Source: Candidatus Iainarchaeum sp. (GTDB taxonomy: Archaea > Iainarchaeota > Iainarchaeia > Iainarchaeales > JAZDFD01). From it: a DNA stretch of 64,000 nucleotides. Location of the stretch: contig JAZDFD010000028.1 in NCBI GenBank assembly GCA_043808155.1, positions 6,697 to 70,696 of the forward strand. Reading direction: 5' to 3'. The notes under the pieces were generated by a model, which saw nothing but the letters and a program-made list of their open reading frames with translations, ran no database searches and had not been told where the DNA came from. Below are positions 1-64,000 of this stretch, in pieces; positions within the stretch are counted from its first letter, which is position 1, and every line of letters starts with the position of its first letter. Position numbers and translations under genes: made by a program.

Positions 1-74
1 CTACAACAACGCAAAAACCATTAAACTATTTATATATGTTATTAGCACAATATTGTGTAAAGGGAAGTTAATCT

Positions 75-1766
75 ATGATTGAGAATTTTTTTCTTGAACT
101 CGCGGCAGTAATTATAATAGCTACTTGTCTTGCTTTTCTATTTAAAAAACTAAAGCAGCCAATCCTGCTTGCGTTTATTTTTGCAGGCATTCTTCTTGGC
201 TCTTCTTTTTTGAATGTAATTAGCTACAAAGAACTGCTACATGTTTTTTCGGAACTGGGAGTGGCTTTTCTGCTGTTTCTTGTTGGAATCAATCTTGATT
301 TGAGGATTTTCAGAGAAATAGGGAAAACATCAGTTATAACTGGAATCGGGCAAATCATTTTTACTACAATTATCGGATTTGGGATTGCGTCACTTTTGGG
401 CTTCGGGTTAGTGGAATCATTGTATATAGCAATCGCACTAACATTCAGCAGCACTATCATAATTGTAAAACTATTATCCGATAAGAAAGAATTGAATTCA
501 TTGTATGGAAAAATATCTATTGGTTTCCTATTAGTACAGGATTTTGTTGCGATTTTGGTTCTTGTTGTAATAGCATCCTTTTCTTTTTCAACTGACTTAA
601 CAAGCCAGCTTTCCTTGCTTGTTTTGAATTTGATTATACTGTTTTTGCTGTTTTTCATCGCATCCAAGTTTTTGGTTAAAATAATATTTAATGCGCTTTC
701 CAAGAATCAGGAACTTCTTTTTCTTGGGGCTATTTCCTGGTGCTTTGCTTTTGCGTCAGTAGCCATTTTTCTTGGTTTTTCCAAAGAAATTGGAGCCTTT
801 CTAGCGGGAGTTTCAATAGCATCTCTCCCGTATTCTTATGACATATTAGGAAAATTAAAGTATCTTAGAGATTTTTTCATTGTACTGTTCTTTGTTGTTC
901 TGGGCTCAAATTTAGTATTTGCAGCTTCCGATATAATTTTAGTCCCGGCAATAATACTTTCAATTTTTGTTCTTGTAGGGAACCCTATAATTGTTTTTAT
1001 CCTGATGGCTAAACTTGGTTACAAGAGCAGAACATGCTTTCTTTCAGGTCTGACTGTTGCCCAGATAAGCGAATTTTCCTTAATACTCATTTTCTTGGGG
1101 GCAAAATTAGGGCATGTTTCCAATGAAGTTGTTTCAATAATAACATTGGTTGCAGTTGCAACCATCAGTGTTTCCACTTATCTTATCATCTACAATAACC
1201 AATTGTATAATCATTTGTCTGCTTTTTTGCCTTTTTGGCGAAGCAAAAAATTTTTTGAAGATTCTCTGCACATTGTTGAAGATAAAGAGTATCCTTTTGT
1301 TTGCCTTGGTTTTGGAAATACGGGCAAAAGAATTTTTATTGATGATAAAGCAGATAACAAAGATGTGCTAGTTGTTGACTTTGACCCGAGGGCATTAAAA
1401 GAGGCAGGCAAACTAAACTTTCATACTCTTTATGGTGATGTGTATGATTTGGAAACAATTGATTTTATTTTAAAAGTAAAACCCAAAGTAGTTATTTCCA
1501 CTGTGATGAATGTTGATTCAAACATTGTCCTGGCTAAAAAACTATTGAAGAAAAATAATAACACAATCCTTATTGTTCTGGCTCACGACGTGTATGATGC
1601 GAAAAAACTTTCTGCAGAGGGCATAGAATTTGTGTTAGTACCTTCAATTATTACTGCTGACAAAGTAAAAACCATTCTGCAAGACATTAAAGCAGGCAAA
1701 AACTTTGAGCTGAACTGGTTAAAAAACACGCAGTTTAATTATGAGAACAAGTACTATTCGAAATAG
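75..1766 (+). CDS. Cation:proton antiporter (CPA2/Kef family) with C-terminal TrkA-N domain
   Basis: About 12 hydrophobic segments; motifs ALTFSST, LLVQD, GAFLAG, QISEFS; C-terminal CLGFGNTG...VVDFDP...YGD Rossmann-like domain. Confidence 0.88.
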   Translation: MIENFFLELAAVIIIATCLAFLFKKLKQPILLAFIFAGILLGSSFLNVISYKELLHVFSELGVAFLLFLVGINLDLRIFREIGKTSVITGIGQIIFTTIIGFGIASLLGFGLVESLYIAIALTFSSTIIIVKLLSDKKELNSLYGKISIGFLLVQDFVAILVLVVIASFSFSTDLTSQLSLLVLNLIILFLLFFIASKFLVKIIFNALSKNQELLFLGAISWCFAFASVAIFLGFSKEIGAFLAGVSIASLPYSYDILGKLKYLRDFFIVLFFVVLGSNLVFAASDIILVPAIILSIFVLVGNPIIVFILMAKLGYKSRTCFLSGLTVAQISEFSLILIFLGAKLGHVSNEVVSIITLVAVATISVSTYLIIYNNQLYNHLSAFLPFWRSKKFFEDSLHIVEDKEYPFVCLGFGNTGKRIFIDDKADNKDVLVVDFDPRALKEAGKLNFHTLYGDVYDLETIDFILKVKPKVVISTVMNVDSNIVLAKKLLKKNNNTILIVLAHDVYDAKKLSAEGIEFVLVPSIITADKVKTILQDIKAGKNFELNWLKNTQFNYENKYYSK

Positions 1767-1878
1767 TTTGATTAGGAGTTTTCCTTATCACTTTTTTATT
1801 TTCTTTTTTAAGTTACTACGCATAAGTGGAATTAACAACACAGATTGGTTTTAAAAGAGAATTATTTTTCTGATATAT

Positions 1879-2646
1879 ATGGATGCAATTATTTTTGGAT
1901 TACTATTAGCATTTTTTGCAGGTCTAGCCACGACAGTCGGCGGTTTAGTGGTTTTTTTTATAAAAGAACCTAAAGACTCTTATCTGGCATTCTCACTTGC
2001 ATTTTCAACAGGCGTTATGATAACAGTTTCGTTTATTGAGTTACTCCCTGAAGGAATTAAAATTCTTGGTGAAAGCCAGGGGCTTATTATCTTTTTTGCA
2101 GGAGCGGCATTTGCATTTGCAATAGATTATTTTTTGCCACATAGTTTCATTGCAGAAAAGGTTACTAAAAAACAGGTTTTTGATTCAAAACTAATGAAAA
2201 CAGGTGTGTTTGTTGCAATCGGATTAGCAATTCACAATTTCCCGGAAGGCTTTGCAGTTTTTGCAAGTAATTTACATTCAACAGGCCTTGGGATTACACT
2301 CGCAATTGCGATTGCACTTCATAACATTCCGGAAGGGATTGCAATTGCAATTCCTGTATTTTTTGCAACAAAACGCAAAAGAAAAGCATTAAGCCTTGCA
2401 TTTTTTGCAGGTATGGCTGAACCAATAGGCGCATTACTCGCAATGTTAATTTTGCTTCCGTTCCTTACACCTACAGTTATTGCAATCAGTTTGGTTTTTG
2501 TTGCAGGCATAATGGTTTACATATGTATTGATGAATTGTTACCTGCGTGTTATTGTCACTGCAAAAGTGAAAATTCACATTTAATGACTACTGGTTTTCT
2601 TTTAGGCAGTATTGTAATGGGTGCAACACTTGTTTTGCTTGCATAA
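1879..2646 (+). CDS. zupT: ZIP family zinc transporter
   Basis: AIHNFPEG and ALHNIPEG signatures, multiple TM helices, IDELLP. Confidence 0.9.
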   Translation: MDAIIFGLLLAFFAGLATTVGGLVVFFIKEPKDSYLAFSLAFSTGVMITVSFIELLPEGIKILGESQGLIIFFAGAAFAFAIDYFLPHSFIAEKVTKKQVFDSKLMKTGVFVAIGLAIHNFPEGFAVFASNLHSTGLGITLAIAIALHNIPEGIAIAIPVFFATKRKRKALSLAFFAGMAEPIGALLAMLILLPFLTPTVIAISLVFVAGIMVYICIDELLPACYCHCKSENSHLMTTGFLLGSIVMGATLVLLA

Positions 2647-2711
2647 AAAGTCAATATAATTTATAAAGACTTCTCCTGACTAATAATAAATTCAAACAAA
2701 GTGTGAATTCA

Positions 2712-3422
2712 ATGAAAAAAATTATTTTTATTTTGGTGTTATTTTTAATTTTCAGCGGATGTGTGGAACAGCCTGTTGAAAATAATGAAATTATTAATGA
2801 GCCTGTTGGAAATGAAGGACCAGAGAACACGGTTACTGATAATTTTTTAGAATTGTTTTCACAGACTCCAAATTTTAAAGCAGTTTATGTTATGACAAAT
2901 AACGGAGTTAAAGGTGACGGCGGGCAAATAGCAATTTACTACAAAGACGGAAAAATAAGAAAAGATATACTGGCAGGGGACGTTTTACAGCACACTTGGA
3001 TTCTGAAAGACAAAATCGTGGTTTGTGTTAAACCCGGAATACTGCCCGAGGCATGTGAAGAACAGACAATAGAAGACGCGGAAGAATCAGATTTAGAATT
3101 ATATGCTTTGAAAGTTAATACTGATTTGATAAAAGAAACTCCTGAAAAATACACAATAACTAAACTAGGTTTAAGAAAATATTCAACTGAGTTTGGGGAA
3201 TGTTACAAATTAGAACACACAATAGATGATGAGAAATTCACTTCTGAGTATTGTGCAACTGAAGACGGTATTATCTTATACATAAAAACTTTGTCTGAAA
3301 ATACAGAAGGCTTCCTTCTTTCAGAAATTGAAGCAGTTGAAGTTTTAAGAGAGGTTACTGATGCTAATTTAGAACCGCCGGTAATAAAAAATACAGGCAC
3401 AAACGATACAAATAGTAACTAA
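2712..3422 (+). CDS. Putative lipoprotein, function unknown
   Basis: MKK, hydrophobic stretch and FSGC lipobox; acidic soluble remainder; start moved to ATG 2712. Confidence 0.7.
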   Translation: MKKIIFILVLFLIFSGCVEQPVENNEIINEPVGNEGPENTVTDNFLELFSQTPNFKAVYVMTNNGVKGDGGQIAIYYKDGKIRKDILAGDVLQHTWILKDKIVVCVKPGILPEACEEQTIEDAEESDLELYALKVNTDLIKETPEKYTITKLGLRKYSTEFGECYKLEHTIDDEKFTSEYCATEDGIILYIKTLSENTEGFLLSEIEAVEVLREVTDANLEPPVIKNTGTNDTNSN

Positions 3423-3431
3423 AATCTGCAA

Positions 3432-3686
3432 TTAAAATTTAGAAGTATCTAAAATTTTTGCTTTTACACCTGAAATTTTACTGAGGTGTATTTTCAAAAG
3501 AGTGTTTTCTTTTTTTGTGCCTGTAAGCTGTAAAATAATTATTCCTGCGTTTGCACACATTTTTGTTGATTCATGAAGACCTACTCTCGTTTCAATACCG
3601 CACCCATATTTTGTGAGAACTTTCTGGATTGAAATTGCAGATTTTTTCCTGTCATTTACTTTTACAATCATTACCTGAGAAAACAT
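3432..3686 (-). CDS. Small ACT-like protein resembling the TM1266 iron-only hydrogenase system regulator family
   Basis: IQKVLTKYGCGIETRVGLHE...GIIILQL motif; adjacent to an [FeFe]-hydrogenase gene. Confidence 0.65.
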   Translation of the reverse strand: MFSQVMIVKVNDRKKSAISIQKVLTKYGCGIETRVGLHESTKMCANAGIIILQLTGTKKENTLLKIHLSKISGVKAKILDTSKF

Positions 3687-3687
3687 T

Positions 3688-4242
3688 TTATCGCCTCACA
3701 AAATAAACAAATGATGCAATGCATCCGCCTAAAATTGCTGTTGTAAACTGAAGAAGTCCCATTGCAGTAAGGAAAACTTCAGGAACTAATGAAAAGTAAA
3801 AGAGTGCTAATGTTACAGAAAATAAGAAAATTGCTTTTGCGAAGGATGCAGTTATTAATGAAACAAAGTAATTTTTCTGCATGTTTAATTTCAGTCTTTT
3901 AATTGCGTAAATGAAAATTGCGTTTGCAACCCAAATAAATGGCATGAGATACAACAAATAGAAACTTAATGGTCCGAAAATAAAGCCTGTTAAAAGAGCA
4001 GCGATACTTGGGAGTATAATTAACGGAAGAAGTTTTTTGGTTCCAAAATACAAGGCACCTAAAACCAAAAATGCATTAACAAACGTGCCCACGATTAGCT
4101 GATTTGGGAGGGTATTTACGTGTCCCAAAAGTAATGGGAACATAAACACTGCTGACGCATAGAGCAAGAATTCAAGATTTTGAAACTTGTGTTTAAGTGT
4201 TAGTTTATTATCAAATATCGAAATAAAATTATTTGTAGCCAT
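3688..4242 (-). CDS. Membrane protein, ECF S-component-like
   Basis: 5-6 TM helices; NQLIVGTFVNA, PFIWVAN and QFTTAILGG motifs. Confidence 0.6.
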   Translation of the reverse strand: MATNNFISIFDNKLTLKHKFQNLEFLLYASAVFMFPLLLGHVNTLPNQLIVGTFVNAFLVLGALYFGTKKLLPLIILPSIAALLTGFIFGPLSFYLLYLMPFIWVANAIFIYAIKRLKLNMQKNYFVSLITASFAKAIFLFSVTLALFYFSLVPEVFLTAMGLLQFTTAILGGCIASFVYFVRR

Positions 4243-4290
4243 GCACACAATAACATCAAGCTTTTATATAATATTTTCCTTATATTAGCC

Positions 4291-5379
4291 ATGGGATTTA
4301 ATGCAATCTTAAAAGAGCAGGAAATTGGGAACAAGATATTAATCGCCCAGGTAGCGCCTTCAATAAGAGTTTCAATAGGCGAAGAATTTGGAATGGCTAC
4401 AGGCACAATAGTTACAAAGAAATTGGTCGGGGCGCTCAAAAAAGCTGGTTTTCATTATGTTTTTGATACTGCAACATCGGCAGACATTGTAACATTAGAG
4501 GAAACACAGGAGTTTATTGAACGTAAAAAAAATGGCGGTCGCTTACCAATTTTCACATCATGCTGTCCTGGTTTTGTGAGTTATATTGAACATGCACATC
4601 CCGAATATGTTGATAATCTTTGTTCATGCAAAAGCCCGCAGGAAGTAATGGGTGCACTGATTAAAACATACTTCGCAGAGAGAAAAAATATTGACCCAAA
4701 AAACATATTTGTTGTTTCAATAATGCCCTGCATGATAAAAAAAGCAGAAGCAAGACGACCTGAATTAAGATTTGACAGAATACCTCATGTTGATAAAGTT
4801 TTAACAACAGTTGAGTGTGCAAACTTTCTGAAAGAAAAGGGAATTGATTTGAAAAAGGCAGAAGAGAAAGATTTTGATTCGTTATTGGGAAAATCAACTG
4901 GTGCGGGAAATATTTTCGGTGCAACAGGCGGAGTTATGGAATCTGTTCTGAGACTTTATTCAAGTATGAAAGACAAAAAAATGGGAAAAATTGAATTCAA
5001 AGAAGTTCGCGGAATGGATGGTGTTAAAGAAGCAACTGTTAAAATTGGAAATGAAAAAATAAAAGTTGCTGTAATAAACGGACTGAAAAATGCAGCACAG
5101 ATTTTGAATGATTCTGAAAAATTAAAAGAATTTGCAATTATTGAATGTATGGCTTGTGCAGGCGGGTGTGTTGGTGGTGCTGGTCAGCCAAAAACAACTA
5201 TTGATAAAGTTGATCTGAGAAGAAAGGCACTTTACAAAGTAGATTCAGAAAAGAAGGAAAGAACATCCAGTGAAAATACTGCAGTTAAAAAATTATATTC
5301 AGATTATCTTGAAAAACCCGGAAGCGAAAAAGCAAAGAAATTACTTCATACAAAATATCTAACATTCTATGAAAATTGA
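4291..5379 (+). CDS. hydA: Monomeric minimal [FeFe]-hydrogenase (H-cluster domain plus small-subunit-like tail)
   Basis: L1 FTSCCPG, L2 IMPCMIKKAE, L3 ECMACAGGCVGGAGQP; N-terminal QVAPSIR; C-terminal LLHT; no accessory FeS domain. Confidence 0.92.
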   Translation: MGFNAILKEQEIGNKILIAQVAPSIRVSIGEEFGMATGTIVTKKLVGALKKAGFHYVFDTATSADIVTLEETQEFIERKKNGGRLPIFTSCCPGFVSYIEHAHPEYVDNLCSCKSPQEVMGALIKTYFAERKNIDPKNIFVVSIMPCMIKKAEARRPELRFDRIPHVDKVLTTVECANFLKEKGIDLKKAEEKDFDSLLGKSTGAGNIFGATGGVMESVLRLYSSMKDKKMGKIEFKEVRGMDGVKEATVKIGNEKIKVAVINGLKNAAQILNDSEKLKEFAIIECMACAGGCVGGAGQPKTTIDKVDLRRKALYKVDSEKKERTSSENTAVKKLYSDYLEKPGSEKAKKLLHTKYLTFYEN

Positions 5380-5413
5380 AATTCGGAAAAATGAAAATTA
5401 CGTTTATTTCATT

Positions 5414-6289
5414 TTATTTTTTGTTCTCGTTATGATTTTTGCGTTTTTTTAGGAGTAGGTATATGTTGGTAGGAGAATAGCCTGTTTTTTCTGCGATTTC
5501 AGAAACAGTATACATTGGCGTACCATCATTATTTTTCGTATTTGCTAATTTCGCCACATAGTTCTGTCGGTAGTCTCTTTCAATTTCTGCTTTTTTTAGG
5601 ATTTGACTCACTCCTTTTTTAGTTATTTCTGTCATTCTACCTATTTCTTCCAAAGTATAGGTTGGTTTTCTTGTTTTTATATTGTGTAGTGAGCCGAGGC
5701 GGATGATTTCTTCTGTTTTTGGATTTGGTTTTCTTCCTCTTAATGCTAGTCTTTTAATTTTTGCGTTTTTTAGGATTCGGTATATGTTGTTAGGAGAATA
5801 GCCTGTTTTTTCTGCGATTTCAGAAACAGTATACATTGGCTTACCATCATTATTTTTCGTATTTGCTAATTTCGCCACACGGTCCTGTCGGTAGTCTCTT
5901 TCAATTTTAGCTTTTTTTAGGATTGGGACTATTTGACTAGTGGAATAGCCTGTTTCTTTTGCGATGTCTGACAGTGTATGGGTTGGTTTTCCTTTTTTTA
6001 CATCGTGTAATGAGCCTAAGCGAATTACTTCTTCTTGCGGTGGGATTAATTTCATTGTAGATCGGGGTGATTTGCGTTGTCTTTTAAATCCTTCTTTAAA
6101 TAGGATTTGCCTTACTCTTTCGCGAGAGATGGGGGGGGATACCATCCTGCCTATTGTTGCATGAGAATATTTTGGTCTTTCTTTGCTTATGTTGAATATT
6201 GAATTCAAGCGAACTATTTCTTCGTTTCTGGAAAGAAAAATTAATTCACGTATGTTAAATTTTTTATATATTTTTGGTCTTATAGGCAC
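5414..6289 (-). CDS. Multi-helix-turn-helix repeat protein
   Basis: Five HTH-like units (e.g. TVSEIAEKTGYSPNNIYRIL, ISRERVRQIL); internal 107-aa duplication; TATA-like box about 25 bp upstream of the GTG start. Confidence 0.7.
   Translation of the reverse strand: MPIRPKIYKKFNIRELIFLSRNEEIVRLNSIFNISKERPKYSHATIGRMVSPPISRERVRQILFKEGFKRQRKSPRSTMKLIPPQEEVIRLGSLHDVKKGKPTHTLSDIAKETGYSTSQIVPILKKAKIERDYRQDRVAKLANTKNNDGKPMYTVSEIAEKTGYSPNNIYRILKNAKIKRLALRGRKPNPKTEEIIRLGSLHNIKTRKPTYTLEEIGRMTEITKKGVSQILKKAEIERDYRQNYVAKLANTKNNDGTPMYTVSEIAEKTGYSPTNIYLLLKKRKNHNENKK
5460..5924. repeat. Intragenic direct repeat, 321 bp period (about 145 bp near-identical blocks at 5460-5603 and 5781-5924)
   Basis: Direct comparison of the two blocks shows only scattered mismatches. 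Confidence 0.9.
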
Positions 6290-6327
6290 ATAATATTTAT
6301 GTTTTGAAATTATTTAAGACTATCTTT

Positions 6328-6468
6328 AAAAAAATAAAAAAAGGAATCTGGAAAAATTATTCCAGAGTGTAAAGAACTAATCCTGACCAGACTTTTGGAT
6401 AAAAGAAAGTTGAGTTCTGAAGCATTTTCTCGCCTGTTCCGGAAACAGCCCCTAATTCCTGAACAGGT
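6328..6468 (-). ncRNA. Candidate structured small RNA
   Basis: Minus-strand TATA-like box at 6487-6494, three successive stems, last hairpin followed by a long T tract. Confidence 0.4.
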
Positions 6469-6585
6469 AACTAATAAAAATAAATGATTTAAAATTATCT
6501 CAAATCATAAAGCAGAATTGCAAATATAAGATTTATTAATTAATCCCATAATAAATTATCTACGAAAATAGGGGGCTGTGATAAT

Positions 6586-7926
6586 ATGGATTTTGAAAAA
6601 ATAGGTTTGCGAGTGCCTAAAATTTTACTTCCAAAAAACGGGATTGACATGACAAAATGGGCTGTGATTGCCTGCGATCAGTACACATCACAAAAAGAAT
6701 ATTGGGACGAAGTTAATAAGTTAGTAAATGATGAACCATCAACATTACATTTAATATTTCCCGAAGTTTACTTGGAATCAGAAAAAAAGAATGAAATAGT
6801 CTGTAACATAAACAAAAATATGGACGAGTATATTGAAAATGGAACTCTTATTGAACAAAAAGAAGGATTTATTATTGTTGATAGAAAAACACCATCATGC
6901 GAATCAAGAAAAGGGATGATTGTTGCCTTAGATCTTGAAAAATACGATTACAGAGAAAATTCTCAGACTTTAATAAGGCCTACAGAAGGAACAATTGTTG
7001 AAAGACTAAAACCAAGAATAAAAATAAGGGAAAATGCAACAATGGAATTGCCACATATTATTGTGTTGATTGATGATCCTGAAAAAACAGTTATAGAACC
7101 GCTTTTTGAAAAAAACCTTGAAAAAATTTATGATTTTGAACTGATGATGGATGGCGGGCATATTAAAGGATACAAAGTGGACGATAAAGATACAATCAAT
7201 CAAATCGCAAATAATCTTGAGAAGCTTGCGAATCCCGAAGCATTCAATAAAAAATATGGCGTTTCAGACAAACCTATTTTGCTTTATGCCATGGGTGACG
7301 GAAACCATTCGTTTGCAACCGCAAAATCAATATGGGAAAAATTGAAAGAAGAGAAAGGTGGATTCGAAGCAGTAAAAAATCATCCTGCACGTTATGCATT
7401 GGTTGAAATTATTAACATACACGATGACGGAGTTGAAATTGAACCAATTCACAGAGTTCTTTTTAATATAAATCCCAATAATGTGCTTGAAGCAATGAAA
7501 GACTTCTATGAAAAACAAGGTTCAGAAGTCACATACAAAAAAGTCGGAACATTTGATGAAATGAAAAAAGCGACTAAGCAATTAAAAAATCAAAATACGC
7601 AGGTTATTTCATTTGTAGCAGGAAATGAATACGGCGTTATATCCGTGAACAATTCACAATACAATCTGGAAGCAGAAACAATAGAAGTATTCCTTAACAG
7701 TTATGTTAAGGAAAACAAAAAGGCAAAAATAGATTATATTCACGGAGATGGTGTTGTAACTGATTTGGGTTCAAAACCAAATAATATTGGGTTTTATCTC
7801 CCCGACTGGTCAAAAAGTGAAATATTCAAAACAGTGATTTTCTACGGAGTATATCCGAGAAAAACTTTTTCCATAGGACATGCAGGGGATAAAAAATACT
7901 ATGTTGAATGCAGAAAAATAGTGTAA
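6586..7926 (+). CDS. DUF1015 family protein
   Basis: WAVIACDQYTS, IRPTEGT, AMGDGNHS, PIHRV and PRKTFS motifs. Confidence 0.85.
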   Translation: MDFEKIGLRVPKILLPKNGIDMTKWAVIACDQYTSQKEYWDEVNKLVNDEPSTLHLIFPEVYLESEKKNEIVCNINKNMDEYIENGTLIEQKEGFIIVDRKTPSCESRKGMIVALDLEKYDYRENSQTLIRPTEGTIVERLKPRIKIRENATMELPHIIVLIDDPEKTVIEPLFEKNLEKIYDFELMMDGGHIKGYKVDDKDTINQIANNLEKLANPEAFNKKYGVSDKPILLYAMGDGNHSFATAKSIWEKLKEEKGGFEAVKNHPARYALVEIINIHDDGVEIEPIHRVLFNINPNNVLEAMKDFYEKQGSEVTYKKVGTFDEMKKATKQLKNQNTQVISFVAGNEYGVISVNNSQYNLEAETIEVFLNSYVKENKKAKIDYIHGDGVVTDLGSKPNNIGFYLPDWSKSEIFKTVIFYGVYPRKTFSIGHAGDKKYYVECRKIV

Positions 7927-7990
7927 CGTCATATTACCGAGAAATGCCATCAACGTAAATTATATTAAAAGCAACAACGTATTATGTGAC

Positions 7991-8641
7991 ATGCACAAAT
8001 ATGAAAAAATGGCCATAATTCTTGTGGCTTTGATGTTTTTAGGCGCATTTATAGTCTATCCTATGCTCCCTGAAAAAGTGCCGATTCACTGGAATATCAA
8101 AGGCGAAGCAAACGGATATGGCGATCCTTTAGTCGGAGCGTTTATGTTCCCACTAATCGGGATTTTCATGATTCTTCTTTTTTGGTTTATTCCAAAAATT
8201 GCAGTTTTCAAAGAGAATTTGAAAAAATTTGAAAATGAATATTATTTGTTTGAATTGTTTATGATTTTGTTTTTTATCGTAATGTTCAAACTAACTTTGC
8301 TACCGAATTTCGGATTTGAGTTTAATATGTCATGGGCGATTATGCCTTTGATTGCAATTCTGTTTATTTTCATAGGAATTATAATGCCAAAATTTAAGAG
8401 AAATTTCTTTATGGGCATTAGAACACCATGGACAATTGCAAATGATGTTGTCTGGGAAAAAACTCACAAATTAGGCGGAAAACTTTTCATTGCATTGGGT
8501 GTGATTTCACTTATTGGTTTGATTTTACCTGATTTATTTTTGTACATATTTGTAGCGCCAGTTCTTTTGGTAGTTGCAATTTTGTTTGTTTATTCTTATT
8601 TAGAATTTAAAAAAATCAATGGCGGACATGTTCAGCTTTGA
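7991..8641 (+). CDS. SdpI/DUF1648 family membrane protein
   Basis: VPIHWNIKGEANGY and RNFFMGIRTPWT...VWEKTH. Confidence 0.88.
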   Translation: MHKYEKMAIILVALMFLGAFIVYPMLPEKVPIHWNIKGEANGYGDPLVGAFMFPLIGIFMILLFWFIPKIAVFKENLKKFENEYYLFELFMILFFIVMFKLTLLPNFGFEFNMSWAIMPLIAILFIFIGIIMPKFKRNFFMGIRTPWTIANDVVWEKTHKLGGKLFIALGVISLIGLILPDLFLYIFVAPVLLVVAILFVYSYLEFKKINGGHVQL

Positions 8642-8657
8642 ACAGAGGGGTCTTAAC

Positions 8658-9068
8658 ATGGACTTGAAGAAATTTTTAATTTCAGGAATTTTAGCAGGAA
8701 TTGCAATTTTTATAGTTAGTTTTATTTTTGATTATCTTGTCGGAATGTTTTTCCCTTATGACAGTTTCACATTGGGCGGGATGCGTGCAATGGAAGACCC
8801 GATGATGATGTTTTTCTTTTTGAATCCGTGGGTTCTGGGATTTTCAATGTCAGCAGTATATCACTATGTGAAAGATTCATTCAAGGGAACGACTATGCAG
8901 AAAGGAAAATCATTCGGATTGTTGGTGTGGTTAGTTGCTGGTTTGCCAAGTGCATTCATAGTGTACACAAGCATGAATTATCCTGTCAGATTTACAATAA
9001 GTTCAATTTTTGGAAGTCTTTTGTACATGGTTGCAGGTGCAATAGTAATTGCAAAGTTTATGGAATAA
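8658..9068 (+). CDS. Small membrane protein (about 4 TM), function unknown
   Basis: Hydrophobic ORF; probable start MDLKK at 8658. Confidence 0.65.
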   Translation: MDLKKFLISGILAGIAIFIVSFIFDYLVGMFFPYDSFTLGGMRAMEDPMMMFFFLNPWVLGFSMSAVYHYVKDSFKGTTMQKGKSFGLLVWLVAGLPSAFIVYTSMNYPVRFTISSIFGSLLYMVAGAIVIAKFME

Positions 9069-9120
9069 CCATTAAATAAAGAAAAAAGTATAAATAGACT
9101 TTTACACATAGGGTTACTGT

Positions 9121-10065
9121 ATGGCTTCGAATCTATTTCCCACAATTAAATTCTCAAATGGAGAACTTGTGATTTACGGATTTGCACACGGGTTTTCAAT
9201 AGAGGGTGCCACGGGACTGGAAATAATATCACGCAGAGTAAAAAATGCATTGAGGACTGCTTCCAAAAAATTCAGTCCAGACGATTATTTTATTGTGGAG
9301 GGATTTGATCCCGAAATTTATGCAAAAGCAGCTTCAGAAACCGAAATGCGTGATATGAGAGAAGGCACAATTGATAATATGGCCCCAATTGTAAACCCAC
9401 TTTTGCCAAAAGACGCAATTGTTGAATTTCCAGAACATTATATTTTTGATTTATCTGGGGGAACAGATCCTGGTGGAATAATGGAACGGAAACTACTCGA
9501 TATCATTGCTGAGGCGACAGGCAAAGAGCTCAGCTCTGGCGGTGAAGTTACAAAATTAAAAGAAGGTGATATTTTTCAGGGCAAACAAAAGGAAATTGAA
9601 CTATTGGTAAAAGCAGGGTTTGACAGAAAGGCTGCAAAGACATTTATTGAAAGCAGAACAACATTTAGAAGTCTGCTTCTCAGTGTAATTGCCAGAAACA
9701 GACAATTGGCACTTGGAGGAACGACCAGGTTGTTTTGCGGTTTCGTTCACTCATCAGAAATTGAAGCATTTTTAAAAAATCCAAAAATGGCAGGCAAATA
9801 TATGGAAAAATGGGGATCGGTAAATAATGGCTTGTTTTCTGAAATCTATGGTCATGTTAATCAATCAAACAATGTAATTGATAGATATTTTACACTGCAT
9901 TCCAAAGGCCTTGAACCAAGAGAAAAAGGTAATTTGATGAAATTCTGCTCATTAGACCTTGAACAGAATTATCTCGAACATGTAAGAACGAATGCTCACA
10001 AACCAAGACCCTTTGTAGGTTTTATTGATATACCAAGATTCCGCAAAAGACCAAGATTAAAATAA
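9121..10065 (+). CDS. Hypothetical protein with basic C-terminal tail
   Basis: 314-aa ORF with upstream TATA-like box; no family recognised. Confidence 0.6.
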   Translation: MASNLFPTIKFSNGELVIYGFAHGFSIEGATGLEIISRRVKNALRTASKKFSPDDYFIVEGFDPEIYAKAASETEMRDMREGTIDNMAPIVNPLLPKDAIVEFPEHYIFDLSGGTDPGGIMERKLLDIIAEATGKELSSGGEVTKLKEGDIFQGKQKEIELLVKAGFDRKAAKTFIESRTTFRSLLLSVIARNRQLALGGTTRLFCGFVHSSEIEAFLKNPKMAGKYMEKWGSVNNGLFSEIYGHVNQSNNVIDRYFTLHSKGLEPREKGNLMKFCSLDLEQNYLEHVRTNAHKPRPFVGFIDIPRFRKRPRLK

Positions 10066-10128
10066 ACTAAAAATAGTGATGGGTTTTGATTTTTAAATCT
10101 TTCCAAACAAAATTGATTAAGATGTTTC

Positions 10129-10194
10129 TGTGCGAACACAAAGTGTGAGCACGTCCAACCTTGTGTTGGACACAAGCTCGAGGATTGAGCCTCG
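10129..10194 (+). repeat. Palindromic element (type B core CAAGCTCGAGGATTGAGCCTCG) immediately 5' of tRNA-Asp
   Basis: 22-nt core identical at 10173, 19894 and 53420; hairpins GTGC-GA-ACAC-AAA-GTGT-GA-GCAC and GTCCAAC/GTTGGAC. Confidence 0.85.
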
Positions 10195-10195
10195 T

Positions 10196-10267
10196 GCCCT
10201 TGTAGTCTAGTGGTTAGGATGCTGCCCTGTCGAGGCGGCGACCCGGGTCCGAATCCCGGCGGGGGCG
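10196..10267 (+). tRNA. tRNA-Asp (GTC)
   Basis: Cloverleaf: acceptor GCCCTTG/CGGGGGC, anticodon arm CTGCC-CTGTCGA-GGCGG, T arm CCGGG-TCCGAAT-CCCGG, discriminator G. Confidence 0.93.
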
Positions 10268-10386
10268 TATAGTGCTGCCGAAGGTGCACGGATTGCCAAC
10301 GAATCCTTTCGTTGCGGCGGGGGCGTATAGTGCTGCCGAAGGTGCACGGATCTCCACCGGATCTTTCCGGTGTGACGGGGGCGCCA
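10268..10386 (+). repeat. Two tandem 58-bp hairpin units, each ending in a copy of the tRNA 3' end; CCA follows the last copy
   Basis: TATAGTGCTGCCGAAGGTGCACGGAT at 10268 and 10326; CGGGGGCG at 10260, 10318 and 10376; CCA at 10384. Confidence 0.9.
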
Positions 10387-10460
10387 GCATGTTTGGAAGA
10401 ATGACTAAAAGGAAATATTTATTAGTAGAAAAAACATTATTTTAAGAATGAGGTGATTTT

Positions 10461-10985
10461 ATGAAAAGATTTTTGATTGTTTTGATGTTGCTGATGCTTT
10501 CAACAACTGTGTTGGCTGCACAGCAGGGAAATCATAATGGAAATATGCTAAATGTTGGAATTGAATATAAAAATTTCAACGGATTTATGGATTATTCACA
10601 TTTAGGATTGGGCAATTTGCCAATATATTATATTGGACAGAATATGAATTATAGTATTTCAATAGAAAATGGTAAGAACAACAAGTACAATCATTTAGTG
10701 ATGTTAGTAACGCACAGAGAATATGAGTCTAAGGCGTTGCAGCCAAATTCTGAAATAGATGAATTTTCAGGGTTGCCTTACCACAATAGAATCTATCTTG
10801 AAGATTTTAGAACTTCGGAGAAATTTGATTTAAGTTATTGGGTTCCATCTAATGCAACTCCTGGTGCAGGGCAGACAGATGTTATAATTTACAGAGCATA
10901 TGATTGGACTAGCGATAATGAAGGAAATGAATGGAGTTATGGACGGATTATTCTCGAGAGAACATTGGGTTATTTTTGTCCTTAA
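10461..10985 (+). CDS. Secreted hypothetical protein
   Basis: GAGGTGA RBS; signal peptide MKRFLIVLMLLMLSTTVLA. Confidence 0.7.
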   Translation: MKRFLIVLMLLMLSTTVLAAQQGNHNGNMLNVGIEYKNFNGFMDYSHLGLGNLPIYYIGQNMNYSISIENGKNNKYNHLVMLVTHREYESKALQPNSEIDEFSGLPYHNRIYLEDFRTSEKFDLSYWVPSNATPGAGQTDVIIYRAYDWTSDNEGNEWSYGRIILERTLGYFCP

Positions 10986-11064
10986 AGGGAATTAAGCAGA
11001 TTTAATTCCGCTTTTCGATTATTTTTGAGTCTCATTCTTAAATATTTTTAAGTTTATTTAATAC

Positions 11065-12273
11065 GTGAAAAATATGAAAATCCCAGCAGCAAAAAGAACT
11101 GAGAAACTGACTCATGCAATAAGGGATGTTGTTACTTTAGCACAGGAAGAGGAAAAGAAAGGAAAGAAAATTCTCTATCTGAATATTGGGGATCCTAATG
11201 TATATGATTATGAAACCCCTAAGCATATTGTAGATGCTATTTTTAAAAATGAAAAAACGCATGAAGGTTATTCACACGCATTAGGAGAATTAAGTGCAAG
11301 AGAAGCAGTTTTCAGAGAATGCGAAAGAAACGGAATTAAAAATCTGGAATTAGATGACATAGTTTTAACTGTCGGCGGGAGTGAAGGGATTAATTTTGTG
11401 CTTAGTGCATTGCTGAATTCAAATGATGATATTTTGATTCCGAGTCCGGGTTATTCATTATACAATGCAGTTTTGAGATTGATTGGTTGTGAGGAAAATT
11501 CATATTATTTAGATGAAGAAAACAACTGGCAAATTGATGTTGATGAATTAAAGAAAAGAAAAACAGAAAATACAAAAGCAATTGCAATTATAAATCCAAA
11601 CAATCCAACTGGCGGGGTTTATTCAAAAAAAACACTGGAAGAAATAATTGATTTTGCAAATGATAATGATTTAGTAATTGTGAGTGATGAAACTTATGAT
11701 AAACTGATTTTTGATGGAATGAAACACAATTATTTAGGGAGTATGACAACAGATGTGCCTGTGATTACATTGGGCTCACTAAGCAAAAATTATTTGATGC
11801 CTGGTTACAGAGCAGGTTGGATTGCATTTTCTGCACCTGAAAATAGATTGAGCGAAGTAAATGAAGCAGTGAAAAAATTATGCAAATGCAGACTTTCAAA
11901 TGTTAATCCAGTCCAGCCAGCGTATAAAGCAGCTTACGAGGGTCCCCAGGAACATCTGAAAGATTTGGTTGAAAAACTGCAGAAGCGAAGAGACATAGCA
12001 TATAAGAGATTAAATGAAATTGAAGGACTTTCATGCATTAAACCGCAAGGCGCATTTTATGCTTTTCCAAAAATTGAAGTCCCTGTGAAATCAGATAAAG
12101 ACTTTGTTTTGGATTTGTTAAGAACAAAAGGCGTGCTTACTGTTTTTGGTGCAGGTTTTGGGCAGAAAGAAGGAACAAATCATTTCAGAATTGTTTTTTT
12201 ACCGAATGAAGAAATTCTTTCAAGTGCATTTGATAAAATTGAAGAATTTATTAAAGAAAAGTATTTGAAGTGA
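11065..12273 (+). CDS. PLP-dependent class I/II aminotransferase (alanine aminotransferase-like)
   Basis: LNIGDP, INPNNPTG, SDETY, SLSKNYLMPGYRAGW. Confidence 0.9.
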   Translation: MKNMKIPAAKRTEKLTHAIRDVVTLAQEEEKKGKKILYLNIGDPNVYDYETPKHIVDAIFKNEKTHEGYSHALGELSAREAVFRECERNGIKNLELDDIVLTVGGSEGINFVLSALLNSNDDILIPSPGYSLYNAVLRLIGCEENSYYLDEENNWQIDVDELKKRKTENTKAIAIINPNNPTGGVYSKKTLEEIIDFANDNDLVIVSDETYDKLIFDGMKHNYLGSMTTDVPVITLGSLSKNYLMPGYRAGWIAFSAPENRLSEVNEAVKKLCKCRLSNVNPVQPAYKAAYEGPQEHLKDLVEKLQKRRDIAYKRLNEIEGLSCIKPQGAFYAFPKIEVPVKSDKDFVLDLLRTKGVLTVFGAGFGQKEGTNHFRIVFLPNEEILSSAFDKIEEFIKEKYLK

Positions 12274-12309
12274 GTTTTGAAAAGATAGGGGCAAAAGCCA
12301 AAATGGATT

Positions 12310-13887
12310 TCAAAGATGAATTCCTGCATCTGAAATGTCTTTTGGAATGCATTTCATTTCAGTAAATCTTTTTTCAAAAAGTGCAGCTAATTTTTTTGCC
12401 TGTGAAATATATGCATCTTTATCTTTCCAGAGGTTTTCTGGATTGAGATAGTCGTCAGGTACGTTGGGGCAATGGGTTGGCATTTCAAGATTGAATATTT
12501 TATGGGTAGTGTATTCTGCATTATTTAGTTTTCCTGATGTTGCAGCATTAACCATTGCACGCGAGTAATCAATATCAATTCTTGAACCAACACCAGCGGG
12601 ACCATAACCCCAGCCAGTGTTAATCATAAACACAGATGTATTATGAGTGTCTAATTTCTGTTTTAATAATTCAAGATACTTTGAGTGTTTTGCAGGCATA
12701 AAAGGTTCGCCAAAGAAAACTGAAAAAGTGGGAACTGGTTCATTTATTCCTCGTTCAGTTCCTGCAAGTTTGCTTGTGTAACCAGCTGCAAAGAAATAAA
12801 GTGCCTGTTGTTTTGAAAGCTTTGAAATGAAAGGCATTACTCCAAATGCATCCGCAGTTAAAAAAATTATTGTTTTGGGATGACCTGAAACACCAGAAAG
12901 TTTCATTGAGGGAATGTGTGTTAAAGGATAAGCTGCACGTGAGTTTTCTGTGATGGAAGCATCATCATAATCATAAGAACTGTCTTCACGCATTACTGCA
13001 TTTTCAACTAATGTTCCGTGTTTTATTGCATCCCAAATTTGAGGTTCTTTTTCTTTATTTAATTTGATGCACTTTGCATAACACCCTCCTTCAAAATTAA
13101 AAACTCCAATATCACTCCATCCGTGTTCGTCGTCCCCTACTAATACACGTGAAGGGTCATTTGAAAGTGTTGTTTTTCCTGTTCCTGAAAGACCAAAGAA
13201 AAGCGCAGAGTTTCCTTCTGAATCTTCATTTGCAGAACAATGCATTGGAAGAACATCTTTAAATGTGAGAATATAATTCATAACCGTGAAAATTGATTTT
13301 TTTATTTCACCAATGTATTTTGTGCTTCCAATAAGAACAATTTTCTTTTCAAAATTCAAAATAATAAATGCTTCTGAATTTGTTCCGTCAAGTTCTGGAA
13401 CTGCTTTCAGAGAAGGTGCACTTAAAACAGTATAATCAGGAATGTGGTTTTCTAATTCTTCTTTTGATGGACGTATGAATAAATTATTGCTTGCAAGTGC
13501 CTGCGATGCTAATTCAGAAACAACTCTCAATTTCAAAGAGTAGTTTTTATCTGCACCAACTGAACCATCAAAAATGAAAAGTTCATCTTTTTCATTTAAA
13601 TGTGAAATTGTTTTTTTGTAAAGTTTATCAAAAGTTTCTGTGCTTATTGGTTTATTGGCTGAGTTCCATTCAACATATGATTTTACAGACTCTGACTCAA
13701 CAATAAATCTGTCATTCGGAGAACGGCCAGTGTAAGGTGAAGTGTTTACTGATAGAGATTTATTTTTTGCAATCACGCCTTCTTTTCTTTCAACTGCTTT
13801 TTCAATAAGTTCTTCAACACTGAGATTTCTGTGTATTTTTCCTTTTGGGATTATTCCAATTTTTTCAAGATTAAAAGTTTCAGACAT
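12310..13887 (-). CDS. pckA: Phosphoenolpyruvate carboxykinase (ATP)
   Basis: TGRSP, MHCSAN, FFGLSGTGKTTLS, GDDEHGW, NFEGGCYAK. Confidence 0.96.
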   Translation of the reverse strand: MSETFNLEKIGIIPKGKIHRNLSVEELIEKAVERKEGVIAKNKSLSVNTSPYTGRSPNDRFIVESESVKSYVEWNSANKPISTETFDKLYKKTISHLNEKDELFIFDGSVGADKNYSLKLRVVSELASQALASNNLFIRPSKEELENHIPDYTVLSAPSLKAVPELDGTNSEAFIILNFEKKIVLIGSTKYIGEIKKSIFTVMNYILTFKDVLPMHCSANEDSEGNSALFFGLSGTGKTTLSNDPSRVLVGDDEHGWSDIGVFNFEGGCYAKCIKLNKEKEPQIWDAIKHGTLVENAVMREDSSYDYDDASITENSRAAYPLTHIPSMKLSGVSGHPKTIIFLTADAFGVMPFISKLSKQQALYFFAAGYTSKLAGTERGINEPVPTFSVFFGEPFMPAKHSKYLELLKQKLDTHNTSVFMINTGWGYGPAGVGSRIDIDYSRAMVNAATSGKLNNAEYTTHKIFNLEMPTHCPNVPDDYLNPENLWKDKDAYISQAKKLAALFEKRFTEMKCIPKDISDAGIHL

Positions 13888-14023
13888 TATATTTCACTCT
13901 AAATATTGATATAATGAAAATATTAAAAGCTTAAAGGGAAATGCCTTGATAATCTTTAATTGTCTAAATAGTCTCAAATCTTCTTTTGGAAATGTTTAAA
14001 TATCAAAAAACCCTACTTCTGAT

Positions 14024-14806
14024 ATGAAAAAGTTATTTGTTTTAGCATCGCTCATAGCACTTCTAATTTTAGCAGGGTGTACTGAACCTTCAATTCCTAG
14101 TGAGTCTGACCCGAATTCAGATGAAAATTTAAATGCTGACTCAGATAGTGATGCAAACGAAGAAGCAGATAATTGTGCAGAAGTAACTTGTGATGATTAT
14201 TGCGATGGTAATGCACGTTATCATGATGCGTATTGTGATGATGGAGAATGTGTAATGTATGTTGCTACAGTGTGTCCTTTTGGTTGCCATCAGAATGGAA
14301 GTACTAAATGTAAAGAACCCCCTGTAGGAGTAATTTTTATCTCAAGTGAAAAGTGGTTTGGCAATTTAGACGGACTTTCGGGAGCAGACTCAAAATGCCA
14401 GAATGCTGCAAATAATGCTGAGCATACAGGAACATGGAAAGCCTTAATCAGCACTTCAACTGTCAATGCAAAAGACAGAATTCCCGATACTGTTTTCTAT
14501 TTAATTGATGGGACAATTATTGCAAACAGCAAAGCAGATTTGTTTGATGGTACGATTCAAAACCAACTAGAATTGGATGAATATGGGTTTAGCCAATACC
14601 CTGCGCCTGTCTTTACAGGAACTGATGATGATGGTACTGTAAAGGAAGATCAAGGAATTACAAAGACTTGTGGTGATTGGACTGTTGCCTCGGGAGATGG
14701 GGGGATTGGTGTAGGTACTACTAATACTACTTCATGGATAGATTCGGGGTATTTTAATAGCTGCGGACATGAGCAACGAAGCTTGTACTGTGTCAGAACT
14801 GCTTAA
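14024..14806 (+). CDS. Lipoprotein with Cys-rich segment and DUF1554/endostatin-like domain
   Basis: LAGC lipobox; GNLDGLSGADSKCQ...WKALIS...CGDWT...LYCV pattern. Confidence 0.7.
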   Translation: MKKLFVLASLIALLILAGCTEPSIPSESDPNSDENLNADSDSDANEEADNCAEVTCDDYCDGNARYHDAYCDDGECVMYVATVCPFGCHQNGSTKCKEPPVGVIFISSEKWFGNLDGLSGADSKCQNAANNAEHTGTWKALISTSTVNAKDRIPDTVFYLIDGTIIANSKADLFDGTIQNQLELDEYGFSQYPAPVFTGTDDDGTVKEDQGITKTCGDWTVASGDGGIGVGTTNTTSWIDSGYFNSCGHEQRSLYCVRTA

Positions 14807-14891
14807 TGTAAATTAGGGGATTTCCTAACTAAAAGAAACGCTTTAAAATGATTAAAAGCGTATAATTAGTATCTTGTGAGGTGAGATTTTT

Positions 14892-17009
14892 ATGAAACAT
14901 GAAAAAGGATTTTCTGGGATGGATATCGCAATTATGGCTATTGCAGGTCTTTTGATTGCAGCTGGACTTATTGCAGTTGTTGCAATTCCGGGACCAATTG
15001 ACAACACATTTGAGTTTTCAGATGTTCCTAAATTTGAATCATGCAGTGCAATAAAAACTGCATTTGAGGATGCGCAAGATCAGGGCTACCGCGGTTATGG
15101 CGGAGAAATGATGCTTGATATGATGGTGCCTACAATGAGTGCAACATCTGAAAAATCTTTTGCAGAAAGTGCAGACAGTGCAGGTAGTAATGGTGCAAGT
15201 GCAACTCCAAATTATTCTGAAACAAATGTTCAGGTTCAGGGAGTTGATGAAGCAGATATTGTGAAAACTGACGGAAAATATATTTACACAATTACAAGAA
15301 ATAAATTAACAATTTCAAAAGCATATCCTGCAGAAGATGCAGAAGTTCTTTCAGTAACTGATTTGAAAAATTTAACACCAAATGAAATGTTCATAGAAGA
15401 TGATGTTGTTCTTGTGTTTGGAAGTTACTATGACGAAGTAAGAACTTTTGAACAGGGTCAAACTGGTGTCACATCAAAGGAGTCACAGCCAGGTGTTGCA
15501 ACAAGTGAAATGGCTATTGCACCGGACATGATGCCGTATCCATATTACAACAGAAATCTTACAAGATTGCAGTTGTGGGATATTTCAGACAGAGAAAATC
15601 CTAAATTAGAAAGAACTGTTGATTTTGAAGGAAGTTATTTAACCTCAAGAAAAATAGATGACATTGCATACTTTGTAATCAATACATATCCAAGTTACTA
15701 TTATGGAATGGCAGAAACAGCAGATGATGAAACAATACTTCCTGTTTTCAGAGACACTAAACAATCAGATGAATTTACTGCAGTTTCACGATGTGTTGAT
15801 GTTGGTTATTTGCAGCCAATACAACCAAACAACTTTGTAACTGTTGGTTCAATTTCAATGAAAGATTTAGATAAAGAAGTTAAGAAAGAAACTGTTGTTG
15901 CATCAGGACAGAATGTTTATGCATCAGCAAATAATCTTTACTTAGCAGAAGTTGACTATCAATATCCTGAACCAATACCACTAGTAGACGACATAATGCC
16001 AGTGCAAAGATGGGAAGTTAAACAAGTAACTAATGTTCACAAATTTGCACTAAAAAATGGTTCAATTGCATACCAGGGAATGGGTTCAGCGCCAGGAAAT
16101 ATTCTGAATCAGTTCTCAATGGATGAATATGATGACCATTTCAGAATTGCAACAACAATAGGAAATGTTTCAAGAGCAGGAGGGGGTTCAGCAAACAACA
16201 TATATGTGTTTGATGATGAAATGAACCGTGTAGGTGCACTGGAAGACTTAGCCCCGGGTGAAGAAATTTACTCAATGAGGTTTATGGGTAAGAAAGGATA
16301 TATGGTTACATTCAAAAAAATAGATCCTTTATTTGTGATTGATTTAAGCGACCATACAAATCCCAAAGTTCTGGGAAAACTGAAGATTCCTGGTTATTCA
16401 GATTACCTGCACCCTTTTGATGAAACACACATAATTGGAGTTGGGAAAGCCGCAGTTGAAGCAGAAGGTGAGTGGGGCGACTTTGCATGGTATCAGGGCA
16501 TAAAAATAGCATTATTTGACGTAAGTGATGTTGAAAACCCGAAAGAAATGTACCAGATAGTAATTGGCGACAGAGGAACAGATTCATATGCACTAAATGA
16601 CCACAAAGCATTCCTATTTGACAGAGAAAAGGAACTTTTGGTTTTGCCAATCACATTAGCAGAAATAAACGAAGCACAATATGGCAATGAAATACCTGAT
16701 AGTGCATACGGGGACTTTGTGTATCAGGGGGCATATGTGTATAAATTGTCACTTGAAGACGGATTTGAGTTAATAGGCAGAATAACACACTATGATGACG
16801 AAGATATCTTCAAAAAATCAGGTTATTACTACTATGGCGAGGACTATTCTGTGAAAAGGTCATTGTATATCGGTGATGTGCTGTACACTGTTTCAGATGC
16901 CAAAATCCTTGCAAACAACCTTAGTGATTTAGATTTGATTAAAGAACTGAGACTTTTAAGTGCAGATGAATTAAACACTAATGAATACAATACTGTTTAC
17001 TGGGAATAA
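14892..17009 (+). CDS. Membrane-anchored beta-propeller domain protein (Beta_propel family)
   Basis: N-terminal TM; YSETNVQVQGVDEADIVKTDG, LNQFSMDE, VTFKKIDPLFVIDL, LKIPGYSDYLHP. Confidence 0.88.
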   Translation: MKHEKGFSGMDIAIMAIAGLLIAAGLIAVVAIPGPIDNTFEFSDVPKFESCSAIKTAFEDAQDQGYRGYGGEMMLDMMVPTMSATSEKSFAESADSAGSNGASATPNYSETNVQVQGVDEADIVKTDGKYIYTITRNKLTISKAYPAEDAEVLSVTDLKNLTPNEMFIEDDVVLVFGSYYDEVRTFEQGQTGVTSKESQPGVATSEMAIAPDMMPYPYYNRNLTRLQLWDISDRENPKLERTVDFEGSYLTSRKIDDIAYFVINTYPSYYYGMAETADDETILPVFRDTKQSDEFTAVSRCVDVGYLQPIQPNNFVTVGSISMKDLDKEVKKETVVASGQNVYASANNLYLAEVDYQYPEPIPLVDDIMPVQRWEVKQVTNVHKFALKNGSIAYQGMGSAPGNILNQFSMDEYDDHFRIATTIGNVSRAGGGSANNIYVFDDEMNRVGALEDLAPGEEIYSMRFMGKKGYMVTFKKIDPLFVIDLSDHTNPKVLGKLKIPGYSDYLHPFDETHIIGVGKAAVEAEGEWGDFAWYQGIKIALFDVSDVENPKEMYQIVIGDRGTDSYALNDHKAFLFDREKELLVLPITLAEINEAQYGNEIPDSAYGDFVYQGAYVYKLSLEDGFELIGRITHYDDEDIFKKSGYYYYGEDYSVKRSLYIGDVLYTVSDAKILANNLSDLDLIKELRLLSADELNTNEYNTVYWE

Positions 17010-17030
17010 TCCCAGTACTTTTTATTTTTT
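16998..17030 (+). terminator. Hairpin plus T-tract terminator
   Basis: TACTGGGA-ATAA-TCCCAGTA followed by CTTTTTATTTTTT. Confidence 0.6.
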
Positions 17031-17122
17031 AGGCTTTTTTTTCTGTTTTAAGCATAACGAATAAATAATATTTGTTACACAACATAGTATAATTTAAAAA
17101 GTAATTATGTTATGGTGTTAAA

Positions 17123-17365
17123 ATGGGATTAAGAGATTTTGTTCGGTCAGCAGTGAAAAATACGCCTCCAAGAATTGTCAATACTACACAGGGTATGACA
17201 AAAATGATTGGAGATGACAATCAACCAACAGGCAGTCTGGCATCAGCTAAAAATACAAGCTGGGAAGAGTGCAAACATCTGAAAAAAACAACTAATCACA
17301 GCCTCTGTACCAAGTTCTCTGCTTTTTGCGCAAAAGAAAGATGCCCAAAAAAATACATGAGATAG
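17123..17365 (+). CDS. Small hypothetical protein with four C-terminal Cys
   Basis: GGTG RBS; ECKHL...LCTKFSAFCAKERCP. Confidence 0.6.
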   Translation: MGLRDFVRSAVKNTPPRIVNTTQGMTKMIGDDNQPTGSLASAKNTSWEECKHLKKTTNHSLCTKFSAFCAKERCPKKYMR

Positions 17366-17372
17366 TGATTTT

Positions 17373-17765
17373 ATGCCTTATATTGACTCAATGATCTTCA
17401 AAAAAAAAGGTGTCAAAAGAAGCCTTAAACTTATTCTTGAGGAAAATGAAAATATTCTCACATGCATTAAGCAGGGGATGAAAGAACATAATTTGTCAGA
17501 AGTGCAAATTCTCAGTATGACTGGAAAGATAAAAGAAGGCATTATGAGTTATCTAAATGGTTCTAAATATGTGGTTTATAATTTTGATAACAATGATGTT
17601 ATGCTCGCGGGGGGGCAATACAAACTTTCATTTGGGGAACTTTTTGGAAGCCTTAGAATCACTGTAAAAGAAAACAAAATACCGATAAATGGTGTTTTCT
17701 CAAAAGGCAAGGCAGCAGAAGGTTTGGAAATAAACCTGGAATTTACAGAATTTGTTGACCAATAG
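17373..17765 (+). CDS. PPC/DUF296-like protein
   Basis: ENILTCI...ILSMTGKIKE pattern and size resemble a PPC domain; the usual His motifs are degenerate. Confidence 0.5.
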   Translation: MPYIDSMIFKKKGVKRSLKLILEENENILTCIKQGMKEHNLSEVQILSMTGKIKEGIMSYLNGSKYVVYNFDNNDVMLAGGQYKLSFGELFGSLRITVKENKIPINGVFSKGKAAEGLEINLEFTEFVDQ

Positions 17766-17805
17766 AACAGGCTCTTTTTTATATTAGAAAAGTATAATAT
17801 TAGCG

Positions 17806-18459
17806 ATGATTGCTACAGGAATTCCGGAATTAGATGCGATTATAAATCAAATTTTTCCCTATATAGAAGCAAATCTTTTGACAGTGGTAACACAGACAAT
17901 TGCGATTGTAATTTACGGAGTTGCAATTTTTCATTTTTACAGATTTGTTGCAAGAAAAGATGTATTCGGGTTTGACATGACTGATTATCTGCAGGGTCAG
18001 AAAGCATTTCTTTCAAAAATAACAGATACTTTCGCTGGTGCAATTTCATATGGTTTGGTTTTTCCGTTATTTGTTTTCTTGTGGTTTATGGGATTTGCAA
18101 TTTTATTGTTTTTTCTTACAAGAACAACAGACATACCGCAGATTCTTTTGATTTCAATTGCAATTGTTTCTGCAATTAGAATTACAGCATATTATAGTGA
18201 AGATCTTTCAAAAGATCTTGCAAAAATGCTGCCGTTTGCATTATTAGCAATTGCGATTGTTGAGCCTTCATTTTTCACAACTGCAACATCATTAGCAAAT
18301 GTAATGAATTTCCAAAATCACATTCCACAAATAATTGGATTTGCAGTAATTGTGATTCTTTTAGAATGGACACTTAGAATTTTTGTATTTGTCAAAAGAG
18401 CATTGTTTGGTGTTGAAATTAAAAAAGAAAAACTTGAAGCTGAAGGACTTGAAGCTTAA
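17806..18459 (+). CDS. Membrane protein, function unknown
   Basis: 5 TM segments; AIRITAYYSEDLSKDLAKMLP. Confidence 0.7.
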   Translation: MIATGIPELDAIINQIFPYIEANLLTVVTQTIAIVIYGVAIFHFYRFVARKDVFGFDMTDYLQGQKAFLSKITDTFAGAISYGLVFPLFVFLWFMGFAILLFFLTRTTDIPQILLISIAIVSAIRITAYYSEDLSKDLAKMLPFALLAIAIVEPSFFTTATSLANVMNFQNHIPQIIGFAVIVILLEWTLRIFVFVKRALFGVEIKKEKLEAEGLEA

Positions 18460-18494
18460 TTTAGTCTCTAATTATATATAATGTATATAAAAGA

Positions 18495-18538
18495 AATATA
18501 ACTGATGAATATAACTAATATAACTGATGAATATAACT
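18495..18538. repeat. 22-bp tandem duplication AATATAACTGATGAATATAACT x2
   Basis: Exact repeat between convergent genes. Confidence 0.85.
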
Positions 18539-18576
18539 AATAGAAAATACGCTGAAATTGAGTCCGCTACCTTAAT

Positions 18577-19662
18577 TCATTTCTTCAGTTCAATTGTCTG
18601 GGTCGGGAATGCGAAACTAATTTTTGCTTTTTCAAAGCGTTCTTTGATTTCTAAATTCACATCATTAATAGTTTGTGTTATTTTGCCCCAGTCTCTTTCT
18701 TCAATCCAGTAAAATACATCAATGTTTAATGAAAAGTCTGCAAATTCTTTGAAATAAATGATGGGATTTTCTGTTATGTTTTTATGTGATGCAAGAATTT
18801 CTTTCAGAATCTTTAATGCTTCTTTTTGTTTTGCAACAGTAGTATCATAAGTTGTTCCAAGAGTCACTGTAACTTTTCTTGCAGGTTCTGAAGAAACATT
18901 TGTAATTGCAGTTGATGCAACTTTTGCATTAGGAATTGTAATTAAGCGCCCATCTAAACTTCTGATTCTTGTGTTTCTTAAACCAACTTCTTCAACCACG
19001 CCGTCGAGACCGTCGAATTTCACGCGGTCACCTGTAACAAAAGGCTTTCCTGTGAAAATTGAAAAACCACCAAAGATATCAGATAATGTTTGCTGTGCTG
19101 CAAATGCTAATGCCAAACCACCAATACCGAGACCTGCAATTATTGCAGTAATGTCCTGGCCAACGTGGCCAAGAATTGCAAGCAGTGTTAAACCAATAAT
19201 AACTATTTTCAGGACTTTTGAAATTATCGGCATTAGCTGGTCGTCAAGTTTTGAATCTGTTTTGGAAACAATTGGTTTTATTATTTGCTCAAGAAAATGG
19301 TCAACTGCTTTTACTGCAGTGTATGCAACTGCAAGCAGTATAAGAATGTAAGTTATATTATCAAAAAGTCCGAGAATTGCAACATCCGTAATTGCAAGGA
19401 ATGCGAATGCAATCTGCAAACCGACAATAATGAAAATAAAAACAATTGGTTCTTCAACAATGTCTAAAATTAAATCATCAATATTTGATTTACTTTTTGC
19501 AGTTATTTGTCGACCCACGGTCTGAGCGAGTTTGTATATTATTTTTCCGACAATGAAAAACAAAATCATTGTTCCAATGAACAATAAATATCGGGATAGA
19601 GGAATCCCATAGAACATCTGGGGGAACATTGGATCCACAATTGATGTAAATATATCGAACAT
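18577..19662 (-). CDS. mscS: Small-conductance mechanosensitive channel
   Basis: GLGIGGLALAFAAQ, KPFVTGD, VEEVGLRNTRIR, ITIPN, AFPTQ. Confidence 0.93.
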   Translation of the reverse strand: MFDIFTSIVDPMFPQMFYGIPLSRYLLFIGTMILFFIVGKIIYKLAQTVGRQITAKSKSNIDDLILDIVEEPIVFIFIIVGLQIAFAFLAITDVAILGLFDNITYILILLAVAYTAVKAVDHFLEQIIKPIVSKTDSKLDDQLMPIISKVLKIVIIGLTLLAILGHVGQDITAIIAGLGIGGLALAFAAQQTLSDIFGGFSIFTGKPFVTGDRVKFDGLDGVVEEVGLRNTRIRSLDGRLITIPNAKVASTAITNVSSEPARKVTVTLGTTYDTTVAKQKEALKILKEILASHKNITENPIIYFKEFADFSLNIDVFYWIEERDWGKITQTINDVNLEIKERFEKAKISFAFPTQTIELKK

Positions 19663-19669
19663 AACTCAA

Positions 19670-19995
19670 ATATACATAAACAAAGTATTTAAAGGTAATT
19701 AATGTGTCATAGCGAACAACGTGAGCGTACCCGATTTCTGCTTTAGCAGAAATGGGCGCATTTCAGCAGAGCTGAAATAGCGTGACACCCGTACTCGCCG
19801 GACGTGACGGCGATATACATAAACAAAGTATTTAAAGCTAATCCAAAAGCGAACAAAGTGAGCAAGTACTACCGAGCCAAAGCGAAGTGTACTCAAGCTC
19901 GAGGATTGAGCCTCGCGGGCGTTCGGCGCTGGACGTAACGGCGAGCGGAGCGAGATGTGGCACCACAGTGCCACGCGCACCAGCCTGGCGCTCGG
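19670..19995 (+). repeat. Composite cluster of palindromic elements with a 25-bp direct repeat
   Basis: ATATACATAAACAAAGTATTTAAAG at 19670 and 19813; GC-rich stacked hairpins; modules shared with 42513-42569, 10173 and 53420. Confidence 0.88.
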
Positions 19996-19996
19996 C

Positions 19997-20005
19997 TTTA
20001 TAAAA
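19997..20005 (+). promoter_or_regulatory. TATA box of the RNA polymerase operon
   Basis: TTTATAAAA about 150 bp upstream of rpoH. Confidence 0.5.
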
Positions 20006-20154
20006 CTTTCCCAATTATAATATGTAAAATAAAAGAGACACATGTGTGTCGATTTTTCCAGCTACTATGAAACCCTCGTGAATTGATGCCAAAACAAAGA
20101 ATTACGCGATTTTAGAGATGTTTCCGGAAAAATCATCAATATATGGTGAGCTTG

Positions 20155-20385
20155 ATGGCGTTTAAGATTGGAGACCACTTTTTAGTTCCGGAGCATATTA
20201 TTATGCCTCCTGAAAAGGCAACTGAACTTCTTGAAAAACTTGGAATTACAAAAAAAGATATGCCAAAAATCCCGAAAAACGACACAGCCTTGAAAGATCT
20301 TAAACCTGTCAAAGGCGATATTATAAAAATTATAAGAGACAGCCCTACCGCAGGAAAAAGTGTATACTATAGGGTTGTAATTTAA
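20155..20385 (+). CDS. rpoH: RNA polymerase subunit H (Rpo5)
   Basis: HFLVPEH...GDIIKIIRDSPTAG...YYRVV; GGTGA RBS. Confidence 0.96.
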   Translation: MAFKIGDHFLVPEHIIMPPEKATELLEKLGITKKDMPKIPKNDTALKDLKPVKGDIIKIIRDSPTAGKSVYYRVVI

Positions 20386-20388
20386 CTG

Positions 20389-21864
20389 GTGATATTTTTG
20401 GATGGATGGCCGATTATAGATTCATATTTCCGTGACAGGAATCTGGCAAAAATGGAAATTGATTCATTTAATCAGTTTGTAGAAAAGAAACTTGATGAAA
20501 TCATAGATGAGAACAAGGAAATTATTCCTAAAATTGAAGAAGTTAAAATTGAGCTTTCAGAAATTAAAATTGATAAACCAAGAATTGTTGAAGCAGATGG
20601 AAGTCCCAGAACACAATTTTACCCAATGGAAGCAAGGTTGAGAAACAGAACCTATGCAGGGCCTTTATTTCTAACAATGAAACTTCTCAGAAGAGATGTT
20701 GAACAGGATGTTAAAACTACTTATATTGGTGATCTTCCAATAATGCTTAAATCAGATATGTGCTGGTTAAACGGAAAAAACGATGAAGAACTAATGGAAA
20801 TGGGCGAAGACCCAAAAGATTTCGGTGGTTACTTTATTGTAAACGGTTCTGAAAAAGCATTGATGACACAGGAAGTTCTGGCATCAGACAGAGTATTAAT
20901 TTCAGAACAGGACGCAAAAGGAGTTGTATCCGAAGTAATTTCTACAAAGGGCGCATTTAAAGGAAGAATCAGAATTTCCAGAAAACCTGACGGACTTTTG
21001 CATGTTACATTCCCTGCGTCTCCAAAAAAGCTCGGATTGTTTACATTAATGAAAGCATTGGGATTGAAAACCCAGAAAGATATAAGAGGCGCATTTGGTG
21101 AAAGCAAGGAAATTGACAATGATATTTTAATCAACTGGGAAAACTGCGAAATCCGAAATGAAGAAGAAGCACTTGACAAGATTGGAAAGTTTGTTGCACC
21201 AGGACAGGTAATTGATTACAGACTCAAAAGAGCACAGGAAGTTATTGATGCATTCTTGCTTCCGCACATTGGGCAGGAAAAAGAAGCAAGACTTGCAAAG
21301 GCATATTACCTGGGAATGATGGCAACAAAAGCAATTGAAAGAGCACACGGATTACGTGGGGAAGATGACAAAGATCACTACGCAAACAAAAGATTAGAGT
21401 TAAGCGGAAAATTAATGGAACACTTATTCAGATATTCATTCAAATACTTTGTAAAAGATTTGAGATTCCAAATTGACAGAACTATTACAAGAAGAAGAAA
21501 ATTAAATATTGCAACAGTTGTAAGACCTGGTGCAGTAACTGAAAGAATTAAATTTGCAATGAGCACAGGAAACTGGATTGGAAGAGCAACTGGTGTTTCT
21601 AAATTTATGGACCGTGTAAATTACTTAAGTCCATTAACGGATTTGAGAAAAGTTAAAAGTCCTTTGAATAAAAACAGAGAATTATATGAAGCACGTGATG
21701 TGCACGGAACCCATTGGGGAAGATTAGACCCAATTGAAACTCCTGATGGTCCGCAGTGTGGTTTAGTTAAGAATTTATGTTTAATGGCAGAAGTGACAAC
21801 AGAAACAGATGAAGCGCCAATTGAAGAATTTTTGAAAAATAAGGGCGTTGCATTGAGAAAGTAG
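20389..21864 (+). CDS. rpoB2: RNA polymerase subunit B'' (Rpo2N)
   Basis: PMEARLRN, GGYFIVNGSE, DDKDHYANKRL, ETPDGPQCGLVKNL. Confidence 0.96.
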   Translation: MIFLDGWPIIDSYFRDRNLAKMEIDSFNQFVEKKLDEIIDENKEIIPKIEEVKIELSEIKIDKPRIVEADGSPRTQFYPMEARLRNRTYAGPLFLTMKLLRRDVEQDVKTTYIGDLPIMLKSDMCWLNGKNDEELMEMGEDPKDFGGYFIVNGSEKALMTQEVLASDRVLISEQDAKGVVSEVISTKGAFKGRIRISRKPDGLLHVTFPASPKKLGLFTLMKALGLKTQKDIRGAFGESKEIDNDILINWENCEIRNEEEALDKIGKFVAPGQVIDYRLKRAQEVIDAFLLPHIGQEKEARLAKAYYLGMMATKAIERAHGLRGEDDKDHYANKRLELSGKLMEHLFRYSFKYFVKDLRFQIDRTITRRRKLNIATVVRPGAVTERIKFAMSTGNWIGRATGVSKFMDRVNYLSPLTDLRKVKSPLNKNRELYEARDVHGTHWGRLDPIETPDGPQCGLVKNLCLMAEVTTETDEAPIEEFLKNKGVALRK

Positions 21865-21869
21865 GTGTT

Positions 21870-23693
21870 TTGATGGCGAGCAGAGCAAAAGTGTATATTA
21901 ACGGTCGATTAATTGGTTTCTATGATGATGGAATCAAATTGACTGAAGAACTTATCCGAGCAAGACGTGAGGGAAAATTGAGTCATCTTGCAAATATTGC
22001 ACATCACAAAGACACTAATGAAATTTATATTAACACAGATGCGGGAAGAGTACAAAGACCACTTATTATTGTAGAAAAAGGAAAATCAAAAATAACACAG
22101 GACCAGTTGAACAAATTAAAAGAAGGAAAATTAGGCTGGGACGATTTAATAAAAGCAGGTGCAATTGAATATTTAGATTCTGAAGAAGAAGAAAATGCAT
22201 ATGTTGCAATTGACGAAGACGCATTAACAAAAGATCATACACATCTGGAAATTAACCCTGCAGGAATGTTTAGTATTATTTCATCATTAATTCCGTTCTT
22301 ACCGCACAACATGGCAGGTAAGGCACTGCACGGTGCAAAAATGTTTAAACAGGCAATTGGAATTCCCGGAATTAATTATAATTTGAGAACCGATACTGAA
22401 AGCTATTTACTTTATTATCCTGAAAAAAACATTGTAAGATCAAGAACAATGGATACTATTGAAATGGATAAGCGTCCTCAGAGCCAGAACTTTGTTGTTG
22501 CAATTATGCCTTTCGAAGGTTTCAATATGTTAGATGCACTTATTCTGAACAAAGGTGCAGTTGAACGTGGGCTTGGAAGATCATGCTATTTCAGAACATA
22601 TGAAGCAGCAGAAACAAGATATCCTGGTGGACAAAAAGATACATTCGGAATCCCTGATGAAGAAACAGAAGGATACTACGAAGATGAATTCTATAAAAAC
22701 TTAGGGCCTGACGGTTTGATAAGAGTTGAATCAAAAATTGATGGTAAGGAAATTATTATTGGCAGAACATCACCTCCAAGATTTTTAGAAGAAATTTCAG
22801 ATTTCGGTGTTTCAAAAGAAAAAAGAAGAGAAAGCAGTATAACTGCAAGAAAAGGAACCATTGGATCTGTTGACAAAGTAATGATTACTGAAAATGAAGA
22901 CGGAAACAAACTTGCAAAAGTTAAAATAAGAAGCGAAATGTGGCCTGAAATCGGAGATAAATTCTCAAGCAGACATGGTCAGAAGGGAGTTATTGGTGCA
23001 ATAATTCCTGAAGAAGACATGCCATACACAATAAATGGAATCAAACCAGATATGATTTTGAATCCACACTCAATTCCTTCAAGAATGACAATAGGGCATC
23101 TTCTTGAAATGCTTGGTGGAAAAGCAGCAAGTGTATCTGGAAAGTTTATCGATGGAACTCCATTCAATTCAGTTTCAAGAAAAGATATTGAAAAGATTCT
23201 GAATGAACATGGTTTTAGAAGTGATGGAAAAGAAGTATTTTATAATGGTTTTACTGGTGAAAGAATTGAAGGCGATATTTTTACGGGTATTTGTGCTTAC
23301 AGAAGATTATTCCACATGGTTTCACACAAAGTACAGGCACGTTCAAGAGGTCCTGTGCAAATCTTAACAAGACAGCCAACTGAAGGAAAAGAAAAAGAAG
23401 GTGGATTAAGATTTGGTGAGATGGAAGGTGAAACATTAGTAGGACACGGTGCCGCAATGCTCCTTCAGGAAAAGTTTATTGATGACTCTGATAAAACAAC
23501 TGAATTAGTATGTGAAAAATGCGGAGTTATTGCAGTAAACGATGTCATAAGAAACAGAAAATTCTGTCCAACATGCGGCGGAAGCAAAGTTTACGCAGTT
23601 GAGATGAGTTATGGTTTCAAATTATTACTTGATGAATTAAAAGCATTGGGTGTATTACCGCAATTAAAATTAGCGGATAAGGCGAGTGATTAA
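21870..23693 (+). CDS. rpoB1: RNA polymerase subunit B' (Rpo2C)
   Basis: GDKFSSRHGQKG, NPHSIPSRMT, GGLRFGEME, C-terminal zinc ribbon. Confidence 0.96.
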   Translation: MMASRAKVYINGRLIGFYDDGIKLTEELIRARREGKLSHLANIAHHKDTNEIYINTDAGRVQRPLIIVEKGKSKITQDQLNKLKEGKLGWDDLIKAGAIEYLDSEEEENAYVAIDEDALTKDHTHLEINPAGMFSIISSLIPFLPHNMAGKALHGAKMFKQAIGIPGINYNLRTDTESYLLYYPEKNIVRSRTMDTIEMDKRPQSQNFVVAIMPFEGFNMLDALILNKGAVERGLGRSCYFRTYEAAETRYPGGQKDTFGIPDEETEGYYEDEFYKNLGPDGLIRVESKIDGKEIIIGRTSPPRFLEEISDFGVSKEKRRESSITARKGTIGSVDKVMITENEDGNKLAKVKIRSEMWPEIGDKFSSRHGQKGVIGAIIPEEDMPYTINGIKPDMILNPHSIPSRMTIGHLLEMLGGKAASVSGKFIDGTPFNSVSRKDIEKILNEHGFRSDGKEVFYNGFTGERIEGDIFTGICAYRRLFHMVSHKVQARSRGPVQILTRQPTEGKEKEGGLRFGEMEGETLVGHGAAMLLQEKFIDDSDKTTELVCEKCGVIAVNDVIRNRKFCPTCGGSKVYAVEMSYGFKLLLDELKALGVLPQLKLADKASD

Positions 23694-26331
23694 AATGCTG
23701 ATGAAAAAAATTTCCGCAGTTCAATTCAGAATTCTTAGTCCACAGATTATAAGAAAAATGTCAACAATGGAAGTTAAGACACCTGATACTTATGATAAAG
23801 ATGGTTATCCGATGGAAGGCGGACTTATGGATCCGCACCTAGGTGTGATTAATCCTGGTTTAAGATGTAAAACATGCGGACAAAAAATGAAAGAATGTCC
23901 AGGTCACTTCGGAAGTCTGGAATTAATAAGACCTGTTATTCATTCAGAATTTGGAAGGAAGTTAGAAATATTAATGCACGCAACATGCCAGACATGCGGA
24001 AGAATCACTCTCCCTGCTAAAGATTTAGAAAAATTAAGAGAAGAATCAAAAGGAAAAGCAAGAGATCTTTCAAAGAAAATTGTTCTTAAAGCAAAAAAAG
24101 TCAAAAAATGCCAGCATTGTGGTGGCATCAAAGGATTAGTTATGCTTGATAAACCAACAAACTTTTTCTTAGACAAAGACAGAATTTATCCAACTCAGAT
24201 AAGGGAATGGATTGAAAAAATACCTGACAGTGATTTAATGCTGTTTGGTTATAATACTGAACACATAAGACCTGAGTGGTTTATACTTACAGTTATGCCT
24301 GTTCCGCCAATTACAATAAGACCGTCCATTACACTGGAATCGGGAATAAAATCAGAAGATGATTTAACACACAAATTAGTTGATATTATCAGAATTAATA
24401 TGCGATTGAAAGACAACATTGATGCAGGTGCACCACAATTAATTATTGAGGATTTGTGGGATTTGCTCCAGTATCATGTTACAACTTATTATGATAATAA
24501 CACCGCAGGTGTTCCACCTGCAAAGCACAGAAGTGGACGTGCATTAAGAACAATTATACAGAGACTGAAAGGTAAGAAAGGAAGATTCAGACACAATCTT
24601 ACAGGTAAGAGAGTTAACTTTGCAGCACGTTCTACAATTACACCTGATCCTTTTATTTCAATTAATGAGGTCGGAATTCCGGAAATGGTTGCAAATGAAT
24701 TAACAGTACCGGAACACGTAAGTGAATGGAACAAAGAAGAAATTAAAAAACTGATAAAAAATACTGACAAAGTAGTTTACATCATAAGACCAAATGGTCA
24801 GAGAAGAAAACTTAATAAGGAAAACATAGCTGAAATCTTAGAAGAATTAGATGTTGGTTACAAAATTGAGAGAGTTTTAAGTAACGGAGATATTGTTCTT
24901 TTCAACAGACAGCCATCTTTGCATAGGTTGTCCATGATGGCACATAACGTAAGAGTTTTACCAGGTAAAACATTCAGAATTAATCCTATTGTTTGTAAAC
25001 CTTACAACGCAGATTTTGATGGAGATGAAATGAACGTACATGTTCCACAGACTGAAGAGGGTAAAACAGAAGCACGTGAATTAATGTTTGTGCAAAATCA
25101 TATTTTGAGCCCAAGATATGGTGCGCCTGTTATTATTTTAGATGAAGATGGTGTTTCCGGAATTTATATTTTAACACACAGAACAACAACTTTTTCCAAA
25201 AAAGAAATGATGAAATATCTGTATGAAATGGGAATTGAAGAATTGCCAAAACCAGACAGGGGAAAAAGATATTCAGGAAAATCTTTGTTTTCATTCCTTT
25301 TACCAAAAGATTTGAATTTGGAATATAAAACAAAGAGCTGTAAAATAATCCAAAAAGCAAATCCATGCAAAGAATGCACAAAAGAAAGATGCCCACATGA
25401 TTGCTATGTGAAAATAAAAGATGGTCAATTAGTTAACGGGGTTATTGATGATGCAAGTCTTGGTGAAGGAATGGGTAGATTAGTTGATGCACTGGCAAGA
25501 AACTATGAACCAGCAGTAATTACAAATTTTTATGATAAAATATCAAAAGTTGTAAGTGATTTAGTAACTGTGAAAGGAATGACAGTTGGTTTAGATGAAT
25601 ATGAAGTAAGTGACAAAATTAAGAGAGCAAAAGAACGCGCAGTTCAGGAAGAACTGGAAAAAGCAGAAGAATTAGTTGCACTTTACAAAAAAGGAAAGTT
25701 AGACTTAATCCCAGGAAGAACACTGGAAGAAAGTTTTGAAATAAGAATGATGAGACTCGGTGCACAAATCAAAGATAAAATTGAAAGAGCACTTATGGAA
25801 GAGAGACTGCAGAGACTTGAAACAAACGGAAAATTAAGATTAGACAGTATGATTATGATTTTGAGTGGTTCCAGAGGAAGCAGTATTAACCTTATGAATA
25901 TTGCAGGTTTCTGGGGTCAGGCATCCGTAAGAGAGGGGAGACCAAAGAGAGGATACACAAACAGATTAATAACATTGAATGAACCAAATGATGTTGGTGC
26001 AATTTCAGGTGGATTCATAAAATCAAACTTTATGGATGGAATGGAACCAAAAGAATACTTCTATCACAGTATGGGTGGAAGACAGGGTGAAGTTGACACT
26101 GGTGTTTCTACAAAGGTTTCAGGTTATCTGTACAGAAGACTTGCAAACTCACTGAAAGATTTGGTAATTTACAATGATCATACTACAAGAACAGCTGCAA
26201 AAGAAATTGTACAATATAATTATGGTGACGATGGTGTTTTCCCAATGAAAACAGTACGCGGTAAAAATATTGATATTGAAGAAGAGCTTACAAAAATGGA
26301 AACCCGTGAAAGGTTGAGTGGTAAAAAATGA
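23686..26331 (+). CDS. rpoA1: RNA polymerase subunit A' (Rpo1N)
   Basis: [31 protein letters not shown]. Confidence 0.97.
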
Positions 26332-27617
26332 CTGCAAAAAAAGAAACAATTAAGAAAGCAGCTGCAACGAAGACAGTAGTGAAGGTAACTAAAGCAATGG
26401 TAAAAACAACTGCTAAAACTGACAAAACCGAAAAGACAAAGAAAAAAACAAAAGCAGAAATAAAAGAAAATGAAATTGAATCCAGTTATAAAGAAGAACT
26501 CTGGGAAAGTTCACCAATACCAAAAATCGTGCTTGATGAAATTGCAATACTTGCAGAAAATAAAAAACTTTCAAAAGAAAAAACAGACAGACTTATTGAT
26601 CAGGTTAAACACAGATGGAACTGGCTTAAGGCTGAGCCTGGTGAATGTGTTGGAATAATTGCAGCACAAAGTTTAGGTGAACCAGGAACACAGTTAACAC
26701 TAAGAACAAAGCACTATGCAGGTGCTGCTGAAGTTTCCGTTGGTTCAGGAATTCAGAGAGTTGAGGAAATTGTTGATGGTAGAAGCAAAGCAAAATATCC
26801 TACAATGACAATTTACTTAAATGATGACATCAGAGGGAATGAGGCAGCTGCAACAAAGTTTGCAAAATTATTAATTGATGTCAGAATTCAGGATGTTGTA
26901 AAATTATACGAGGATTTTGAGAAAAATAAATTTACACTTGAACTGTTAGAAGATGAAATTAAAGACAGAAATTTTGATGAAAAAGAACTTCTTGAAATAA
27001 TAAAAGAAAATGTTAAAGGCGTGAAAGGAAAGCAGAGAAAAAATACTATTGAATTTGAATTCCCTTCAAAAGAACCGCTCTTGAAAATAAGAAAAATTAT
27101 TTTGAAACTTATGAAAGTGAAAGTTCACGGAATTAAAGGAATTGACAAAACAATTGTTTCTGAAAAAAACGGAGAATACAGAATTAAAACATCCGGAAGC
27201 AACCTTAAAGCAGTTCTAAAGATGAAAGAAATTGACCCCACAAGAACAATCACAAATGACATTATGGAAATATGTAAAGTTTTGGGTTTAGAAGCAGGAA
27301 GAAGAATGGTTGTGCAGGAATTAACAAGAACACTTGATGAAAATGATATTCGTGTTGATGTAAGACACCATATACTTTTAGCAGATGCCATGACATTCCA
27401 GGGAGAAATCAAAGGAATTGTCAGAACAGGAATTACAAGAGGCAAAAGCAGTCCTTTCGCAAGAGCGGCATTTGAAGAAACCACAAAACATTTGCTTGAT
27501 GCGGCATTCAAAGGCGAAGTGGAATATTTACAGGGTGTTGTTGAAAACATCATAGTTGGACAGCCGATTAAAGTTGGTACTGGAATCGTGGAATTAGTTA
27601 TGAGAGAACAGAAATAG
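26328..27617 (+). CDS. rpoA2: RNA polymerase subunit A'' (Rpo1C)
   Basis: [27 protein letters not shown]. Confidence 0.96.
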
Positions 27618-27627
27618 GTGAGTAAAG

Positions 27628-27930
27628 ATGAGCATAGATGCAAACAAGGAAATCAGAAGAGCAGTAGACACTGGAAAAACAATTATGGGTGTACGTGAAA
27701 GTGAAAAAAACATATTAAACGGGAAATCAAAACTTATTATTATGAGTGAAAATATTCCTCAAGATGTTTCTGAAAGAATTGAAAGTTTGTGCAAAACCTC
27801 AGAAATTGCGTTATACAAATACAAAGGAACCAGCATGTCACTAGGTTCAGTATGCGGAAAACCATTTCCAATAGCAGTAATGTCAATTGAAAGCACAGGG
27901 AAAAGCAAAGTTTCAGAATTAAGTAAGTGA
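27628..27930 (+). CDS. rpl30e: Ribosomal protein eL30
   Basis: AVDTGK...LGSVCGKPF; conserved synteny. Confidence 0.95.
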   Translation: MSIDANKEIRRAVDTGKTIMGVRESEKNILNGKSKLIIMSENIPQDVSERIESLCKTSEIALYKYKGTSMSLGSVCGKPFPIAVMSIESTGKSKVSELSK

Positions 27931-27943
27931 CTATCAGTATAAC

Positions 27944-28366
27944 GTGGATAATATGAAAATTAGTAACGAAGAAATATTGTATATTAATGCGCTTTCAAAT
28001 GCGTCTAATGTAACTGCAAAAGATTGTCTCATCGGAGAAGGTGTGATTTCTTTTTTGGTTAACGGGAAAGATCTTGGAAAAGCAATAGGTAAAAATGCTT
28101 CAACAGTCAAAACTTTAAGTCAGAAACTTAAAAAAAATGTTGAAATATTTGGATATTTTAAAGAAGTCAAAGAATTCATTAAAAAGGCATTTCACAATGT
28201 TAAAATTGATGACATAGAAATAAAAGAAAATAATGAATCAAAGGAAGTTCTGCTTTCAGTTGACTTCGAAAACAAGAGAAAACTCTTTTCAAACAGAAAA
28301 AGGATGGACAGAATCAAACAAATCTTAGAAAGGAATTATAAGGTTACAGGGATAAGGATTAAATAA
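27944..28366 (+). CDS. nusA: Archaeal NusA (KH domain)
   Basis: GKAIGKN KH motif; lies between rpl30e and rps12. Confidence 0.9.
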
Positions 28367-28403
28367 AGTATCTGTAAAGAAAATATGTTTAAATGGTGAA
28401 ATT

Positions 28404-28838
28404 ATGGCAAAAGGTGAATTTTCAGCAAAACAGCTTGAGAAAAAGCGAAAGAAGTGGAAATGGAAAAAGAAAACCTATAGACAGGCAAAATTAAATCCTA
28501 AGAAAGCGAAAAAACAGGATTTGCTTGAGGGTTCACCACAGGCACGCGGAATTGTTATTGAAAAGCGTGGAGTTACAGCAAGACAGCCAAACTCAGGAAT
28601 CAGAAAATGTGTAAGAGTTCAGCTTATCAAAAACAGCAGACAGTTAACTGCAATGGCACCCTTTGATGGTGCAATTAAGTATATTGATGAACACGATGAA
28701 GTTTTGGTTGAAGGTATTGGCGGTTCAAAAGGAAGTGCAAAAGGAGACCTTTGGGGTGTGAAATACAAAGTTATTAAAGTAAATAATCAAAGTTTGGAAA
28801 TGCTCAGAACAGGAAAGAAAGAGAAGGTTAAGAGGTAA
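28404..28838 (+). CDS. rps12: Ribosomal protein uS12
   Basis: [24 protein letters not shown]. Confidence 0.96.
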
Positions 28839-28843
28839 TTAAA

Positions 28844-29449
28844 ATGACTACAAGGATTTTTAACAAATGGGACACTGTAGATGTGAAAGTGAATGATTTA
28901 GGAATCGCTAATTACATTATGCTTGACACAAAAATAATTCCTCATACTTTCGGTAAAGGCACAAGAAAAAGATTTGCAAAGGGCAGTGTTAATGTTGTTG
29001 AAAGACTTGTAAACAAACTCATGCGTTCAGGTCAGGGAAAACGAAAGATGAGTGGTAAATACATCCGAGGACGCGGTGGATGCGGAAAAAAATTACAAGC
29101 ACTGAATATTGTTGAAAATGCATTTGAAATAGTTGAAAATAAAACAAAAACAAATCCTGTTCAGGTTTTAGTAGATGCAATTGCAAACGCATCTCCAAGA
29201 GAAGACACCACAAGAATTAAGAAAGGTGGAATCAGCTATGCACAAGCAGTAGATGTTGCACCAATGAACAGAGTAGATGAAGCAATTAAAAATATTGCAT
29301 TATCAGCTTTTGCTGGTTCGTTCAAAAATAAACGTTCACCTGCAGATGCATTAGCAGAAGAACTTATACTTGCATCAAAAGGCGACGTGAAGAGTTTCTC
29401 AGTAAAAAGAAGAGACGAAATTGAAAGAATTGCAAAGAGCTCTAGATAA
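28844..29449 (+). CDS. rps7: Ribosomal protein uS7
   Basis: NPVQVLVDAI...PREDTTR, ERIAKSSR. Confidence 0.96.
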   Translation: MTTRIFNKWDTVDVKVNDLGIANYIMLDTKIIPHTFGKGTRKRFAKGSVNVVERLVNKLMRSGQGKRKMSGKYIRGRGGCGKKLQALNIVENAFEIVENKTKTNPVQVLVDAIANASPREDTTRIKKGGISYAQAVDVAPMNRVDEAIKNIALSAFAGSFKNKRSPADALAEELILASKGDVKSFSVKRRDEIERIAKSSR

Positions 29450-29477
29450 GTAGTGAAGTTTGTTATGGTGAGTTATA

Positions 29478-31670
29478 ATGGCTAAGAAAGAAGACGTTGT
29501 TGCAATGGCAGCAAAGCTTATGGGGAACAGACAGAACATCCGAAACCTCGGTATTGTTGCACATATTGATCATGGAAAAACTACAATGACAGACTCATTA
29601 GTTGCATCTTCAGGATTAATTTCTGAAGAATTAGCAGGCAAACAGCTTTTCATGGATCACTATGAATTAGAGCAGGAAAGAGGAATAACAATTAATGCAG
29701 CAAATATTTCAATAACTCACAATTATAACAACCAAGAATATTTGATTAATATTATTGATACACCAGGACACATTGACTTTGGTGGAGATGTTATCAGAGC
29801 AATGCGTGCTGTTGACGGTGTAATTGTTGTTGTTGATGCAGTTGAAGGTGTTATGCCTCAGACTGAAACTGTAATAAGACAGGCATTGAAAGAATATGTT
29901 AAACCAGTTTTATTCATTAACAAAGTTGACAGATTAATTAATGAACTGCAGGTAACTCAGGAAGAAATGCAGCAGAGATTTGTAAAAACAATTGCCGGCG
30001 TAACAAATCTGATTAAGAAAAACATTCCAAAAGAATTTGGAAATGAATGGATCCCTAATGTTGAAAACGGATCAGTTGTATTTGGATCAGGATATTACAA
30101 ATGGGCAATTTCAGTTCCGCAAATGAAAAAAAAGAATATATCATTCAAAGATATTTATGATCATTTAAAACAGGAAAAACAGAAAGAACTTAGCAAGAAA
30201 ATTCCTCTTGCTGAACCAATGCTTGAGATGGTTATTAATCACTTGCCTAATCCATTAACAGCACAAAAATACAGAACACAGGCAATATGGAAAGGAGACA
30301 TTGAAAGTGAAGTTGGGAAAGCTATGATGACTTGTGACCCAAATGGTCCTTTTTCAATGATGGTTACAGATGTGTCTGTTGATCAGCATGCAGGAGATGT
30401 TGCAACAGGGAGAATTTATTCAGGAACTTTAAGAAAAGGTTCAAGAGTAAAACTTATTGGTGGGCAGAAAGAAGCAGTAATTCAGCAGGTCGGTGTGTTC
30501 ATGGGCCCAGAAAGAGTTCCAATGGACGAAGTATCTGCAGGAAATATTGCAGCATTAGTTGGGTTAAGAGATGTTTATACTGGTGAAACACTTTCAAGTG
30601 TTGATATGTCTGAATTTGAAAGCTTCAAATCAACAACAGAACCAGTTATTACTATTAGTGTTGAAGCAAAACACACAAAAGATTTACCAAAACTAATTGA
30701 AGTTTTAAGACAAATTACAAAGGAAGACCCGAATGTAATAGCATCACTTAATCAGGAAACAGGCGAACATCTAATTTCAGGAATGGGTGAACTTCACCTG
30801 GAGGTTACACAGCACAGAATAAGCCACGATCACAAAGTTGAGATTAATGTTGGTAATCCAATTGTTGTTTACAGAGAAACTATAAATAATGAATCTGATA
30901 TTTTAGAAGGTAAAAGTCCTAACAAACACAACAAACTGAAAATGTATGTTGAGAGATTGCCTGATGAAATTATTGAAAAATTAAAAGATACAAAGCTTGA
31001 AGGAAAACTAAAAGCAAAAGACAAAGAAGTTGTTGCAAAATTAGAAGAAGCAGGCTTTGGACGGGATGAAGCAAAGAAAGTGTGGGCAATACACAACAAT
31101 TGTGTGTTGGTGGACATGACACGTGGTATTCAGGCATTGCACGAAATTAAAGAACTTGTTATTGAGGGATTTATTGATGCCATGAAACAGGGGCCACTAG
31201 CAAAAGAAAAATGCTTTGGGGTAAAAGTTATACTAGATGATGCAAAATTACACGAAGATGCAATTCACAGAGGACCTGCACAGATTCTTCCAGTAATGAC
31301 AAGAACAATTTACGCATGTATGCTTTCAGCAGACCCAGTACTTCTTGAACCTAAACAAATTCTTACTTTAAGTGTTCCGGAAGATAATTTGGGTTCTGCA
31401 TCAAAAGAATTGAGTTCCAGAAGAACACAAATTAATGAGATGAGAACTGAAGGTGACTCAAATATCATTATTGCAAAAGTCCCTGTAAAAGAAATGATTG
31501 GGTTTTCACAATCAATAAGAGGTGCAACCCAAGGACGTGCACTCTGGACTGCAGAATATGCTGGTTACGAAGAATTACCAAGAGAACTTCAGCATAATGT
31601 TGTTACGGAAGTAAGAAAGAGAAAAGGAATGGACCCAACAGTAAAACCATACCATTTCTTTTTGGAATAA
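29478..31670 (+). CDS. fusA: Elongation factor aEF-2
   Basis: AHIDHGKTT, DTPGH, NKVD, diphthamide loop DAIHRG. Confidence 0.97.
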   Translation: MAKKEDVVAMAAKLMGNRQNIRNLGIVAHIDHGKTTMTDSLVASSGLISEELAGKQLFMDHYELEQERGITINAANISITHNYNNQEYLINIIDTPGHIDFGGDVIRAMRAVDGVIVVVDAVEGVMPQTETVIRQALKEYVKPVLFINKVDRLINELQVTQEEMQQRFVKTIAGVTNLIKKNIPKEFGNEWIPNVENGSVVFGSGYYKWAISVPQMKKKNISFKDIYDHLKQEKQKELSKKIPLAEPMLEMVINHLPNPLTAQKYRTQAIWKGDIESEVGKAMMTCDPNGPFSMMVTDVSVDQHAGDVATGRIYSGTLRKGSRVKLIGGQKEAVIQQVGVFMGPERVPMDEVSAGNIAALVGLRDVYTGETLSSVDMSEFESFKSTTEPVITISVEAKHTKDLPKLIEVLRQITKEDPNVIASLNQETGEHLISGMGELHLEVTQHRISHDHKVEINVGNPIVVYRETINNESDILEGKSPNKHNKLKMYVERLPDEIIEKLKDTKLEGKLKAKDKEVVAKLEEAGFGRDEAKKVWAIHNNCVLVDMTRGIQALHEIKELVIEGFIDAMKQGPLAKEKCFGVKVILDDAKLHEDAIHRGPAQILPVMTRTIYACMLSADPVLLEPKQILTLSVPEDNLGSASKELSSRRTQINEMRTEGDSNIIIAKVPVKEMIGFSQSIRGATQGRALWTAEYAGYEELPRELQHNVVTEVRKRKGMDPTVKPYHFFLE

Positions 31671-31800
31671 AGTCGGAGGTATGCATATTTAAATATTGTG
31701 TTATAGATTATATATTGCGGAAATGGCTAAATGGGGGGCATATTCGGCATTTAACACAAATATTTAGAAATAATTTGATATTTATTGGAGGGAGGAGATT

Positions 31801-33120
31801 ATGGCAGATAAACCACACATAAATCTTGTATTCATTGGTCACGTTGACCATGGTAAGAGTACATTAGTTGGTAGACTTTTATACGATGCAGGGTCATTAA
31901 GTGAACAGGAATACAGAAAGCTTGAGGCAGAAGCAAAGGAAAGAGGTAAAGGAACTTTTGCTTTCGCATATGCAATGGATAACCTCAAAGAAGAAAGAGA
32001 AAGAGGTATTACCATTGATGTTGCATACAGGAAATTTATTGCAAAAAAGAATGAATTCACAATTATTGATGCACCTGGTCACAAAGATTTTGTAAAAAAT
32101 ATGATTACAGGAACAAGTCAGGCAGACGCAGCTGTTTTAGTTGTTGCAGCAAAAGAAGGAATCATGGCACAGACAAAGGAACACGCATTCCTTTCACAGG
32201 TCATGGGAATCAAAAACATGGTTGTTGCAATAAACAAAATGGATGAAGTAGGTTACGATGAATCCAAATTTAAAGGTATTAAGGCGGATTTAGAAAAATT
32301 ATTAAAGGGTGTTGGATTTAAAACAGACACATTGAAGTTCATCCCTGTTTCAGCATGGGAAGGCACCAATGTTGTTAAGAAATCTGATAAATTAGGATGG
32401 TATAAGGGTGACACATTATTAGAAACTCTTGATGCATTACCTGCACCTCAGTTACCGACAGACAAACCTTTGAGAATTCCTGTTCAGGATGTTTACACCA
32501 TTAAGGGTGTTGGAACAGTTCCTGTTGGAAGAGTTGAAACCGGAATTATTAAACCAGGTGATAAAATAATTATTGAGCCAACAGGTGCAACTGGTGAAGT
32601 AAAAACAGTTGAAATGCACCACGAAGCACTTCCAATGGCAAAACCAGGTGACAACATCGGTATTAACATCAGAGGAATTGGTAAATCTGATGTTGCAAGA
32701 GGAGACGTAATAAGTCACGCAAGTGATCCTGCAACAGTTGCAAAGGAGTTCATTGCACAGATTGTTGTATTGAACCACCCAACTGCAATACCAGTAGGTT
32801 ACACACCAGTATTCCACATGCACACAGCACAGTTAAGCTGTACATTGACGGAATTGCAGAAAAAACTCGATCCATTAACAGGCGCAGTTAAGGAAGAAAA
32901 CCCAAAGTTCCTTAAGACAGGGGACGCAGCAATTGTAAAGATTGTTCCTACAAAACCTGTTGTTTGTGAAGAGTATAAGAAATTCCCACAATTGGGAAGA
33001 TTTGCAATTAGAGACATGGGTCAGACAGTTGCAGCAGGAATTATCATAAGCGTAACACCTAAAGTAAGCGTAACGCCCAAGAGCGTAACACCTAAAGTAA
33101 GCGTAACGCCCAAGAAATGA
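31801..33120 (+). CDS. tuf: Elongation factor aEF-1alpha
   Basis: [27 protein letters not shown]. Confidence 0.97.
33049..33114 (+). repeat. 33-bp exact tandem duplication at the EF-1alpha 3' end
   Basis: AGCGTAACACCTAAAGTAAGCGTAACGCCCAAG x2. Confidence 0.92.
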
Positions 33121-33166
33121 GGGCGTTAATTTTCCTTTTTTATTTTTATGAGACTCAGTGATTAAT

Positions 33167-33478
33167 ATGCAGAAAGCCAGAATTAAACTTACAAGTCCGG
33201 ACTACGACATTCTTGAAGATATCTGTTCAAAAATACTTGAAGTTGCACAAAGAACCGGTGTGAAGCATTCTGGTGCTATTCCAATGCCAACAAAGAAATT
33301 AGTTGTCCCTGCAAGAAAGAGTCCTTGTGGCGGTGGCACTGAAACTTATGAAAAGTGGCAATTGAGAATTCACAAAAGACTGATTGATATTGAAGCAGAT
33401 GAACGAACTCTGAGACGTGTCATGAGGGTTGAAATTCCTGAAAACGTACACGTTGAGATTGAATTAAAAGAAAACTAA
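33167..33478 (+). CDS. rps10: Ribosomal protein uS10
   Basis: RKSPCGGG...RIHKRLID. Confidence 0.96.
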   Translation: MQKARIKLTSPDYDILEDICSKILEVAQRTGVKHSGAIPMPTKKLVVPARKSPCGGGTETYEKWQLRIHKRLIDIEADERTLRRVMRVEIPENVHVEIELKEN

Positions 33479-33531
33479 TTTTTAGACTTAGCCTCTACTT
33501 TTTTATACTATTTTGTTCTATCTATAAGAGT

Positions 33532-33954
33532 ATGTACGAATATTTTGAACACACAGCAGATATTGGGGTAAGAGGCTTTGGTATTAATTTAGCATCTGCT
33601 TTTGAGGAAATTGCCAAAGGAATGTTCAATATCATGGTGGATATTGAAAGTGTAAATGAACGTCAGGAAGTTGAAATTACTGCAGAAGCAGATACTAAAG
33701 AAAATTTACTTATTGAATGGCTTAATGCTTTGATTGCAGAAGCAGACCAGAAAGAAATGACTTTTGCCAGTTTTCAGATTCAGGAATTAAGAAATGTTGG
33801 AACAGGATATTATCTGAAGGCTATTGCTATTGGCGAAGCTTTAGATCCAAAAAGACATAATGTTAAAATCGAAGTTAAAGCTGCAACTTATTCTCAGTTA
33901 AAAGTTGAATTCCGCAGAGATAAAGTAATGGTTCAGTGCATTGTTGATGTTTAA
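33532..33954 (+). CDS. Archease
   Basis: YEYFEHTAD N-terminus, VKAATY, terminal DV; near rtcB. Confidence 0.93.
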   Translation: MYEYFEHTADIGVRGFGINLASAFEEIAKGMFNIMVDIESVNERQEVEITAEADTKENLLIEWLNALIAEADQKEMTFASFQIQELRNVGTGYYLKAIAIGEALDPKRHNVKIEVKAATYSQLKVEFRRDKVMVQCIVDV

Positions 33955-33957
33955 TCT

Positions 33958-34521
33958 GTGATTTTTGTGACGAATGTTTTTGTTTTTCACGGAACTGAGG
34001 GACATCCCAAAGAAAACTGGTTTCCCTGGATTAAGAAAGAACTTGAAATTTTGGGTTGCGAAGTTATAGTGCCGCAGTTTCCAACACCGGAAAATCAGAC
34101 ATTAGAAAAATGGTTTGCTGTCTTTGAAAAATATAAAAAATCATATTCTGAAAATACTATTCTAATTGGACATAGTTTGGGTGGTGCTTTTTTGTTAAGA
34201 GTTTTGGAAAAATATGATACTAAAATCAAAGCTGTGTATATTGTATCAGCACCAATAGGTGTATTGCCGATAAAAAATTATGACGGAGATAAGCTCTTTA
34301 TTGGTCATGCTTTTAATTGGGAAAGAATTAGAAATCATGCAAATAAATTTTGTATATTTCAATCGGATAATGATCCTTATGTATGTCTTGGAAACGGAGA
34401 GAAATTAGCAAAAGAGTTAGGTGTTGATTTAAACTTTGTTGCAAACGCAGGGCATTTCAATGAAGCTGCAGGATATACTGAATTTGAATTGCTACTTGAG
34501 AAAATTAAGAAAGAACTTTGA
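33958..34521 (+). CDS. RBBP9/YdeN family alpha/beta hydrolase
   Basis: HG...NWFPW, GHSLG, SDNDPY, AGHFN. Confidence 0.9.
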   Translation: MIFVTNVFVFHGTEGHPKENWFPWIKKELEILGCEVIVPQFPTPENQTLEKWFAVFEKYKKSYSENTILIGHSLGGAFLLRVLEKYDTKIKAVYIVSAPIGVLPIKNYDGDKLFIGHAFNWERIRNHANKFCIFQSDNDPYVCLGNGEKLAKELGVDLNFVANAGHFNEAAGYTEFELLLEKIKKEL

Positions 34522-34578
34522 GTTGGTTAAACTTTTTAATAGCTTCATGCTATTAATATCTGACAATTGGTGAACTAC

Positions 34579-37533
34579 ATGACTGAAATTAATAAGATTG
34601 CTGATTTTGTGTGGGAAATACCTAAAGAAGGAGACATGCGTGTACCTGTGAAGCTTTATGCAAGTAAAACACAAATAATTGATATGAAAGAAGAGGAAAA
34701 AACAGACTGGAGTTCAATAAAACAACTTAAGAACGTGGCAACATTGCCCGGAATTGAACAAAATGTTATTGCGCTCAGTGATGTCCACGTGGGCTACGGC
34801 GCACCCATAGGCGGAGTTTCTGCTTTTGATCTGGAGACAGGCGTTATTGTTTTCGGAAATATTGGATTTGATATAAATTGCATTTCGGGGGAGAGTAAAG
34901 TATTGCACGAACACGGATATACAAAAAATATCAAAGATTTTGAAACCGATTGGTTTGACGAGAGTATCAAGTGTTTAAATCCGACAAACAAAGTCAAAAA
35001 TACAAATATTGACGCATTCTTAAAATTTAAAACCAAGAAAAAGGTTTACAAACTTGAAACAGAATCTGGAAGAAAAATAATTGCAACAGAGGATCATCCA
35101 TTTTATACTTCAAAGGGAATGAAAGAACTTTCATTATTGAAAAATAATGAGAAAATATCGGTTTTTCCATTTGAGGGTGTCGGATACGAAGAGCCCTCGG
35201 ATAAAATAATTATAGCTGAAAAAGATATCAAAAACTTAGGTTTTAAAAAAAATATGAAACAGACAATTGATGAACTGAAAAAAAGAAAACTTTTACCCCT
35301 AAAAATGAATAATCCAAAAATGCCTTATTTGTTAAAAATATTTGGTTATGCATTGGGTGACGGGAATCTTACAATAAGAAAAAATGAAACCGTACAGTTA
35401 TCTTTTTATGGAAATCCTGAAGACCTTGAGACAATAATCACTGATGTCGGAAACATAGGATTTAAAGCTTCCAAAATTTATTCAAGAGAAAGAAAACACG
35501 CAATACAAACGTCATATGAGTTAGTTAAATTTGAACACACTGAAACTTGGAGCAAATGCAGCTCTAAAGCACTTAGTGCACTTTTAATGGCAATGGGGTT
35601 GCCTGACGGGAACAAAGTGAAAAAGAATTATAGTATTCCCAAATGGTTATTTAAATGCCCGCTCTGGCAAAAACGATTGTTTTTAGCATCATTATTTGGT
35701 GCAGAACTTAGTACGCCATCCACAATTACAAATCACGGTTATAATTTTAATAATCAGCTCCTTTCAATGAATAAAAATGAGAAATTCGTTAAAAACGGGA
35801 GAAAATTCCTTAGCCAAATTTCAGATTTATTGGGAGATTTTGGAATAAAAAGTAGTCAAATTAAAGAAAGAGACGAATACACGAACAAAAAAGGTGAACT
35901 TTCAATAAGATTGCGACTTCAAATTTTCAGCAGACCTGCCAACTTAATCAAACTGTGGAGCATCATAGGATTTGAATATAATAAGAAAAGAAGTTATCTT
36001 GCAAACGTAGCTACGCAATACCTCAAAATAAAATCCAAAATAATTAAAAGCAGAAAAAAATGCGAACAAGAAGCAAAAGAACTCAGAAAGAAAAAATTAA
36101 GTGCAAAAAAAATATATGAAAAACTTAAATCAAAGTATAACTTCATAAATTTTAGATTTATAGAAAGATCTGTTTATGGCACACGAAAAGGGATGCCGAG
36201 AATATCATCTGCCTTCTCTTCTTTTGATGAATTTTTAGCACAAAATACTAAAGGGCTTGGTTTTACAGGGCAAGTATGGGATACGATAATATCAAAAGAA
36301 AAAATTGATTTCAATAAACCAGTTTATGATTTTACTGTTTGTGATGAGAATCACAATTTTATCGCAAATAATTTTGTTGTTTCAAACTGTGGCGTGCGCA
36401 CACTTAAAACTGATTTGAAACGAGAAGATGTTGAAAAAGTAAAAGATAAACTTGCTGATGCGCTTTTTCAGAATATACCTGCGGGTTTGGGTGTTAAAGG
36501 CGATGTGGAATTGACACTGGCAGAAATTGATGATGTTATTGTTAATGGTGCAGAGTTTGCAGTTGCTAAAGGTTACGGAACAAAAGAAGACTTAGAGTTT
36601 TGCGAAGAGAACGGAAAAATTACAGGTGCAGAACCTTCAGCTGTGAGCATGAAAGCTAAGCAAAGACAGTTCAAACAAGTTGGTACTTTAGGGAGCGGAA
36701 ATCATTATTTAGAAGTGCAGTATGTTGATGAAATTTATAATGAAAAAATTGCAAAAGCATTTGGTTTGAGTAAGGACCAAATAATTATTTCAATTCACTG
36801 CGGTTCGCGTGCATTAGGACATCAGATTGGTTCTGATTATTTGCAATTTTTAGATAAAGCTGCAAAAAAGCACGGAATTAAAATAAAAGATAAGGAATTA
36901 GTTTGCGCGCCAATTCAGAGTGAAGAAGGTAAGCAGTATTTTTCTGCAGTTAAAGCAGGGATTAATGTTGCATTTGCAAACAGACACGTAATTGGACATC
37001 TTACAAGAAAAACTTTTGCAGAAGTATTTGGAATTTCCGAAAGCACAATAAAAACATTTTACGATGTAGGACATAACACTGCGAAAGTTGAAGAGCATGA
37101 TGTTGATGGCATGAAAAAGAAATTGCTTGTTCACAGGAAAGGTTCTACCCGTGGTTTTGGTCCGGGAAGAATTGAGGTTCCTGAAGCATACAGAAGTGTT
37201 GGTCAGCCAGTGCTTGTTGGTGGCACAATGGGAACGCATTCATATATTCTTGCAGGAACTGAAAAAGGAATGCATGAAACATTCGGTTCTACTGTGCATG
37301 GTGCAGGCAGAGTAATGTCAAGAATGAAGGCAAAAAAGCAATGGGCTGGTGAAAGTGTTTTGCAAGATTTGAAAGAGAAGGGAATCCTGGTGAAAAGCCA
37401 TTCAACACAGGGTCTTGCAGAGGAAGCACCTGACGCATACAAAGACGTTACTGAAGTTGTTGACATAATGCACAATGCTGGTGTGACTGAGAAAGTTGTG
37501 AAATTGAAACCGCTAATTGTAATTAAAGGCTAA
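34579..37533 (+). CDS. rtcB: RtcB tRNA-splicing ligase precursor containing an intein
   Basis: DVHVGYG, GFDIN/CGVR split by the intein, GTLGSGNHY, HCGSR, HRKG, HGAGR, EEAPDAYK. Confidence 0.95.
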   Translation: MTEINKIADFVWEIPKEGDMRVPVKLYASKTQIIDMKEEEKTDWSSIKQLKNVATLPGIEQNVIALSDVHVGYGAPIGGVSAFDLETGVIVFGNIGFDINCISGESKVLHEHGYTKNIKDFETDWFDESIKCLNPTNKVKNTNIDAFLKFKTKKKVYKLETESGRKIIATEDHPFYTSKGMKELSLLKNNEKISVFPFEGVGYEEPSDKIIIAEKDIKNLGFKKNMKQTIDELKKRKLLPLKMNNPKMPYLLKIFGYALGDGNLTIRKNETVQLSFYGNPEDLETIITDVGNIGFKASKIYSRERKHAIQTSYELVKFEHTETWSKCSSKALSALLMAMGLPDGNKVKKNYSIPKWLFKCPLWQKRLFLASLFGAELSTPSTITNHGYNFNNQLLSMNKNEKFVKNGRKFLSQISDLLGDFGIKSSQIKERDEYTNKKGELSIRLRLQIFSRPANLIKLWSIIGFEYNKKRSYLANVATQYLKIKSKIIKSRKKCEQEAKELRKKKLSAKKIYEKLKSKYNFINFRFIERSVYGTRKGMPRISSAFSSFDEFLAQNTKGLGFTGQVWDTIISKEKIDFNKPVYDFTVCDENHNFIANNFVVSNCGVRTLKTDLKREDVEKVKDKLADALFQNIPAGLGVKGDVELTLAEIDDVIVNGAEFAVAKGYGTKEDLEFCEENGKITGAEPSAVSMKAKQRQFKQVGTLGSGNHYLEVQYVDEIYNEKIAKAFGLSKDQIIISIHCGSRALGHQIGSDYLQFLDKAAKKHGIKIKDKELVCAPIQSEEGKQYFSAVKAGINVAFANRHVIGHLTRKTFAEVFGISESTIKTFYDVGHNTAKVEEHDVDGMKKKLLVHRKGSTRGFGPGRIEVPEAYRSVGQPVLVGGTMGTHSYILAGTEKGMHETFGSTVHGAGRVMSRMKAKKQWAGESVLQDLKEKGILVKSHSTQGLAEEAPDAYKDVTEVVDIMHNAGVTEKVVKLKPLIVIKG
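34879..36387 (+). mobile_element. Intein (503 aa) with LAGLIDADG homing endonuclease
   Basis: Begins CISGES, block B ATEDHPF, FGYALGDG and LASLFGAE motifs, block F VYDFTV, ends VVSN before extein Cys. Confidence 0.93.
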
Positions 37534-37795
37534 TTTTATTAAGTTTGGAAATTTAAACACGACTTACTATCTTCTACATAATAATGTAAAGACAAAGATT
37601 AAACCTTTAGGAAACAAACTTTTTCTTTTAAGGAAATACGTACAATAGAACGTACGTATCAGACAAATTGACTTATACATAATCATTTATAAACTATCGA
37701 CAATTAACTTAGTTCCGTGAAAAAGGAACGTTTATAAAGAGCGGAAGCAGGGTTATATACAACACTTGGTGAGTGTGGGGAGTGATAGTTTGATT

Positions 37796-38746
37796 ATGAG
37801 AGCAATCTTTATTGTACTTGGAATCTTATTGATGGCGTACAGTACACAAGCATATGAATGTTCAAATATACAAATTGATGTAACTGATTTTGAATTAGAC
37901 GCAGGAACCACAGAATACAAGGTTTTTGAACTTTGGAATGTTTCCGGAAGTGATTTTTACATAGAATATGCAGAAGTTTATGATTATAGTTCTGATTTTA
38001 GAGCAGAAAATGTGAGATATGATTCTTTTATTGAAGCACATGGATTTGCGGAAATTAAAGTGAAAGTTAAGGCAAATGAAATTGCAGAGGATGCAAAAGG
38101 CACAGGATATGTGATTATTAGAGGATTTTTCGCAGATGAAAAGAGATGTTATACTGATGAGCTGAGGAATGAATTTGAAGTGAGTGTGAGCGGCAATCCA
38201 AGATTCGCAATTCAGGAATATATTGAAAATGAAGAATTCAAAGTGAGAATTCCAGAGTATTTCTTAGGGAAACTCAATGAAGAAGTGAAAATGCCGATTG
38301 AAATTTACAATAAAACCAATGAAAGAGTGGAAATTTCATTTATGGGACAAGATGCCAAAGTTACGCCTCAAAACATCTCAGTACCAAGAAATTCTGTGAT
38401 AAAGACAGATTTGACCGTGATTTTGTATTCGACCCAGGCAGAAATCAGCTATTCAAACACCTTTTTCGGTTCTGGAAATACAATTCTCTTTGCTGAAAGG
38501 GAAGAAATAGCTGTTCCTTCAGTTCCCGATGTGCAGATAATTGAGGAAATTGAAGAAAATGGGGCTGAAGAAGCTCAAGAAGTGCCTGCTGAAAAGAGCG
38601 AGGATGTGGATTTAATTTCAGAAGCATTCAACACTGGATTTGCTACTTTGAGCTCAGGATATGGCATGATTTTGATTATATTGGTTGCTTTTGCAGCACT
38701 GCTTTATTTGCTGTTTTCAGACAGAAAAGAGCAGAGTTTGATTTAA
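37796..38746 (+). CDS. Secreted, C-terminally anchored surface protein
   Basis: Signal peptide, beta-rich acidic body, TGFATL followed by a TM helix and short charged tail. Confidence 0.7.
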   Translation: MRAIFIVLGILLMAYSTQAYECSNIQIDVTDFELDAGTTEYKVFELWNVSGSDFYIEYAEVYDYSSDFRAENVRYDSFIEAHGFAEIKVKVKANEIAEDAKGTGYVIIRGFFADEKRCYTDELRNEFEVSVSGNPRFAIQEYIENEEFKVRIPEYFLGKLNEEVKMPIEIYNKTNERVEISFMGQDAKVTPQNISVPRNSVIKTDLTVILYSTQAEISYSNTFFGSGNTILFAEREEIAVPSVPDVQIIEEIEENGAEEAQEVPAEKSEDVDLISEAFNTGFATLSSGYGMILIILVAFAALLYLLFSDRKEQSLI

Positions 38747-38907
38747 AAACCTTCGCACGGCAATATATTATACTTAAAATGTAAACTGTACTTCTCAAGA
38801 ACCTTGAGGGGTGTAAGTGCTAAAATCCTGTTTTTTCGGATTTTGCACAGAATGGTGCAACATTTTGAATTGAAGACTAAATATAGCCATATATTTGGTG
38901 AGCATTA

Positions 38908-39966
38908 ATGGCAAAAACACACAAACCAAGAAGCGGAAGTCTTGCATTTTATCCAAAAAAGCGGGCAAAAAGAGAAATGCCTAGCTTTAAGAGTGTAAGA
39001 AATCAAGGCACAGAAGTTAGACCGCAAAACTTTTTAGGTTACAAAGTCGGAATGACACATGTAACAGGAAAAAATGCTCACGAAAAAAGCAGAACATTTG
39101 GTCAGGAAATTGTTGTGCCAGTAACAATTTTGGAAACACCAACAATGAAAGTTTTTGGAATTAGGGCTTATGAAAAAATTGTTGGTGGCTTTAATCCGAT
39201 TGGAGATGTTTATAATGAAAAATTCTCAAAACATCTTTTGAGACGTATTAAAAACTTTAAGAAAAAAACTTCAAAAAGAAAATCTGATTCTAAAAAAGAC
39301 AATGAAAAAATTGCAGAAAAAAAAACTGAAGAAAAGAAAAAAACTATTTCTGATCTTGAAAAAGAACTTGAAAATATTTATGAAATTAGATTATTGGTTC
39401 ATACACAGCCTGATTTAACAACAATGGGTAAAAAGAAACCAGAAGTTTCTGAAATTTTCTTAAACGGAAGCGTAGAAGCACAATTAAAATATGCAAAAGA
39501 AAAATTAGGCAAAGAACTTTCAGTTACAGATGTTTTTGCTGAAAAAGAATTTATTGATGTTAAAGGCGTTACAATTGGAAAAGGATTTACAGGCCCAGTT
39601 AAAAGAGCAGGTGTTAAAACACACAGACCAAAAGCAAAAACAACAAGAACTGTAGGGAGTATTGGTCCTTGGCACCCTGCAACAGTAATGTGGACTGTTG
39701 CAAGACCAGGTCAGCTTGGTTATCAGACAAGAACAGAATACAACAAAAGAATTCTTAAAATCGGAGACAATCCAGAAGATATAAACAGAAAAGGCGGTTT
39801 TCTCCAGTATGGTCTTGTAAGAAACCAATTCGTTGTTTTAAGAGGTTCAGTTCCAGGACCCAAGAAAAGATTAATTGGTTTAAGACACAACATCAGAAAA
39901 GTAAACCTTAACAGAGAAACACTTAATAAAATTGAATTCATTGCAACAAAAGGTGAAATTAAATGA
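38908..39966 (+). CDS. rpl3: Ribosomal protein uL3
   Basis: PRSGSLAF, GYKVGMTH, GKGFTGPVKR, GSVPGP. Confidence 0.97.
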   Translation: MAKTHKPRSGSLAFYPKKRAKREMPSFKSVRNQGTEVRPQNFLGYKVGMTHVTGKNAHEKSRTFGQEIVVPVTILETPTMKVFGIRAYEKIVGGFNPIGDVYNEKFSKHLLRRIKNFKKKTSKRKSDSKKDNEKIAEKKTEEKKKTISDLEKELENIYEIRLLVHTQPDLTTMGKKKPEVSEIFLNGSVEAQLKYAKEKLGKELSVTDVFAEKEFIDVKGVTIGKGFTGPVKRAGVKTHRPKAKTTRTVGSIGPWHPATVMWTVARPGQLGYQTRTEYNKRILKIGDNPEDINRKGGFLQYGLVRNQFVVLRGSVPGPKKRLIGLRHNIRKVNLNRETLNKIEFIATKGEIK

Positions 39967-40760
39967 AAGCAGACGTATACTCAGTAGAGGGTAAAAAAGT
40001 AAAAGAAATTTCACTTCCTAAAGTATTTGATACTGAATATGATTCCGCATTAATCAAAAGATCTGTTTTAGCTTCACAGTCTGCAAGACTTCAGCCTAAG
40101 GGCGCATATCAAAACGCAGGAATGGATAATTCAGCTGTAATGAAAGGACGAAGAAGTTTCCCTGCAAGCGGAAGAAGTATTAATGTTGGACATGCAAGGC
40201 TTCCGCGTGTTAAAAGTCACAGAGCATTATTAGCAGGACACGTAGCCAGAGTCGCACAGGCACGCGGAGGTAAACGTGCACACCCTCCAAAAATTGAACA
40301 AAGGATAGAGGAAAAAATAAACAAAAAAGAAAAAAAGAAAGCACTTGCATCAGCAATTGCAACAACTGTGAATTATGCATTAGTTTCAAAAAGACACAAA
40401 ATAGCAGGAATTAAACTTCCAATTATTATGGAAGATAAATTCGCAGAACTGAAAAAAACCGCAGATGTTAAAAGTGTGTTAGAAAAATTGAATCTTTATA
40501 CAGATGTTGAAAATGCAAAAAACAAAAAACATGTACGCGCAGGCAAAGGAAAACTACGCGGAAGAAAATACAAAAGAAAGAAAAGTTTGCTTATTGTGAC
40601 AGGCAAACAGGCACCTGTTTACAGAGCTGCAAGAAATTTAGAAGGTGTTGAAATTTGCACTGTAAGAAATTTAAATGCAGAATTGTTAGCACCAGGTGCA
40701 GAAGCAGGAAGATTGACAATATGGTTAGAAAGTGCAATTAGTGCATTGGAGACTAGGTGA
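39963..40760 (+). CDS. rpl4: Ribosomal protein uL4
   Basis: GGKRAHPP, RAGKGKLRGR, LLAPG...GRLTIW. Confidence 0.96.
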   Translation: MKADVYSVEGKKVKEISLPKVFDTEYDSALIKRSVLASQSARLQPKGAYQNAGMDNSAVMKGRRSFPASGRSINVGHARLPRVKSHRALLAGHVARVAQARGGKRAHPPKIEQRIEEKINKKEKKKALASAIATTVNYALVSKRHKIAGIKLPIIMEDKFAELKKTADVKSVLEKLNLYTDVENAKNKKHVRAGKGKLRGRKYKRKKSLLIVTGKQAPVYRAARNLEGVEICTVRNLNAELLAPGAEAGRLTIWLESAISALETR

Positions 40761-40764
40761 TTAA

Positions 40765-41187
40765 ATGGCTGCAGAAAAAAAAGTGAAAAAGGAAACAAAA
40801 GAAAAGAAAGCAGTCAAAGAAACAAAGAAAGCTGGAAAAACACCAGTAAAAGAAAAGAAAGACGATAAAAAAACTGAGAAAGTTAAACAGCTCTCAGCAA
40901 AAGAAACAACATCAAGTGAAGTTAAAGGTAAATTTTATTCAATTGTGAAACACCCTTTGATTTCAGAAAAAGCAGTTGGGATGATTGAAACACAAAACAA
41001 ATTAACTTTTGTTATTGAAAAAGGTTTTACTAAAAGTGAAGTTAAAAGGGCAGTAGAACAAATGTATAATGTAAAAGTTGACCGCGTCCAAGTAGTTAAT
41101 GATATGAAAGGAAGGAAAAAAGCAATTGTTAGAATAAACAAACAATACCGCGCAGATGAAATTGCAACAAAATTAGGGATATTGTAA
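40765..41187 (+). CDS. rpl23: Ribosomal protein uL23 with Lys/Glu-rich N-terminal extension
   Basis: PLISEKA...NKLTF...KKAIV. Confidence 0.94.
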   Translation: MAAEKKVKKETKEKKAVKETKKAGKTPVKEKKDDKKTEKVKQLSAKETTSSEVKGKFYSIVKHPLISEKAVGMIETQNKLTFVIEKGFTKSEVKRAVEQMYNVKVDRVQVVNDMKGRKKAIVRINKQYRADEIATKLGIL

Positions 41188-41197
41188 GGTGTAAATT

Positions 41198-41275
41198 TTG
41201 AAAAACCATAATTATTACTGTGGCATTGAAAATGCCACACATAAATCGGAGTACCCGTACGAAATCGGGTTGTGA
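41198..41275 (+). other. Type A palindromic element with 25-codon bridging ORF (MKNHNYYCGIENATHKSEYPYEIGL)
   Basis: ATTATTAC, hairpin GTGGCATT-GAA-AATGCCAC, then ACATAAATCGGAGTACCCGTACGAAATCGGGT; TTG start after AGGTG. Confidence 0.85.
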
Positions 41276-41279
41276 TAAC

Positions 41280-42011
41280 ATGCCTGGAAGACTAAAAACA
41301 CAAAGAAGAGGTAGAGGGACTCCGAGATACCTGGCCTCAAATAAGGGGATTACATGTACATATATTAATTATACAGATGAACAAAAGAAAGATGTATTAT
41401 TTGGCGAAGTTATTAGTTTGATAAAAACAACTGCAAGAAACAGTATTGTTGCAATTGAGAGATTTATAATAGACGGTAAGGAAACAGACTCACAAGTAAT
41501 AGCTGCAGAAGGGTTAAGTGTTGGTCAGAAAATCCAATACGGGACTAATGCAGAACTTGCAATCGGAAATGTTTTACCACTTTCGAAGATTCCGGAGGGG
41601 TGCCCTATATTCAATATTGAAAAAGAAAGTGGGGATGGCGGAACATTTGTAAAAAGCAGCGGGATTTACGCAATATTAGTTACAAAGGACAAGAAAAATG
41701 CTTACATTAAATTACCATCAGGAAAAACAAAACCATTCACCCTCTTGGCAAGAGCAACAATTGGATGTTCAGCATGCGGTGGAAGAACTGAAAAACCTTT
41801 CGTCAAAGCAGGAGCCAAATATTTTGCAATGAAAAGAAAAAGGAAAATGTGGCCAGTTGTAAGAGGTGTTGCAATGAACGCAGCATACCACCCACACGGT
41901 GGTGAACAGCACCATGTTGGTAAGAGTAAGTCTGTATCAAGACACGCTTCACCAGGAAGAAAGGTTGGTGCAATTGCTTCGAAGAGAACAGGAAGGAAAA
42001 AGAAAAACTAG
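41280..42011 (+). CDS. rpl2: Ribosomal protein uL2
   Basis: QRRGRG, VRGVAMN...HPHGG, PGRKVG; start set to ATG 41280. Confidence 0.96.
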   Translation: MPGRLKTQRRGRGTPRYLASNKGITCTYINYTDEQKKDVLFGEVISLIKTTARNSIVAIERFIIDGKETDSQVIAAEGLSVGQKIQYGTNAELAIGNVLPLSKIPEGCPIFNIEKESGDGGTFVKSSGIYAILVTKDKKNAYIKLPSGKTKPFTLLARATIGCSACGGRTEKPFVKAGAKYFAMKRKRKMWPVVRGVAMNAAYHPHGGEQHHVGKSKSVSRHASPGRKVGAIASKRTGRKKKN

Positions 42012-42021
42012 GGTGTGTTAG

Positions 42022-42429
42022 ATGGCAAGAGTAGAAGAAACATGGCGCGGTAAAAAGATCGAAGATCTTAAATCAATGGATATTTCAGAATTTATGAAAT
42101 TGATAGATTCAAGAGCAAGAAGAAGTATGAAAAGAGGTTTTGATAAAAAGCTCATGAAACAGATTGACAATTATGCTGAAAAAATCAAAGATGGAAAATA
42201 CCAAAAACCAATAAAAACACACCTGAGAGACACGATTGTGATTCCAAAAATGCTGGGACTTAAATTTGCAGTTTACAGAGGAAACAAGTTTGAGGATATT
42301 GACATCGTACCAAATATGCTCGGGCATTTTTTGGGTGAATTTGCACTTACAAGAAAAAGACTTCAGCATGGAAAGGCAGGAATTGGTGCAACAAGATCAA
42401 GTACTGCACTGAAGACAAAGAGAGTCTAA
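42022..42429 (+). CDS. rps19: Ribosomal protein uS19
   Basis: IKTHLRD, GHFLGEF, GIGATRSS. Confidence 0.96.
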   Translation: MARVEETWRGKKIEDLKSMDISEFMKLIDSRARRSMKRGFDKKLMKQIDNYAEKIKDGKYQKPIKTHLRDTIVIPKMLGLKFAVYRGNKFEDIDIVPNMLGHFLGEFALTRKRLQHGKAGIGATRSSTALKTKRV

Positions 42430-42437
42430 TGTGAAAA

Positions 42438-42575
42438 ATGATGATTAAGAAATATGAAAAAGCGGGTTATGACAGTGCCATCGCAGATGGCACGCGGAGC
42501 ACCCCGTACGCAACCCTATTTCAACTCAGGGTTGAAATGGGCGCATTTCACAAAAAAGTGAAATAGCGTCGAGTA
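42438..42575 (+). other. Composite palindromic element with 42-codon bridging ORF (42438-42566)
   Basis: GTGCCATC-GCA-GATGGCAC plus CGGAGCACCCCGTACG (type A-like), fused to a double-hairpin module also seen at 19729-19783. Confidence 0.82.
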
Positions 42576-42585
42576 GTGATTGAAA

Positions 42586-43059
42586 ATGGCTAAAAGAGAA
42601 TATCAGAAAAAAGTGAAAAATGAAGCAAAGATTGCAAAAGCGATAGCTGCGAATAAGCCAATTTCAGTTAAATATGCGACAGAAATGTGCAGAGAAATTA
42701 AGGGAAGACCTGTAAACAAAGTTGAGAAATTTTTAAACAGAATAATGAACAAAGAGGATTTCTTACCTCTTAAAAGATATGTGAAGAAAGTAGCACACAG
42801 AAAAGGTGACTCAAAATCAGGAACTAAAACAGGAAAATATCCAATAAGAGTTGCAAATGCATTTCTTGAACTTATTCAAACTGCAAAAGCAAATGCAGAT
42901 TTCAAAGGCATTGATACAGAATCGCTTTTGGTTTATCATGCATTTGCATCAACAGGTTTCAGAAGACACAGTGCACAGGCAAAAGGTCACATCGGCGGAA
43001 AGCGCAGAAGAAGTAAATCAACACATATTGAAATCATGCTTATAGAGGGAAAAAAATGA
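42586..43059 (+). CDS. rpl22: Ribosomal protein uL22
   Basis: ISVKYATEMCREIKG, GKYP, THIEI. Confidence 0.94.
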   Translation: MAKREYQKKVKNEAKIAKAIAANKPISVKYATEMCREIKGRPVNKVEKFLNRIMNKEDFLPLKRYVKKVAHRKGDSKSGTKTGKYPIRVANAFLELIQTAKANADFKGIDTESLLVYHAFASTGFRRHSAQAKGHIGGKRRRSKSTHIEIMLIEGKK

Positions 43060-44018
43060 TTGAAAGAACATTTATCAAACAGGCAATGAAAAAAATAGAG
43101 CTTGAGAAGTACATGAGAACCAATCTTGACAAAGCAGGGTTTACACACTTAGACATTGTGAAAACACCGTTGGTTACAAGAATCGTGCTTAATGTTACAA
43201 AACCAGGTCTGGCAATTGGAAAAGGCGGACAGACAATAAGACAACTTACAGAAGATATTGAAACAAAATTTGGAATTAACAATCCTCAGATAGAAATTAA
43301 GGAAATTGAAAATCCAACATTAGATGCACAGGCAACAGTTGACAAAATGGTTGCATTACTTGAAAGAGGTTTCAGCTGGAGAAGTATTGCATTCAGAACT
43401 GTAAAAGACATTATGGCTGCAGGTGCGCAGGGTTGTGAACTTGTGCTTAGCGGAAAATTAACAGGAAAAGGCGGAAGAAAAAGAAAGCAGAGAATTGCAG
43501 AAGGATATATGAAAAAAGTTGGACACCAAACAGAGTTAGTTGATTATGCAAAAAAATCCGCATACCCAAAAGCAGGTGCAATTGGAATTAAATTGAGAAT
43601 AATTAAACCAGGAGTACAGTTCCCAGATAAAATAAAAATCAATGACATAATCACAAAGAAAAAAGCTCCTATCGTAGAAAAAGAAAATGCAGATGCTGGA
43701 AAAACAGAAGTTACTGGTATCAAAGAAGAAGTGAAAATCGAAGTTAAAGAAAAAACTGAAAAGAAAGCAGAAGTTAAAGTTGAGAAGAAAGATAAGAAAC
43801 CAGTAGCATATAAAAAAGATGCTAAAAAAGAAGTGACGAACGAAAAGAAAACAGATAAAAAGGAAGCAAAGAAATTTGATAAACCAAAAGAAGAAAAGAA
43901 AAAATCAGATGACAAGAAAGAAACCAAAGTGAAAGAAGAAAAAGTTGACGACAAAAAAACTGAAAAGAAAGAAGTGAAAAAAGAAGATAAAAAATCAGAT
44001 GAGAAAAAAGATAAGTGA
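43056..44018 (+). CDS. rps3: Ribosomal protein uS3 with long Lys/Glu-rich C-terminal tail
   Basis: KPGLAIGKGG KH motif, GAQGCELVLSGKL. Confidence 0.96.
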   Translation: MIERTFIKQAMKKIELEKYMRTNLDKAGFTHLDIVKTPLVTRIVLNVTKPGLAIGKGGQTIRQLTEDIETKFGINNPQIEIKEIENPTLDAQATVDKMVALLERGFSWRSIAFRTVKDIMAAGAQGCELVLSGKLTGKGGRKRKQRIAEGYMKKVGHQTELVDYAKKSAYPKAGAIGIKLRIIKPGVQFPDKIKINDIITKKKAPIVEKENADAGKTEVTGIKEEVKIEVKEKTEKKAEVKVEKKDKKPVAYKKDAKKEVTNEKKTDKKEAKKFDKPKEEKKKSDDKKETKVKEEKVDDKKTEKKEVKKEDKKSDEKKDK

Positions 44019-44023
44019 TATTT

Positions 44024-44110
44024 ATGAATACGGGAAAAAATTATTACCGCAGTATCGAACGAAGTGAAGATACTGCACATAAATCGGAGCACCCGTACGA
44101 AATCGGGTAG
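44024..44110 (+). other. Type A palindromic element with 28-codon bridging ORF (MNTGKNYYRSIERSEDTAHKSEHPYEIG)
   Basis: GCAGTATC-GAACGAAGTGAA-GATACTGC hairpin plus conserved core; three consecutive stops TAG TGA TAG. Confidence 0.87.
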
Positions 44111-44118
44111 TGATAGTT

Positions 44119-44328
44119 ATGACAAATAAAGAAGCTAAATCATTCAGGGAGCTTCCAAAAGAAGAACTGAATGAAAAATTAGTGGATTTGCAAACAGAGC
44201 TTGCAAAAGAAAGAGCAACAGTTGCGTCTGGTACGCGACCTGAAAATCCTGGGAACATCAGGAAGCTCAGAAGAAATATTGCAAGACTTAAAACAATAAT
44301 TAATGAAAAAAATGAGGTGACTAAGTAG
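44119..44328 (+). CDS. rpl29: Ribosomal protein uL29
   Basis: ENPGNIRKLRRNIARLKT. Confidence 0.95.
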   Translation: MTNKEAKSFRELPKEELNEKLVDLQTELAKERATVASGTRPENPGNIRKLRRNIARLKTIINEKNEVTK

Positions 44329-44330
44329 CA

Positions 44331-44633
44331 ATGGAAGATATTTGTCCTAAATGCGGTCTCCCGCAAAACCTTTGTGTTTGCCAGGAGATTGCGAAGGAAA
44401 GCCAAAAAATAAAAATAAGAACTGACAAAAGAAGATTTGGTAAATTAGTGACAATTGTTTCGGGTTTGGATGAATCAAAAAGTGCAGATCAATTATGCAA
44501 GGAACTAAAAAGAAAACTTGCGTGTGGTGGCACTGTGAGAAACTCGGAAATTTTATTGCAAGGAAACCATAGTAAAAAAGTGAAAGCCTTTCTGCTAAAG
44601 CAGGGATATAAAGAGGAATTAATTGATGATTAA
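44331..44633 (+). CDS. sui1: Translation initiation factor aIF1/SUI1
   Basis: CPKCGLP...LKRKLACGGT...LQGNH. Confidence 0.95.
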   Translation: MEDICPKCGLPQNLCVCQEIAKESQKIKIRTDKRRFGKLVTIVSGLDESKSADQLCKELKRKLACGGTVRNSEILLQGNHSKKVKAFLLKQGYKEELIDD

Positions 44634-44937
44634 GGGAAAACATTATGAAATAACACAAAAAAATCTGCCTGCACATGAGCTTATCGGGCTTAATGCAAAG
44701 GTTGTGAAAAGTGTTGATTCAAAAAAAACCGGAGTTAAGGGAAAAGTTGTAAATGAAACAAAAAATATTCTGGAATTGGAGAACAACAGCGTTATAAAAA
44801 AAATCCCGAAAAAAGAAGTTGTGTTTGAATTTGAAATTGGAAATGAAAAAATTATAATTGACGGAAAAATGTTAAATGAAAAACCAGAGAATCGTGTAAA
44901 GGAGTTTTGGAGGAAATACCATGGAAAACTGCAATGA
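44623..44937 (+). CDS. rnp1: RNase P protein Rpp29
   Basis: HELIGL...GKVVNETKN...KPENR; synteny. Confidence 0.92.
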   Translation: MMIKGKHYEITQKNLPAHELIGLNAKVVKSVDSKKTGVKGKVVNETKNILELENNSVIKKIPKKEVVFEFEIGNEKIIIDGKMLNEKPENRVKEFWRKYHGKLQ

Positions 44938-45256
44938 CCCAAAGTGCCCAAAATGCGGCAATATCAAAGTAAGGGGCAATATTTTCACAGGTATTGTAAC
45001 ATCTGCAAAAGCAGATAAGACAGTCACTGTTGAAAGACAGTTAGTTAAAAAAGTTAGAAAATATGAAAGATACAAAAAAATAAGATCCAAAATCCATGCA
45101 CACAATTCAAAATGTGTTTCAGCAAAAGAAGGCGACACAGTAAGAATTGGAGAAACAAGAAAATTAAGCAAAACAAAAAGTTTTGTTGTGATGGACATTC
45201 TTAACAAAGGGTCAGATGAAAAGCCAAAAACAGATAAGAAAAAGGTGAAAAAATGA
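44921..45256 (+). CDS. rps17: Ribosomal protein uS17
   Basis: CNDPKCP, KYERY, ETRKLSKTKSF. Confidence 0.96.
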   Translation: MENCNDPKCPKCGNIKVRGNIFTGIVTSAKADKTVTVERQLVKKVRKYERYKKIRSKIHAHNSKCVSAKEGDTVRIGETRKLSKTKSFVVMDILNKGSDEKPKTDKKKVKK

Positions 45257-45651
45257 AAGCAATCAGCGCCAGAAGGACCATGGGTTTAACACAAAAAAGC
45301 AGATGCGTTTGCGCAGACAACTCAGGCGCAAAAGAGGTTGAAATCATCACAGTTTTTGGTCACAAATCAAGAAAAAAGATGAGTCCAAAAGGCGGAATCG
45401 CAGATATGGTTAATGTTGTTGTAAAAAAAGGAAAACCCGAAATCAGAAAAAAAGTTGAGCGTGCAGTTATTGTAAGAGTGAAACAAGAATACAGAAGAGC
45501 AAATGGCATGAGAGTAAAATTCGAAGACAATGCAGTTGTTCTTGTGGATAATAAGGGAATTCCTAAAGGAAGTGAAATTAAAGGTGCAGTTGCAAAAGAA
45601 GCTGCAGAAAGATGGGTAAAAATCGGGGGCATTGCCTCAGTAGTAGTATAG
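45253..45651 (+). CDS. rpl14: Ribosomal protein uL14
   Basis: ADNSGAK, FEDNAVV. Confidence 0.96.
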   Translation: MKAISARRTMGLTQKSRCVCADNSGAKEVEIITVFGHKSRKKMSPKGGIADMVNVVVKKGKPEIRKKVERAVIVRVKQEYRRANGMRVKFEDNAVVLVDNKGIPKGSEIKGAVAKEAAERWVKIGGIASVVV

Positions 45652-45660
45652 GTGGATTAA

Positions 45661-46137
45661 ATGAAAAGCTCAAAACCAAGAAAACAAAGAAAAGCGCTTT
45701 ACACAAGAACTGTTCATAAAAAACAGAATGACTTAGCAGGGCATCTGAGTAAAGAACTCAGAAAAGAGCTGAAACAAAGATCAATTCCTCTGAGAAAAGA
45801 AGACAAAGTTAAGATTATGAGAGGGTCACACAAGGCAAGAGAAGGAAAAATAATTGATGTTAATTACACCAAGGGATTTGTGTATATTGAAAAAGTTATC
45901 AGAAAAAAGGCAGACGGAACTGAAGTGCCGGTGCCGGTAAGAGCGTCAAATGTAATGGTTGTTGGCCTTTACAGAGATGATGACAGAAGAATTAAAAGAA
46001 AAACTCTGAAAAAAGTCACAAAATCCGAAAAAAAAGACAAGAAAGAAAAAGCTTATGACAAAAAAGCATATACAAAAGTGAAAGAAGAGAAATCTGAAAA
46101 AAAGGAAGATAATAAAGCTAAGGCGAAGGTGAAATAA
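45661..46137 (+). CDS. rpl24: Ribosomal protein uL24
   Basis: SSKPRKQRK, LSKELR, VKIMRG. Confidence 0.95.
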   Translation: MKSSKPRKQRKALYTRTVHKKQNDLAGHLSKELRKELKQRSIPLRKEDKVKIMRGSHKAREGKIIDVNYTKGFVYIEKVIRKKADGTEVPVPVRASNVMVVGLYRDDDRRIKRKTLKKVTKSEKKDKKEKAYDKKAYTKVKEEKSEKKEDNKAKAKVK

Positions 46138-46856
46138 TGGCTAAAAAAGGAAGCAAAAAATCAGAAAAAAGAATAAGCACTGATAAAGTCAGAAACATAA
46201 AGAAAAAAGAAAAAACATGGACAATAAAGGCAGAGCCAGGACCTCACAAAAAATCAACTTCCGTACCTTTAGGTTTTATTTTGAGAGACCTTCTTGAAGT
46301 AGCACAAAATTTGAGAGAAGTTAAACAGATACTTAACAGTAAAAGCGTCAAAGTAGACGGAACTTTAAGAACAAGTTACAGATTCCCTGTAGGTCTTTTC
46401 GATGTTGTTTCATTCAACAAAGATAAAAAAGGCTACAGATTAGTTTATGATTTTAAAGGCAGATTAATGGTCAAGGAAATTGAAGGCAAAGAACTTAACA
46501 AAAAAATATGTAAAATTACTAATAAAAAAACAGGGAAAACAGGAATTACTGAACTTGTAACAAATGATGGAAGAATATTCAAAGAAAAAAATGCGAAATA
46601 CAAAGTTGGTGATTCATTAGAAATTGAACTTCCCGGCCAGAAAATTTCAAAGTCACTTGAATTCGCAAAAGGGAACACAGCATATGTTTCAGGCGGAACG
46701 CACATTTCAGCAATGGGAAAAATAACAGAAATTGTTGCAGGAACAATGAAAAGAAAAACACTTGTTACATTGAAGACTGCAGACAAAGAAGAGTTCAGTA
46801 CAACTGAAAATAACATAATTGTTATTGGTAAAGAGAAAGGGGAAATAGATATTTAA
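46137..46856 (+). CDS. rps4e: Ribosomal protein eS4
   Basis: PGPH, FPVGLFDV, NDGR. Confidence 0.95.
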   Translation: MAKKGSKKSEKRISTDKVRNIKKKEKTWTIKAEPGPHKKSTSVPLGFILRDLLEVAQNLREVKQILNSKSVKVDGTLRTSYRFPVGLFDVVSFNKDKKGYRLVYDFKGRLMVKEIEGKELNKKICKITNKKTGKTGITELVTNDGRIFKEKNAKYKVGDSLEIELPGQKISKSLEFAKGNTAYVSGGTHISAMGKITEIVAGTMKRKTLVTLKTADKEEFSTTENNIIVIGKEKGEIDI

Positions 46857-46872
46857 AATTAGAGTGAGTTTT

Positions 46873-47385
46873 ATGACAGAAAATACAATGCGCACAATCA
46901 TTGTCGAGAAAGTTACTGTAAATATGGGTGTAGGCCAAGCTGGCGACGAACTCAAAAAATCAAAAACAGTAATTGAGACAATTACAGGTGCAAAAGCAAT
47001 TGAAACAAAGTGTAAAGTTAAACAACCAAAATGGGACATCAGACCAGGTTTACCTATTGGAATTAAAGTTACACTTAGAAAAAAACAGGCAACTGACTTT
47101 TTGAAACGTGCGATTAATGCAAAGCAAAACATAATCAAAAAAAAGAGTTTTGATATGCAGGGTAACTTCGGATTTGGAATCAAAGAACATATTGATCTTC
47201 CAGGAGTTAAATATGACCCTAAATTAGGAATACGGGGTCTTGATGTTTTAGTAACACTTAAAAGAAACGGACAGCGTGTTAAGAAAAGAAAAATTGCAAA
47301 AACAAAAATTGGCAAAAAGCACATAATAACAAAAAAAGACGCAATGCAATTCATGAAAGAACAATTTGGAGTTGAAGTTGAATGA
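46873..47385 (+). CDS. rpl5: Ribosomal protein uL5
   Basis: [30 protein letters not shown]. Confidence 0.96.
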
Positions 47386-47552
47386 GTTCCAAAACAAAAG
47401 GTCCAAAAAAAGATCTAAAAAAAGAAAAACAAGCAAGAGTATGCACAAATTGCGGGACTAGAAATGCAATCATAAGAAAATACAATCTCAATGTCTGCAG
47501 AAGATGCTTTAAAGAATTAGCAGAAAAATTAGGCTTTAGGAAATATGGTTAA
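47382..47552 (+). CDS. rps14: Ribosomal protein uS14 (56 aa, below the ORF-track cutoff)
   Basis: Manual translation MSSKTK...CTNCG...[26 protein letters not shown]; synteny. Confidence 0.95.
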
Positions 47553-47568
47553 ATGAGGGGTGGTAAAA

Positions 47569-47961
47569 ATGACATTAGTAGATCCAATAGCAAACGCAAT
47601 GATAAGCATTAAGAATAGCGACATTGCCTCAAAAAAAGAATGTATATTTCGACCTGCATCAAAACTTCTGGGAAAAATCTTAGAAGTTATGCAAAAAAAA
47701 GGATACATCGGAATTTATGAATTCATAGATGACGGACAAGAAGGTATTTACAAAATAGAACTTAAAGGAAAAATTAATGATTGTAAAGCAATAAAGCCAA
47801 GATATGCAGTTAAGAAAGATGGATTTGAAAAATTTGAAAAAAGATATTTACCTTCAAAGGATGTTGGAATTTTGATTGTTTCAACACCAGAGGGTGTATT
47901 AACACATAAAGAAGCAAAGGAATCCAATGTCGGGGGCAGATTATTAGCTTATATTTATTAA
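47569..47961 (+). CDS. rps8: Ribosomal protein uS8
   Basis: DPIANA, IKPRY, GGRLLAY. Confidence 0.96.
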
Positions 47962-47972
47962 TGGTGTTTTGA

Positions 47973-48515
47973 ATGAAAACAGGATTTGTGGAAGAAATAA
48001 TTGAAGTGCCGGAAGGCATTGAATGTGAAATTCAGAAAAAGACAGTTACTGTTAAGAAAGGAGATAAAACAATCACAAAAACATTTGATATGATTGGAGT
48101 AGTTTTCAAAAAAGAAGGGAACAGAGTTCAGATTTCCACAAAATATCCTAAGAAAAAAACTGCAGCAATGCTGAAAACAGCAGCGGCTCATTTGAAAAAT
48201 ATGATTAACGGACTTCAGGAAGAATATGTGTATAAGCTCGCAATTATTTATTCACACTTTCCAATGACTGTTACAGTTAAAGATGGATTTTTAGAAATAA
48301 ACAACTTTGCAGGTGAGAAAAAAACCAGAAAAGCAAAGATTATGGCTAATACAAAAGTTGAAGTTAAGGGGAAAGAAGTTACAGTTAGATCACATAACAA
48401 GGAAAATGCAGGTCAGACTACGGCAAATATTGAATCTGCAACAAAAGTAAAAGGAAAAGATAAAAGAATTTTTCAAGATGGCATTTGGATTACTGAAAAA
48501 CCAAAGAAAAGATAA
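47973..48515 (+). CDS. rpl6: Ribosomal protein uL6
   Basis: YSHFP, NFAGEK, DKRIFQDGI. Confidence 0.96.
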   Translation: MKTGFVEEIIEVPEGIECEIQKKTVTVKKGDKTITKTFDMIGVVFKKEGNRVQISTKYPKKKTAAMLKTAAAHLKNMINGLQEEYVYKLAIIYSHFPMTVTVKDGFLEINNFAGEKKTRKAKIMANTKVEVKGKEVTVRSHNKENAGQTTANIESATKVKGKDKRIFQDGIWITEKPKKR

Positions 48516-48526
48516 TGGGTGAAAAC

Positions 48527-49078
48527 ATGGCAACTGCAGAAAAACACAAAACTGATAAAAAAGAAGTGACGAAAGCAAAGAAAACATCAGTTACAACAAA
48601 AAAAGCAGATACTAAAACAAAAACTGCAGAAAAAAAAGAAACAACTGCAAAGAAAAAAACTGCAGAAAAAAAACCAGGTGCTAAAAAAACAATTAAAAAA
48701 AGCAGTGCTGCAAAAAAAGCACAGGCATTAATTAAAAAGAAAGTTAAGAAACCAAGTTTCAGAGGAAGATTTGGTTCGAGAAAATTCAGAAGAAAAAGTA
48801 ACGCAAAATGGGACAAATGGAGAAAACCGCGTGGTATTGATATCAAAGACACCCAGGAAAACGGAACTAGTCCAAGAACAGGTTATGGTACTTGCAAACT
48901 CATAAAGACTATGCACCCTTCAGGATATTATGAAAAAATGATATTTAATCCAAGAGATTTGGACGGTATTGATGCAGAAAGATTTGCATTGAGAATTTCA
49001 GCAGGTGTAGGAAAGAAAAAAAGGTCTGAAATTGCAAAAAAAGCAAGGGAAATGGGACTACGTATTTTAAACAGGTGA
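48527..49078 (+). CDS. rpl32e: Ribosomal protein eL32 with Lys/Thr-rich N-terminal extension
   Basis: WRKPRGID, GYG, HPSG. Confidence 0.94.
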   Translation: MATAEKHKTDKKEVTKAKKTSVTTKKADTKTKTAEKKETTAKKKTAEKKPGAKKTIKKSSAAKKAQALIKKKVKKPSFRGRFGSRKFRRKSNAKWDKWRKPRGIDIKDTQENGTSPRTGYGTCKLIKTMHPSGYYEKMIFNPRDLDGIDAERFALRISAGVGKKKRSEIAKKAREMGLRILNR

Positions 49079-49082
49079 AAAA

Positions 49083-49160
49083 ATGATTTACAAAAAAAAT
49101 TATTACCGTGGGATTGTAAATCCCACACATAAATCGGAGCACCCGTACGAAATCGGGTAG
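49083..49160 (+). other. Type A palindromic element with 25-codon bridging ORF (MIYKKNYYRGIVNPTHKSEHPYEIG)
   Basis: GTGGGATT-GTA-AATCCCAC hairpin plus conserved core; AGGTGA RBS before the ATG. Confidence 0.87.
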
Positions 49161-49169
49161 GTGAAATGA

Positions 49170-49610
49170 ATGAAACTAGACCAAGTAAAGAGATTAGCCG
49201 CAGATGTTCTTAACGTGGGCGTAACCAGAATATGGATTGACCCTAAAGAAGTTGGGAATGTTGCAGAAGTTATTACAAAAGATGATGTAAGAGCTTTAGT
49301 TGCAGACGGAGTAATCAAGAAAAGAAGAGTGCAGGCACAAAGCCACGGCCATGCACGTTTATTAGCTGAAAAGAAAAGTAAAGGTCTGAAAAAAGGAAAA
49401 GGTAAAAGAAAAGGAAAAGTTAATGCAAGAACACATAGAAAGAAAAAGTGGATTAAAACAGTCCGTGCACAAAGAGATGAACTTAAAAAACTTAAAACAG
49501 AAAACCCTGAAGCAGTTGCAGAAGCAAATTACCATTCTATTTACAGAAGAATAAAAGGCGGATATTACAAAGGTAGAAAATACGTGAGAAGCGCAGTACT
49601 TAAGAAGTGA
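49170..49610 (+). CDS. rpl19e: Ribosomal protein eL19
   Basis: KRLAADVL...RIWIDP, WIKTVRAQR, KGG. Confidence 0.95.
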   Translation: MKLDQVKRLAADVLNVGVTRIWIDPKEVGNVAEVITKDDVRALVADGVIKKRRVQAQSHGHARLLAEKKSKGLKKGKGKRKGKVNARTHRKKKWIKTVRAQRDELKKLKTENPEAVAEANYHSIYRRIKGGYYKGRKYVRSAVLKK

Positions 49611-49720
49611 TGATTATGAATTTAGAAGAAAATTATTACCGTGGTTTTGAGCAAAACGAAAAACCACACATAACTCGGAGCACCCGTACGAAATCGGGTA
49701 GTGCAATACTTAAGAAGTGA
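49610..49720 (+). other. Type A palindromic element with 36-codon bridging ORF ending in a duplicate of the rpl19e 3' end
   Basis: GTGGTTTT-GAGCAAAACGA-AAAACCAC hairpin plus core; flanking repeats at 49590-49618 and 49700-49729. Confidence 0.85.
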
Positions 49721-49726
49721 TAAATT

Positions 49727-50314
49727 ATGGCAAACAAAGCAACATACGATGTTCAATTCAAAAGAAGAAGCAATGGTAAAACCAATTACAAAAAAAGACT
49801 GGCATTAGTTAAATCAGGAAAGCCAAGATTAGTTGTAAGGAAAACCAACAGCAGAATAATTGTACAGATTATTGCATATGAGAGACCCGGTGACAAGGTT
49901 ATTGTAAGTGCAACATCAGTACAGCTTAAAAAATATGGCTGGGCAGGAAACAAAAATATACCTTCAGCATATTTAACAGGATTACTTTGCGGAATGCGCG
50001 CAAAAGAAGCAAAAATTAATCAAGCAGTTTTAGATATTGGATTTAGAACACCTGTTCACATGTCAGTTCCATTCGCAGCACTAAAAGGTGCACTGGATGC
50101 AGGGCTTGACATTCCATTTGATGAAACCGCACTTCCAAAAGAAGACAGAATCACAGGAAAACATATTGAAAACTATGCAAATTCATTGGATAGCGAAGAA
50201 ATTAACAAAAAGTTTTCAAAAATGATTAAAAATAATGTAAATCCAAAAGAAATTACAAAAATATTCCAAAATACTAAAGAGAAAATTGTGGGAAACAGTA
50301 ATGTAAAAGAGTGA
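49727..50314 (+). CDS. rpl18: Ribosomal protein uL18
   Basis: GKTNYKKRL, RLVVRKTN, SAYLTG. Confidence 0.96.
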   Translation: MANKATYDVQFKRRSNGKTNYKKRLALVKSGKPRLVVRKTNSRIIVQIIAYERPGDKVIVSATSVQLKKYGWAGNKNIPSAYLTGLLCGMRAKEAKINQAVLDIGFRTPVHMSVPFAALKGALDAGLDIPFDETALPKEDRITGKHIENYANSLDSEEINKKFSKMIKNNVNPKEITKIFQNTKEKIVGNSNVKE

Positions 50315-50318
50315 TGAT

Positions 50319-51011
50319 ATGGCAGTTAGAAGAAGACAAACCGCAGAAGAGAGAGAATCCAAAAGGCTGAAAGATAAAGAGCAGGAACTGATTAAATGGG
50401 TGGCTAAAACAAAATTAGGCAAAATGGTACAGAATGAAGAAATCAAATCATTAGACGAAGTCTTTGCTAAAAATATGAAAATACTTGAACCGGAAATTGT
50501 TGATACACTTTTGAGCCTTGAAGAAGAAATGGTTGACTTTAAGAAAACTTCCAGAGTTGTAAGAGCAGGAAGAAAATTTTCATTCCGTGTTACAATGCTT
50601 GTTGGTGATAAAAACAAGTATGTGGGATACGGAACTGCAAAAGATGTTGAAAGATTCCCTGCAATGAGAAAGGCAGTCAGAAAAGCAAAACTTAATCTTG
50701 TAGAAGTTAAGAAAGGCTGCGGAAGCTGGGAATGCACCTGCGGTGCCGAGCATTCAGTACCTTTTGAAGTTGAAGGGAAATGTGCATCAGTACATGTGCG
50801 ATTAATACCTGCACCAAAAGGAGTTGGATTAGTTGCAGGTGACAATATTAAAAAAGTGCTTGAAATGGCAGGTCTGAAAGATGTATGGACAAAAACATCA
50901 GGCAACACAAGAACAAAATTGAATTTTGTTATTGCTGCAGTTGACGCACTTTCAAAAACAGGGAAAATGAGAATGTCAGATGACATTGCAAAAAAGTTTG
51001 AACACAAGTGA
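50319..51011 (+). CDS. rps5: Ribosomal protein uS5
   Basis: EPEIVD, GCGSWEC, PAPKGVG. Confidence 0.96.
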   Translation: MAVRRRQTAEERESKRLKDKEQELIKWVAKTKLGKMVQNEEIKSLDEVFAKNMKILEPEIVDTLLSLEEEMVDFKKTSRVVRAGRKFSFRVTMLVGDKNKYVGYGTAKDVERFPAMRKAVRKAKLNLVEVKKGCGSWECTCGAEHSVPFEVEGKCASVHVRLIPAPKGVGLVAGDNIKKVLEMAGLKDVWTKTSGNTRTKLNFVIAAVDALSKTGKMRMSDDIAKKFEHK

Positions 51012-51478
51012 TGATTATGTATGTGGTTATAAGAATAAGAGGAAATGTCAGAGTAAGAGATAAATTAGAGGATACTCTTGGAATGCTAAGACTTAACAGA
51101 GTTAATCATGCAGTTCTTGTTCCTGAGGGAAAACAATACAAAAACATGGTGCGAAAAGTTGAGCCATTTATAACATACGGTGAAATCAATGTAGAAATGC
51201 TTGAAAAGATGCTTGCAAAACGCGGTAAAACAGAAACAGGAAAGAAATTAACAAGTGAATTTTTGAAGGAAATTAAATTTGCATCAATGAAGGACTTAGC
51301 AGACGCAGTTATTTCAGGAAAAACTACACTGAAAAAACTCGGAATTAAACCTGTGTTCAGATTACACCCTCCAAAAAAAGGTCACATGAGACAGGGGATA
51401 AAGAAAAATTATAGTTTAGGCGGAGCTGCAGGTTACAGAGCCTCAGATATAAATGTTTTAGTTAAGAAAATGATTTAG
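51008..51478 (+). CDS. rpl30: Ribosomal protein uL30
   Basis: VIRIRG, TYGE, FRLHPP. Confidence 0.95.
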   Translation: MMIMYVVIRIRGNVRVRDKLEDTLGMLRLNRVNHAVLVPEGKQYKNMVRKVEPFITYGEINVEMLEKMLAKRGKTETGKKLTSEFLKEIKFASMKDLADAVISGKTTLKKLGIKPVFRLHPPKKGHMRQGIKKNYSLGGAAGYRASDINVLVKKMI

Positions 51479-51486
51479 GTGTCTTT

Positions 51487-51996
51487 ATGGTTGTAAGAAA
51501 ACGTAGAAAGAAAAATACTCTCAGAGGAAACAGAGTTCACGGAAAAGGTGATACCAAAAACAAGAGAGGTGCAGGTTGCAGAGGCGGCAGAGGACGCGCT
51601 GGTTCACACAAACATAAATTCACAAAATACTGGAAAACATTTGGGAAATTTGGAAAATTGAAAGTTAAGAAAACACTTATTGGAATTAACCTTTCAGATC
51701 TTGTTGAGAAACTTCCAAAACTTGTTTTGACAAAGAAAGTTGAACAGGAAAAAGGAGCATACATTATTGACGGAAAGAAATTGAAATTTGACAAGATTTT
51801 GGGCAGAGGTAAACTCAATGAACAATTAATAGTAAAAAATCTTGAAGTAACTAAAAAGGCTGCAGAGATAATTAAAAAGGCAGGCGGAAAAATAGAGAAA
51901 TTAAAAGAAGAAATAACAGACAAAGACGTTGAAGAACAAGATGAAGAATTAGCAGACGATGACTTTGAAGAAACATCAGACATGGACGAGAAGTGA
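51487..51996 (+). CDS. rpl15: Ribosomal protein uL15 with acidic tail
   Basis: RGAGCRGGRGRAG, KILGRG. Confidence 0.95.
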   Translation: MVVRKRRKKNTLRGNRVHGKGDTKNKRGAGCRGGRGRAGSHKHKFTKYWKTFGKFGKLKVKKTLIGINLSDLVEKLPKLVLTKKVEQEKGAYIIDGKKLKFDKILGRGKLNEQLIVKNLEVTKKAAEIIKKAGGKIEKLKEEITDKDVEEQDEELADDDFEETSDMDEK

Positions 51997-52000
51997 TTTT

Positions 52001-53377
52001 GTGGGAATACTGGATATTTTTGAACCAATTTACAATGCGTTGCCTGAAATAAAGCAGCCTGTGAAGGAAGTTCCACTTAAGAAAAAACTTATCTGGACAG
52101 GTCTTGTTTTACTTTTGTTTTATATAATGGGAAATATTACACTTATTGGTTTAGCAGGTGTGAGAGGAGATGAACTTACAAATCTCCAGATTATTCTTGC
52201 AAGTAATATCGGAACATTAATTACTGCAGGAATCAGCCCTATTGTTTTGTCATCAATTATTTTGCAGTTACTTGTTGGTGGAAAAATCATTGACATTGAT
52301 TTGTCACAGCCAAAAGATAAAGCAAGATTTCAGGGTCTGCAAAAATTATTTGCAGTTGCACTTTGTTTATTTGAAGGTGTGATTTACGTTGCATCAGGTA
52401 TGCTTGAACCATCTGAAGGGATGTTTTTAATTGTGGTTGCGCAGGTTGCACTTGGTTCAATAATTTTACTTTACTTAGATGAATTAGTTTCAAAATACGG
52501 TATTGGTTCAGGAGTTGGATTGTTTATTGCAGGTGGAGTTACAGGCAGCTTCTTGTGGTTGGTTTTGAGACCTCCGCTTATTGCAGGAGATCCTGGCGGG
52601 GCAATTTCACAATTCATTGGAAGTCTTGCAACAGGAGTTAATTTTGTTATTTTAATTCCAATCTTGATTGCAATTGCAATTTTCTTAATAATTGTATTTG
52701 CAGAAGGAATGCATGTGAATATTCCGATAACAATGGGCAGAAAAGGAACTGGCGGAAGATTCCCTGTTAAGCTGCTTTATGTTTCAAATATTCCTGTTAT
52801 TTTAGCAGTTGCATTATTTGCAAATTTCCAGTGGTGGTCATTAATGAGTGCAGAACTTGATCTTCCACTGATTGGTAAAGGAATCGGATGGGTAATGGGT
52901 GGTTTAGCTTATTATACAACAGCACCATATGGTTTGTTCGCAGATATAATTGACAGAGTTGGTGCAGAAGGCATGCAGGGATTGTTCTTCATGTCAGGTG
53001 ATTTATTCCATGCACTCATTTACATGGTTATTTTGATTGCATCATGTATTATTTTCGGTAAATTTTGGGTTGAAATGGGCGGTCAGGGTGCAGAAGCAGT
53101 TTCAAAGCAGTTAAGCGGAAGCGGAATGTACATCCCGGGATTCAGAAGAGACAGCAGAATCATAAGGCAGGTTCTTGACAGATATATTCCACCGATTGTG
53201 ATTATTGGTTCAATATTTGTTGCATTATTAGCAGGCTTCGGAGATATGACACTGAATAATTTGTCATCAGGAACAGGAATTTTGCTGACAGTTGGTATTG
53301 TTTACAGACTTTATGAAGAGCTTGCTAAGGAGCAGCTAATGGAAACAAATCCCTTATTCAAGAGGTTTTTTGGATGA
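52001..53377 (+). CDS. secY: Protein translocase subunit SecY
   Basis: GISPIV, KYGIGSG, YVSNIPVIL, IPGFRR, GTGILL. Confidence 0.96.
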   Translation: MGILDIFEPIYNALPEIKQPVKEVPLKKKLIWTGLVLLLFYIMGNITLIGLAGVRGDELTNLQIILASNIGTLITAGISPIVLSSIILQLLVGGKIIDIDLSQPKDKARFQGLQKLFAVALCLFEGVIYVASGMLEPSEGMFLIVVAQVALGSIILLYLDELVSKYGIGSGVGLFIAGGVTGSFLWLVLRPPLIAGDPGGAISQFIGSLATGVNFVILIPILIAIAIFLIIVFAEGMHVNIPITMGRKGTGGRFPVKLLYVSNIPVILAVALFANFQWWSLMSAELDLPLIGKGIGWVMGGLAYYTTAPYGLFADIIDRVGAEGMQGLFFMSGDLFHALIYMVILIASCIIFGKFWVEMGGQGAEAVSKQLSGSGMYIPGFRRDSRIIRQVLDRYIPPIVIIGSIFVALLAGFGDMTLNNLSSGTGILLTVGIVYRLYEELAKEQLMETNPLFKRFFG

Positions 53378-53547
53378 AATACGTAAGTGATGGGAAAAAC
53401 AGTGCTACCGAAAGACACACAAGCTCGAGGATTGAGCCTCGCGGGCGTTCGGCTATGGACAATATTAATAAAACTATGGTAACCCTAAATAATACGCAAA
53501 TATACCGATTTTTAACCAAATTTGGGATTTTTGGGAGTGTGTTTTAA
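53374..53547 (+). other. Type B palindromic element inside a 57-codon ORF bridging the secY stop and the next start
   Basis: Core CAAGCTCGAGGATTGAGCCTCGCGGGCGTTCGGC at 53420-53453; ATGA overlap at 53374 and TAATG overlap at 53545. Confidence 0.8.
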
Positions 53548-54029
53548 TGGTGTTTTTTGATGTTATGCTAGAGATTGCCTTGGTTGCAATGTGCTTAGCA
53601 GTAGTATCGCAGATAGTAAGGAGAAAGTTTGTTGATCCAAAGAAAATGAAGGAACAGCAAAAAGTTATGAAAGAAAAACAGGCAAAAATTAAGGAGTTAG
53701 TGAGCAAAGAAGACGCGAAATCAAAAGCAGAACTGCAAAGAATCCAGACAGAAATGCTTGAAGTAACAAACGAAATGATGCAGGGTTCAATGAGAATGAT
53801 GATGTTTACATTTCCTGTTTACATTGTTGCATTTTGGGGTCTTGGGTATTTGTATAGTACTGCAGTAATTGATCTTCCGATTCAGATTCCCTGGTTTGGA
53901 GAAAATTGGTCAATAAAATTTTATGAGCAAACAAACTGGATTGGATGGTATGTTTTAATTTCGCTTATAACCGGACTGGCATTAGGATTTATATTTAATG
54001 CATTGGAAAAAATAAAAGGTGAACAATAA
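53547..54029 (+). CDS. DUF106/EMC3-TMCO1 (Oxa1 superfamily) membrane protein
   Basis: TM, coiled coil, TM layout; WIGWYVL; usual position after secY. Confidence 0.88.
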   Translation: MVFFDVMLEIALVAMCLAVVSQIVRRKFVDPKKMKEQQKVMKEKQAKIKELVSKEDAKSKAELQRIQTEMLEVTNEMMQGSMRMMMFTFPVYIVAFWGLGYLYSTAVIDLPIQIPWFGENWSIKFYEQTNWIGWYVLISLITGLALGFIFNALEKIKGEQ

Positions 54030-54367
54030 TGACAAAACCACATGAAATGACAATGAAAAAAAAGTTCACAAGAACAATCAGAGGCAAAGTTAAAATTTCA
54101 TATTGCAGAGAGAAATCTTCAAAACACCACTGTGCAATATGCAGGGGAATATTACACGGAACTGCACACAGCAAAGGTGTTGCAGAAGTTTCTAAATTAA
54201 GTAAAACTCAGAAAAGGCCTTCGGTTATTTTCGGTGGTGTGCTTTGCACAAAATGCAGAAAAGCAGTTATGGAAGATTCAGCAAAAGTAATTTCTGAAGT
54301 TAAGGATATTAATGATGTTAATTTAAAAAGAAAAAAATATGTGGATGTTATAGTTAATAGAAAGTGA
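54029..54367 (+). CDS. rpl34e: Ribosomal protein eL34
   Basis: CAIC...LHG...SKTQKRP...FGGVLCTKC. Confidence 0.92.
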   Translation: MTKPHEMTMKKKFTRTIRGKVKISYCREKSSKHHCAICRGILHGTAHSKGVAEVSKLSKTQKRPSVIFGGVLCTKCRKAVMEDSAKVISEVKDINDVNLKRKKYVDVIVNRK

Positions 54368-54371
54368 TAAT

Positions 54372-54596
54372 ATGGCGGGAATTGAAATAGGAAGAATTTG
54401 TTTGAAAACCCGCGGAAGAGAAGCAGGTAAACAAGCAGTAATTGTAAGTATTGATGAAAAAACAGGATTTGCAATTATTGACGGTACAGACATAAAAAGG
54501 AAACAATGTAATTTAAGACATCTTTTTCCAACAAATAAAAAATTAGATATTAAAAAAGATGCTAAACATGATGAAATTATTAAACTTATGAAGTGA
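54372..54596 (+). CDS. rpl14e: Ribosomal protein eL14
   Basis: IEIGRICLKTRGREAG. Confidence 0.93.
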   Translation: MAGIEIGRICLKTRGREAGKQAVIVSIDEKTGFAIIDGTDIKRKQCNLRHLFPTNKKLDIKKDAKHDEIIKLMK

Positions 54597-54600
54597 TAAC

Positions 54601-55149
54601 ATGGGCGATAAGAAAGGCAAACCAGAGAAACCAACAGGGAAAGAAAAGAAACCTGCAGAAGACAGAAAAGCTGTTGAAGACACAAGAGAAGACATCAGAT
54701 ATATTGTCAGAATTGCAAATAAAGATCTGAACGGCAGATTAAAAATTGCAAGAGCATTAATAGGACTTAAGGGAATTAATCACAGATATGCAAAAATTGT
54801 GACTGAAATTTTCTTAAAAGAAGCAGGACTTAGCAATGATACAAGATTAGGAGATCTTCCTGAAGAGATGGATTCTAAATTGGAGGACATTGTACTTAAT
54901 CCTGTGAAATATAAGTTACCAGAATGGACACTTAACAGGAGAAAAGATTTTGACGACGGAATTACCAAACAGTTGGTAATGAATGAATTAGATTTTGCAA
55001 AAAGAAAAGATTTGCAGAGATTAAGCGGAATCAAATCATACCGTGGACTAAGACATGTTTGGAGACTGCCTGTAAGAGGACAGAAAACAAAATCAACACA
55101 CAGAGGAAAAGGCGGAACAGTCGGAGTTCATAAAAAAGATAGAAAGTAA
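54601..55149 (+). CDS. rps13: Ribosomal protein uS13
   Basis: SYRGLRH...LPVRGQKTK. Confidence 0.96.
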
Positions 55150-55163
55150 AAAGAGTGATTAAC

Positions 55164-55907
55164 ATGGGCGACCCAAAGAAAACACACAAACACTATGATA
55201 CACCAGCAAAACCTTGGGACAAAACCAGGTTGGATGAAGAAAGAATAATTAAAGCTAAGTACGCTCTGAAAAACAAGCGTGAGCTTTGGAAATCTGAAAC
55301 AACTCTCAGACGAAAAAGAAAAAACGCAAGAAATTTACTTGCATTACCTCTTGAAGAAAGATTAAAGAGGGAAAAGGAACTACTTGGAAGTTTAAATAAA
55401 TTAGGACTTTTGAGCAGAGAAGCCGCATTAGATGATATTTTATCATTAAAAAGTGACAGTCTTCTTGAAAGAAGATTACAAACAATAGTCTGGAGAAAAG
55501 GACTGGCAGCTACACCAACGCAGGCACGTCAGTTCATTGTTCATGGACATATTTCAGTGGATGGAAAAAAACTTGACAGGCCCTCATACTTAGTAAAGAA
55601 AGATGAAGAAGGAAAAATTGCATATCACAAAAAAGAATTATTCTTTGATGATAAAAAGAAAGTAAAAACACAGGCAGAAAAGAAAATGGAATTCGGGGAT
55701 GTTGCAAAAAAGATGGAAGAATCACTCCCTAAAACAAAAGAAGGCGTTGAAAAGAAAGAAGCAACTGCAAAAGGCACAGCAACAAAAGAAACTAAAGAAG
55801 GGAAAACAAAGGTAAAAGTAAAAGACGATATTGAAGAAAAGTTAGAATTAGATATTGAAGTTAAGGAAGAAAATGAATCAGATGAAGAAACTGAGGAAGT
55901 GAAATAA
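55164..55907 (+). CDS. rps4: Ribosomal protein uS4 with Lys/Glu-rich tail
   Basis: [21 protein letters not shown]. Confidence 0.96.
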
Positions 55908-56287
55908 TGGCTTTCGGAATAATACACATTTATGCATCACACAACAATACAATTATGTTGCTGACAGATGTAACAGGTTCAGAAACAATTGCAAAATGTA
56001 CCGGCGGGCAAGTTGTAAAAGCACAGCACAAAGAAGGAAGTCCTTATGCTGCAATGAAAATTGCAGAAATACTTGCAGAAAAAGCAAGAGAAAAAGGCAT
56101 AACAGAAGTAGATGTTAAAGTGCGTGGTGCTGGAGGAAACAAACCTCAAAGTCCTGGACAGGGTTCGGAAGCTGCAATAAGAAGTCTTACACGAAACGGA
56201 ATCAGAATAAGAAATATTGAAAATGTAACACCATCACCGCATGACGGATGCAGAAAGAAGAAAAGATACAGAGGAAAGAAAAAGTAG
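55907..56287 (+). CDS. rps11: Ribosomal protein uS11
   Basis: IYASHNNT, SPYAAM, VTPSPHDG. Confidence 0.96.
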   Translation: MAFGIIHIYASHNNTIMLLTDVTGSETIAKCTGGQVVKAQHKEGSPYAAMKIAEILAEKAREKGITEVDVKVRGAGGNKPQSPGQGSEAAIRSLTRNGIRIRNIENVTPSPHDGCRKKKRYRGKKK

Positions 56288-56297
56288 GGGAATTTTT

Positions 56298-57041
56298 ATG
56301 AATATAAAAAAGCTTGAAGAAAAAAAAGGAGTAATAAAGTTACTTGTTAAAGGAACAAATGCTGCATTTATGAATAGCATTCGAAGAACAATAATGAAAG
56401 ATGTTCCGACTTTGGCAATTGAGAAAGTTTCGATTTATGATAATTCTTCAGTAGTGTTTGATGAATATCTTGCACACAGACTGGGACTTTTACCAATTAA
56501 AACAGACCTTAAGATGTATAAAAAAGGTGACTCAGTAAAACTTATGCTTGATAAAGAAGGTCCGGGAATTGTTTACAGCAGAGACATAGAATCTACAGAC
56601 CCAGCAATAGAAGTAGTTGCAAAAAAAGTTCCTTTGCTTAAGCTTAACAAAGGACAATCAATAAAACTTGAAATGGACGCAGTAATGGGAACTGGTGAAG
56701 AGCATGTTAAATGGCAGCCTGCAATTGTAAGTTTTTACAATGTCCCAAAAATTGAAAACACAAAAGCTTCAGATTATGCAGACGAAGCAGCAAAAATATG
56801 CCCAAAAAATGTTCTTGAAGTTAAATCAAAAAAAGTTATACTTAAGGATCCGTACAATTGCATATTATGCGGTGAATGCAGAGATGTCTCAAAAGACGAT
56901 ACATTAGTTCTGGATTATGATGATAGTTCATTCATAATGATGATAGAACCAACAGGTTCATTATCCGCAGCAGAAATAATGGATGAAGCAGCAAATATTT
57001 TATTAGAAAAAATAACGGAGTTAAAAAAAGCTGTTAAATAA
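56298..57041 (+). CDS. rpoD: RNA polymerase subunit D (Rpo3)
   Basis: NSIRR, AHRLGLLP, HVKWQP, CP...CILCGEC FeS-like domain. Confidence 0.95.
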   Translation: MNIKKLEEKKGVIKLLVKGTNAAFMNSIRRTIMKDVPTLAIEKVSIYDNSSVVFDEYLAHRLGLLPIKTDLKMYKKGDSVKLMLDKEGPGIVYSRDIESTDPAIEVVAKKVPLLKLNKGQSIKLEMDAVMGTGEEHVKWQPAIVSFYNVPKIENTKASDYADEAAKICPKNVLEVKSKKVILKDPYNCILCGECRDVSKDDTLVLDYDDSSFIMMIEPTGSLSAAEIMDEAANILLEKITELKKAVK

Positions 57042-57044
57042 TAT

Positions 57045-57160
57045 GCAGGAGTACCAAAGTGGTTAAATGGGCGGGACTTAAGATGTTATTATGAAGTCAT
57101 TAAAATCATGGGAAATCCCGTGGCTTAGTGCCTCCGCAGGTTCGAATCCTGCCTCCTGCA
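57045..57160 (+). tRNA. tRNA-Leu (TAA) with a 32-nt intron at position 37/38 (57083-57114)
   Basis: GCAGGAG/CTCCTGC acceptor, CGGGA/TCCCG anticodon stem, long variable arm, TTCGAAT T loop; BHB-like junction (CTTA/TGGG helix, AGA and AAA bulges). Confidence 0.92.
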
Positions 57161-57191
57161 CTAGATGATGAAAATTAATTGGTGACGAACA

Positions 57192-57554
57192 ATGGGACGC
57201 GGAACAACAAAAATAAGCACAAAAATAATAATTGCAGAACTTGAAAAAGCTTCAAGAAAAAGGAAGCAGAAGATTTGGTTAGAGATTGCTAAAATCATTT
57301 CAAAACCAAGAAGAATCAGACCAAGTATAAATTTATGGAGACTTGAAAAATTAGCAAAGAAAAACACAGACAAAATATTTTTAATTCCAGGAAAAGTTCT
57401 GGGTTATGGGAATATTGAAACAAAAGCAGAAGTAGCTGCATTAGAATTTAGTGAAAAAGCAAAAAATGCAATTCAGAAAAATGGAAAAACATATTCATTA
57501 ATGGAACTTTTGGAGAAGGAAGTAAAGCCCTCAAAAATTATGATTGTTAAGTAA
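57192..57554 (+). CDS. rpl18e: Ribosomal protein eL18
   Basis: PRR...INL...PGKVLG. Confidence 0.95.
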   Translation: MGRGTTKISTKIIIAELEKASRKRKQKIWLEIAKIISKPRRIRPSINLWRLEKLAKKNTDKIFLIPGKVLGYGNIETKAEVAALEFSEKAKNAIQKNGKTYSLMELLEKEVKPSKIMIVK

Positions 57555-57563
57555 GGTGTTATT

Positions 57564-57980
57564 ATGGAAATCGACGCAACTAATCTTGTAATAGGACGAC
57601 TTTCAACAGTTGTTGCACAAAAAGCGCTGGCAGGCGAATCAGTTACAATAGTTAATGCTGAAAAAGCAGTTATTACTGGTACGCAACAGGCAGCACTTGA
57701 AAGATACAAAAGAAGAGACAGTATGACTGCAAAAGGAAATCCTCACAAAGGTCCGAAATTCAGCAGAATGCCTGACAGAATTTTAAGATATGCAATCAAA
57801 GGAATGCTTCCAATGAGAAGCAGCAGAGGGCGAATTGCATTAAGAAAAACAAGAGTTTACATTGGAATTCCTAAAGAACTTAAAGGTAAAAAATTCGAAA
57901 CAATTGAAAATGCGAAAAACAAAAGTAGAAACTATCAATCTTTAGAAGATATTTCAAAAGCAATGGGTGCAAAATGGTAA
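57564..57980 (+). CDS. rpl13: Ribosomal protein uL13
   Basis: IDA...GRL, VNAEKAVITG, GMLP. Confidence 0.95.
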   Translation: MEIDATNLVIGRLSTVVAQKALAGESVTIVNAEKAVITGTQQAALERYKRRDSMTAKGNPHKGPKFSRMPDRILRYAIKGMLPMRSSRGRIALRKTRVYIGIPKELKGKKFETIENAKNKSRNYQSLEDISKAMGAKW

Positions 57981-58462
57981 AAATGGTAAATGAAATGGCT
58001 GATGAACAAATAGACAATATGAAAACAGCTCCGTTTAAGAGAAAAAAAAGAAAAATCAAGAAACGCGGAGTTATTGACACAAAAGCAAAAAAGAAAGAAG
58101 CAGTTGCAAGAGCTGTTGTGACTAAAGGCACAGGAAAAATAAAAATTAATAAAAGAGCTCTCAGTTTGGTTACACCCTATTATGTTAATGAATTAATATC
58201 TGAACCCGTTACTCTCGCAGGAGATGCCATGAATGATATTGACATCTCAATTAATGTCAAAGGCGGAGGATTTATGGGGCAGGCAGTTGCTACAAGAAGT
58301 GCTATTGCAAAGGCACTTGTTGAGCACACTAAAGACAAGAAACTCAGAGAAAAATTTATGAAATATGACAGACATCTTCTTGTAGATGACTCAAGAAGAA
58401 CAGAACCAAAGAAACCATTAGGTAAAAAGGCAAGAAAGAAAAAACAGAGCAGTAAAAGATAA
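57974..58462 (+). CDS. rps9: Ribosomal protein uS9
   Basis: [25 protein letters not shown]. Confidence 0.95.
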
Positions 58463-58472
58463 GGTGATTGTT

Positions 58473-58667
58473 GTGATTGTACCAGTAAGATGTTTTAGTT
58501 GTGGTAAAGTTCTGAGCGATGCCTACGAGGAGTTCAGTAAAAGAGTTGAAGCAGGAGAAACTCCAAAAAAGGTTCTTGATGAACTGGGAATTGAAAGATA
58601 CTGCTGCAGACGAATATTATTTTCACATGCAGAACTCATAGACGACATAATGAAATATAATGTATAA
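58473..58667 (+). CDS. rpoN: RNA polymerase subunit N (Rpo10)
   Basis: PVRCFSCGK...RYCCRR. Confidence 0.96.
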
Positions 58668-58677
58668 AGGCGATAAC

Positions 58678-59382
58678 ATGGCAGAAAAAACATTGGTTCC
58701 AATAGAAAAATATTTGAAAACAGGTTGTCATATTGGCACAAAATTCAAATCAGGAGACATGAACAGATACATTTTCAAAAGCAGAAAGGACAGTCTCAAA
58801 GTGCTGGATGTTGAAACAATTGATGAGAGAATAAAATTTGTTGCAGAATTTCTTTCGAAATATGATCCTGCGAGAATTGCAGTTGTGAGCAGAAAATTAT
58901 ATGGCAAGACACCTGCAAATAAATTTGCAGAATTTGTTGGTGCACAATCAATTACCGGGCGATTTGTTCCCGGCACATTTACAAATCCTCAGGCAAGAAT
59001 TTTTATTGAACCACAAATTATTATTGTTGCGGAACCAGATTCAGACAATCAGGCAGTTGAGGAAGCATCTGCAATTAGAATTCCGGTTGTTGGACTTGCT
59101 TCAACAAATAATAGTCTGAAAAATGTAGATCTTATTATTCCCATAAACAATAAGGGACGAAAAAGTTTAGCACTTGTTTTCTGGCTTCTTGCAAGAGAAA
59201 TTTTAAAAGCAAGAGGCGACATAAAAACAGATGCTGAATTTGAAGACAAGTTACCTGAATTTGAATATCAAATGAAAGAAAGTGATGAAATAAAACTTAA
59301 GGAACGCGGAACAGGCAGAGAATTCCAGAGAAGAGGCAAATTCCAAAAAAATAAAGGCGGAAAATACTCTGGGAAAAGATAA
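58678..59382 (+). CDS. rps2: Ribosomal protein uS2
   Basis: GCHIGT, GRFVPGTFTN, PINNKG. Confidence 0.96.
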   Translation: MAEKTLVPIEKYLKTGCHIGTKFKSGDMNRYIFKSRKDSLKVLDVETIDERIKFVAEFLSKYDPARIAVVSRKLYGKTPANKFAEFVGAQSITGRFVPGTFTNPQARIFIEPQIIIVAEPDSDNQAVEEASAIRIPVVGLASTNNSLKNVDLIIPINNKGRKSLALVFWLLAREILKARGDIKTDAEFEDKLPEFEYQMKESDEIKLKERGTGREFQRRGKFQKNKGGKYSGKR

Positions 59383-59414
59383 CTGAATAAATAAAGATAC
59401 GCCCTATTTCTTTT

Positions 59415-60224
59415 ATGACTTCACGGGAAACAGTTGTTGCAGGTCAGTTTTATCCATCAAATAAGGATGAACTGTTAAAAGAGATTAATACTTTTTTTGC
59501 AAAAACAAAAAAATCTGATTTTAAAAGCAAAGTCATTATTGTGCCTCATGCAGGATATGTTTATTCCGGACAGGTGGCAGCATCGGGATTTAAAGCATTG
59601 AAAAAAAAGAAAACATATGTTCTTCTCGGACCAAATCACACAGGATTGGGAAGTGGAATTTCAATTTCTAATTCTGATTTTTGGGAAACTCCATTAGGAC
59701 AAGTTAAAGTAAATGTGGAATTGAGCAGGATTATTGCAGATGAAATTGGTGAATTAGATGAATTGTCACATATCGGGGAACATTCAATAGAGGTTCAGCT
59801 GCCTTTTTTACAGGTTTTATTTAAAAATGATTTTGATATTGTGGCTATTTCAATCGCAACAGATGATTTGAGAGAACTGAAACATCTGGGAGAAATACTT
59901 GCCAATGCTTCAAAAAAATATGATTTTGGCATGGTTGTGAGTTCGGATTTTTCGCATTTTCTAGACCAGGAAGAGACGGAAAACAGGGATTTTGAGGCAA
60001 TAAAATACATTGAAACAATGGATGTTTATGGGTTTTATAATGCTGTTAAGTCAAAAAATATGAGTATTTGTGGTGCCTCACCTATTGTTTCTGCAATGCA
60101 GTATTATTATTGCCAGAGTGGCGAGAGGTGTAACAAGGGGCGGATTATTGAATATTCCACCTCTGGTAAGGTTTCAGGGGATTTTTCAAGTGTTGTGGGC
60201 TATGCTGCAATTGGATTTGAATAA
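59415..60224 (+). CDS. MEMO1 family protein (AmmeMemoRadiSam protein B)
   Basis: AGQFYP, PHAGYVYSG, GPNH, EHSIEVQLPF, SSDFSH, VVGY. Confidence 0.93.
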   Translation: MTSRETVVAGQFYPSNKDELLKEINTFFAKTKKSDFKSKVIIVPHAGYVYSGQVAASGFKALKKKKTYVLLGPNHTGLGSGISISNSDFWETPLGQVKVNVELSRIIADEIGELDELSHIGEHSIEVQLPFLQVLFKNDFDIVAISIATDDLRELKHLGEILANASKKYDFGMVVSSDFSHFLDQEETENRDFEAIKYIETMDVYGFYNAVKSKNMSICGASPIVSAMQYYYCQSGERCNKGRIIEYSTSGKVSGDFSSVVGYAAIGFE

Positions 60225-60309
60225 CATTTTTAATTAAATAACTGGGTGCAGTAACTTTATATACTAAAATATATATCATTATACTATTAAGAGTTAATTT
60301 GGTGAAATC

Positions 60310-61065
60310 ATGAGTGACCCAGTGATAAGCAAATTCTTAGAAACCTTAGGGCTGACAGAATACGAGTCAAAAACACTGGTTACGCTGTTTAAATTTGATG
60401 AAATTGAAGCACCTGAAATAAGCAGACGTGCTCAGGTTCCGAAAACAAGAATTTACGATGTTTTAGACAGGCTTGTTAGAAGAGGCCTGGCAATTGAAAT
60501 CAAGGGACGACCTAAAAGATACAGGGTTATTGACAGAGCCACTGCAATTGATACTCTTGTTGAGCGTAAAAAAGATGATTTTAAAAAAATTGAGGATAAT
60601 GCACAGACAATGAAGGCTTTGATTGCAGGTATCGGAATTATAGGGGATACGCAAGGGGAAAAAATAATGAAAGTTAAGGATAGTTTTGATTTTGAAAGAA
60701 TTTTAAGTCAGGAAATTGCAAATACTAAAAATAGTATTACTGGGTTTGCAGCAATTAGTGATGATCATCAGATTTTGAAAGAGTCCATTGAGAAAGCTAA
60801 AAGCAAAAATATAGACTTGAAATTTCTGAATTCAGTAAATAAATGCCCTGCTCAGAACTGTGGGAAAGGTAAAATGGATGTAAAACATTTCAAACACGGA
60901 ATTAATGCTTTTATTCTTGATGACAAAAAAGTTGTAATGGCGCTTAGTGATTTTAACAAAACTGCTCCGGAATATCATTTTGTAATTTGGAACGACAATA
61001 AACCAATGGCAAATGCATTGAACCATTACTTTGAAAAATGCTGGCAGCAGGGAAAAAATCTTTAA
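60310..61065 (+). CDS. TrmB family transcriptional regulator
   Basis: LGLTEYESK...VPKTRIYDVL...RPKRY; PLD-like C-terminal half. Confidence 0.88.
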   Translation: MSDPVISKFLETLGLTEYESKTLVTLFKFDEIEAPEISRRAQVPKTRIYDVLDRLVRRGLAIEIKGRPKRYRVIDRATAIDTLVERKKDDFKKIEDNAQTMKALIAGIGIIGDTQGEKIMKVKDSFDFERILSQEIANTKNSITGFAAISDDHQILKESIEKAKSKNIDLKFLNSVNKCPAQNCGKGKMDVKHFKHGINAFILDDKKVVMALSDFNKTAPEYHFVIWNDNKPMANALNHYFEKCWQQGKNL

Positions 61066-61096
61066 AGTAAAATCTTGTTTTTAGAGGTGCATAACC

Positions 61097-62761
61097 ATGG
61101 AACTTGATGAAATAAAGACTGATGCTTACAGATACGCAGTTAAAAATGCGTTTTTACACAAAGGCAAGGCAGATAAAAAAGCAGTTCTGGGAAAAGTTAA
61201 GGCACTGCATAAAGACATAGACATGGTTAAAATTATGCCAATTATTGAGAAGGTTGTTGCACAAATTAATGCACAAAGTTTTGATGAAATTGAAGCAAAA
61301 TATAATGCACTTGAAGGGAGTTATGAATTAAAACCTAAAGCAAAAGAAGAAGGCCTTCCTGAATTGGAATGGGCGCAGGAAAAAGAAGTTGTAACACGCT
61401 TTGCCCCAAATCCGAACGGGCCTTTTCATTTAGGGAGTGCAAGAGCTGCAATTCTTTCACATGAATATGCGCGAAAGTATGGCGGGAAATTTATTCTGAG
61501 ATTAGATGACACAGATCCAAAAATAAAAAAGTCAATTGATGATGCAGAAAAAATTTTCAGGGAAGATTTGGAATGGCTAGGAATTACTATTGATGAAGTT
61601 TATTTTGCGTCAGATAGATTAGATATTTATTATGATTATATGCGAAAGCTTATTGACATGGGCAAAGCATATGTGTGCGATTGCGATTCAGAAGAATGGC
61701 GTAAGAAAATCACAAAAGAGATTCCATGTTCCTGCAGAGAAAAAGAAGTGAAAGAACAGAAAGAAATGTTTGATGAAATGATGAAACATCAGTTAAAAGA
61801 AGGGGAAGCTGTTCTGAGAATTAAAACTGATTTGCATAATAAAGATCCGAGTGTGCGTGACTGGTGGGCAGCTAAGATTGTTGATAAACCAGTACATCCA
61901 CGCGTGTCAGGAAAGTATGTCTGGCCGAGTTATAATTTTGCTTCTGCAATTGATGACCATGGATTAGGAGTTACGCTTATTATTCGCGGGCAGGAACATG
62001 AGCAGAATAAAACAAAGCAGGAGTTCATGTATGAATATTTGGAATGGGAATATCCCCATTGTTTCCATACTGGGCGCATTAGTTTGGAGGGAATTGTTTT
62101 AAGCACTTCCAAAATTTCAGAAGGAATTGCACAGGGAGAATACACTGGGTGGGACGACCCGAGAATTGGAACAATACGTGCTTTGCGAAGACGCGGTTTT
62201 ACTGCTGAAACTTTAAGAAAAATGATTTTAGAAGTTGGAATTAAAAGTTCGGATACAACTGTGAGTATGGATACTTTAATTGCATTAAATAAAGACAGTA
62301 TTGGGGAAGTCACACGATATCCATTTATCAGAGAGCCTGGATTTATGGATGTTGATTTTTGCCCTGAGACAGAAGTTGAAATCTCAGGACGGCATGTTTC
62401 ATTAAAGCAGGGAACACAAAGATTCACTATTTCAATAGAAGAAACAAAAAATTTGAAACCAAATACATTAGTGAGATTGAGAAATGCGTATAATGTTAGG
62501 ATTAAGGAAATTGGCGATTTTGGAATTAGTGCAGAGTATGTTAGTTCGGGTGTGATTAAAAATAAACCAATAGTTTCATGGATTTTAGATTCTGCAGATG
62601 TTGTAGTATGGCTAATTGATAATACTGAAATTCTCGGGACAACTGAAATCTCAGTTCTGGATGAGCCAGTAGATTCACACCTTTTCTTGGACAGAACTGG
62701 TTATTGCCGCGTTGATGGAAGAGAAGGAAATCGCTTGAAGCTCAGATTTACTCATAAATAG
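61097..62761 (+). CDS. gltX: Glutamate-tRNA ligase (archaeal type)
   Basis: RFAPNPNGPFHLG, DDTDP, IIRG, LSTS, GWDDPR. Confidence 0.95.
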   Translation: MELDEIKTDAYRYAVKNAFLHKGKADKKAVLGKVKALHKDIDMVKIMPIIEKVVAQINAQSFDEIEAKYNALEGSYELKPKAKEEGLPELEWAQEKEVVTRFAPNPNGPFHLGSARAAILSHEYARKYGGKFILRLDDTDPKIKKSIDDAEKIFREDLEWLGITIDEVYFASDRLDIYYDYMRKLIDMGKAYVCDCDSEEWRKKITKEIPCSCREKEVKEQKEMFDEMMKHQLKEGEAVLRIKTDLHNKDPSVRDWWAAKIVDKPVHPRVSGKYVWPSYNFASAIDDHGLGVTLIIRGQEHEQNKTKQEFMYEYLEWEYPHCFHTGRISLEGIVLSTSKISEGIAQGEYTGWDDPRIGTIRALRRRGFTAETLRKMILEVGIKSSDTTVSMDTLIALNKDSIGEVTRYPFIREPGFMDVDFCPETEVEISGRHVSLKQGTQRFTISIEETKNLKPNTLVRLRNAYNVRIKEIGDFGISAEYVSSGVIKNKPIVSWILDSADVVVWLIDNTEILGTTEISVLDEPVDSHLFLDRTGYCRVDGREGNRLKLRFTHK

Positions 62762-62843
62762 GGGCTTCAAAGTAGTTTTATAAAGCTTAGCTCTCAGAAT
62801 ATATACTAATATATTATTGGCGTTTTCTTGCATTCATGCGAGG

Positions 62844-62864
62844 CCCAATGACGTAATTGGAGGG
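62844..62864 (+). promoter_or_regulatory. Kink-turn overlapping the Shine-Dalgarno of rpl7ae
   Basis: CCC-AAT-GA-CG-TAAT-TG-GA-GGG gives a C stem, 3-nt bulge and tandem G.A/A.G; contains GGAGG. Confidence 0.72.
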
Positions 62865-62870
62865 ATCGTA

Positions 62871-63236
62871 ATGGCTGAATTTGTTAAATTTTCAGTACCT
62901 AAAGAACTGGCTGAGAGACAGCTGGCTCTAGTAACTAAGCTCAAAAAAAAGGGCAAAATAAAGATGGGAATTAATGAAATAACCAAAGCAGTGGAAAGAG
63001 GAACTGCAAAACTAGTTATTCTGGCAGAAGACATAAGTCCTGCTGAAATTGCAATGCACATTCCTTTGCTCTGTGATGAGAAAAACATCGCATACACTTA
63101 TGTTCCTACAAAAAAGGACCTTGGTGTAAGTGCAGGGATTGAAGTCGGCACATCTGCAGTTGCAGTGCTTGATGAAGGCGATGCAAAAAAGGAACTTCAG
63201 GACATTCAGAAAAAACTAAAGGAACTGAATAAGTAA
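62871..63236 (+). CDS. rpl7ae: Ribosomal protein eL8/L7Ae
   Basis: [24 protein letters not shown]; start set to ATG 62871. Confidence 0.96.
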
Positions 63237-63246
63237 GGGTGACACA

Positions 63247-63462
63247 ATGGCAGATAATGAAACAGGAACACCCGCGGAAGTTGTGAATATTGTCAGAAGA
63301 ACCGGAGTTCACGGAGAAATTGTGCAAGTTATGTGCAGAATTCTTGACGGACCGGAAAAAGGCAGAGTTAAACGAAGAAATGTAAAAGGTAATGTTCAAA
63401 AGGGAGATGTTGTAATCCTGCTGAACACTGAAAGAGAAGCAAAGGAGATAAAAGCAAAGTAG
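63247..63462 (+). CDS. rps28e: Ribosomal protein eS28
   Basis: RTGVHGE...RNVKG...EREA. Confidence 0.95.
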
Positions 63463-63470
63463 GTGTTAAA

Positions 63471-63788
63471 ATGGCGGATTGTACTTTTTGCGGAAAACCA
63501 TTTCCGAAAGCAACAGGAAAGATGTATGTTAAAAAAGACGGTACAGTGTATTTTTTCTGCACTTCAAAGTGCGAGAAAAATATGCTTGTGCTTAAAAGAA
63601 AATCAAGAAGAGTCAGATGGACTGAAGAGTATCACAAAGTCAAGAAAATTGAGAGAGGCATTGATAAAGTAAAGAAAGAAGTTGTCAAAACTGAAAAGAA
63701 AACAAGAATAAAGAAAGTTGACGACAAGAAAGTTAAGAAAAAAGCAAGAAGAACTGAAAAAAGAAAAAAAGCAAAGGGAAAAAAGTAG
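63471..63788 (+). CDS. rpl24e: Ribosomal protein eL24 with basic tail
   Basis: CTFCG...GKMYVKKDG...FCTSKC. Confidence 0.95.
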   Translation: MADCTFCGKPFPKATGKMYVKKDGTVYFFCTSKCEKNMLVLKRKSRRVRWTEEYHKVKKIERGIDKVKKEVVKTEKKTRIKKVDDKKVKKKARRTEKRKKAKGKK

Positions 63789-63796
63789 GTGACTAC

Positions 63797-64000
63797 GTGG
63801 GAACGCAAAGAACATTCGTCATATTAAAACCCGATTGCGTTCTTAGAGGTCTTGTTGGCAAAGTATTGCAGAAATTTGAGGACCGGGGTCTGAAGATTGT
63901 TGCAATGAAAATGATTCAGCTGGATGATAAAATTCTGGCTGAACATTATGCACATCACAAAGACAAAAAGTTCTATCCAAAATTAACTGACTTTATGAAA
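63797..64000 (+). CDS. ndk: Nucleoside diphosphate kinase (5' part, runs off the window)
   Basis: Manual translation QRTFVILKPDCVLRGLVG...EHYAHHKDKKFY; AGGTGA RBS. Confidence 0.93.
   Translation, partial: MGTQRTFVILKPDCVLRGLVGKVLQKFEDRGLKIVAMKMIQLDDKILAEHYAHHKDKKFYPKLTDFMK

Follow-up and report, generated by a model that had tools for sequence, protein, structure and literature searches.

The S10/spc ribosomal-protein operon of Candidatus Iainarchaeum sp. raises the question of why short open reading frames (ORFs) should span each of its widest gaps. In the window, the whole 64,000-nt stretch of DNA analysed here, six spacers of this operon are long (91-169 nt; in operon order 92, 156, 100, 91, 116 and 169 nt), the remaining 24 junctions of the cluster measure -38 to +16 nt, and a bridging ORF is present in all six long spacers. 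These ORFs, all on the forward strand, lie at 41198..41275 (25 codons, TTG start; between L23, whose stop ends at 41187, and L2, ATG at 41280), 42438..42566 (42 codons; S19, stop end 42429, and L22, ATG 42586), 44024..44110 (28 codons; S3, stop end 44018, and L29, ATG 44119), 49083..49160 (25 codons; L32e, stop end 49078, and L19e, ATG 49170), 49610..49720 (36 codons; L19e, stop end 49610, and L18, ATG 49727) and 53374..53547 (57 codons; SecY, stop end 53377, and the next membrane-protein gene, ATG 53547). Two are nested in frame in longer GTG ORFs, 44024-44110 in one starting at 44015 and 49610-49720 in one starting at 49607. Four of them begin 10, 8, 5 and 4 nt past the upstream stop, and the ORFs starting at 49610 and 53374 overlap it by 1 and 4 nt, respectively; at the other end, five finish 4, 19, 8, 9 and 6 nt short of the next ATG, and the one ending at 53547 shares 1 nt with it. 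The first-pass annotation had placed six ORFs here, with the peptides that we obtain by translation, and had claimed that every insert within the operon is spanned, from about 10 nt or less behind the upstream stop to about 20 nt or less before the downstream start; translation and measurement of all six bear this out. In every bridge-to-gene pair the stop overlaps the next start or lies within ~20 nt of it, as termination-reinitiation demands.

A peptide motif, NYY...HKSE(H/Y)PYEIG, is common to three copies in the window, as had been noticed, and the copy at 49610 indeed reads the same core in another frame. The motif is shared because these copies share a DNA repeat (family D1, 4 copies). 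A small-peptide family encoded by the ORFs, the alternative raised in the first-pass annotation, is hardly credible in spite of the common motif, since the copies use different frames and it is base pairing, not residues, that is conserved. The same DNA is read in another frame, giving ...R(S/H)(T/A)RTK(S/T)G, at 49610, C4:15975, L047 and L116; the hairpin evolves through compensatory base changes; and copies adjacent to tRNAs or in antisense are equally conserved.

The repeat belongs to a modular family composed of a 5' module, (A/T)TATTAC(C/T)G, a covarying hairpin, the sequence CACATA(T/A), and finally either an H-type pseudoknot or a different 3' module. In the hairpin alignment 94.6% of cells are paired and 9 of 17 pairs have changed on both sides, a result matched by none of 500 shuffles (slid controls reached at most 46.6%). 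The pseudoknot covaries across genomes as well (UCG:CGA, GCG:CGC, CCG:CGG). In the window, on the forward strand, a copy with 5' module, hairpin P1 and pseudoknot occupies 41208..41270 (CM hit C28:47904-47976, E=8.8e-25; alignment A3) and is followed directly by the SD GTGAT and the L2 ATG. Further copies lie at 44037..44108, with a long P1 (C28:50733-50814, E=1.1e-26), at 49096..49158 (CM hit) and at 49629..49699 (C28:56325-56405, E=2.4e-26). The copy at 42463..42563 is diverged and composite, as seen from a weak CM hit (C28:49159-49238, E=0.0097), its fold and a regex for the nested module: its hairpin is fused straight to the GCGGAG start of the pseudoknot, and a nested two-hairpin module (~42517-42563) interrupts it. 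A repeat search placed a second type of 3' module, repeat D6, at 53417..53460; its hairpin, CTCGAGG..CCTCG, is also found directly 5' of tRNA genes elsewhere.

The 1.08-Mb Iainarchaeota genome contains ~45 copies of the family (48 CM matches at E<=1). Matches occur in 21 of 40 relatives and in 44 of 141 sampled genomes of the phylum, leaving 97 without a match; all genomes compared are metagenome assemblies. Against Rfam 15, the whole window gave only two tRNA matches at the gathering score, and between 41000 and 54000 no match at E<=10 overlapped the elements. Sense copies sit just 5' of an SD/ATG or of tRNA position +1, and antisense copies abut tRNAs and ORFs at their 3' ends; the sites also include gene starts, small-RNA ends and tRNA leaders. 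Family members occur within tRNA introns too, forming or sitting within those of tRNA-Tyr and tRNA-Arg(cct) in this genome and those of tRNA-Ser in three relatives.

Copies are flanked by 14-40-nt duplications of local sequence. When 44 copies were tested against mismatched flank pairs, 10 showed flank duplication at p<0.01, two of these being tandem arrays without target duplication, and 3 more at p<0.05. Perfect duplications of 16-20 nt are present in this genome, and a perfect one of 31 nt in L037. Within the window, an SD plus ATG at 44014..44027 (forward strand) recurs at 44109-44122 (13/14 identical, p=0.0085), and the last L19e codons with stop, SD and ATG at 49590..49618 (forward strand) recur at 49700-49729 (score 18.5, p=0.0053). 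Empty sites can be seen in related contigs. In a ~93% identical X1 metagenome contig 49081 is joined to 49169, the 87 nt from 49082 to 49168 being absent, and this comparison identifies the ATG of the bridging ORF at 49083 as the former L19e start. In a second X1 contig 16 nt stand in for 49618-49726. The L2|S19 junction, empty in this genome, is occupied in L116 and in one X1 contig, and the L23|L2 spacer of other Iainarchaeum-type loci measures 0-40 nt, without the element in 16 of 16. Judged from these comparisons of sequence, with flank duplications, empty sites and one differently occupied site, the family is mobile.

The conserved structure could also be read as a host cis-acting RNA (a leader, a signal for processing or stability, or a pseudoknot that binds a ligand or protein) instead of selfish DNA, the ORFs being incidental. 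In keeping with this, the pseudoknot is maintained with covariation across many families of the phylum, the 3' end of the element abuts SD sequences and tRNA position +1 (L049, L069, L072, L048 and C26:62600), and the reverse complement of the 5' module is a hairpin followed by a T-run, found at the 3' ends of convergent genes. We nevertheless consider this reading unlikely, given that presence differs between ~93% identical strains, that duplicated flanks accompany the copies, that the 97 genomes and the 16 L23|L2 junctions of named relatives lack the family, and that both orientations and even introns are occupied. A cis-acting role would in any case be compatible with mobility and does not exclude it.

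No mobilising enzyme could be tied to the family among those checked (transposases and reverse transcriptases, through Y1, RVT_1 and TnpB-like ORFs). Neither Y1 transposase nor RVT_1 was found in genome G000 (88% complete), where two TnpB-like ORFs are present with ends unlike the element; the copy-rich genomes G014, G015, G029, G010, G032 and G018 gave no match to PF01797 (Y1), and G001 has 5 such matches and zero elements. Like prokaryotic MITEs, REP/BIME and Correia-type repeats, the elements are small, non-autonomous, multi-copy and hairpin-forming, are transcribed with the operon when they lie in its spacers, and are present in some strains and absent from others; they differ from them in the conserved pseudoknot and in duplications that are 14-40 nt and variable, not short and fixed, a length unusual for a transposase. 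Target-site duplication agrees with a MITE, but terminal inverted repeats do not occur: in A3 the 5' terminus, ..TATTACCG, is not the reverse complement of the 3' terminus, ..CGGGT, and the only inverted repeats are internal hairpins (alignment A3, fold). The enzyme searches in G000 likewise gave no autonomous partner for a MITE, and derivation from IS200/IS605 as a PATE or REP-RAYT is at odds with the duplications and with a Y1 (HUH) transposase that does not co-occur. A conserved pseudoknot, target duplications of long and variable length, and the lack of a visible enzyme characterise what is apparently an undescribed mobile element.

How could such insertions come to be spanned by ORFs? At tight junctions the duplicated target comprises the upstream stop, the SD and the downstream start, and because it carries all three the insertion itself makes the bridging ORF. 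From copy 1 of the duplication, an SD and start remain whose reading frame now runs into the element, which has few stops; copy 2 provides a stop (the duplicated upstream stop, or a TGA/TAG at the SD) plus the true SD and start. We think it probable that the six ORFs are by-products of the insertion of a structured mobile repeat and that a filter decides which insertions persist. Insertions into tightly coupled essential operons would survive mainly if the new ORF ends at the position of the old stop; ribosomes would then be delivered to the downstream start, with neither an early stop nor an out-of-frame overrun, and the bridge peptides would have no function of their own. The first-pass annotation had favoured the view that inserts are tolerated only where a ribosome can be relayed across them. 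A relay or survivorship filter is moderately supported by the sequence comparisons, and what that proposal missed is the cause, namely mobile elements with long target duplications.

The ORF statistics bear on whether any filter is needed. Whole-spacer dinucleotide shuffles gave bridging-ORF probabilities of 0.087, 0.034, 0.168, 0.29, 0.053 and 0.025 for the six spacers, and interior-only shuffles 0.325, 0.055, 0.27, 0.41, 0.23 and 0.058. Six bridged spacers out of six is thus far from chance under the dinucleotide-shuffle null; the four D1 copies are homologous and therefore not independent trials. An explanation without selection, in which the duplication supplies start and stop, the element is stop-poor, and the ORFs are neutral, untranslated or irrelevant, draws on several facts. 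Of 43 genome copies, 30 have a sense ORF across the core, and some of these lie next to tRNAs or within tRNA introns; frames across the element are open almost as often in antisense (67/129) as in sense (72/129); and each downstream gene retains its own SD and ATG. A relay is favoured by the count in this genome, where 10 of 11 sense copies just 5' of protein genes are ORF-spanned; the exception, C1:17932, lies between two co-directional ORFs without a bridge. A second counter-example to a filter is L23|L2 of G014, where the sole ORF stops within the hairpin and either alternative phase would bridge. On the other side, a phase-shift control found 7 of 9 informative junction insertions bridged against 4.0 expected (P=0.038), in a test that is small and hand-curated. 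Together with the coding pattern of copy 2 described below, this leaves the neutral explanation a serious but minority possibility.

Bridged or in-frame insertions recur elsewhere, at L5|S14 (L074/L079), at L23|L2 (L082), at the ends of rpoB (L047) and SecY (L087), and in L066, L116 and L122; in L089 the S17 frame continues across the element and meets L14 in an ATGA overlap. According to a passage of PMC10666635, termination-reinitiation coupling is almost lost at a spacer of ~20 nt, and this article and PMC6728339 (Huber et al. 2019 and 2023) describe overlap or a very short distance as a requirement. The bridges resemble the gene pairs of Huber et al. in stopping between 1 nt inside and 19 nt ahead of the next start, and differ in that the putative coupling would pass through an inserted intermediary ORF, which would be new relative to the coupled pairs described in these articles. 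A further parallel is offered by the Rickettsia palindromic elements, portrayed in a section of PMC10969869 as short structured repeats that persist in or against genes without breaking frames, as the in-frame insertions C4:15975, C24:19591, L066 and L089 do here. In contrast to them, the present family resides in an archaeon, most copies lie at gene junctions, where they make a separate relay ORF and not an insert in frame within a protein, the duplicated flanks are long and differ in length, and tRNA introns and leaders are also occupied.

The duplicated gene ends hold a pattern that a relay alone does not explain, namely that copy 2 retains residues of the upstream protein. Where duplications cover upstream codons, the spanning ORF reads copy 2 in the frame of the upstream gene in all six cases, four of them with a start that overlaps the upstream stop as ATGA/GTGA, and copy 2 keeps the C-terminal residues and a stop in all six. 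At 49610..49720, for example, the ORF ends in SAILKK*, a copy of the L19e end SAVLKK*. The 25 nt differences between duplicated ends cause 6 residue changes against 17.4 expected, a value reached by 0 of 50000 simulations. The last sense codon is identical in five of the six pairs and synonymous in the sixth, and in each pair both copies then have a stop; matching last codons and stop are the pattern expected of any duplication under coding constraint.

Mitochondrial byp elements are mobile structured inserts with matching flanking codons and a stop directly after the first copy. The present elements resemble these and the T4 gene 60 insert on each of these points, and on some messages copy 2 might be translated as the genuine C-terminus of the upstream protein, the element being removed from the RNA or skipped by the ribosome; we regard this as quite improbable. 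The idea that the two copies serve as take-off and landing regions, as in phage T4 gene 60 or byp elements, seems to us just as doubtful. In favour of decoding, residues and stop are kept even in L122, which has the full pattern yet no downstream gene to relay to, several pairs of copies lose their similarity at the stop codon, and behind the last sense codon lies a stop, with the stable hairpin and pseudoknot further on. A mobile element is reported to include the bypass insert of gene 60 (10.1101/2022.08.31.505936). Against it, skipping gains no protein sequence, because copy 1 already ends the protein correctly: unlike bypass inserts, the element follows a complete gene, and bypass would leave the protein unchanged. 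Most copies, moreover, lie outside coding sequence. Occupation of tRNA introns favours removal from RNA and likens the family to archaeal bulge-helix-bulge introns, but strict motifs of this kind, defined as two 3-nt bulges around a 4-bp helix, with a further helix on either side, across the ends of the insert, are not enriched in the operon: 12 coding-context copies contain 4, and flank shuffles give 3.0.

Combining these observations, we tentatively entertain a broader reading, doubtful as it is, in which every new copy of the pseudoknotted family would assemble a translated relay and for that reason be retained in essential operons. Such a relay would begin with the SD and start duplicated from the downstream gene, run through an element body with few stops, and close with a second set of the last upstream codons and stop; this conserved copy 2 would be decoded by relay, hopping or RNA-level removal. 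Were it true, translation, and perhaps transcription-translation coupling, would stay continuous across selfish DNA, and a family that supplies tRNA introns and leaders would be a candidate arrival route for archaeal tRNA introns, a route called open in a passage of a recent preprint (10.64898/2026.10.13.758758). If the simpler relay holds, compact archaeal operons would tolerate selfish insertions through a specific translational arrangement, and would offer a natural setting in which to test how tightly genome architecture is bound by termination-reinitiation or by transcription-translation coupling. As a mobile element the family is tractable to study. For annotation, bridging ORFs and GTG-extended gene starts should not be called genes, an example being the 'L2' call from 41220.

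The archaeal S10/spc ribosomal-protein cluster occupies 38.9-56.3 kb of the window (C28:6697-70696 of a 1.08-Mb, 35-contig genome, here G000, with 35% G+C, an estimated completeness of 88% and, as nearest named relatives, 'Candidatus Iainarchaeum' and other archaeal MAGs of the DPANN group). Its genes, named by eye from their translations and not by family scan, run L3, L4, L23, L2, S19, L22, S3, L29, SUI1-like, RNase P protein, S17, L14, L24, S4e, L5, S14, followed by S8, L6, L32e, L19e, L18, S5, L30, L15, SecY, membrane protein, L34e, L14e, S13, S4, S11. The mechanical L2 ORF (41220-42011) begins at a GTG within an inserted element, the true start being the ATG at 41280; the L29 ORF, given from a GTG at 44110, probably starts at the ATG at 44119. 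Six short ORFs (41198-41275, 42438-42566, 44024-44110, 49083-49160, 49610-49720 and 53374-53547) bridge spacers of this cluster, and their translations match those of the first-pass annotation. As claimed there, they start near the upstream stop (10, 8, 5 and 4 nt after it, with overlap for those at 49610 and 53374) and end near the next start (4, 19, 8, 9 and 6 nt before the ATG, with overlap at 53547). Every long spacer of the cluster, six in all (92, 156, 100, 91, 116 and 169 nt), holds one of them, the remaining 24 junctions measuring -38 to +16 nt. The chance of such an ORF per spacer was 0.025-0.29 in dinucleotide shuffles, and 0.055-0.41 with the spacer ends fixed. Under the dinucleotide-shuffle null the bridging pattern is beyond chance, with the limit that the inserts include four homologous copies, which are not independent trials.

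One repeat is common to four of the six spacers. Across 12 copies in the genome it consists of an 8-bp hairpin (P1), a helix of 5-6 bp (P2) and a 3-bp pseudoknot formed by the bases 5' of a GAG with the P2 loop. In the repeat alignment 94.6% of cells were paired and 9 of 17 pairs were altered on both sides; none of 500 shuffles equalled this, and slid controls reached at most 46.6%. The pseudoknot alternates between UCG:CGA, GCG:CGC and CCG:CGG across genomes. Rfam scans, at the gathering score and at E<=10, gave no match on the elements. The family is modular: a 5' module and hairpin come with the pseudoknot in some copies and with a different 3' module in others. The S19/L22 insert is a diverged element copy with a nested two-hairpin module; in the SecY spacer the 3' module is of another kind, the D6 hairpin (CTCGAGGATTGAGCCTCG). 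D6 has 7 matches in the genome, among them window 10170-10194, 19891-19934 and 53417-53460, C6:22236 and C34:12195 (C, contigs of G000), and its 3' end precedes tRNA-Asp (window 10195), tRNA-Arg(gcg) and tRNA-Val(tac) by 1-2 nt; it appears to be one more of the family's 3' modules and to serve as a 5' leader of tRNAs. The nested module (TATTTCA..TGAAATG.GC, then CATTTCA..TGAAA) sits within element copies, where either the P1 loop or the pseudoknot hosts it; a regular expression gave 6 matches, of which 5 look real (window 42517-42563, C1:123, C14:53310, C20:7340 and C35:18495), and similar nested hairpins are found in the relatives G012 and G039 (loci L078 and L087) and at locus L054. Folding energy showed no bias between sense and antisense (36 vs 30 of 68, Wilcoxon p=0.16) and does not set the strand of a functional RNA. 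One fold had paired a 5' strand, AUUAUUACC, with the Shine-Dalgarno sequence (SD) GGUAGUGAU; we dropped this anti-SD pairing because the covarying P2 helix is incompatible with it and because the copies at C12:37488 and C12:69865 lack it. A TATA-box role for the 5' module would be at odds with the variable length of the hairpin.

The repeat bears marks of insertion. We compared the upstream and downstream flanks of each copy, using mismatched pairs as the null. Among 44 copies, local flank duplications were found at p<0.01 in 10, two of them tandem arrays, and at p<0.05 in 3 further. Perfect duplications measure 16, 17, 17 and 20 nt in G000 and 31 nt at locus L037. Of the 10 non-tandem duplications looked at, 8 lay within 5 nt of the pseudoknot end; between the duplication and the 5' module there is a filler of 0-29 nt that is often A-rich. 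An empty L32e/L19e site exists in a groundwater metagenome contig of ~93% identity, where 49081 is joined to 49169 (AGGTGAAAA directly followed by AATGAAAC), and in a second groundwater contig 49618-49726 is replaced by 16 nt. L2/S19, a 10-nt junction in G000, is occupied by an element copy in another metagenome contig and at metagenome locus L116. The L23/L2 spacer is element-free, at 0-40 nt, in 16/16 other Iainarchaeum-type loci.

Such insertions can themselves make a bridging ORF, since the target duplicated in a tight junction includes the stop of the upstream gene along with the SD and start of the downstream one. At L32e/L19e the former L19e start is the bridge ATG (49083). At S3/L29 both the upstream half of the duplication (copy 1, 44014-44027) and the downstream half (copy 2, 44109-44122) contain an SD and an ATG. 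At L19e/L18 the ~30 duplicated nucleotides comprise the final seven L19e codons, stop, SD and ATG, and the bridge therefore ends in SAILKK* after the SAVLKK* of L19e. The duplicated stop, SD and start thus account for the 'GTGA-type RBS' that the first-pass annotation had noted before the bridges, and also for the stop beside each true start. In addition, the element body is stop-poor, with open frames in 72/129 cases sense and 67/129 antisense against a shuffle expectation of 49.1.

It had been proposed that the inserts either are tolerated only where a ribosome can be relayed across them or encode a family of small peptides; the latter reading is rejected. Regarding the relay, a start-to-stop sense ORF covers the element core in 30 of 43 G000 copies, tRNA-adjacent and intronic ones included, so ORF-spanning as such is common. 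By setting, 10 of the 11 sense copies just 5' of protein genes are spanned (four D1-family copies in the window, C31, C4, C24:25851, C11:917, C24:19591 and C7:18768, the exception being C1:17932), as are 20 of the 32 others. The C4 copy is in frame with the ATG of its gene, and the C24:19591 copy lies in frame inside the 5' end of an ORF. We used a phase-shift control, in which all sequence is kept and the entry phase altered, on 13 junction insertions (ten from G000 and three from relatives). A strict bridging criterion held for 9 of the 13; the misses were C1:17932, C31 (whose ORF runs 10 nt past the start), C4 (which runs off the contig and is unscorable) and L23/L2 of the relative G014 (early stop). 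Junctions are informative where some phases bridge and others do not, as in 9 of the 13, and 7 of these 9 were bridged vs 4.0 expected (P=0.038). In relatives, the G014 L5/S14 bridge overlaps L5 at its start and S14 at its end, each time by an ATGA; that at L23/L2 of G024 starts in a TAATG overlap and stops 6 nt short of L2, and in G023 S17 is read on across the element until it overlaps L14 in an ATGA. The same design is seen at the rpoB end of G012, the SecY end of G039, L066 of G015 (an in-frame fusion) and the metagenome loci L116 and L122. PMC10666635 describes termination-reinitiation coupling as almost gone at a spacer of ~20 nt. The relay is partly supported, as a survivorship filter on insertions whose bridges are made by long target duplications.

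Where the duplication covers codons of the upstream gene, copy 2 retains the C-terminal residues and stop in 6/6 cases (L19e in the window, G012 rpoB, G014 L5, G039 SecY, L116 L2, and L122). The element-spanning ORF is in the copy-2 frame in all six, starting between 4 nt inside and 15 nt after the upstream stop. The two copies differ by 25 nt and only 6 residues, boundary codons included, where random placement gives 17.4 and 0/50000 simulations gave <=6, in a post hoc test whose six cases were picked after the pattern was seen (an earlier version used four). The relay accounts for the copy-2 frame but not for the residue conservation. In several pairs the copies cease to resemble each other at the stop codon, and at L122 no downstream gene follows and a terminator-like hairpin comes next. 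One candidate explanation is that copy 2 is decoded, whether by a relay, by hopping or by removal of RNA. Alternatively, the insertion allele may have been transferred between species by recombination, the two copies then being orthologues, or constrained duplications alone may stay recognisable.

A covariance model gave 48 matches at E<=1 in G000, matched 21/40 genomes of relatives and, in a sample of the phylum, 44/141 genomes (G000 counted). The ribosomal-protein clusters of 20 relatives (L076-L095, 387 kb) gave 8 matches at E<=1 with at most two per cluster, compared with six inserts in that of G000, and thus added little statistical power. Three genomes from different families (G000, G024 and G014) have an insert at L23/L2, and the SecY 3' end is occupied in G000, G012 and G039. 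An exact-pattern scan of viral contigs gave 0 matches. Some copies lie sense, directly 5' of the SD/ATG of protein genes or of tRNA position +1; others, antisense, abut the 3' ends of tRNAs and convergent ORFs. The pseudoknot end faces the gene boundary in every case looked at. Copies also occur within tRNA introns, in G000 in tRNA-Tyr (sense) and tRNA-Arg(cct) (antisense) and in relatives in tRNA-Ser of three. In these last, from two families (L041 of G027, L046 of G015, L059 of G040), the antisense copy is the anticodon-loop intron; the insertion is either old or was gained repeatedly at one site. Some copies are preceded by RNAs with RUGAUGA...CUGA motifs, which resemble C/D-box small RNAs; copies directly after such RNAs (L036, L038 and L044 of relatives, C2:2482 of G000) show 16-26 nt of the RNA 3' end duplicated.

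Regarding the mobilising machinery, an IS200/IS605 or REP-RAYT link was rejected, as the occurrence of Y1 transposase does not track the element family. G000 contains two TnpB/Cas12f-like ORFs of 413-414 codons (C23:24585-25826 and C7:8169-9413); a TnpB-like partner was likewise discarded, their ends being unlike the element and their flanks without similarity to it. No RVT_1 (reverse transcriptase) domain was found in G000, and bulge-helix-bulge motifs were not enriched at operon copies. The precise junction on the pseudoknot side, the variable 5' filler and the variable duplication length resemble, speculatively, retroposition of a small RNA, for instance a 5' leader that is freed from a tRNA at position +1. 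Among known systems the family comes closest to Rickettsia palindromic elements and further MITE-like repeats of prokaryotes (PMC10969869); it departs from the MITE definition in terminal inverted repeats and partner transposase. Mobile translational-bypass inserts (10.1101/2022.08.31.505936) are an additional analogue. No account of this kind of element in DPANN or Iainarchaeota turned up in the main texts of the literature searched.

The ARAGORN list for G000 comprises 31 tRNAs, and several expected ones are absent. At window 57045-57160 Rfam places a 116-nt tRNA, which ARAGORN gives as tRNA-Ser(tga) with a 32-nt intron and misses without the intron option. At C20:3884-4055, where ARAGORN reports no tRNA, two element copies surround a 37-nt stretch that resembles, in antisense, a tRNA 3' half (T-arm and acceptor) and may belong to a split or otherwise disrupted tRNA gene. 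Element units also form tandem pairs or short arrays with periods of ~85-140 nt, some identical (C1:28150/28234, C23:50710/50811 and C12:29546 in G000; L036, L040, L043 and L062). Another repeat, of 96-159 nt (families D2 and D3), occurs 3-4 times in tandem-like fashion at window 5429-5992.

Follow-up and report, generated by a model that had tools for sequence, protein, structure and literature searches.

The ribosomal-protein operon of Candidatus Iainarchaeum sp. carries, at five gene junctions, hairpins that share a layout and differ in sequence, which raises the question of whether they are a regulatory RNA of the operon or copies of a mobile repeat. The initial annotation named both, proposing either a non-autonomous REP/MITE-like family or mRNA structures that signal processing or stability. 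In the window, the whole 64,000-nucleotide stretch of DNA analyzed, the 24-nt core CGGAGYACCCGTACGAAATCGGGT occurs four times (at 41247, 44085, 49135 and 49676), always on the plus strand, and 0 times in 100 dinucleotide shuffles. Window copies were scored with filters off against a covariance model of the repeat (R1), which gave 76 to 91 bits for the four main copies and 16 bits for a fifth. Core matches and R1 thus bear out the layout described for four copies and a divergent fifth, all in plus orientation. Moreover, the 8-bp stems of all four copies read as claimed, as does that of the fifth, GTGCCATC/GATGGCAC, and the ORF list agrees within 38.9-52 kb that the other junctions are tight. 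L2, L29, L19e, L18 and L22 were assigned by Pfam, and the upstream genes L23, S3, L32e and S19 were named from position. The copies and their flanking duplications (hp1 is the variable hairpin) are as follows.

41209..41271, + strand: copy 1, L23/L2 junction; R1 76.3 bits
42464..42577, + strand: copy 5, composite, S19/L22 junction; R1 16 bits, E 0.022 at 42464-42533
44014..44027, + strand: upstream target duplication of copy 2, AGTGATATTTATGA; relic Shine-Dalgarno (SD) and ATG
44038..44109, + strand: copy 2, S3/L29 junction; R1 85.3 bits; hp1 GCAGTATC, its loop a GA-flanked mini-hairpin
44109..44122, + strand: downstream target duplication of copy 2, AGTGATAGTTATGA; functional SD and ATG of L29; score 11 against 44014-44027
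49073..49086, + strand: upstream target duplication of copy 3, AGGTGAAAAAATGA; contains the L32e stop and a relic start
49087..49159, + strand: copy 3, L32e/L19e junction; R1 79.7 bits at 49097-49159
49159..49173, + strand: downstream target duplication of copy 3, AGGTGAAATGAATGA; SD and ATG of L19e
49590..49611, + strand: upstream target duplication of copy 4, AGCGCAGTACTTAAGAAGTGAT; L19e 3' end and stop
49630..49700, + strand: copy 4, L19e/L18 junction; R1 91.4 bits; hp1 GTGGTTTT, loop GAGCAAAACGA
49700..49721, + strand: downstream target duplication of copy 4; 2 mismatches in 22 against 49590-49611, score 16

The repeat unit, some 63 to 72 nt long, runs in the order A-run, ATATTACC, hp1, ACATA.., CGGNNC and hp2, where hp1 is a variable but perfect 8-bp hairpin and hp2 a GC-rich hairpin with the loop NCGAAA. 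Copy 1 reads ATTATTACT, hp1 GTGGCATT/GAA/AATGCCAC, ACATAAAT, CGGAGT and hp2 ACCCG..CGGGT; copy 3 has an A-rich 5' tail, TTTACAAAAAAA, and the hp1 GTGGGATT/GTA/AATCCCAC. In copy 5, hp1 (GTGCCATC/GCA/GATGGCAC, stem at 42476-42494) is followed by GCGGAGC, a truncated hp2 region and then, in the fold, a nested double hairpin, CCCTATTTCAAC..GTTGAAATGGG plus GCATTTCAC..GTGAAATAGC. In a listing of 37 copies, most have the A-run, of 4 to 8 residues, a few nucleotides 5' of ATTAC. The invariant positions are loop or single-stranded bases, and the same hp1 stems recur joined to differing 3' modules.

Covariation is strong in both hairpins. RNAalifold pairs were compensatory in 10 of 13 cases among 22 copies of the genome itself, and in 74 copies from relatives (69 distinct) both-sided changes were found at 14/14 pairs, with 94.7% of cells pairing compared to 61.0% after shuffling and no more than 46.9% after sliding. 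Part of this covariation could stem from quasi-palindrome correction at the DNA level instead of selection. Nearly all pairs are Watson-Crick, with G.T at about 2%; on the sense strand, G.T outnumbers A.C by 26 to 10. A match to a known Rfam family would have removed the novelty, but the gathering scan of the 64-kb window with Rfam 15 returned 2 tRNAs and nothing else, and the scan of 41100-49800 at E<=10 gave four weak matches, none of them on any element.

The genome-wide motif search and covariance model that had been suggested revealed a family much larger than the five operon copies. The core pattern matched 12 times in the genome (1.08 Mb, 88% complete) and its reversed control 0 times, and R1 gave 45 matches at E<=0.1. 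R1 also matched in 16 of 40 relatives and, in a sample of the phylum, in 43 of 150 other genomes, with a patchy distribution (12/17 and 0/15 in two families, for example). The repeat is a previously undescribed family of the Iainarchaeota, found here in a tiny groundwater archaeon.

Orthologous operons were then compared for empty sites, and these were found in close and distant relatives. The close relatives are ~93%-identical groundwater strains, represented by contigs of runs X2 and X4 of one study. Copy 3 is missing from both (joint 49081->49169, with sides of at least 255 nt in X2 and 175 nt in X4), and the empty site reads AGGTGAAAAAATGAAACTAG across the joint. Copy 4 is also missing (joint 49617->49727; sides 201 in X2 and 70 in X4), 16 other letters replacing 109 nt. 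At copy 2 the contigs omit 44023-44115 (93 nt; joint 44022->44116), the sides being as short as 24 and 31 nt, and at copy 5 they omit 42465-42577 (113 nt; joint 42464->42578) with sides of just 31 and 55 nt and undefined letters between. Clear empty sites are therefore seen at two of the five window sites, and two more are bridged with short flanks only. At the copy 1 site the joint goes back 72, and the 24 differing letters found there look like a variant of hp2, pointing to an extra or tandem copy. In more distant relatives, none of 29 L19e loci had an R1 match; the gap upstream of L19e was <=26 nt in 27 of the 28 measured, versus 91 nt here, and on its downstream side 27 of 28 gaps were <=17 nt, versus 116 nt here.

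The elements are thus probably copies of a mobile repeat of Iainarchaeota that is small, non-autonomous and dependent on structure, rather than a regulatory RNA conserved in the ribosomal-protein operon. Mobility is supported by the empty sites, the flanking target duplications, the copies elsewhere and the patchy spread, and the operon copies appear from these comparisons to be recent insertions. Fixed presence at the same junctions in relatives, with no copies elsewhere, had been named as the outcome that would favour a regulatory RNA, but relatives lack the element at several of these junctions and the genome holds 45 copies. A cis-regulatory RNA of the operon was rejected, the L32e/L19e/L18 junctions being empty in 29 relatives and two of five sites (plus two with short flanks) in the close strains. 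An mRNA processing or stability signal is likewise not supported as the reason why the elements exist, since ~93%-identical relatives lack them at the same junctions, although the copies may secondarily influence translation coupling.

New copies enter at staggered breaks and duplicate 11 to 32 nt of target. Flanking direct repeats with a score >=10 were found at 10 of 38 copies of the genome, compared to 1.2% of mismatched control pairs, and at 13 of 71 copies in relatives, compared to 0.6%; perfect cases of 32, 29 and 24 nt adjoin the element. Clear repeats are limited to a fraction of the copies (copy 1 had no clear target duplication in the flanking-repeat comparison), and some may be neighboring modules instead of target; CAACTCAAC.CTGAGCC, for instance, lies beside copies in two distant genomes. 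The element ends precisely on the hp2 side, and its opposite end carries a variable A-rich tail, AT-rich and not homopolymeric; roughly half of the clean insertions are tailless.

In the operon, where the elements stand upstream of protein genes in the sense orientation only, the duplication restores an SD and a start codon to the gene that follows. The relic starts open frames of 25 to 36 codons that run through the element and end 5 to 10 nt before the real start, as in copy 2 (44024-44110, 28 codons; stop 9 nt before the L29 ATG) and copy 3 (49083-49160, 25 codons). Such a frame would keep translation coupled across the insertion, which may be why insertions in the most conserved operon of the cell, with a translation start regenerated by the target duplication, are tolerated.

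Which class of mobile element is this? REP/BIME sequences with their RAYT (Y1 HUH) and the PATEs of IS200/IS605 are likewise short, intergenic, multicopy, non-autonomous hairpin repeats, and recognition as a folded single strand is probably shared. REP and IS200/IS605 elements are not known to duplicate their target on insertion, however, and REPs have a GTAG/CGTC head. The repeat described here has 11- to 32-nt duplications, no such head and an hp1 that differs in each copy, and Y1_Tnp (PF01797; IS200-type TnpA/RAYT), positive in 6 of 14 reference genomes used as control, had 0 matches in the 88%-complete genome; with duplications at 10/38 and 13/71 copies, this class is not supported. MITEs such as Correia/NEMIS and the Sulfolobus SM elements are also small and non-coding, with target duplications and strain polymorphism. 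The present repeat is not a classical MITE because terminal inverted repeats are absent (across 20 copies, the 16 nt at the start and the reverse complement of the 16 at the end share 5.85 matches, versus 5.83 in shuffles); its duplications are long and vary in length where those of MITEs are fixed, and no parent IS was found. Casposon- or CRISPR-type integration is not supported either, with 0 matches to Cas1 (PF01867) in the same genome. Hence, of the original proposal, the non-autonomous mobile family is supported; the REP/IS200-HUH analogy, the MITE likeness and the mRNA signal as raison d'etre are not.

The HUH/TnpA or reverse transcriptase (RT) partner that had been envisaged was not found in genome-wide searches. 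In the genome (G000), which is the richest in copies, RVT_1 (PF00078) and DDE_Tnp_1 (IS4-type) each had 0 matches at 88% completeness, and none of 1,069 ORFs was a multicopy transposase-like ORF. Among 40 relatives, neither RT nor TnpB presence tracked the element.

The main clue is an association with tRNAs that the initial annotation did not contain. The hp2 end adjoins mature tRNA boundaries (5' ends, 3' ends and exon/intron junctions) in this and other genomes. Here, hp2 lies 0 to 1 nt from the 3' end of eight tRNAs and 5 nt from that of a ninth, four long tRNA introns contain copies, and one copy lies 2 nt from the 5' end of a tRNA-Ser. Of the 71 copies in relatives, 9 are antisense and no more than 3 nt from a tRNA 3' end, and 2 are sense and no more than 4 nt from a 5' end; introns of tRNA-Ser(GCT) contain 3, and an intron of tRNA-Tyr contains 1. 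No target duplication was seen at tRNA-abutting copies in the flanking-repeat comparison; these copies may be of different origin, or functional.

Could the repeat be a host module, spread because it is useful? It might insulate tRNA flanks, terminate the transcription of tRNAs where it lies in antisense orientation (hairpin plus U-run) or act as a signal for mRNA processing, stability or SD masking. Copies placed flush with tRNA ends are found in several families of the order, the introns of tRNA-Tyr and tRNA-Ser(GCT) carry copies in the same orientation across genomes, and the sense-only placement upstream of protein genes would fit. Furthermore, ATTACC is able to pair with the SD GGTGAT, so that in several operon copies the minimum-free-energy structure has a three-way junction closed over the SD. 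However, the operon copies are missing from the ~93%-identical strains and all 29 more distant relatives, 107 of the 150 phylum genomes have no match, 31 of the 44 tRNAs of the genome itself have no abutting or intronic copy, and its tRNA promoters look like TTTAAA boxes near -32 and unlike the element. We therefore regard this explanation as improbable.

For the mobile repeat, the mode of movement is left to two tentative explanations. The element would move as a folded single-stranded intermediate, whose hp2 terminus would fall where RNase P, RNase Z or the splicing endonuclease cuts during tRNA processing, which might be why hp2 adjoins mature tRNA segment boundaries. In the first explanation, which we hold as a possibility and not as the expected outcome, it would be a SINE-like retroposon, an RNA by-product of tRNA processing copied into DNA. 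The RNA could be an antisense 3' trailer, its 5' end made by RNase Z (hp2 side) and its 3' end by an oligo-U terminator (the A-run on the sense strand), or a 5' leader terminated by RNase P cleavage. Target-primed synthesis at nicks would yield variable target duplications, and landing in tRNA introns would lengthen them. Consistent with this, the hp2 end of the element falls on processing sites of many tRNAs in many genomes; the A-run near ATTAC is common, and tRNAs without elements terminate directly in T-runs; the duplications are long and variable, with one terminus precise and the other not; hp1 stems recur with different 3' modules, as expected from template switching; and G.T exceeds A.C on the sense strand. 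Eukaryotic tRNA-related SINEs and tRNA-targeting retroelements share the variable duplications, a precise and an A-rich end, the positional link to tRNAs and chimeric modules. Ty3 and the Dictyostelium TRE are retroelements that target tRNA genes. The link here is to RNA-processing boundaries, not to transcription start sites, and, in contrast to SINEs, the host is a prokaryote and no RT partner was found: RVT_1 is absent from the genome itself and from single-contig relatives with several identical copies (G015), and of the 40 relatives the element occurs in 3 of 7 with RVT_1 and 13 of 33 without. The AT-rich, often missing tails also argue against it.

The second explanation, to which we give a similarly guarded rating, is a derivative of a DNA transposon moved by a trans-acting enzyme that recognizes the folded hairpins or the ATATTACC / CGG..NCGAAA motifs; the gene for it could lie on a virus or a plasmid, in the host organism or in the 12% of the genome that is unassembled. 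The near-perfect Watson-Crick hairpins with G-N-A type loops and the invariant single-stranded or loop bases are in line with this. The long, variable duplications need no RNA by themselves since IS1634 and IS1549 are reported to make variable direct repeats of 8 to 514 bp (PMC2266710). Those are autonomous DDE elements of 1.5 to 2 kb with inverted ends, and the genome has no such gene. The repeat is somewhat commoner in relatives with DDE_Tnp_1 (9/15, versus 7/25 without), but G029 and G032 have copies and no DDE_Tnp_1. Against a DNA transposon speak also the absence of terminal inverted repeats, the lack of any DDE_Tnp_1, Y1_Tnp, Cas1 or multicopy transposase-like ORF in the richest genome, and termini at RNA-processing sites, which it does not obviously explain.

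A bolder form of the SINE-like explanation, which we consider rather unlikely, is a prokaryotic SINE counterpart, in which by-products of tRNA maturation (leaders, trailers and introns with a terminal hairpin) would be copied back without a canonical reverse transcriptase and land beside tRNA exons and in the anticodon-loop region, creating or enlarging archaeal tRNA introns. If true, it would provide a concrete route for the arrival of tRNA introns, which 'remains open' according to the abstract of a 2026 preprint. An Asgard survey reports no general arrival route (bioRxiv 10.64898/2026.10.13.758758), and the case of the Caldiarchaeum tRNA-Thr gene is that of a 1.8-kb recombinase-bearing element (PMC3293823). 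As in those cases, related sequences occur here in introns and flanks of different tRNAs and a mobile element is implicated in disrupted tRNA genes; the difference is a structured repeat of ~70 nt within the introns, with independent evidence for mobility. Insertion polymorphism in natural populations makes intron arrival directly testable.

For the genome-reduced DPANN archaea, the repeat offers a clean and tractable case of a mobile element of very small size, outside the REP, MITE and IS-derived classes, with a precise terminus at tRNA-processing sites, and it populates long introns of several tRNAs in several genomes. In Iainarchaeota genomes, the family accounts for many 'unannotated' gaps and over-long tRNA introns.

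The layout that the initial annotation had described for four gaps in the ribosomal-protein operon (L23/L2, S3/L29, L32e/L19e and L19e/L18) was borne out when the sequence of the region was read again. Four instances of the core CGGAGYACCCGTACGAAATCGGGT are present in the window, all on the + strand, and 100 shuffles yielded none. Ahead of each core lie ATTATTAC(C/T), then a hairpin (hp1) whose 8-bp stem is perfect but differs in sequence between copies, and then ACATAA(A/C)T. The fifth, divergent copy that had been claimed is present as well, in rearranged form, in the S19/L22 gap, and where the hp1 loop is longer, it is a mini-hairpin with tandem G-A closure, in agreement with the earlier reading. 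Pfam identified the genes downstream of the copies as those for L2, L29, L19e, L18 and L22. An Rfam scan matched no family on the window elements. The S3 protein (window 43640-44018) has a C-terminal extension of ~125 residues that is lysine/glutamate-rich, and L32e (window 48515-48740) has an N-terminal extension rich in lysine/alanine/threonine.

A core pattern search of the whole assembly of the own genome (G000; 1.08 Mb, 35 contigs, 88% complete) found 12 sites, and the reversed control pattern found 0. After alignment of 22 copies, a covariance model (R1) was built from 20, the two without the ACATA segment being left out; it gave 45 matches in G000 at E<=0.1. The element consists of two modules: the 5' module comprises an A-run, ATATTACC, hp1 and ACATA, and the 3' module comprises ..TCGGNNC and the terminal hairpin (hp2; 5-6 bp stem, NCGAAA loop). 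Since the 5' module was also found joined to at least three alternative 3' hairpin modules, and since an extra double-hairpin module is nested at varying points in several copies, the fifth window copy included, the family is modular. Identical hp1 stems recur with differing 3' modules. On contig C2 of G000 (C2:2400-2600), two copies overlap head-to-head and have one hp1 in common.

RNAalifold gave 13 pairs for the 22 own-genome copies, 10 of them with compensatory changes. In 74 copies of other genomes (69 distinct), 94.7% of the cells were paired (61.0% in shuffles), 14 of 14 pairs were altered on both sides and the covariation score was 0.827 (0.216 in shuffles), figures whose independence is overstated because the alignment follows the model and was made from related sequences. 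When the structure was slid by 1-3 columns on the same copies, pairing was at most 46.9%. Most of the invariant bases (ATTA, TTG.A at the loop start, CGG, and C-G-A-A in the loop) are unpaired, and the stems are almost wholly Watson-Crick. On the strand as drawn, G.T pairs (21 + 5) exceed A.C pairs (8 + 2), which hints weakly at the sense strand as the one that folds. Covariation alone does not prove an RNA function, because correction of quasi-palindromes at the DNA level could also keep the palindromes near-perfect. A pseudoknot linking the junction to the loop of hp2 was rejected: as read from the alignment and model, the loop is invariant yet the junction is variable, and covariation is absent.

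The element behaves like a mobile repeat that is small and non-autonomous. Empty sites in related genomes, proposed in the initial annotation as a check of mobility, were indeed found, both in distant relatives and in relatives ~93% identical. R1 had no match in the region around L19e in 29 relatives. The L32e/L19e gap, 91 nt in G000, was at most 26 nt in 27 of the 28 relatives measured (the exception, 102 nt, had no R1 match), and the L19e/L18 gap, 116 nt in G000, was at most 17 nt in 27 of 28 (exception, 49 nt). Among sequencing runs, the region was represented in seven from groundwater DNA, each covering a small share of it, and in none from RNA; the contigs have ~93% identity to G000 (e.g., 32 differences in 468 letters) and stand for close relatives. 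In contigs of two runs from one study, 49081 is joined to 49169, the flanks being no shorter than 175 nt, and 49617 is joined to 49727 with 16 other letters replacing 109. The joints 44022->44116 and 42464->42578 were present in the same two runs with short flanks only, and the L23/L2 junction there had a duplicated arrangement in place of an empty site. The empty L32e/L19e site reads AGGTGAAAAAATGAAACTAG; thus, the insertion duplicated AGGTGAAAAAATGA and brought TTTACAAAAAAA together with the element.

Flanking direct repeats, counted at a score of >=10 with mismatched flank pairs as controls, were detected in 10 of 38 own copies (1.2% of 1,406 control pairs) and in 13 of 71 copies of relatives (0.6% of 4,946 control pairs). 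They are 11 to 32 nt long; the downstream repeat starts at the end of hp2 (offset -1 to 0), and the upstream repeat adjoins the element directly or with an AT-rich tail in between. Several arrays of the type target-element-target-element-target were seen among the relatives' loci. The element has no terminal inverted repeats, no motif was evident at the duplication starts of own and relatives' copies, and the antisense copies adjoining tRNAs had no detectable flanking repeat.

The target duplications in the operon include the Shine-Dalgarno sequence and the start codon. The start codon left upstream opens a frame of 25-36 codons across the element, and this frame ends 5-10 nt short of the true start in four of four copies. 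Translation of this frame would keep ribosomes coupled and melt the hairpins, so that the operon could tolerate the insertions. GGTGAT is complementary to ATTACC and pairs with it in several predicted folds; we regard this pairing as of secondary importance. A promoter, with ATATTA or ACATAT as TATA box and transcription starting at the hp2 end, was rejected as the principal interpretation: in our reading of the flanks, element-free tRNAs have TTTAAA-type boxes near -32, ACATA is missing from the copy immediately 5' of tRNA-Ser, and antisense copies would fire into the tRNAs. Three window copies have the frame ..NYYR..HKSEHPYEIG in common, but a small conserved peptide was rejected, since copy 4 (L19e/L18) and the copy on contig C31 (by eye) use other frames and the tRNA-side copies have no start. 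An H/ACA or C/D guide RNA was also discarded, as inspection by eye revealed neither a pseudouridylation pocket nor a D box.

ARAGORN called 44 tRNAs in G000, and the hp2 end faces the boundary of a mature tRNA segment, from either side. The copies at tRNA and protein genes are as follows.

Positions of element copies in G000
tRNA 3' end, antisense, hp2 end 0-1 nt away (8 copies): Pro-TGG, Ile-TAT, Ala-CGC, CTA-anticodon tRNA, Leu-CAA, Ala-TGC, Pro-CGG, His
tRNA 3' end, ninth copy: Gln-CTG, 5 nt away
tRNA-Glu-TTC intron: antisense, hp2 directly adjoining the 5' exon
tRNA-Arg-CCT intron and CTA-anticodon tRNA intron: one antisense copy each
tRNA-Tyr intron: sense, hp2 ending 36 nt short of the tRNA 3' end, at the expected start of the 3' exon
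tRNA-Ser-GCT: sense copy 2 nt upstream, second copy in tandem
After tRNA-Arg-CCT: sense copy, beyond which the final 20 nt of the tRNA are repeated
Upstream of protein genes, sense: five window genes, L10e, AlaX-like protein, carbamoyl-phosphate synthase, others

The introns that contain the four copies are unusually long, and for tRNA-Tyr, ARAGORN placed the intron boundary elsewhere than the hp2 end implies. Approximately 11 copies lie in sense orientation just upstream of protein genes, at most ~40 nt from GGTGA and a start codon; an antisense copy in this position was not seen in the G000 context table. The tRNA with the CTA anticodon (C20:3956-4108; labeled Pyl by ARAGORN) has a copy in a 75-nt intron, and the anticodon call may be an artifact of intron placement. 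The trailers of tRNA-Leu-CAA and tRNA-Ala-TGC (C26:56259-56530 and C26:83642-83820) are homologous over >110 nt, with ..TTTCGGAAAC.GTG.CA.AGCA.AAAGCGT in common; as this homology extends beyond the element, a larger composite was placed after both tRNAs. Other hairpin module families adjoin tRNA genes with the same polarity (window 10130-10390; tRNA-Asp, 10196-10267): a module ending in ..CAAGCTCGAGGATTGAGCCTCG lies directly 5' of tRNA-Asp, and two tandem GTGCTGCCGAAGGTGCAC-type modules follow it, with the final 7-10 nt of the tRNA repeated at the end of each. Modules related to these flank ~20 other G000 tRNAs, in sense orientation at a 5' end and as the reverse complement at a 3' end.

R1 matched in 16 of 40 relatives from the order of G000, all of them outside its family, and, at E<=1e-4, in 43 of 150 genomes sampled across the phylum, with a very patchy spread by family in the latter sample (12/17, 6/7, 0/15, 0/12 and 1/20). 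Genomes with matches in this sample had 1 to 19 copies. G000 is the richest genome. In a single-contig relative, we group the copies by their coordinates into roughly 8 independent loci, too few for judging a replication-strand bias. Contexts were analyzed for 71 copies in 60 loci of relatives: nine are antisense and at most 3 nt from a tRNA 3' end, and two are sense and at most 4 nt from a tRNA 5' end. Three genomes have an antisense copy in the tRNA-Ser-GCT intron, adjoining the 5' exon, and one tRNA-Tyr intron has a sense copy adjoining the 3' exon, as in G000. A mobile element has been implicated in the gain of a tRNA-Thr intron in Caldiarchaeum (PMC3293823), and the arrival route of tRNA introns is described as still open in a 2026 preprint (bioRxiv 10.64898/2026.10.13.758758); this case and this question, as these sources present them, frame the relevance of the element. 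In the upstream flanks of two relatives' loci, L079 (genome G032) and L075 (genome G018), the copies are immediately adjoined by sequences with motifs resembling C and D boxes (two occurrences of ATGATGA ... CTGA) and with a GGGCGGACTGAGG common to both; these are possible C/D box sRNA genes, as targets or neighbors. The ~18-nt CAACTCAAC.CTGAGCC adjoins copies in two distant genomes (G000, C2:2400-2600, and G015, locus L088) and more likely represents a further module than a target duplication.

The REP/IS200-type analogy drawn in the initial annotation was not supported, since the element lacks the defining properties of both IS200/IS605 derivatives and REP/RAYT systems. It likewise differs from MITEs and Cas1-type integration in their defining properties, and it agrees with SINEs only in the structural half of theirs. 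A search confined to one open-access library returned nothing describing such a repeat family. The analysis identified no enzyme that would move the element: RVT_1, Y1_Tnp, Cas1 and DDE_Tnp_1 had 0 matches in the 88%-complete G000, and thus the suggested search for HUH/TnpA or reverse transcriptase (RT) genes accompanying the motif yielded neither a Y1 TnpA nor an RT there. Two divergent TnpB-like (Cas12f1-like_TNB) open reading frames of 429 and 414 amino acids (C23:25545-25742 and C7:9042-9236) lie far away from all copies. When the paralogues of G000 were clustered, no multicopy transposase-like open reading frame emerged; the clusters comprised T2SS ATPases, KaiC-like, phospholipase-like and transglutaminase-like proteins, a peptidase and one unknown. 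Among the relatives, RT was present in 3 of 16 carrying the element versus 4 of 24 not carrying it, and the element was carried by 5 of 12 TnpB-positive (above cutoff) versus 11 of 28 TnpB-negative genomes. It was carried by 9 of 15 relatives with DDE_Tnp_1 versus 7 of 25 without, a weak trend among non-independent genomes.

Movement through an RNA intermediate, about as probable as movement through DNA, is pointed to by the precise terminus, which coincides with RNA-processing sites, by the variable and long duplications and by the reassortment of modules; moreover, read on the opposite strand, the A-run would amount to a U-run terminator. The perfect palindromes and the G-N-A type of the hairpin loops point to movement through a DNA intermediate, for which variable duplications have a precedent in IS1634 and IS1549, described as making variable direct repeats (PMC2266710).
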